DNA of 24,000 bases, taken from NCBI GenBank assembly GCA_964488065.1, contig CAZATM010000043.1:273-24272 (forward strand), read 5' to 3'. This DNA comes from an uncultured Neisseria sp. (GTDB lineage Bacteria > Pseudomonadota > Gammaproteobacteria > Burkholderiales > UBA11063). Under the pieces are notes generated by a model. The model made no database searches, was not told the origin of the DNA, and saw nothing but the letters and a program-made list of their open reading frames with translations. The translations under genes and the position numbers were made by a program. Numbering within the stretch: position 1 is the stretch's first letter; the number at the start of each line of letters is the position of its first letter. Positions 1 to 24,000 of the stretch are shown here, one piece after another.

Positions 1-82
1 AAAGCGTTCTTGATTTTTCAGCTTTTCTAAAAAATTTTGGTCATTGAACAACCGATCTAATTAATAATTCCTTTATATAGAG

Positions 83-123
83 TAGGGTATAAATCCATTT
101 CTAAATCTGTGGATAATACCCTA
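83..123. repeat. Imperfect inverted repeat/hairpin: tagggtat..atcca / tggat..atacccta, with a 12-nt loop and one bulge
   Basis: Arms 83-90 (tagggtat) and 116-123 (atacccta) are exact reverse complements. Inner arms atcca/tggat also pair. On the + strand it is followed by gtttta. It could terminate a + strand gene ending just left of it, or act as an operator; I cannot tell which. Confidence 0.3.
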
Positions 124-226
124 GTTTTAAAATATTCCCACCAATTATTTACCATGTTCAAGAACCTTAATTATTTACTGCCGTGTATAGCAATTTTCCA
201 AGACAGGCTATTTTACAGCGGGGTAG

Positions 227-255
227 TTGACAATGTCTGACTAATTTAGTATAAT
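227..255 (+). promoter_or_regulatory. Sigma70-type promoter with perfect consensus: TTGACA, 17 nt, TATAAT
   Basis: TTGACA at 227-232, exactly 17 nt of spacer (233-249), TATAAT at 250-255. It lies about 25 nt upstream of a GGGAG Shine-Dalgarno and the ATG at 280. Confidence 0.6.
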
Positions 256-279
256 AATAATTATTATGGGAGACACCAA

Positions 280-414
280 ATGAAAACCCTATTGGGCTGG
301 CTGGCAAAGCTGTTCTCTGGTCAGTTCTGCTGTAGCCACCGCAAACAATCCGCGCAAAGCCAGCGTGACAAAATTGTCGAGATGTCGTGTATTGTTGATA
401 TGGATGAATATTAA
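280..414 (+). CDS. Small ORF, 44 aa (MKTLLGWLAKLFSGQFCCSHRKQSAQSQRDKIVEMSCIVDMDEY); hypothetical small protein
   Basis: ATG at 280 is preceded by GGGAG (268-272) at 7-nt spacing and by the consensus promoter at 227-255. The ORF is visibly more GC-rich than its AT-rich flanks. It has an amphipathic/hydrophobic N-terminus, a CC pair and an acidic C-terminus. I recognise no family. It is absent from the supplied track because it is under 60 aa. Confidence 0.4.
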   Translation: MKTLLGWLAKLFSGQFCCSHRKQSAQSQRDKIVEMSCIVDMDEY

Positions 415-445
415 AAATATTATTGATCGCTGAGGTTGTATCTGG

Positions 446-474
446 ATTGTACACCTGTGATTCTTCAATTGTAA
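446..474 (-). promoter_or_regulatory. Candidate minus-strand promoter: TTACAA, 17 nt, TACAAT, pointing antisense into the 44-codon ORF
   Basis: Read on the minus strand: ttacaa (469-474), a 17-nt spacer, tacaat (446-451). The predicted start near 439 would give a transcript complementary to the 3' end of ORF 280-414. Confidence 0.4.
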
Positions 475-555
475 TGACAGCTGGCTTGTCTTGGTTCGGA
501 TTTAGCGCTATTGATTGTTTAGGCTACTGATTTTATCGGATATTGTTGTGATTTA

Positions 556-564
556 TGTTATAAT
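556..564 (+). promoter_or_regulatory. Extended -10 promoter element TGtTATAAT
   Basis: TG at 556-557, one nt, then TATAAT at 559-564. There is no good -35. It lies about 75 nt upstream of the small ORF at 638. Confidence 0.35.
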
Positions 565-637
565 AGCTCCCTGACGATTGCTTTGCTAAGTAAAAGTTAC
601 TGTTAAATATACAATAAATTAGAAACGAAGGTTTATC

Positions 638-757
638 ATGATCAAGAAAATTTTGCAAAAATACATTGAATTATGCTGTTATATCAATAATTCAATTCCG
701 GCCGATGCCAATTTGTATCGAAGAAATTCTTTGCATAACACTAATGCATCCAACTAA
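638..757 (+). CDS. Small ORF, 39 aa (MIKKILQKYIELCCYINNSIPADANLYRRNSLHNTNASN); hypothetical
   Basis: ATG at 638 with AAGG (628-631) 6 nt upstream. An extended -10 element lies upstream and a strong hairpin terminator (811-846) downstream. No recognisable family. The transcript could equally be a non-coding sRNA. Confidence 0.3.
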   Translation: MIKKILQKYIELCCYINNSIPADANLYRRNSLHNTNASN

Positions 758-810
758 AAAATCATTTGAACGGATGGGTTTTACATTTGTATTAAATGGT
801 GAGTAGTTAA

Positions 811-846
811 TGAAAATAGAGCAGTAATTTTACTGCTCTATTTTCA
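811..846. terminator. Bidirectional rho-independent terminator (perfect 16-bp stem, 4-nt loop)
   Basis: tgaaaatagagcagta (811-826) and tactgctctattttca (831-846) are exact reverse complements. The A/T runs are built into both stem ends. It sits between the converging small-ORF transcript (+) and the glycerate kinase gene (-, stop at 864). Confidence 0.75.
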
Positions 847-863
847 TTTGTAGTAACAGCTCA

Positions 864-2012
864 TTATCGGTGCGCAAAATTTTTAGCCAGAGCTACTAAT
901 CGCATAGTTTCTTCGATTTTACGACTCAACAACGTTTTGGCGCGTGATGGCTCTATAATATTGGCAAGAGTATCGGGACCTTCTTGGATTGAAGAAAGAT
1001 AATCAATACCATAATCATGTAATTTATAGGCACTTTCAGTTAAACTACCGGAAATTAATAACACTGGTTTAGCATATTGTTTCGCCAATTTTGCAACTCC
1101 TGCCGCTACTTTGCCATTGGCGGTTTGTTCATCACTGCGACCCTCACCGGTAAAAATTATATCCGCTTGGGCAAACTCATGAGCTGCGTCTAGCTGCTGC
1201 AACACATAATCAATTCCCGAAACTATCTTGGCATTTAAAAATTGCAGCAGGGCATAACCCAAGCCACCGGCAGCGCCAGCTCCGTTGGTTTTAGCATGGT
1301 CATCATAACCATAATGTTTGGCAGCAATACTGCTAAAGTGATTGATGGCGGCATCAAATTCGGCTAATTGGGTTGGTATGATTCCTTTTTGTGGACCATA
1401 AACATAGCTGGCACCGTCTGGTCCGTAAAGCGGATTTTTTACATCGCTTAATACCGTGAATTGACATTCTGCCAATCTAGGATCGACATTGCTGTTATCA
1501 ATTCGACAAACGTCAAGTAGATTGGCTAATAGTGGCGCAAGCGGATTGGAATATTGATCTAAAAAGCGATAACCTAATGCGGCGAGCATTCCGCAACCGG
1601 CATCATTGGTACCACTGCCGCCCAGTCCAACAACAAACTTATGAATTCCCAAATCAAGCGCATATTTGATTTGCTCTCCGATTCCGTAGCTGGTTTTTAG
1701 TTCAACCTGCTGTAGATTGGATAGCGGTAGCCCCACCGTCTGGGCGCATTCAATGATTGCCGTATCATTATTAATAATTCCAATTTGTGATGGTTGGACG
1801 CAGTTTTCTAAATTGGTAAAATTAGCGGTAATCGATTTACCATTGCAGCCATCAATTAAAGCGGCTAAAGTTCCTTCACCACCATCGGCAAGTTTAAAGG
1901 CGGTAATTTGCGCGGTAGGAATAATTTTTATAATTGCTGCGCTGGCGGTAGTAATCACCTCTTCCGCAGTCAAACAACCTTTGAAGGAATCAAATGCCAG
2001 TATTATTTTCAT
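864..2012 (-). CDS. Glycerate kinase (GlxK/GarK family)
   Basis: 382 aa. The N-terminus MKIILAFDSFKGCLTAEEV, the GGSGTNDAGCGMLAALG segment and the C-terminal FTGEGRSDEQTANGKV segment are typical of the glycerate kinase family. I cannot tell a 2-kinase from a 3-kinase by eye. Confidence 0.9.
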   Translation of the reverse strand: MKIILAFDSFKGCLTAEEVITTASAAIIKIIPTAQITAFKLADGGEGTLAALIDGCNGKSITANFTNLENCVQPSQIGIINNDTAIIECAQTVGLPLSNLQQVELKTSYGIGEQIKYALDLGIHKFVVGLGGSGTNDAGCGMLAALGYRFLDQYSNPLAPLLANLLDVCRIDNSNVDPRLAECQFTVLSDVKNPLYGPDGASYVYGPQKGIIPTQLAEFDAAINHFSSIAAKHYGYDDHAKTNGAGAAGGLGYALLQFLNAKIVSGIDYVLQQLDAAHEFAQADIIFTGEGRSDEQTANGKVAAGVAKLAKQYAKPVLLISGSLTESAYKLHDYGIDYLSSIQEGPDTLANIIEPSRAKTLLSRKIEETMRLVALAKNFAHR

Positions 2013-2074
2013 GGTTCTTCATATTCTATAAATAGATGGTGAAAATATTATTTTATTTAGTTTGTGTAACAAAC

Positions 2075-2786
2075 CTACCATTCAGTTGGAGTCTTGTTAT
2101 AGTCGATGAAACTCCCTGAATCTATTAGTTGCAGATTCTCGATTAACGAAATTATTTTGGAAGCACTTTCTGCTACTGAAATATTTGCGCCGCTACCGCC
2201 CATTTCGGTTTTAACCCAGCCAGGGCGCAGGGATATTGTAATAATATCGCGGTTTTCCGCAGCAAAGGAACGTGTCAGCATGTTAAGAGCTGCCTTTGAC
2301 ATTCGGTAGGAGTAACCAAAACCTTTTGCATGGTGTATGTAATGAACCCATTAAACTGGACAGATTGATAATGCGTGGATTTATGGATTGCTGTAAATTA
2401 GGCAAGAAAGCTTGAATTGCACGAAATGCACCCGCGGTATTGATGTCGAATGCAGACATAAGCTGCTCCGGAAGGGTTTTTTTTATTCCATCCTGAGAGT
2501 GGTTTTCTGGAAAGATTCCAGCATTATTGATCAGGATGTCTATTTTTAGATGAGCAATTTTTTTTGAGAGCACGGCAAAATCATTTGAGTCGGTAACATC
2601 CAACTTTTCAGTTTGCAGCTGGCTTGTGTATTGTGATTTTAAATTTTGCAGGAGATCGGCTTCGTTTGGATTTCGGCAGGTAGCGATTACCTGGTATCGC
2701 TGTTTTAAAAATTCAGATACCAGCCCCAGCCCAATTCCACGATTTGCTCCGGTGATTAGTACACACTCTTCAGTATTTGTGTTCAT
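2075..2786 (-). pseudogene. Short-chain dehydrogenase/reductase (C-factor/CsgA-like SDR) split by a single frameshift
   Basis: ORF 2283-2786 carries the Rossmann motif (LITGANRGIGLG), NNAG and INLSSLMGS, then runs out of frame. ORF 2075-2302 carries the rest (MSKAALNMLTRSF...RPGWVKTEMGG). In the second frame, the residues just upstream of its Met read KGFGYSYR, completing the catalytic Y-x-x-x-K motif (YSYRMSK). Removing one A from the A4 run (T4 at 2324-2327 on +) restores one ~236-aa SDR. Confidence 0.8.
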
Positions 2787-2809
2787 GACATCGTTCCTGA
2801 ATAAAATAA

Positions 2810-3499
2810 CTAATTGAGTTGCTGTATGATCGCGCGTAATACTTCCGACGGATCGCAGGCTTTGGTAATCGGGCGGCCGATTACCAGATAATCTGCGCCG
2901 TTAGCTAGTGCATTGGCTGGAGTCATGATTCGGGTTTGATCATCAGTTTGATTATCCGCCAAACGAATACCCGGTGTCACGGTGATAAATCCGGGAGCGG
3001 TTGCGGCTTTGATTGAGTTGGCTTCCCATGCCGAACACACCACTCCATCCAAACCGCAATCATGGGCTAATTGTGCTAAATGAGTTGCCTGTTGCGTTAT
3101 TGGATATAAGTAGCCAACCTCCGCAACCTCTACCTCAGATAGACTGGTGAGGATGGTTACCGCAATTAGTAATGGTTTATGCTTACTGTCAATAATCGCT
3201 TGGCGAGCCGCGGTAAGCATTTCCCGTCCACCGCTGGCATGAACATTAACCATCCACACACCCAGACTGGCAGCGGCTTTTACTGCCTTATAGACGGTAT
3301 TGGGTATATCATGGAATTTCAGATCCAGAAAGATTTCAAACCCGCGTTGCTGGAGTGAATGAACTATCTCTGGGCCGTAAAGTGTAAATAACTCCTTACC
3401 AATTTTCAGATAACAAACCGCCGGATTTAATTTATTTACCAACTCAAATACTGCTTGCTGATTATCTAAATCCAATGCCACAATGATCTGTTTGCGCAT
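2810..3499 (-). CDS. pyrF: Orotidine 5'-phosphate decarboxylase
   Basis: 229 aa. IVALDL...LKIG...DLKFHDIPNTV...GRPI are canonical PyrF motifs. AGGAGAGGAT lies just upstream of the ATG. Confidence 0.95.
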   Translation of the reverse strand: MRKQIIVALDLDNQQAVFELVNKLNPAVCYLKIGKELFTLYGPEIVHSLQQRGFEIFLDLKFHDIPNTVYKAVKAAASLGVWMVNVHASGGREMLTAARQAIIDSKHKPLLIAVTILTSLSEVEVAEVGYLYPITQQATHLAQLAHDCGLDGVVCSAWEANSIKAATAPGFITVTPGIRLADNQTDDQTRIMTPANALANGADYLVIGRPITKACDPSEVLRAIIQQLN

Positions 3500-3546
3500 A
3501 TCCTCTCCTGAGAAAATGTATTTTTATTGATCCTAATACTCACTCC

Positions 3547-3560
3547 AGACACGCGTGTCT
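3547..3560. repeat. Perfect 14-bp GC-rich palindrome agacacgcgtgtct in the antiporter-pyrF intergenic region
   Basis: The sequence is its own reverse complement. It sits in an otherwise AT-rich 86-bp gap and has no following U-run on the transcribed (minus) strand, so it is not a typical terminator. Confidence 0.5.
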
Positions 3561-3585
3561 CGCGACGCCGGCTTCGTTACTTAAG

Positions 3586-4965
3586 TTACAGATGTACTCG
3601 CTTAACTCCGTATTTATTAACCGCGATTTTTAACATAATTGGTGCCAAAATGGTAATGCTGACCAAAGCTAACACGATTGATGAAATTAATTCATCCGAA
3701 ATTAGTCCGAGTTGGCTGCCGGTAATTGTAAAAATTAACCCGGCCTCACCAATCGGGGTCATCCCCAATCCAATGATTAATTTGTTCAATCGGCTGTGTT
3801 CGCTAAAGCCACTAATAATCCGCCCCAGCAAAGTAACGGTAATTAGCGCCAGTGCGACCAATACCACTGAAATATTCAGTAAGTCATCGAGATGGAAAAT
3901 CAGTCCAATATAGGTGAAAAAAAATGGAACAAAGATATTTGATAATGGTTTTATTAATTCATCAAGCGAGCGAATTTCATAGAGGGTTACGGTCTTAATA
4001 ATCTGATTGCGGGCATTTTCATCGCTGGTATGTGAGGCAATCGATTTAAAGTCGCGCAGAAATTTGGCCTGCGAGAAATTCTTGAAATATTCCGGATTGA
4101 TGATTAACCCGGCAATAAATGCGCCAATTACCGGTGCCAAGCCCAATTCGGCTGCCAACCAGGTATAAAAGGTACAAATCATAAATAAGATGCCGATTTT
4201 CATGCTGATTCCGGCATGAATTTTTATTGAAAATTTGGTGAGAATCGGAGTTAAACGGGGACCCAAAATTATTGATAACAGAAAAAATCCGGTAGTCTTG
4301 GCGGCTGAAATCATTAGCTGATTTAGGTTAATGTTGCCGCTAATTAAAACTCCCGATAAGACCGCAAAACATAAAATGCTTAAAACTTCATCAATCAGTG
4401 AAGCGGTTAAGACGGTTTTTACTTCGACGCTATTTAAAATTTTGAGGTCTTTAAATACTTTTCCGGAAATTCCAGTGGCGGTTGCTGCCGAAATTAGGCC
4501 CAATAAAATTTTGCTGCCATTACTGCTTTCGGGATAGAAAAAATCAATAACAAAATAACCGCCGATGAAAGTTAAAACCGTCCCAAACAATGCAATTTTC
4601 AAACCGGAAGCCAGCTTGGCGGTAATATCCTCAAGCTGGGTTTCTAAACCAATCTCAAACATCAAAATCATGGCACCGATTTCGGCGAGGAAACGGACAA
4701 TTTCGTTATTTTCCATCCCTGTAAAGGTATAAATGCCAAAAAAATGCAGATTACCAAGCACGATACCGGCTAAAATTTCCGAAGTTACGATCGGCAAACC
4801 AAATTTTTTTACCACCGCCAACCCGCGTGACATCATGATAGCCAAGGTAAACCATAAATAAATTGCGGGAGTGAAGTCATTGGCTGGGGGAGTGGCTGCG
4901 CTAGCAAAGCATTGTTGACTGATTCCAATAATTAGCATAAAAATTAGAAGCAGTTTAGCGCGCAT
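3586..4965 (-). CDS. Cation:proton antiporter (CPA2 / Na+/H+ exchanger family membrane protein), no KTN domain
   Basis: 459 aa, polytopic and hydrophobic throughout. The EIGLE-type segment (MFEIGLETQ) and the general pattern fit the Kef/NapA-type exchanger family. The N-terminus is signal-peptide-like ([23 protein letters not shown]). The start codon overlaps the mutS stop by 11 nt. Confidence 0.8.
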
Positions 4966-7546
4966 GGGTATCTTTCTGGATTAGTGCCGTTAAATCATAC
5001 AAAATATCCAGTGCCTGACGGGCGCTTAATTGATCGGGGTTTAGTACAGCCAAGCGCTGATATAAATCTTCGGCAATGGGATTGGCTTCGATACTCTCTG
5101 TTTCAATGTCATTGAGTGCAAATAGATCTAGTTGCGGATTGTCTTGGCTGTTATCTTCCAAATGCTGGAGATATTTTTTGGCAACGGTTAAGACGGTTTT
5201 GGGAACTCCCGCGAGTGCCGCAACTTGAATTCCATAGCTTTTGGCAGCAGGTCCATTTTCAACCTGATGCATAAACACAATCTGGTCTTTGTGTTCAACC
5301 GCGTTTAGATGGGCATTCAGCGCCTGCGGATAATGACAGGCTAAATCGGTTAATTCAAAATAATGGGTGGCAAATAGTACGTATGAACTTGATTTTTCAA
5401 TCAGATAACGGGCAATTGCATAAGCCAATGCCAAACCATCATAGGTTGAAGTACCGCGCCCGACCTCATCCATGATCACCAGTGATTTTGCGCCGGCATT
5501 ATTCAAAATATTGGCGGTTTCTGACATCTCAACCATAAAAGTAGATTTGCCGGCTGATAAATCATCGGAAGCGCCAATTCGGGTAAAAATCCGGTCAATG
5601 TCACCGATAATCGCATTTTGTGCCGGCACAAATGAGCCGCAGTAGGCTAAGAGGGCAATTATTGCGTTTTGGCGCATATAGGTTGATTTACCGCCCATAT
5701 TGGGACCGGTTAATAATAAAAAACGTTTTTCCGGACTTAGTTGTAGGTCATTGGCAATAAATTGGTCAATTTGCCGTTCAACTACCGGATGGCGGCCACC
5801 ACTGATTTGAAATTTTAATTCACTGGTTAATAGCGGACGGCAATAGTTGTTTTGGCGGGCAATTGCGGCAAAAGCACATAGGACATCAAGGCTGGCCAAA
5901 GCGTGCGCCAAATTTTGCAGTTGATTAATAAAACCGGTTAAATAATCAAGGATCTCTTCATATAAGCGTTTTTCCAGCGCCAGAGCTTTATCTTGTGCCG
6001 ACAACACTTCGTTTTCATAGTTTTTGAGTTCCGGAGTGGTAAAGCGTTCGGCATTTTTTAGCGTTTGTGTGCGGCGGTAGTGTGCGGGAGTTTTATCCAG
6101 ACTTCCGCGCGAGATTTCAATAAAATAACCATGCACCCGATTGTATTCAATTTTCAGATTGGCAATGCCGCTTTGCTCGCGTTCACGGGCTTCCAGTTCC
6201 AACAAAAATTGACTTCCGCGGCTGTGAATGGTACGTAAATAATCCAAATCCGGATGGTAGCCATCATTGATGACGCCGCCTTCTCTTAATACCAGTGCCG
6301 GTTCGGCTTTGATGGCGTGAGCTAAGCGCTCATGGACTTCACCACTGGTGGTGGTAATGGTGGTATAGATTTCACTGACTAATGGTGGCAAAGTTATTTC
6401 GCCGATAAAGCCGAGTTCCGGTAGGATTGCCAGCGAATTTCTCAGCGCCGCTAAGTCACGTGGACGGGCGCTACGTAGGGCAATCCGGGCGCAAATCCGC
6501 TCTATATCACCAATTTGGCGTAATAACGGTTGAATTTGCCCATGCAGACCCTGCAAAGTTTCAAGCGCATCATAACGAGCATTAATTTCAGCGTGGCGCC
6601 GTAACGGGTTATTCAACCAATTATCCAATAGGCGGCTACCCATGGCGGTAGAACAATTATCCAGTGTCGAGAGCAAGGTCGGTGCGGTTTCGCCGCGAAT
6701 GGTGTGGCTGATTTCAAGATTTTTACGCGATACCGCATCTAAAATCAGATAATCATCACTAATATCTTCAATCAAATTATTAAGATGTGCCAGTTCATTA
6801 TTTTGAGTGTGTTTAGCATAGTCCAAAAGCACTCCGGCAGCAGCAATTGCCAGTTTTGAAGCGGACTCAATGCCAAAGCCTTCCAACGAGCTAACCTGAA
6901 AATGATTGATCAGTTTGCGATAACTTAAATCATAGTCAAAATGCCAATCAGGAACTATTTTACAGGCAATTTCCGGATAAATGCTGCGAATTTCGCTTAG
7001 TTGCGATTCACTGACAACAATTTCTGCCGGTCTTAAGCGCTCCAATTGATTATAAATTTCGGAGCGGTTGCCTTCACTGATTCGAAATATCCCGGAACTT
7101 AATGATAACCACGCCATGCCGTAGCGGTTTTTATGAATAAATAGCGCCAGCAGCAAATTATTTTGTTTATCATCCAGTAAATTTTCGTCGGTCAAGGTTC
7201 CGGGAGTGATGATGCGGGATACTTTTCGTTCGACCGGACCTTTGCCGGTGGGTTCACCAACCTGATCGACAATCACCACCGACCGTCCCTGTTTGACTAA
7301 ACGGGTTAGATATTGTTCGGCGGCATGAAACGGCACGCCAGCCATTTTGATTGGGGTGCCGGCCGAAGAGCCACGCTGAGTTAAGGTGATGCCCAGCAGG
7401 CGTGCGCCAAGTTCGGCATCTTCAAAAAACATTTCATAAAAATCACCCATCCGATAAAACAACAACATATCCGGATGATCGGCCTTGATGCGCAGATATT
7501 GCTGCATCATTGGGGTATGCTGGGAAAAATCGGTTGGTGTGCTCAT
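4955..7546 (-). CDS. mutS: DNA mismatch repair protein MutS
   Basis: 863 aa. [34 protein letters not shown] at the N-terminus, Walker [10 protein letters not shown] and the STFMVEM motif. Confidence 0.98.
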
Positions 7547-7550
7547 GTTA

Positions 7551-8330
7551 TTAATGACTTTGAATGATTTTTAAAATTGGACTGACTAGTTTTGGATTGG
7601 CAGCAATGATATTGCCGCTATTTAACATATCCTGACCACCATCAAAATCACAGACTAAACCACCGGCTTCTTTGATTAAGAGGTATCCGGCCGCAATATC
7701 CCACGGTTTTAAATTGAATTCCCAGAAACCATCGACCATTCCGGCAGCGACATAGGCTAAATCCAGCGCCGCAGAACCAGCCCGGCGTTGTCCAGCGGTT
7801 GATTGCAGCATCTCGCGGAAAATTGCCAAGTAACGGTCAAGAAATGACATATCATACGTCGGGAAACCGGTTGCCAATAAGCTATCAGCCAAAGAAGATT
7901 GACGGGAAACCCGAATCCGTCCATTATTAAGCTGTGCACCCTTGCCCAGCTCAGCGGTGAAAATGTCATTGCGATTAGGGTCAAAAACTACCCCGTGAGT
8001 AATTTTATCACCTTCTTTAACCGCGATTGAAACCGAGTACTGTGGATGTCCGTGCAGGTAATTGGTGGTGCCATCTAACGGATCAATAATCCAAGTAATT
8101 TCCGAACCATTATCAACGTTGCCACCTTCTTCACCCAAAATATTGTGTCGAGGATAGGCTTTTAAAATGGTGTGAATGATTGCCTGTTCGGCGCGCTTAT
8201 CAACTTCGCTAACGAAATCATTAAAGCCCTTACGTTCAATATTTAAATGCTCAAGATTGCGACTTTCCTGTTGAATTATGGTTCCGGCATTATAGGCGGC
8301 TTGGATAGCGATATTTAAAATTGCTGACAT
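7551..8330 (-). CDS. suhB: Inositol-1-monophosphatase family protein (SuhB)
   Basis: 259 aa. The [16 protein letters not shown] and WDIAAG motifs of the IMPase/SuhB family are present. The stop lies 4 nt upstream of the mutS ATG. Confidence 0.92.
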
Positions 8331-8435
8331 TTATTTGTCCATTCTATAGTTTAGATTATTAACCCATTATTATAGCTGATTCGTCAATTAGGTTCTTGGC
8401 TTATCGTATAAATCGGAGATGTAACCAGTAAAAAA

Positions 8436-8460
8436 CCCGATGATTCCAGTAGTCATCGGG
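8436..8460. terminator. Rho-independent terminator (bidirectional form) downstream of the lipoprotein gene
   Basis: cccgatga (8436-8443) pairs with tcatcggg (8453-8460). It is flanked by an A5 run upstream and a T5 run downstream, so either strand sees a hairpin plus U-run. Confidence 0.75.
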
Positions 8461-8481
8461 TTTTTATAAATTAAAGTAACG

Positions 8482-9792
8482 TTAATTTGTAACAGAAAAT
8501 GATTGTTCCGCGGTTTGCAAATCAAATGCGTATCCCATCAACGGTGCGGTACCGGTGAAAGTCAAGGTTTGATGAGCCGGTAATAACAACTCAGGGGCAT
8601 TTTTAACCGGAGTAATAAAGCGGTGCATCCGGTTTTGTGCATCTGGTTGTGTATCAAAGTTCATGGTATAAATACCACTAGCTTCAGCAAAGCCTTTTGT
8701 ATTTACCATTAAGGTTGACACCCAAATTGGACTATTATTGATATCTTGTGCTACAAAAGAAATATCTTTGCCATATACTGGTTGGGTGCTATCACAATTA
8801 TTTTGGACTGCTACTTGAATTTCCGTATTCATTGTTGTTGCATCTGGATCGACAAAAACATGACCACTCAAACAAGCGCTAGGAGTAGCGGGAATATTTT
8901 GTACGAGGAGTGTTCTTTCCGCAGTGAAAAAGTCATACTTACTTCCATGCAATGTAATTGGACTGCTCAATTGAACGCCTTGGTGAGGATCTAAAACCAG
9001 ATTATCTGGCGCTAATTTTCCATACAAATAGTAATCTGCACTGTTAAATGGAACGCTGTAATTGGTGTTGTTGGCTGCGACACCCTGTATTTGAGTAATA
9101 CCAACCGGATATCCTGCTAAATCTTGAGATAGGAATGATATTTCCTTACCTTTTAAAGGTTGTGGAACATCGCAACTATTTTCAACATAAAAAATTGCGG
9201 TATTAGCTTTTTTTGCATCCGGATTCTCAACCATCATATGAGCCTTGATACATTTATCTGCTAGTGGATTAGCCTTGTCGATAATCTGTAGTGTAGCATT
9301 GGCTGTTTTGCTATCATAGGCAACCCCGTTTAAGGTTCCGTTACCTTTCATCATAATCCCTTCTTGAGGGGCTAGAGTAAATTTTTTGGTAGCAACGCTT
9401 TGTACTAAGCCGGTTTGTGGATCTACTGCGCCAAAACTTAAAGAATATTTTTTACCATTATCTGCCGTAGCACTAAATGTTGTCGGTGCATTGATTGGTG
9501 TTCGTGCAACATCTTGAGACATGAAGGCCAAAGATTTGGTGTTTAACTGTAAGGTTTCACTACAATTGTTTTGGATAGTCAATAGCAGATTGTTTTTAGT
9601 TTTAGAGTTTGGTGTGGTTGAATTTAGGTTTATAATCAAACAAGATGGTGTTGTCGGTGTAGTTTGTGCTGACACCTCAGTTGTTGTGGTTGAACCGGCT
9701 TGATTACTGGCTCCGCTATTACAAGCGGTCAATCCGAACATACCTGCTGCAGAAATTAAAACACCCAAGTATTTTTTATTTGAAGCTTTCAT
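8482..9792 (-). CDS. Lipoprotein of unknown function with three tandem ~125-130 aa two-Cys modules
   Basis: 436 aa. It has a signal peptide with lipobox GLTA|C (Cys24) and a Thr/Ser/Pro-rich linker (aa 25-49). Three homologous modules follow, each starting x-C, with N-[NS]-C about 26 residues later and then the motif [LI]-[AS]-F-[MLV]-[SA]-Q-D. Confidence 0.85.
   Translation of the reverse strand: MKASNKKYLGVLISAAGMFGLTACNSGASNQAGSTTTTEVSAQTTPTTPSCLIINLNSTTPNSKTKNNLLLTIQNNCSETLQLNTKSLAFMSQDVARTPINAPTTFSATADNGKKYSLSFGAVDPQTGLVQSVATKKFTLAPQEGIMMKGNGTLNGVAYDSKTANATLQIIDKANPLADKCIKAHMMVENPDAKKANTAIFYVENSCDVPQPLKGKEISFLSQDLAGYPVGITQIQGVAANNTNYSVPFNSADYYLYGKLAPDNLVLDPHQGVQLSSPITLHGSKYDFFTAERTLLVQNIPATPSACLSGHVFVDPDATTMNTEIQVAVQNNCDSTQPVYGKDISFVAQDINNSPIWVSTLMVNTKGFAEASGIYTMNFDTQPDAQNRMHRFITPVKNAPELLLPAHQTLTFTGTAPLMGYAFDLQTAEQSFSVTN
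8485..9645 (-). repeat. Three tandem protein-module repeats within the lipoprotein gene (about 9256-9645, 8878-9255, 8485-8877)
   Basis: Module starts align by eye: SCLIINL..LLLTIQNNCSETLQLNTKSLAFMSQD / KCIKAHM..AIFYVENSCDVPQPLKGKEISFLSQD / ACLSGHV..IQVAVQNNCDSTQPVYGKDISFVAQD. The repeats are diverged at the DNA level. Confidence 0.7.
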
Positions 9793-10133
9793 TTTAAGTA
9801 CCCTTTTAAATTTGGTTAAATTAGCAAAAACTGCAATTAGGAATTAAGGATTTATCTAAAGAGATTGCTTGATTAGAACTATCCATGACGAAATAATAAC
9901 AATTTTATCGGTATGGAGACAATTGCTAAAATGGCATATGAATATATGTAAATATTAAGCTTTACAAAAATTGCTATGGTATGTTATTTATAATGTTTTG
10001 TTTTAAAATATATAAACATAACAGAATGATATTGTGTTGTGATGGTTTTTTGTAATACAGGAAGTTAATGTAATTGTGGTGCGTATAATAAAAAAGCTGG
10101 TGTTGGATTTTATAACGGTAAGGCAGAAACTAC

Positions 10134-10157
10134 TCCGCCAATAGTGTTATTGGCGGA
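10134..10157 (-). terminator. Hairpin terminator downstream of tryptophanase
   Basis: tccgccaata (10134-10143) pairs with tattggcgga (10148-10157) around a 4-nt loop. It lies 23 nt past the tnaA stop. The U-run is only moderate. Confidence 0.5.
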
Positions 10158-10179
10158 ATAGTTTTGAATGACAAATTAA

Positions 10180-11583
10180 TTAGTCGATATATTTCAAGCG
10201 CGCAGTAAAGTGGCGCAAAATAGATGGTTCATATTCAAAGCCTAAACCTTTAACTTGTTTAACATCTTTCATCACATCAATAAAGGTATCGACAATATAG
10301 TCCATATGATCATTGGTGTAAACCCGCCGTGGAATAGTCAAGCGTAATAATTCAAAGGCGGATTTCTTTTGTAAACCAGTCTGTGGATCACGTCCCAATA
10401 ATAATGAACCGATTTCAACCCCGCGGACACCACCCTCAATATATAAAGCATTGGCCAAGGCATGAGCTGGGAATTGGTCACCCGGAATGTGTGGCAATAA
10501 GCGTGCCGCATCGACGAAAACTGCATGACCACCAGTTGGGTTTTGAATTGGAATACCGGCTGCCATCAAACGATCGCCCAGATATTTAACTTGACCAATC
10601 CGGTAGTTCAAGTATTCTTCATTCATACCCTCATATAGACCAACTGCCAATGCTTCCATATCGCGACCGCATAGACCACCATAAGTCACGAAGCCTTCAA
10701 ATGGGATACAACGCACTTGCACGGCTTTAAAAATATCTTCCCGTTCTTTGATACAGCATAATCCGCCCATATTCACCAACGGATCTTTTTTAGCCGACAT
10801 GGTTAAAATATCTGCGGAACGGTACATTTCCATAATGATGGCTTCAATGCTCCAATCTTTATATTTGGCTTCGCGTTGCTTGATGAACCACGCATTTTCA
10901 CAGTAGCGTGCTGAATCCATTACCACAGGAATATCATGTTTTTTAGCGATTTCGGCGGTAGCTTTGATATTTTCCATTGATACCGGCTGACCACCAACGC
11001 TATTGCAAGTTACGGTAATAATAATCGCAACCACGTTATCGGCACCATATTCGGCAATCGTTTTTTCCAAGCCAACTAAATCCATATTCCCTTTGAAATC
11101 ATGGTAAGTTTGGGTATCCATCGCTTGTGGTGCAACCACATTAATCGCTTTGGCGCCACTGATTTCAACGTGAGCAGCGGTAGTATCAAAGTGATAATTG
11201 GAAATAAATACCGGCTTAGTCAAATTTTTAACTTCTCTCCTGCGATCCATTAATGCCGGGAATAAAATTTGTTCCGCACCCCGTCCTTGATGGGTTGGTA
11301 CCACATATTTGTAATTGAAAATATCATGTACTGCCGCTTCTAATTTAAAGAAACTACGGCTACCGGCATAAGCTTCATCACCTAACATCATGGCTGACCA
11401 TTGGCGATCACTCATCGCACCAGTACCAGAATCAGTTAACAGATCAATATAAACATCTTCACTTTTTAGCAAGAATGGATTGTTACCCGCTTCTGCTAAG
11501 GCTTGAATCCGATATTCTTTAGTGGTTTGTTTGATTGATTCAACCATTTTAATACGAAATGGTTCAGGTATACGTTTAGTCAT
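10180..11583 (-). CDS. tnaA: Tryptophanase (tryptophan indole-lyase), PLP-dependent beta-eliminating lyase
   Basis: 467 aa, alignable by eye along its whole length to E. coli TnaA ([27 protein letters not shown], VVMDSARxxENAxFIKQREAxYKDW, PLP-lysine motif MSAKKD). It carries HFDTT and LRHFTA, where tyrosine phenol-lyase has Thr and Phe instead. Confidence 0.9.
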
Positions 11584-11616
11584 AGAAATGCTCCTAAAAA
11601 ATTTAAAAACTATTAA

Positions 11617-12813
11617 TTAAAACCAAAATTGAATAAATACTACACCCAAGCCAACTACGAACGAGAGGTTCAAAAGCGCTTGATTGTGTAAAATTGCAGC
11701 CGAAAAATTATGTCCGCCTTTAATCATTTGTTTGATAATCAAGATTGGAATTAAGACAAAAAGGATTGTTGCGCCAACCCCAGCATAGCTCAGCGCCATG
11801 ATAAAGATATTTGGGTAAAGAATAACAATCAGCAGCGGAATAATAAAAGTCAAAATAATTGGAAATACAGTATGGGTCATGGCATTATCGCGATTGTGTC
11901 CGAATAAATCCTGCACAAAGTGGTATAAAGAAATCGAAGTGCCCAAGAAAGAAGTCGTTACTGAAATCGTTGCAACAAAGTTGATCGCGCCAACAATCAA
12001 ACTACTTGGGGTATTATTGGATAAAATCGTCAACAAATCTCCGACATTGGCATCGCTTCCCTGTGCATATAAAATATCAAAACTATTTGCACCATGAGAG
12101 GGAATATTACCGATGATTGCCAAAACCCACACAATATACAGCACCAATGGAATTAAGCTCCCGATAATAACCACCCGCCGTAAAGCTCGTTGGTCGTTGC
12201 GTAAGTAGTAACGCACGGTAGGAATAATGTTGTGAAGAATAAACGCGGTGATGATTGCCGGGAAGGAGGCTATGATACCGTTAAAGTGCCCTGACACCAA
12301 TAGATTGTCCAGTTTTAGCGCACCAAGCAGCAGGACAATTGCGATAATGAATGCTCCCAGCTTGATACTTAACAAAATCCGGTTTACATAATCAACGGCT
12401 TTAGTTCCGATTAGAACACAGATACCAAAAATAATTACAAAAATAGTCGAGGTTAAACCGGCGGACATTTTTAACATACTGTTAAACGTCGATCCGGCGG
12501 CTGAAATGTATGCCATCGCAATGGCCGATAAAGTGCACCAAAAAATTACAGTTAAAAATATTTTACCGGGTTTGCCCAAAAACTTACCGGCCATGGAAGC
12601 AAAACTAACTTTATCACCCAAAGTTGAATTGGCTTCACAGACCAATAAAGCGGTGTAAAGCATCAAGGCCCAAGCAAAAATTAAAATTATTGAACCAAAG
12701 AAAATTCCGACATGCGAAATAATAATCGGTAAAGCCAGAACTCCGGCACCAATTTCGGTTCCGACGATCATAAAAATGCTACCGATTTGCCGGTTTAGTG
12801 AACTACTAATCAT
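11617..12813 (-). CDS. tnaB: Aromatic amino acid (tryptophan/tyrosine) permease, HAAAP family (Mtr/TnaB/TyrP-like)
   Basis: Polytopic membrane protein. The N-terminus IGSIFMIVGTEIGAGVLALP resembles the TnaB/Mtr N-terminal motif. The symbol is assigned from context only (33 nt upstream of tnaA, same strand). I place the start at Met46 of the track ORF (ATG 12811-12813) because GGAG sits 7 nt upstream and the length (398 aa) fits the family. The track's 12948 start remains possible. Confidence 0.85.
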   Translation of the reverse strand: MISSSLNRQIGSIFMIVGTEIGAGVLALPIIISHVGIFFGSIILIFAWALMLYTALLVCEANSTLGDKVSFASMAGKFLGKPGKIFLTVIFWCTLSAIAMAYISAAGSTFNSMLKMSAGLTSTIFVIIFGICVLIGTKAVDYVNRILLSIKLGAFIIAIVLLLGALKLDNLLVSGHFNGIIASFPAIITAFILHNIIPTVRYYLRNDQRALRRVVIIGSLIPLVLYIVWVLAIIGNIPSHGANSFDILYAQGSDANVGDLLTILSNNTPSSLIVGAINFVATISVTTSFLGTSISLYHFVQDLFGHNRDNAMTHTVFPIILTFIIPLLIVILYPNIFIMALSYAGVGATILFVLIPILIIKQMIKGGHNFSAAILHNQALLNLSFVVGLGVVFIQFWF

Positions 12814-13064
12814 ATCTCTTCTCCATGATTTATTAAATTGTGCGGCTCTAGAAGTGATTTTACGCTGGTGTGCGCTGCACAAATTAACTAATAAAAAATT
12901 ATTTGTTGCTAATAGTAACGTTAAATTTATTAATATACTGATATACATCTGTTATGTGCTTCTGTAAAGATGTATCAATACAACACTTTATCGGTATTTT
13001 ATGTTGCTAAAAATCACATAAATGTAAATAATTTGATTTTGAAAGTTCAGGCATAAAATATACG

Positions 13065-13093
13065 TTGACTAACTTGTATAGACAAGCTATAAT
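13065..13093 (+). promoter_or_regulatory. Candidate treBC promoter: TTGACT, 17 nt, TATAAT
   Basis: TTGACT at 13065-13070, a 17-nt spacer, TATAAT at 13088-13093. The spacer contains a short inverted repeat, cttgt-atag-acaag (13073-13086). This implies a ~160-nt 5' UTR before the treB ATG at 13262. Confidence 0.5.
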
Positions 13094-13261
13094 TGCGCTT
13101 GGAGTATACTTAACCTATCCGTTTGTTGAGCTATGTGCTTTAGTTAAGTTATTGTTTGTGATTGTGATATTCTGATTTGCTTGGCGCAATTTAAAAAATC
13201 GAAGCAACATCACTATTGAAATAAACACAGCCCGTAATGTCAGTTAATATTTGGAGATAAT

Positions 13262-14689
13262 ATGAGTTCAAATTCAGTTAATGCTACTTCGGTGGCTGAA
13301 ATAATTGCCGCCGTCGGCGGTAAAGACAATATTTTGGCAGCAAGCCATTGCATAACCCGTTTACGGTTGGTGTTAAAAGACGAAAAATTAGCAGATACCC
13401 AAAAATTGAATAATCATCGGCTGGTTAAAGGGGCTTTTAGCGCCAATGGGCAATTTCAGATCGTCATTGGTCAAGGAACTGTTGATCAAGTTTGTGAAAT
13501 AGTTCAACAGCAAACCGGGATCGGACATGCAACGAAAGAAGAAGTTGCCGCCGTTAGTAGCCAGAAAATGTCGATTTTGCAACGCGGAATCAAGATGCTG
13601 GCAGATATTTTCATCCCCTTATTACCGGCAATCGTTACCGCCGGTTTGTTGATGGGGTTAAATAATATTCTGACTGAAAAGCTCTGGCTGGATCATACCC
13701 AATCATTGGTGACGCTCTATCCGCAATTGGGCGGTATTGCTCAGATGGTTAATGTGATTGCATCAACCGCATTCGTGTTTTTACCCGGCTTGGTTGGCTG
13801 GTCGGCCGTACGTAGTTTTGGCGGCAATCCCTTACTGGGGATAGTCTTGGGGCTGATGCTGATTCATCCGGATTTATTGAATGCTTGGGGTTATGCTGCC
13901 GCTTTAGAAAGTCACAGTGTTCCGCAATGGCATGTTTTTGGCTTGACTTTGGAAAAAGTTGGTTATCAGGGACAAGTGCTACCGGTAATTGTTTCGGCAT
14001 ATGTACTAACCCGTCTGGAAAAATGGCTGAATAAACGGGTTGCTGATGCCTATAAATTACTGGTGGTGGCGCCAATTGCCTTATTAATCACCGGTTTTCT
14101 ATCTTTTATGGTGATTGGTCCGGTGACTTTTGCGATTGCTAATGGTTTAACCGGTGGCATTCTATTTATCTTCAATAAATTTGCTTTGCTCGGTGGGTTA
14201 ATTTTTGGTGCCGGTTATGCCCCGATTGTAATTACCGGATTACACCAGTCGTTCCTGGCGATTGATTTTCAACTAATTGCCAGTACCGGCGGGGCTTTAA
14301 TTTGGCCAATGGTGGCATTATCCAATATTTCCCAAGGTTCGGCGGCTTTAGCGGTAATGGTTATTGCTAAAGATGAAAAAATTAAAGGCTTATCGTTGAC
14401 TTCGGCAATTTCAGCCTATCTGGGAATTACCGAACCGGCGATGTTTGGGGTAAATTTACGCTTTAAAATTCCGTTTTTCTGCGCGATGACCGGTTCGGCA
14501 ATTGCTGGTGCCTTGGTTGCGTTGGAGCATGTTAGAGCTTCCGCAATTGGCGTTGGCGGCTTACCGGCATTTTTATCGATTATGCCGCAATACTGGGTTA
14601 CTTATTTTATGGCAATGGGAATCGTGGTCGTGGTGCCGTTCTTACTGACCGTTATTTTGGCCAAAAAAATCAATTTCCGGAGCAACTAG
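13262..14689 (+). CDS. treB: PTS trehalose-specific EIIBC component
   Basis: 475 aa. The N-terminal EIIB domain has the phosphorylatable Cys motif (ASHCITRLRL), followed by a polytopic EIIC. It sits immediately upstream of treC. GGAG lies 5 nt before the ATG. Confidence 0.9.
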   Translation: MSSNSVNATSVAEIIAAVGGKDNILAASHCITRLRLVLKDEKLADTQKLNNHRLVKGAFSANGQFQIVIGQGTVDQVCEIVQQQTGIGHATKEEVAAVSSQKMSILQRGIKMLADIFIPLLPAIVTAGLLMGLNNILTEKLWLDHTQSLVTLYPQLGGIAQMVNVIASTAFVFLPGLVGWSAVRSFGGNPLLGIVLGLMLIHPDLLNAWGYAAALESHSVPQWHVFGLTLEKVGYQGQVLPVIVSAYVLTRLEKWLNKRVADAYKLLVVAPIALLITGFLSFMVIGPVTFAIANGLTGGILFIFNKFALLGGLIFGAGYAPIVITGLHQSFLAIDFQLIASTGGALIWPMVALSNISQGSAALAVMVIAKDEKIKGLSLTSAISAYLGITEPAMFGVNLRFKIPFFCAMTGSAIAGALVALEHVRASAIGVGGLPAFLSIMPQYWVTYFMAMGIVVVVPFLLTVILAKKINFRSN

Positions 14690-14690
14690 G

Positions 14691-16376
14691 ATGGATAACA
14701 AATGGTGGCAGTCGGCAGTAGTTTATCAAATTTATCCCAAGAGCTTTAAATCGGCACATAATAGTTCAACTGGTGACTTAGCCGGGATAATCAGCAAACT
14801 GGATTATCTCAAAACGCTGGGCGTGGATGTGCTGTGGTTAACGCCGGTCTATGCCTCACCGGGTGCAGATAATGGCTATGATATTAGTGATTATTACACA
14901 GTTGACCCGGCATATGGGACGCTGGAAGATTTGCGTGAGTTGCTGGGGCAGGCGCATCAGCGTGGGATTAAGATTATCATGGATATTGTGGTAAATCATA
15001 CCTCTACTGCGCATCGCTGGTTTCAAGAGGCGTTAACTAACCGCAACAGTAAATATTTCGATTATTACATCTGGCGCGAGGGTAAATCGGCTACTTTGCC
15101 ACCAAATAACTGGATATCTAAATTTGGCGGCAGTGCCTGGCAGTATGTAGCTGAGCACAACCTGTTTTATTTGCATTTATTTGATGTCACTCAGGCGGAT
15201 TTGAATTGGGAAAATCCCGAATTGCGCGGCGAAATCTATCAGATGATGCGCTGGTGGCTGGATTTTGGCGTAGATGGTTTCCGGCTGGATGTGATTAATC
15301 TAATTTCCAAAAATCAAAATTTCCCCGATGATACCTTACTTACGGCGACAGATGACGGACGAAAATATTATACCGATGGTCCACGAATTCACGAGTATCT
15401 GCAGGAAATGAACCGTGAGGTCTTTAGTTATAAAGAGGGTATTATCACCGTTGGTGAAATGTCTTCGACTTCAATTGCCAATTGCATCCGCTATACAGAT
15501 CAACAGCAACACGAGTTGGATATGGTATTTAGTTTTCATCACCTGAAGGTTGATTATCGCGCCGGGCAAAAATGGAGTTTGATGGACTATGATTTTCTAG
15601 CATTAAAAAAAATACTCAGTGACTGGCAATTAGGGATGCAGGCGGGTAATGGCTGGAATGCGCTATTTTGGTCAAATCACGATCAGCCACGGGCGTTATC
15701 GCGCTTTGGCGATGATACAAATTATCCCTATCAGTCGGCAACCATGTTAGCTACCGCACTACACCTGATGCGTGGAACCCCGTATATTTATCAGGGTGAA
15801 GAAATCGGCATGACCAATCCCGGGTTTACTGATATTAGCGACTATCGTGATGTTGAGAGTCTTAATGCTTATCGGTTGATGACCGAGGAATGGAATTATT
15901 CCCAAGCGGAAGCCTTGGCAATACTAGCTCAGAAATCGCGGGATAATGCGCGCACTTTGATGCAATGGGATGCTAGTGAGAATGCGGGATTTTCGAGTAA
16001 GACACCGTGGATTGGGGCTGCTGCAAATTATCCTAAAATTAATGCCGCTGCGGCAGTTGCCGATTCCAATTCGGTATTTTACTATTATCAACGCTTGATT
16101 CGGTTACGTAAAGAATATCCGGTGATTGCGGGTGGAGAAATCCGTTTTTATTTACTAGAACATCCACAGTTACTAGTTTATTCTCGTCATTATGATGATA
16201 CGGCTTTGCTGGTAGTATGTAATTTTTCGGCGCAGGAGTGTGAGTTGATAGTTGATCACGATACTAGCGATTTAAGGGCGAAAGTGTCCAAGATTTTAAT
16301 TGCCAACTTTACACCCGAGATCAGTTCAAACCAGTTAGTCTTTCCACCATTTGGTTGTATTGCGTGGATAAGTTAA
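14691..16376 (+). CDS. treC: Trehalose-6-phosphate hydrolase (alpha,alpha-phosphotrehalase, GH13)
   Basis: 561 aa. WWQSAVVYQIYPKSF, DVLWLTPVY, DIVVNHTS, GFRLDVI, VGEM and SNHDQPR are GH13 oligo-1,6-glucosidase/TreC motifs. The ATG lies 1 nt after the treB stop. Confidence 0.92.
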   Translation: MDNKWWQSAVVYQIYPKSFKSAHNSSTGDLAGIISKLDYLKTLGVDVLWLTPVYASPGADNGYDISDYYTVDPAYGTLEDLRELLGQAHQRGIKIIMDIVVNHTSTAHRWFQEALTNRNSKYFDYYIWREGKSATLPPNNWISKFGGSAWQYVAEHNLFYLHLFDVTQADLNWENPELRGEIYQMMRWWLDFGVDGFRLDVINLISKNQNFPDDTLLTATDDGRKYYTDGPRIHEYLQEMNREVFSYKEGIITVGEMSSTSIANCIRYTDQQQHELDMVFSFHHLKVDYRAGQKWSLMDYDFLALKKILSDWQLGMQAGNGWNALFWSNHDQPRALSRFGDDTNYPYQSATMLATALHLMRGTPYIYQGEEIGMTNPGFTDISDYRDVESLNAYRLMTEEWNYSQAEALAILAQKSRDNARTLMQWDASENAGFSSKTPWIGAAANYPKINAAAAVADSNSVFYYYQRLIRLRKEYPVIAGGEIRFYLLEHPQLLVYSRHYDDTALLVVCNFSAQECELIVDHDTSDLRAKVSKILIANFTPEISSNQLVFPPFGCIAWIS

Positions 16377-16391
16377 TTTCACCGTCAATAA

Positions 16392-16418
16392 AAAGCCATA
16401 GCGAATTACTATGGCTTT
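16392..16418. terminator. Shared terminator between convergent treC and the amino acid permease
   Basis: aaagccatag (16392-16401) pairs with ctatggcttt (16409-16418) around a 7-nt loop. The minus-strand reading is followed by a T5 run. The plus-strand U-run is weaker. Confidence 0.7.
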
Positions 16419-16434
16419 AAAGTTGATAGTTTTA

Positions 16435-17799
16435 CTATGAAGGGTTACTGCGGTATAAAGCCAGGTAAGTGAGGGTGAAAAATATTAATAAAACAATTCC
16501 TGAATAAACCACAATCCGCTGAGTCGGATCACAGAGCATTCCCAAAATCACTAAGGCATTGGCAAGGACGCTAATTATTGGTACCCATGGATAACCGCGG
16601 ACCCGGAAAGTCAATTTATTGGCATCAACGCCACCCTGTTTTAGATAGCGGCGGAAACCAACGTGACTTAGGCTAATCATAATCCAGATTAAACAGCCAA
16701 CCATTCCCGATGATGATACGATTAAGATAAATAATTTTTCGGCACCGATAAATTTACTTAGCAAACATAATGCCGAAAGTGCAGCGGTTACCAGAACCCC
16801 CCAGAATGGAACGCCATTTTTATTGACATGATGATAGAATTTAGGTGCTTGGCGTGATTCCGCCATTGACCATAGTAAGCGGGCGCAGGCATAAAAGGCT
16901 GAATTTACGGCGGATAGACTTGCAGCCACGATCACAATTTGCATAATCACATAAATGTAAGGAATTTTTGCTTGTTGCAAGATGCTGATAAACGGGCTAT
17001 TGGCAACCGATGATTGTTGCCACGGTGTTATCATGGTCACAATGAATACCGATAAGACAAAAAACAGCAGTATCCGAAAACCAACATTGCGGATCGCTTT
17101 GATTACGTTTACTTCCGGGTTTTCCGATTCACCCGCGGCAATTCCGACTAATTCTGCACCTTGATAGGTACAGACTATTACTACCAGCCCATAGAGAAAC
17201 GGTAATATTCCATGCGGGAACCAGCCCTCGGCGTAATAGTTCTTAAATCCGGGAATCGCACCAAAATGCGGGACGACACCAGCCAAAATAGCAATCCCTA
17301 CAATAATAAAAACTATAATCGCGGCAATTTTAATTCCGGCGAACCAAAATTCCAATTCACCATAAGCTTTAACCGGGAAAAAATTCAAAAGGGTAATTAT
17401 GGCAATAAATAAGATACTCCACTGCCAGACTTCGCTTGCCGGAAACCAGCCAGTCATGATGATTGAGGCTGCGGTGAGCGAAGCTGCTGCAGCTGTAACC
17501 CAGTTAATCAGATACAGCCAGCCGGTAAGAAATCCGGCTAACGGTGAAATAAAGCGGGTGGCATAAGCTTGAAAGGAGCCGGAAATCGGCATTGCGACCG
17601 CCATTTCGGTAAGACTGATTAATGCTAAAAACATCACAATCCCACCAATGATAAACCCCAGTAGCGTGCCAAAAGCGCCAACCTGTTTTAAAATATCACC
17701 AATTCCCAAAAAGAAGCTCGCAGAAATGGTTCCACCAATCGCAATCATCGCCAGATGGCGCGATTTCATTCCCCGATTAAGTTGTTCGTTATTTTCCAT
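16435..17799 (-). CDS. APC-superfamily amino acid permease (AAT family, LysP/AroP/ProY-like); substrate not assignable
   Basis: 454 aa with about 12 TM segments. The N-terminal signature is LNRGMKSRHLAMIAIGGTISASFFLG. Confidence 0.88.
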   Translation of the reverse strand: MENNEQLNRGMKSRHLAMIAIGGTISASFFLGIGDILKQVGAFGTLLGFIIGGIVMFLALISLTEMAVAMPISGSFQAYATRFISPLAGFLTGWLYLINWVTAAAASLTAASIIMTGWFPASEVWQWSILFIAIITLLNFFPVKAYGELEFWFAGIKIAAIIVFIIVGIAILAGVVPHFGAIPGFKNYYAEGWFPHGILPFLYGLVVIVCTYQGAELVGIAAGESENPEVNVIKAIRNVGFRILLFFVLSVFIVTMITPWQQSSVANSPFISILQQAKIPYIYVIMQIVIVAASLSAVNSAFYACARLLWSMAESRQAPKFYHHVNKNGVPFWGVLVTAALSALCLLSKFIGAEKLFILIVSSSGMVGCLIWIMISLSHVGFRRYLKQGGVDANKLTFRVRGYPWVPIISVLANALVILGMLCDPTQRIVVYSGIVLLIFFTLTYLALYRSNPS

Positions 17800-17874
17800 A
17801 TTTTTTCTTTAAAAAATATCTGTAATCTTCAGCTTATAGTGTGCAAAGCAATGATTTCAGATAGTTAAAACTTG

Positions 17875-19626
17875 TTACTCGCCAATAGCTAAGCCTTCGC
17901 GGCGAGGATCGGCAGCACCCGCCCAACCATCAGAAGTTTTAAAGATTGTGGTTACGCCACTCACCAGTGGAACATAGTTAACTGATTCGCCATGAGCACT
18001 TAGCGCTGATTCGGCAAAACTCCAATCCATGTTCTGCTCCAACTGGGCGGTAGTATTTGGAGCACACAAATTACCGCTACTAACTGCTTCGAGCGGTGAT
18101 TGATGCATATCTAAGGTTTGAATCAAATTTTTGGCAACATAGCAAATTATTTGGCTACCACCCGGAGAACCGGTAACTGCCAAGAGCTGATTTTTCGGTT
18201 TGGCAAAGACCATTACTGGTGCAATTGAAGAACGAGGGCGTTTACCAGCTTCGACACGGTTGGCTATTGGCTGTCCATTAGCGGCAGTCGGCGCGAATGA
18301 AAAATCAGTTAGTTCATTATTGAGGAAGAAACCATCGACAAAGATATGGCTGCCAAACTGATGTTCGACGGTAACGGTCATGGAGACGGCATTACCGCTT
18401 TTATCTACAATCGCAATCGAAGTCGTACCATGAGGTTTAGGGCTGTTATCCGGTGCATAAAGCGGATCAATTCCCGCTGGAGTTCCGGCAATTACCGGTG
18501 TTGCCAGTGCTGTCTCACCAATTAATTCTGCGCGCCCATGCAGATATTTCGCAGCCAGCAAACCGTTTACCGGTTGTTTTTTAACAAAAGCCGGATCCGC
18601 TAGGTATTGATTGCGATCGGCAAAAGCCAGTTTGCTGGCTTCAAGAAAATAATACGGCCATTGCGGGTCATTCACATTTTGCGTATCATAGCTTAATGCG
18701 TAAAGATTCATTAATTCGGCAACGGTCACTCCGCCACTTGATGATGGTGGAACCGAGCAAATTTGATAGCTATCGCGATAGTTGCTGCAAACTGATGGTT
18801 TAACTAAGACCTGATAATTGGTAAAGTCGCGCGGAGTAAAGATTTCTTGCCCGGCTCGATGATTGACAGCATGAATAATATCACGGCTAAGTTTGCCGGA
18901 ATAGAAATTAGTTGGATTTTTGGCGATTAGTTTCAGACTTGCAGCATATTCTGGATTTTTAACAATGTCGCCAACCGGTTTAACCAAACCGGTGCTTTCA
19001 AAATAGACCGCGGTTATGGATGGATCCGTTTTTAAGATGTCCGTATCAGCAAGCAATAAACCATAAAGCCGCGGACTCATATTAAATCCATCAGTAGCCA
19101 GTTTGATTGCCGGCTGTAATAGGCTATCCCATTTAAGCTTGCCGCATTTTTGGTGCATTTTGTAGAAAAGTGCAACCTCACCGGGAACGCCAACTGCATG
19201 AGTGCTGAGCATCGCCGATTCGAATTTTAGCGGGCTTCCATCGGCAGCCAAGAACCACTTGGAGTTGGCTTTTAACGGTGCGGTTTCACGACCATCAAAA
19301 GCATTCAAGCTTTTATTCTTGGAGCTATAGCTGAGGGCATAGCCACCACCGCCAATTCCGGAAGATTGAGGTTCGGTTAAACCTAGAACAAACGCGGCAC
19401 TTATCGCTGCATCACAGGCGGAACCACCCTTGGCTAGAATTTGGTTGGCGGCGCGACTGGCATAAGGATTATTGGTCACTACCAGTGAATTTTTGCCGGT
19501 GACTAATTTTTGTTGGATTTTTGCCGAGGCTAATTCCGGGGCAATGGTGCTTGGTGAAGCACTTACGCTACCAATCGTGAATAGTGATAAGTATAACCAA
19601 CTGGTTATGAAATATTTGTTAGACAT
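17875..19626 (-). CDS. ggt: Gamma-glutamyltranspeptidase
   Basis: 583 aa with an N-terminal signal peptide. The motifs GGSACDAAI, SGIGGGG, the autoprocessing/catalytic Thr context (PHGTTSIAIVD) and GSPGGSQI are present. AGGAG lies 6 nt before the ATG. Confidence 0.93.
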   Translation of the reverse strand: MSNKYFITSWLYLSLFTIGSVSASPSTIAPELASAKIQQKLVTGKNSLVVTNNPYASRAANQILAKGGSACDAAISAAFVLGLTEPQSSGIGGGGYALSYSSKNKSLNAFDGRETAPLKANSKWFLAADGSPLKFESAMLSTHAVGVPGEVALFYKMHQKCGKLKWDSLLQPAIKLATDGFNMSPRLYGLLLADTDILKTDPSITAVYFESTGLVKPVGDIVKNPEYAASLKLIAKNPTNFYSGKLSRDIIHAVNHRAGQEIFTPRDFTNYQVLVKPSVCSNYRDSYQICSVPPSSSGGVTVAELMNLYALSYDTQNVNDPQWPYYFLEASKLAFADRNQYLADPAFVKKQPVNGLLAAKYLHGRAELIGETALATPVIAGTPAGIDPLYAPDNSPKPHGTTSIAIVDKSGNAVSMTVTVEHQFGSHIFVDGFFLNNELTDFSFAPTAANGQPIANRVEAGKRPRSSIAPVMVFAKPKNQLLAVTGSPGGSQIICYVAKNLIQTLDMHQSPLEAVSSGNLCAPNTTAQLEQNMDWSFAESALSAHGESVNYVPLVSGVTTIFKTSDGWAGAADPRREGLAIGE

Positions 19627-19808
19627 GCTATACTCCTGTGAAAGCGCTATAAATAGACCTTTTTATTGGTTAAATATCTACCGATAGTTGTGCGCGGTTA
19701 ATCCTTATGCCGGGGTAATGGCGTTACTAATATTGTAAGTGGCGATTATTTTATCAAAATATACCAAAGTGCTACTAGTTAATTCACAAAAACTTACCAG
19801 ATAATAAA

Positions 19809-19838
19809 AAAACCTGCCGAAATAAACTAGCAGGTTTT
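19809..19838 (-). terminator. Rho-independent terminator of ackA
   Basis: aaaacctgc (19809-19817) pairs with gcaggtttt (19830-19838). On the minus strand the hairpin is followed by tttttattat. Confidence 0.7.
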
Positions 19839-19863
19839 ATATTTAATGATTTGAAACAGGTTG

Positions 19864-21075
19864 TTAAATTAGTTCCTCAGTTTCTTTAGCAATCATCAAT
19901 TCTTCGTTAGTCGGTGCCAAAATTGCTGCGACTTTGGATTCTTTAGTGCTGATTACTCTTAGTTCGCCACGTACATCATTCAATTGTGGATCAATATTAA
20001 CACCGAGGAATGACACGCCTTCAATTACTTTGGCACGGGTAACTTTATCATTTTCTCCCAAACCGGCAGTAAATACAATGGCATCAACCCCATTCATTGC
20101 AGCGGCATAGGCGCCAATATATTTCTTGACATTATAAATGTAAACATCTAATGCTAATTGAGCGCGGACATTGCCTTTTTCAGCAGCTTCTTCAATATCA
20201 CGGAAATCACTGCTAACACCGGACAATCCCAACACACCGGATTTTTTATTCATCAAATTATCAACATCGGCCAATGATAAATTCATTTCGTGTGCCAAGA
20301 AACCAACGATACTCGGATCAATATCACCGCAGCGAGTACCCATTACCAAACCGGCTAATGGCGTAAATCCCATGCTGGTATCAATACTTTTCCCATGCTT
20401 AACTGCTGCTACCGAGGCACCATTGCCTAAGTGGCAAGTAATAATTTTTAAATCTTTTAAATCTTTGCCGAGTAATTTAGCAGCTTGATTGGCAACAAAC
20501 TTATGTGATGTACCATGAAATCCATAACGGCGAACTTTGTGTTCTTCATAAATTTCGTATGGTAGAGCATACATATAGGCTTCAGCCGGCATGGTTTGAT
20601 GGAATGCAGTATCAAACACGCCAACCATTGGAGTATAGGGCATTAGTTCTTTACAGGCTTGAATTCCAACGATATTGGCCGGATTATGCAACGGTGCCAA
20701 TTTAGAACATTCTTCCAATACTTTCATAACATCATCGTTAATTACTACCGATGAAGCATATTTTTCGCCACCATGAACCACCCGGTGACCAACGGCCTTA
20801 ATTTCATCCATTGAACGGATAACGCCAATATGTTCACAAGTTAAGGCCTTGATAACCACAGCGACCGCAGTTTTGTGATCGGTTATTATCGTGCCATTAG
20901 CTTGCTGTTTTTCATGGTCAATTACGAATTTTTCTTCGCCACGACGATGGGTTAAGACTGCACCGGGTAAACCAATCCGCTCGACTAAGCCTTTAGCAAT
21001 ATCCAATCCAGTTTCGGTTTCAATTAGTTGATATTTTAGAGATGAGCTACCACAATTAATTACCAATATTTTCAT
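19864..21075 (-). CDS. ackA: Acetate kinase
   Basis: The canonical N-terminus [17 protein letters not shown] begins at Met11 of the track ORF (ATG 21073-21075), with GAGGAA 7 nt upstream. A TATAAT (minus strand, 21107-21112) lies upstream of this start but inside the longer track ORF. HGTSH and the other ASKHA motifs are present. Confidence 0.93.
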
Positions 21076-21176
21076 CAGGTGTTTCCTCATATAATTTGAA
21101 AACAATATTATACCGCTAAATAACCCTATAATAATTAATATTTATACCATAGTAATTAATTAAATCCCGGGTGAAT

Positions 21177-21929
21177 TTAAGGTGCAGATTTAAAATATTC
21201 GTTGCTGATCAATTGGTAAAGGTGGTCTGCCAATAAATCCCGCGAAGAAAAGTCTCGGGCATTGATTGGCGGTAGAATGGTAACATTAATGGTCAGGTCT
21301 TTTAGTTTAATCGTATTCATTACGGTTTGTAACCAATTAACCTTGGCAAAGGTGACTTCTGTCGCTAACTGATCATCTTCTTTGCGATAACTTAGGACGA
21401 CTGGAAAAATTTTACTGTCTGCTAGCAGCGCCGCTTCCAGAATTGGTGCTTTAAACGGGGCAATTACCTTACCGTCACCTGTTTTTCCTTCCGGGTACAA
21501 TCCAATTGTCGAACCCGTGGTTAAATATTTGGCGACTTGCTGATTGACATTTAGGATATCTTTCTTCTTGCGGCGGTCGATAAAAATAGTACCCCCGGCT
21601 TTGATTACCGTTTTTAAGATTGGCCAGTTTAACATTTCTATTTTACCAATATAGCGGACAAAACATAATCGCAACATAACAACCGTGTCCAGCCATGAAA
21701 TATGATTTGACACTAGCATGGCATTTTTTAGTTCTTCATTATTTAGTGGATAACCTTTAATCTGCAGCTTGGCTCCCGTCGAGGCAATCAGCATTCTCGA
21801 CCATGCCATTCGGACATATTTGCGGATGATTTTCAATGAAAATGGTGCAATTAGGATAATAGCCAGCACCATGAATGCCATACTGGCAATTACGGCAACA
21901 AATCGGATTCTACTAATTAACCAGCGCAT
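21177..21929 (-). CDS. plsC: 1-acyl-sn-glycerol-3-phosphate acyltransferase family protein (PlsC-like)
   Basis: 250 aa with an N-terminal TM segment. It has the acyltransferase HX4D motif (NHISWLD) and the YPEGKT (PEG) motif. Confidence 0.85.
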   Translation of the reverse strand: MRWLISRIRFVAVIASMAFMVLAIILIAPFSLKIIRKYVRMAWSRMLIASTGAKLQIKGYPLNNEELKNAMLVSNHISWLDTVVMLRLCFVRYIGKIEMLNWPILKTVIKAGGTIFIDRRKKKDILNVNQQVAKYLTTGSTIGLYPEGKTGDGKVIAPFKAPILEAALLADSKIFPVVLSYRKEDDQLATEVTFAKVNWLQTVMNTIKLKDLTINVTILPPINARDFSSRDLLADHLYQLISNEYFKSAP

Positions 21930-22187
21930 GAGTTCCTCATCAGTAAATAGGCAAATGATTATTTCTTAAGCGGCGCAATGGTTGGATCCAATCTTAATTG
22001 GAAGTCGAACCACGGGTAACTTAATATAAACTTTGGAGATGGCTCATTAACCCAATTTTCTGCGTTGATGATAGATGCTGATTATGAGTTGAGAGATTTC
22101 CAAAATAATAATTATTGTAAAGGAGTTATTTTAGCGTAATGCTATGAATTTATCAAACCGACTTATTGGAATATTTGCTAAAAAATA

Positions 22188-22216
22188 TTGACAAAATCAA
22201 ACGTATGTTTTACAAT
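22188..22216 (+). promoter_or_regulatory. Near-consensus promoter: TTGACA, 17 nt, TACAAT
   Basis: TTGACA at 22188-22193, a 17-nt spacer, TACAAT at 22211-22216. It lies about 38 nt upstream of the small ORF ATG at 22254. Confidence 0.55.
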
Positions 22217-22253
22217 ATCTTATTGAAACGAATGTTTGAAAATGGAGTGTAAA

Positions 22254-22415
22254 ATGAATACAATCTTGATTATAATGGCTAGCTGGGTGGTTATCTTATT
22301 ACTACCGGCGATTTCTTTTCATAAAGTTGCGGAGTACTTACGTAAATATAGCCACTATCAATTGAAACTAAAACGCCGCGCTAAAATACAACAATTACGC
22401 GTCGCTCATCAATGA
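22254..22415 (+). CDS. Small single-pass membrane protein, 53 aa (MNTILIIMASWVVILLLPAISFHKVAEYLRKYSHYQLKLKRRAKIQQLRVAHQ)
   Basis: GGAG lies 6 nt before the ATG, with a near-consensus promoter upstream and a hairpin downstream. It has one N-terminal hydrophobic helix followed by a strongly basic tail. I recognise no family. It is under the track's 60 aa cutoff. Confidence 0.45.
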   Translation: MNTILIIMASWVVILLLPAISFHKVAEYLRKYSHYQLKLKRRAKIQQLRVAHQ

Positions 22416-22452
22416 TACACTGCTAAAGCGGAGAAATTTCATTATCGCTAGA

Positions 22453-22482
22453 GGTGTAATAATTTTTACTAATTACTACACC
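22453..22482. terminator. Hairpin between the convergent small ORF and the pentapeptide-repeat gene
   Basis: ggtgtaataatt (22453-22464) pairs with aattactacacc (22471-22482): a 12-bp stem with one mismatch and a 6-nt loop. The U-runs are weak. It is flanked by an outer pairing ctagag (22448-22453) / ctctag (22496-22501). Confidence 0.45.
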
Positions 22483-22564
22483 CCATTTCATAGAGCTCTA
22501 GGAATCTCTTCTACCGGCATAAACTGTTAATGTTTAAGTCAGTAATGCTAATAGCTATTATGAT

Positions 22565-23458
22565 TTAGAGGCGATAGGCTTTTTCCAGATTTACATCTTT
22601 TGTTACTAAGTAATTATAAGTTTCTTTGTCGATGTGCGCGCCACTAAAATCAACATTTTTTAGAGAACGGGTTTTAAATTTCACCTGACGCAGAACGCAA
22701 TTGCGAAAAGAGCAATTTTTCAAATTCGCCCAACGAAAATTTACATTAAATAACGTTAACCCATCAAAATTAATTCCTTCCAGATTTGAGCAATTAAAAT
22801 TGGTATTAACCAATATTGCGTCGCGAACAATTACATCTTCGAGATTGGACTTGCTTAAAATACAATCACTGAGATTAGCACCAGTAAAGTTTACGTTTTC
22901 AAGATTGCTAAACCGTAAACTACTGCCTCTCAAATTGGCATGGCTAAAATCGGCACTATCCAAATTACTGAAATTAAATTTACTATTTTCGAGATTGGCA
23001 TGGGTGAAGTTGGCTTTGTCCAGATTGCTTAATGAAAAGCGTCCATTAGATATTGTATTATTGGCAAAATTAACCTTATCCAGATTGCTCATGCGAAAAT
23101 TTCCACTTGGGAGATTAGAATTACTTAGATCTGCTCGATCTAAATTACTTAGCGAGAAACTGGTTTTAGGTAGGTCGCTATTGCTAAAATCACAATTCTC
23201 CAAATTTTTGAAACGGTAATTTTTATGCTCGTGATGCTCTTTTTTTAGATCATAGGCATCAATAATTTCTTTAATATCACCGACTGTTGCCAACGTTTTT
23301 TGTGTGGCTTCAATTTCCGGTAGTCCATGACTGCAGAGTTCTTGAAATTTTTCGTCCAGATCATGTAATAATTGTAGTTTTAATTCTTCTAATTCTTCGC
23401 TACTGCGGTAATTTTTGAAAACATTATCAATAAATTGGTGAATAGTTGGATTTTGCAT
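22565..23458 (-). CDS. Fusion protein: N-terminal PadR-partner helical domain (DUF1700/HAAS-like) plus a C-terminal pentapeptide-repeat beta-helix; soluble
   Basis: 297 aa. Residues ~5-70 (IHQFIDNVFKNY..EELEELKLQLLHDLDEKFQELCSHGLPEIEATQKTLATVGDIKEII) fit the three-helix pattern of domains encoded next to PadR regulators. Residues ~83-285 are about 40 consecutive pentapeptide units (e.g. SNLDRADLSNSNLPSGNFRM). There is no hydrophobic segment. AGGA lies upstream of the ATG, and the gene starts 28 nt after the padR stop. Confidence 0.85.
   Translation of the reverse strand: MQNPTIHQFIDNVFKNYRSSEELEELKLQLLHDLDEKFQELCSHGLPEIEATQKTLATVGDIKEIIDAYDLKKEHHEHKNYRFKNLENCDFSNSDLPKTSFSLSNLDRADLSNSNLPSGNFRMSNLDKVNFANNTISNGRFSLSNLDKANFTHANLENSKFNFSNLDSADFSHANLRGSSLRFSNLENVNFTGANLSDCILSKSNLEDVIVRDAILVNTNFNCSNLEGINFDGLTLFNVNFRWANLKNCSFRNCVLRQVKFKTRSLKNVDFSGAHIDKETYNYLVTKDVNLEKAYRL
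22604..23212 (-). repeat. Pentapeptide-repeat coding array with a 20-aa (60-nt) super-period, about 10 coils
   Basis: Successive 20-residue blocks each begin SNL[DE]/ANLK/RSLK (SNLDRADL.., SNLDKVNF.., SNLDKANF.., SNLDSADF.., SNLENVNF.., SNLEDVIV.., SNLEGINF.., ANLKNCSF.., RSLKNVDF..). The corresponding DNA shows a degenerate 60-nt periodicity. Confidence 0.8.
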
Positions 23459-23486
23459 AAATTTTCCTTATTATATGTTGATATAT

Positions 23487-23819
23487 TTACATTAGTTGAT
23501 CAAGAATTTGCTTGGCTAATTCCCATTGTTGATGGTTTCGAATATAGCATTCGCGACCGCTCTCGGTGATGGCGTAGTATTTGCGGCGTCCACCAGAGGT
23601 TTCATCACCCCAATAGGATGTGACTTTCTCTTCTTGCTGTAGCCGCTTTAAGCAGGAATAAAGGGTTGCTTCTTTTAATTCAAATTGTCCATCGGTGGTT
23701 TTTTCAATTATTTTACAGATTTCATAACCATATTTGTCGCCGTCAAACAATAATTTCAAAATGATGGTATCCACATGGCCGCGCAAGAGGTCAGTGGAGA
23801 GTGTGAGAGATTTTTCCAT
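23487..23819 (-). CDS. PadR-family transcriptional regulator (short, ~110 aa subfamily)
   Basis: LLRGHVDTIILKLLFDGDKYGYEICKIIEKTTDGQFELKEATLYSCLKRLQQEEKVTSYWGDETSGGRRKYYAITESG is a typical PadR winged-HTH. The start is placed at Met46 of the track ORF (ATG 23817-23819), with AGGA 7 nt upstream. The 45-aa extension in the track ORF is not PadR-like and would overlap the likely promoter. Confidence 0.9.
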   Translation of the reverse strand: MEKSLTLSTDLLRGHVDTIILKLLFDGDKYGYEICKIIEKTTDGQFELKEATLYSCLKRLQQEEKVTSYWGDETSGGRRKYYAITESGRECYIRNHQQWELAKQILDQLM

Positions 23820-23840
23820 AAGGTTTTCCTTGTTGTATAT

Positions 23841-23863
23841 ATTACTATGCAAAACATAGTAAT
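23841..23863. promoter_or_regulatory. Perfect 9-bp inverted repeat ATTACTATG-N5-CATAGTAAT; candidate PadR operator overlapping the padR promoter
   Basis: attactatg (23841-23849) and catagtaat (23855-23863) are exact reverse complements with a 5-nt spacer, 22-44 nt upstream of the padR ATG. On the minus strand the repeat overlaps the spacer and part of both the -35 and -10 hexamers of a TTAATT-16-TAATAT promoter-like arrangement. Confidence 0.55.
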
Positions 23864-24000
23864 TAATACGTGATTGTATAACAGGTAATGGAAAACATGC
23901 TAGTTTTTTAGCAGAAATATTTTTTAGAAATAGTGCAGAGCAAAAATACCACACTAAACATTATCTAGCAGTTATTTTGATGATTGTGGTTGGAAGTGGT

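Follow-up and report, generated by a model that had tools for sequence, protein, structure and literature searches.

A PadR repressor paired with a soluble HAAS-type/pentapeptide-repeat protein in an uncultured betaproteobacterium: a probable autoregulated signalling cassette

Introduction

It has been proposed that pairs of a PadR regulator and a HAAS-type partner serve widely in place of two-component systems; hardly any of these pairs has been tested. The architecture described here is listed in the catalogue of Ravi et al. 2024 (mSystems, PMC11237479) as 'PadR-like-wHTH->HAAS+Pentapeptide', both in the text and in Table S4, where Bacillus muralis AOH56696.1 serves as an example; as presented there, the system is known from comparative genomics only. 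The closest tested analogue is LftR/LftS-LieAB of Listeria monocytogenes, in which antibiotics induce the LftR-repressed lieAB pump only if LftS is present (PMC4517056; bioRxiv 10.1101/2023.07.27.550809). The domain of LftS, DUF1048, is unified with HAAS by Ravi et al. (PMC11237479).

Here, we analyze a locus of an uncultured betaproteobacterium in a DNA stretch of 24,000 nt (the window). Like the HAAS+Pentapeptide dyad of PMC11237479, in which the soluble partner always neighbors a standalone PadR, the locus consists of a standalone padR followed directly by a gene for a soluble HAAS-type/pentapeptide fusion. In contrast to that description, which places the architecture "mostly in Firmicutes" and a kink of the third helix at GxP, the window copy is betaproteobacterial, its type of N-terminal domain has G-D-I-x-E, and the Pfam HAAS model misses the protein. 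The architecture has been catalogued before and occurs fairly often among bacteria, and the locus is a further member of the class, not a new system. A sequence-only reading of this DNA had regarded the fusion as rare and possibly novel; by that reading's own terms the claim fails, because the architecture is common and annotated, being present both in PMC11237479 and in 38 of the 150 nearest 50%-identity cluster representatives. Its companion statement, that no PadR-partner/pentapeptide fusion is experimentally characterized, still holds. In RefSeq, the fusion is labeled 'pentapeptide repeat-containing protein', the plasmid copy included.

To the catalogue entry we add a cross-phylum operator consensus, usable for regulon prediction, an association with export pumps or immunity-type membrane proteins that recurs but does not hold everywhere, and evidence for movement of the cassette; the operator consensus and the tally of downstream genes were not found in the consulted passages of PMC11237479. 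Among HAAS-PadR systems, this soluble variant is the easiest to study, since it comprises two small cytoplasmic proteins and a predicted operator of 19 bp.

The gene pair and the PadR protein

The padR gene occupies positions 23487..23819 of the minus strand (ATG at 23819, TAA at 23487) and encodes a winged helix-turn-helix (wHTH) protein of 110 aa. Its partner, at 22565-23458 of the same strand, encodes a protein of 297 aa with a soluble helical N-terminal domain and a pentapeptide-repeat β-helix. The intercistronic spacer (23459..23486, minus strand) measures 28 nt, carries an AGGA ribosome-binding site at 23465-23468 and is hairpin-free, which implies that padR and the fusion gene are co-transcribed. 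In agreement with this layout, which the sequence-only reading had already given, a terminator scan detected no intrinsic-terminator-like site in the padR/fusion gap or on the 3' side of the fusion gene. The same reading had described the partner as soluble, and a Kyte-Doolittle scan of all 297 residues indeed returned zero hydrophobic segments.

The length of about 110 aa, the wHTH followed by a single C-terminal dimerization helix, and a match to PF03551 (76 bits, E 2e-21; cut-off 27) place the regulator in PadR subfamily 2, the LmrR-like group. LmrR of Lactococcus lactis (PDB 3f8b), 9qbd, and 1xma share this size and arrangement and a Trp, and they align with the window PadR over its full length (E 4e-31 to 3e-24). 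LftR (PDB 6ABQ) is a distant relative, with an E of 1.7e-8 versus about 1e-24 for LmrR. The Trp in the C-terminal helix of LmrR, which we take to be W96, aligns with a conserved Trp of the window PadR that is invariant in 18/18 partner-linked PadRs. The window PadR is 49-63% identical to the partner-linked PadRs of several phyla, and its partner is conserved far less, with identities of 26-43%.

The N-terminal domain of the partner

The first 74 residues of the fusion protein (23237..23458, minus strand) constitute an acidic helical domain of the HAAS/perm_prefix_1 type, with a net charge of -8 and a pI of 4.8 (net charge -4 to -16 among relatives) and the motif S/T-[IV]-G-D-I-x-E. It is the best-conserved part of the partner protein. 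In the AlphaFold model, four DSSP helices (4-15, 21-43, 48-58, and 62-74) are observed with pLDDT values of 85-96. As modeled, these are equal to three helices, the third of which is kinked at the invariant G60. The kink motif is G-D-I, and none of the three groups among the 150 nearest relatives has the Pro of GxP.

The sequence-only reading had assigned this domain both to DUF1700/HAAS and to 'permease prefix domain 1', of which the second assignment stands at the level of the family. NCBIfam NF038403 (perm_prefix_1) aligns with residues 13-69, covering 58/59 profile positions, and the window domain scores 21.7-25.6 bits (E 1e-5 to 1e-4), below the cut-off of 30. The Listeria orthologue exceeds this cut-off with 44.5 bits, and the nearest N-domains match the model in 47/47 cases, with a best E of 4e-17. 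Neither Pfam DUF1700 (PF08006) nor Pfam HAAS (PF22564) matches the window domain, even at E<=10, and Pfam scans of two orthologue N-domains likewise gave no match to either family; Pfam HAAS is the top family in 15/47 of the nearest N-domains (E<=0.1). On these profile comparisons, we assign the window N-domain to the PadR-associated HAAS/perm_prefix_1 group at family level. Weak Pfam matches of the domain to Imm3, KARI_C, and DUF1896 were set aside as helical noise.

A profile search with the N-domain recovered 2213 relatives, multi-TM and Toastrack fusions included, and in all of them the domain lies at or near the N-terminus. A separate large protein search with the same profile returned short fragments only, which carry no domain annotation. 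Foldseek gave no match for the N-domain model in the PDB at E<=0.001, and profile HMM searches against PDB sequences gave no credible match.

The pentapeptide-repeat β-helix and its C-terminal cap

Residues ~85-275 (22634..23206, minus strand) form a right-handed β-helix of ~190 aa, with ~38 pentapeptides. The fusion that had been read from the sequence is confirmed by PF00805 (114.9 bits, cut-off 20.2) and PF13599 (110 bits, cut-off 38), which both match at residues ~85-290. The tandem A(D/N)LXX repeats and the modeled quadrilateral β-helix define the protein as a member of the pentapeptide-repeat (Rfr-fold) proteins (PRPs), and the top Foldseek matches of the β-helix are generic members of this class. 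The AlphaFold model reaches pLDDT values >92 for residues 130-297 and remains <50 for residues 89-127. Compared with the closest homologue, residues ~89-127 are an insertion of two coils, and no tandem duplication was found at the DNA level behind the two extra coils.

The last coil is followed by a C-terminal cap (22565..22633, minus strand), which comprises residues 276-297 and the stop codon, with a helix at 278-286 in the AlphaFold model. The family motif of the cap is F-x-G-A-x-M-D-K-x-T-Y-x-x-L-K, and the version in the window reads FSGAHIDKETYNYLV. By analogy with MfpA and Qnr, the cap may have a role in dimerization.

A conserved putative operator upstream of padR

An inverted repeat with perfect 9-bp arms (23841-23849 and 23855-23863) and a spacer of 5 nt precedes padR, as the sequence-only reading had noticed, and ends 18-24 nt before the start codon. 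Its core, TACTATG-N5-CATAGTA (23843..23861), is the predicted operator and fits the family pattern with 0 mismatches, and an imperfect extension lengthens the arms to 15 nt, with 87% complementarity (23835-23869). By chance, 0.17 matches to the palindrome with <=2 mismatches are expected in the whole window. A weak site lies at 21136-21154, upstream of ackA. Among the related loci, the palindrome TACTRTG-N5-CAYAGTA is present 5' of padR in 17/17, counted at <=3 mismatches, with an expectation of 0.012 per 120 nt; a Peribacillus plasmid also has it. In most relatives the 7-5-7 palindrome lies 17-41 nt upstream of padR, and in the Bacillota relatives it overlaps a TTGACA -35 box. This recurrence upstream of padR makes it well supported, at the level of sequence comparison, that the palindrome is a conserved operator and that padR is autoregulated, as had been suggested.

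In the alignment of the window with a related locus (L007), the block TATACAAT is kept and the flanks are divergent. This conserved block contains a putative -10 hexamer, TACAAT (23873..23878, minus strand), from which the operator would span about +5 to +23. We infer this -10 assignment only, because a consensus promoter scan of the window detected no canonical sigma-70 -35/-10 pair on the padR strand or over the operator.

The LftR operator is also a partial palindrome rich in GTA/TAC; its sequence, GTAWTAC-N3-ATAC, is different from that of the cassette. The HAAS+Toastrack (DUF4097) and HAAS+multi-TM partners have the N-domain subfamily, the PadR clade, and the operator in common with the window. 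For example, in Levilactobacillus spicheri (L021), TACTTTG-N5-CACAGTA lies upstream of padR, which is followed by a gene for a Toastrack partner. These partners are membrane-anchored or located just beneath the membrane, in contrast to the partner in the window, where no hydrophobic segment is present.

Synteny, spread, and downstream genes

Conservation of the neighborhood, on which the idea of a functional pair had been made to depend, is extensive. The padR gene lies directly upstream of an N-domain partner in 20/21 loci of a first set, the sole exception (L020) being a match to the repeat region only, and the same order occurs in 12/12 loci of a second set, which includes two Peribacillus plasmids, one with a membrane-anchored partner. 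Together, the conservation of synteny and operator extends over at least four phyla and to a plasmid. The fusion architecture itself is found in the uncultured betaproteobacterium of the window, a second Pseudomonadota MAG, an Ignavibacteria MAG, and a metagenome contig (L001).

Two Pseudomonadota genomes share the cassette at 90% identity amid unrelated flanks. These copies and the location on a Peribacillus plasmid are evidence of mobility, and the cassette appears to have been horizontally acquired in the uncultured betaproteobacterium. The homology between the window and L007 runs to the window end on the upstream side of the cassette, where a conserved block lies at 23920-23965. In blastn searches of plasmids, the Peribacillus plasmids are similar at the PadR level only, with 69-72%.

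Roughly half of the relatives have a gene for an efflux pump or a membrane protein on the 3' side of the pair. Co-directional genes for an ABC ATPase and an ABC-2 permease follow it in Listeria sensu lato, a Sporolactobacillaceae MAG, and one further locus (L022), and in the Bacillota relatives a DrrA-type ABC ATPase (PF13732) is encoded just downstream. The co-directional downstream genes of the metagenome contig L001 encode an MFS transporter, a membrane-fusion protein, and an outer-membrane factor, and those of two other loci encode an Rce1/CPBP-family protein (L033) and a BrkB/YihY-family protein (L029). A co-directional downstream target gene is absent in 8/15 informative lineages, the window included, and drug efflux is therefore not the general output. 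In the window, the pair is not followed by a pump gene or any other obvious target, a difference from the Listeria system with its lieAB pump.

Proposed mechanism and alternatives

We interpret the locus, with a probability of roughly three in four, as a signalling cassette of two genes that regulates its own transcription and belongs to the 'HAAS+pentapeptide' variant of the HAAS-PadR type. A PadR dimer would bind the palindrome and repress the padR-partner operon and, in other taxa, also the export or immunity genes after the pair. The acidic HAAS/perm_prefix_1 N-domain of the partner would contact PadR, while the cytoplasmic β-helix, probably dimerized via its conserved C-terminal cap, would act as an input or docking module. 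When triggered, most probably by a toxic compound or by the damage that it does to the cell, the partner would lift the repression by PadR, in a parallel to LftS. As repressor and anti-repressor would be under one repressed promoter, the circuit is expected to be switch-like. In the LftR/LftS system, too, one bicistronic operon encodes a PadR repressor and a small soluble partner; LftS differs in having no β-helix. From the switch that had been proposed on the sequence, the conserved pair, the soluble partner, and the operator are retained; novelty, the DUF1700 match, and an input by DNA mimicry are not.

An unlikely alternative is that PadR, as in LmrR, is the sole sensor of a hydrophobic or aromatic ligand, and that the HAAS::pentapeptide protein is a regulated product, such as an effector, an immunity factor, or a scaffold. 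LmrR is not known to have a HAAS partner, functions without one, and senses drugs directly. Since the window PadR aligns with LmrR over its full length and retains the ligand-sandwich Trp, as do all other partner-linked PadRs compared, it might sense a ligand in the same partner-free manner. Against this, members of the PadR clade strictly go together with an HAAS-type N-domain, be it on pentapeptide, Toastrack, or multi-TM modules, and the strong conservation of this domain relative to the rest of the partner argues for a conserved PadR-facing function. The Listeria system bears on both sides of the question, as induction requires LftS, and LftR may sense aurantimycin either alone or together with LftS (bioRxiv 10.1101/2023.07.27.550809).

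A more specific form of the cassette model is speculative, and we consider it quite doubtful: the β-helix would be a cytoplasmic receptor that signals one particular event inside the cell (docking of a drug-stalled topoisomerase, docking of the nucleotide-binding domain of a transporter as a form of flux sensing, or direct binding of an antibiotic), and the strongly acidic HAAS domain would be a DNA mimic that strips the PadR dimer off its operator. If true, this widespread, plasmid-borne cassette would represent an uncharacterized class of antibiotic-sensing switch, and the operator consensus would expose its regulon in any genome.

We regard as very improbable the related proposal of the sequence-only reading, in which the β-helix is a topoisomerase-binding DNA mimic like Qnr, MfpA, or AlbG and its occupancy by gyrase or a gyrase-poison complex controls the release of PadR. 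Fold and size are compatible with it, as are MfpA, QnrB1, AlbG, and EfsQnr among the Foldseek matches and the modeled helix after the last coil, which dimeric gyrase-binding PRPs also have. The DrrA-type ATPase downstream in Bacillota relatives and the LmrR-like nature of PadR, given that planar DNA-intercalating drugs bind LmrR, point in the same direction. However, the β-helix (residues 86-297) has a net charge of +1 and a pI of 7.8, and values between -8 and +7 occur in the family, many members of which are basic; a DNA mimic would be expected to have a uniformly acidic surface (the charges are values at the level of sequence, which do not describe surface potential). The scores for Qnr (NF033086, 52.6 versus a cut-off of 240), MfpA (NF000349, 39.7 versus 360), and QnrB (30.7 versus 460) are far too low, the QnrA, B, S, C, D, E, and VC models all remain <45 against cut-offs of 425-500, and the HetL and Alr5209 models outscore Qnr, MfpA, and QnrB. 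Identity to MfpA/Qnr structures is 12-18%, designed or cyanobacterial PRPs rank higher in Foldseek, and the coil count varies about two-fold among family members. The likeness to Qnr, MfpA, AlbG, and McbG, namely the right-handed quadrilateral β-helix, a similar length, and the C-terminal helix, is a resemblance of fold only; the window protein departs from them in its near-neutral instead of acidic β-helix and in its extra N-terminal domain.

Finally, chance adjacency of a generic pentapeptide protein with an unrelated helical leader to a padR gene with a chance inverted repeat could draw on the lack of an above-threshold HMM match for the window N-domain and on the occurrence of arms >=9 bp in ~2.4% of composition-matched random 181-nt sequences, which makes the repeat weak by itself, and is effectively refuted by the cross-phylum and plasmid conservation of synteny and operator and by the NF038403 matches of all 47 related N-domains.

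The practical outcome of the cassette interpretation for the window is an annotation, autoregulated PadR/HAAS-pentapeptide module, and not a discovery.

The 3' side of the cassette

No Rfam matches were obtained in the window, the PADLOC defence models matched neither PadR nor the fusion protein, and the NCBIfam HalA model scored 30 for the fusion protein against a cut-off of 250. In the centroid structure, a hairpin with a 14-bp stem (22451..22484; z = -2.3 for a 155-nt segment) separates the fusion gene from a small ORF that converges on it. Its stem has no T-run after it on the minus strand, and the hairpin is a possible bidirectional terminator for the two converging genes.

Conserved padR–partner gene pair

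The PadR-type repressor gene of the window (padR) is a 110-aa ORF on the minus strand, running from the ATG at 23819 to the TAA at 23487; its product is a winged-HTH protein of the PadR type (PF03551, 76 bits). After a 28-nt spacer with an AGGA at 23465–23468, it is followed on the same strand by a 297-aa ORF (23458–22565), the product of which, hereafter the partner, matches the pentapeptide-repeat profiles PF00805 (114.9 bits) and PF13599 (110 bits) over residues ~85–290. These matches and ORF coordinates confirm the sequence-only reading of a PadR gene next to a pentapeptide fusion gene. No hydrophobic segment was found in the partner by a Kyte–Doolittle scan, and a terminator scan revealed no intrinsic-terminator-like site between or beyond the two genes. 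A hairpin with a 14-bp perfect stem (GGGGTGTAGTAATT / AATTATTACACCTC, 22451–22484) lies between two convergent genes, ~80 nt beyond the partner stop codon, and may act as a bidirectional terminator, though it lacks a clear T-run.

The nearest relative of the partner, from the Pseudomonadota MAG L007, shows 92% amino-acid identity. Nine species or strains of Listeria sensu lato have relatives with 26–43% identity, as do a Sporolactobacillaceae MAG, other Bacillota, Pelotomaculum, metagenome contigs and an Ignavibacteria MAG. The partner gene is directly preceded by the gene of a PadR homologue (E 1e-37 to 1e-72) in 20 of the initial 21 loci, the sole exception being L020, where the similarity is confined to the repeat region, and in all ten further loci taken from other cluster representatives. 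Across phyla, the partner-linked PadRs are 49–63% identical to that of the window, the partners being far less conserved. All are LmrR-like, with full-length alignments to LmrR, PDB 9qbd and 1xma (E 4e-31 to 3e-24). The Trp aligned to the C-terminal-helix Trp of LmrR, the ligand-sandwich residue W96, is invariant (18/18 PadRs).

Operator and promoter

A perfect inverted repeat with 9-bp arms (23841–23849 and 23855–23863) and a 5-nt spacer is located upstream of padR, and its arms extend to 15 nt at 87% complementarity. Such a repeat is expected in ~2.4% of composition-matched sequences. The corresponding motif, TACTRTG-N5-CAYAGTA, recurs in the 120 nt preceding padR at 17/17 independent loci (at most three mismatches, usually two or fewer; background 0.012 per 120 nt), typically 17–41 nt from the start codon. 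It is this cross-locus comparison, and not the chance estimate alone, that is decisive for the predicted operator. The same motif precedes padR in the related locus L021, where the partner carries a Toastrack module instead of pentapeptide repeats, so the motif goes with the PadR clade and not with the β-helix. Together, synteny and the conserved operator support well the proposal of an autoregulated PadR/partner switch.

The Bacillota operator reads TACCTTGACWGNCATAGTA, the left half of which thus includes a TTGACA −35 box; a −10-like hexamer follows 17 nt further on. In the window, a promoter scan found no canonical promoter over the operator. The TATACAAT block, conserved between the window and L007, suggests a −10 element at 23873–23878; the operator would then span roughly +5 to +23.

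A non-coding block of ~45 nt (window ~23920–23965; L007 5478–5525), 100–145 nt upstream of padR, is also well conserved between the two, and the sequence between this block and the promoter has diverged. The homology with L007 may run on past the window end at 24000. An operator-like site on the minus strand (TACTATGGTATAAATATTA, 21136–21154; two mismatches, left half perfect) precedes the likely start of ackA by 60–80 nt. With ~0.17 such matches per window expected by chance, it may be a fortuitous AT-rich promoter sequence.

N-terminal domain of the partner

Residues 13–69 of the partner cover 58 of the 59 positions of NCBIfam NF038403 (perm_prefix_1, 'permease prefix domain 1') at 21.7–25.6 bits, under the cut-off of 30. 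The DUF1700 match previously claimed for this N-domain was not reproduced, as neither Pfam DUF1700 nor Pfam HAAS matches it even at E ≤ 10. Membership in HAAS/perm_prefix_1 is nevertheless secure at the family level by homology, because the orthologue and nearest relatives match NF038403/HAAS. The Listeria orthologue scores 44.5 bits on NF038403, which is matched by 47/47 nearest N-domains (best E 4e-17), and Pfam HAAS (PF22564) is the commonest Pfam family among them (15/47 at E ≤ 0.1). Run against 1.84 billion cluster representatives, a profile built from three orthologous N-domains matched 2213 proteins at E ≤ 1e-3, and all 150 matches listed (the best 150 of 2213) carry the domain at the N-terminus or close to it.

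The N-domain is confidently predicted by AlphaFold, at a pLDDT of 85–96 in the full-length protein and a mean of 80.5 alone. The predicted helices (4–15, 21–43, 48–58 and 62–74) correspond to three helices, the third of which is interrupted at the invariant G60. According to Ravi et al. (PMC11237479), the third HAAS helix is kinked at a GxP motif, whereas the window subfamily has G-[DN]-[IV]-x-E, without the proline. The domain is strongly acidic (net charge −8; −4 to −16 across the family), and Foldseek returned no significant PDB match for it.

β-helix

The pentapeptide region is predicted by AlphaFold as a regular β-helix (pLDDT >92 for residues 130–297), then a short helix at 278–286. Residues 89–127, which add two coils compared with the nearest homologue, are poorly modelled. 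The C-terminal cap F-x-G-A-x-M-D-K-x-T-Y-x-x-L-K is conserved across the pentapeptide-partner family.

The sequence-only reading had likened the β-helix in size to the gyrase-binding DNA mimics Qnr/MfpA and had named a topoisomerase among its possible occupants. Foldseek neighbours are generic pentapeptide-repeat proteins, with designed solenoids and Nostoc Np275/276 at the top; MfpA, QnrB1 and AlbG rank below them at 12–18% identity. The Qnr, MfpA and QnrB models give 30–53 bits, far under their cut-offs of 240–460, and the HetL and Alr5209 models score higher. Furthermore, the β-helix is near neutral (+1, pI 7.8; family −8 to +7), a poor fit to a DNA-mimicking surface, and coil number varies about two-fold within the family. 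Charge, HMM scores and variable length thus disfavor the gyrase/DNA-mimic input.

A 172-aa antisense ORF inside the pentapeptide gene (22701–23219, plus strand) in all likelihood arises as a mirror-frame artefact from the repeats and is not a gene.

Relation to known systems

The HAAS domain was defined by Ravi et al. (2024; PMC11237479), who set the HAAS–PadR dyad beside two-component systems as an alternative and unify DUF1048 with HAAS. The supposed rarity of the pentapeptide fusion is refuted by an entry 'PadR-like-wHTH->HAAS+Pentapeptide' from Bacillus muralis in Table S4 of that paper and by the nearest 150 cluster representatives (50% identity). These include 38 pentapeptide fusions without TM segments, a share biased upwards since the query profile was built from such fusions, together with 11 Toastrack fusions and 67 membrane proteins. 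RefSeq labels the HAAS::pentapeptide proteins 'pentapeptide repeat-containing protein'. The closest experimentally studied analogue is LftR/LftS of L. monocytogenes. Here a PadR repressor and a soluble DUF1048 protein share an operon, and aurantimycin does not induce the LieAB ABC pump without the latter (PMC4517056; bioRxiv 10.1101/2023.07.27.550809), although the window PadR is just a distant relative of LftR (6ABQ, E 1.7e-8). The window pair is a new, probably horizontally acquired, representative from the proteobacteria of an architecture already catalogued and known only from comparative genomics.

Downstream genes in related loci

Directly downstream of the pair, and co-directional with it, are a DrrA-type ABC ATPase and an ABC-2 permease in Listeria sensu lato and Sporolactobacillaceae, a partial ABC ATPase in L022, an MFS transporter with a membrane-fusion protein and an outer-membrane factor in L001, an Rce1/CPBP-family protein in L033, a BrkB/YihY-family protein in L029 and a second HAAS::pentapeptide paralogue in L027. 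A co-directional downstream gene is absent in eight lineages (the window, L007, L016, L023, L028, L030, L032 and L034). From these mixed neighbours, export or immunity is a recurrent, but not universal, predicted output. No PADLOC defence model matches PadR or the partner. On L027, a metagenome contig, the gene next after the HAAS::pentapeptide gene likewise encodes an ~80-aa leader ahead of pentapeptide repeats and looks like a tandem paralogue (1252–1677).

Genomic setting and transfer

The window is chromosomal DNA of an uncultured betaproteobacterium with a low GC content (41%). Among named matches, the best for the MutS of the window are 56–68% identical and come from Burkholderiales, Neisseriaceae, Chitinivorax and Leeia. 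The genes nearby are unremarkable (ackA, a PlsC-like acyltransferase gene, ggt, treBC, tnaA and mutS). In this otherwise well-annotated housekeeping neighbourhood, no NCBIfam model matches a 436-aa ORF (8482–9792, minus strand) at E ≤ 1e-10.

L007 has just 1.44 kb in common with the window (23983–22553; 89.7% nucleotide identity). The similarity ends ~12 nt beyond the stop codon, and the two loci have unrelated neighbouring genes. In L007, a bacteriocin-type C39-peptidase ABC exporter and a 273-aa protein without a Pfam match are encoded upstream on the opposite strand (2187–5166), and a convergent 4-alpha-glucanotransferase gene lies downstream. Two Peribacillus plasmids bear a padR–partner pair, with a HAAS::pentapeptide partner on pD and a membrane-anchored partner on the P. 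asahii plasmid. The short match with unrelated flanks and the plasmid copy point to horizontal transfer of the two-gene unit. The GC content of the cassette and downstream intergenic DNA (21800–24000), 32–38% against ~41% for the window and 40–48% for neighbouring genes, is consistent with a foreign origin.

Convergent to the partner gene is a 59-aa ORF (22236–22415, plus strand), preceded by a near-consensus sigma-70 promoter (TTGACA-17-TACAAT, 11/12; 22188–22216). The cassette copy in L007 lacks this ORF, for which PADLOC gave no match. With a hydrophobic N-terminal half and a basic tail, the ORF product may be a small membrane peptide.
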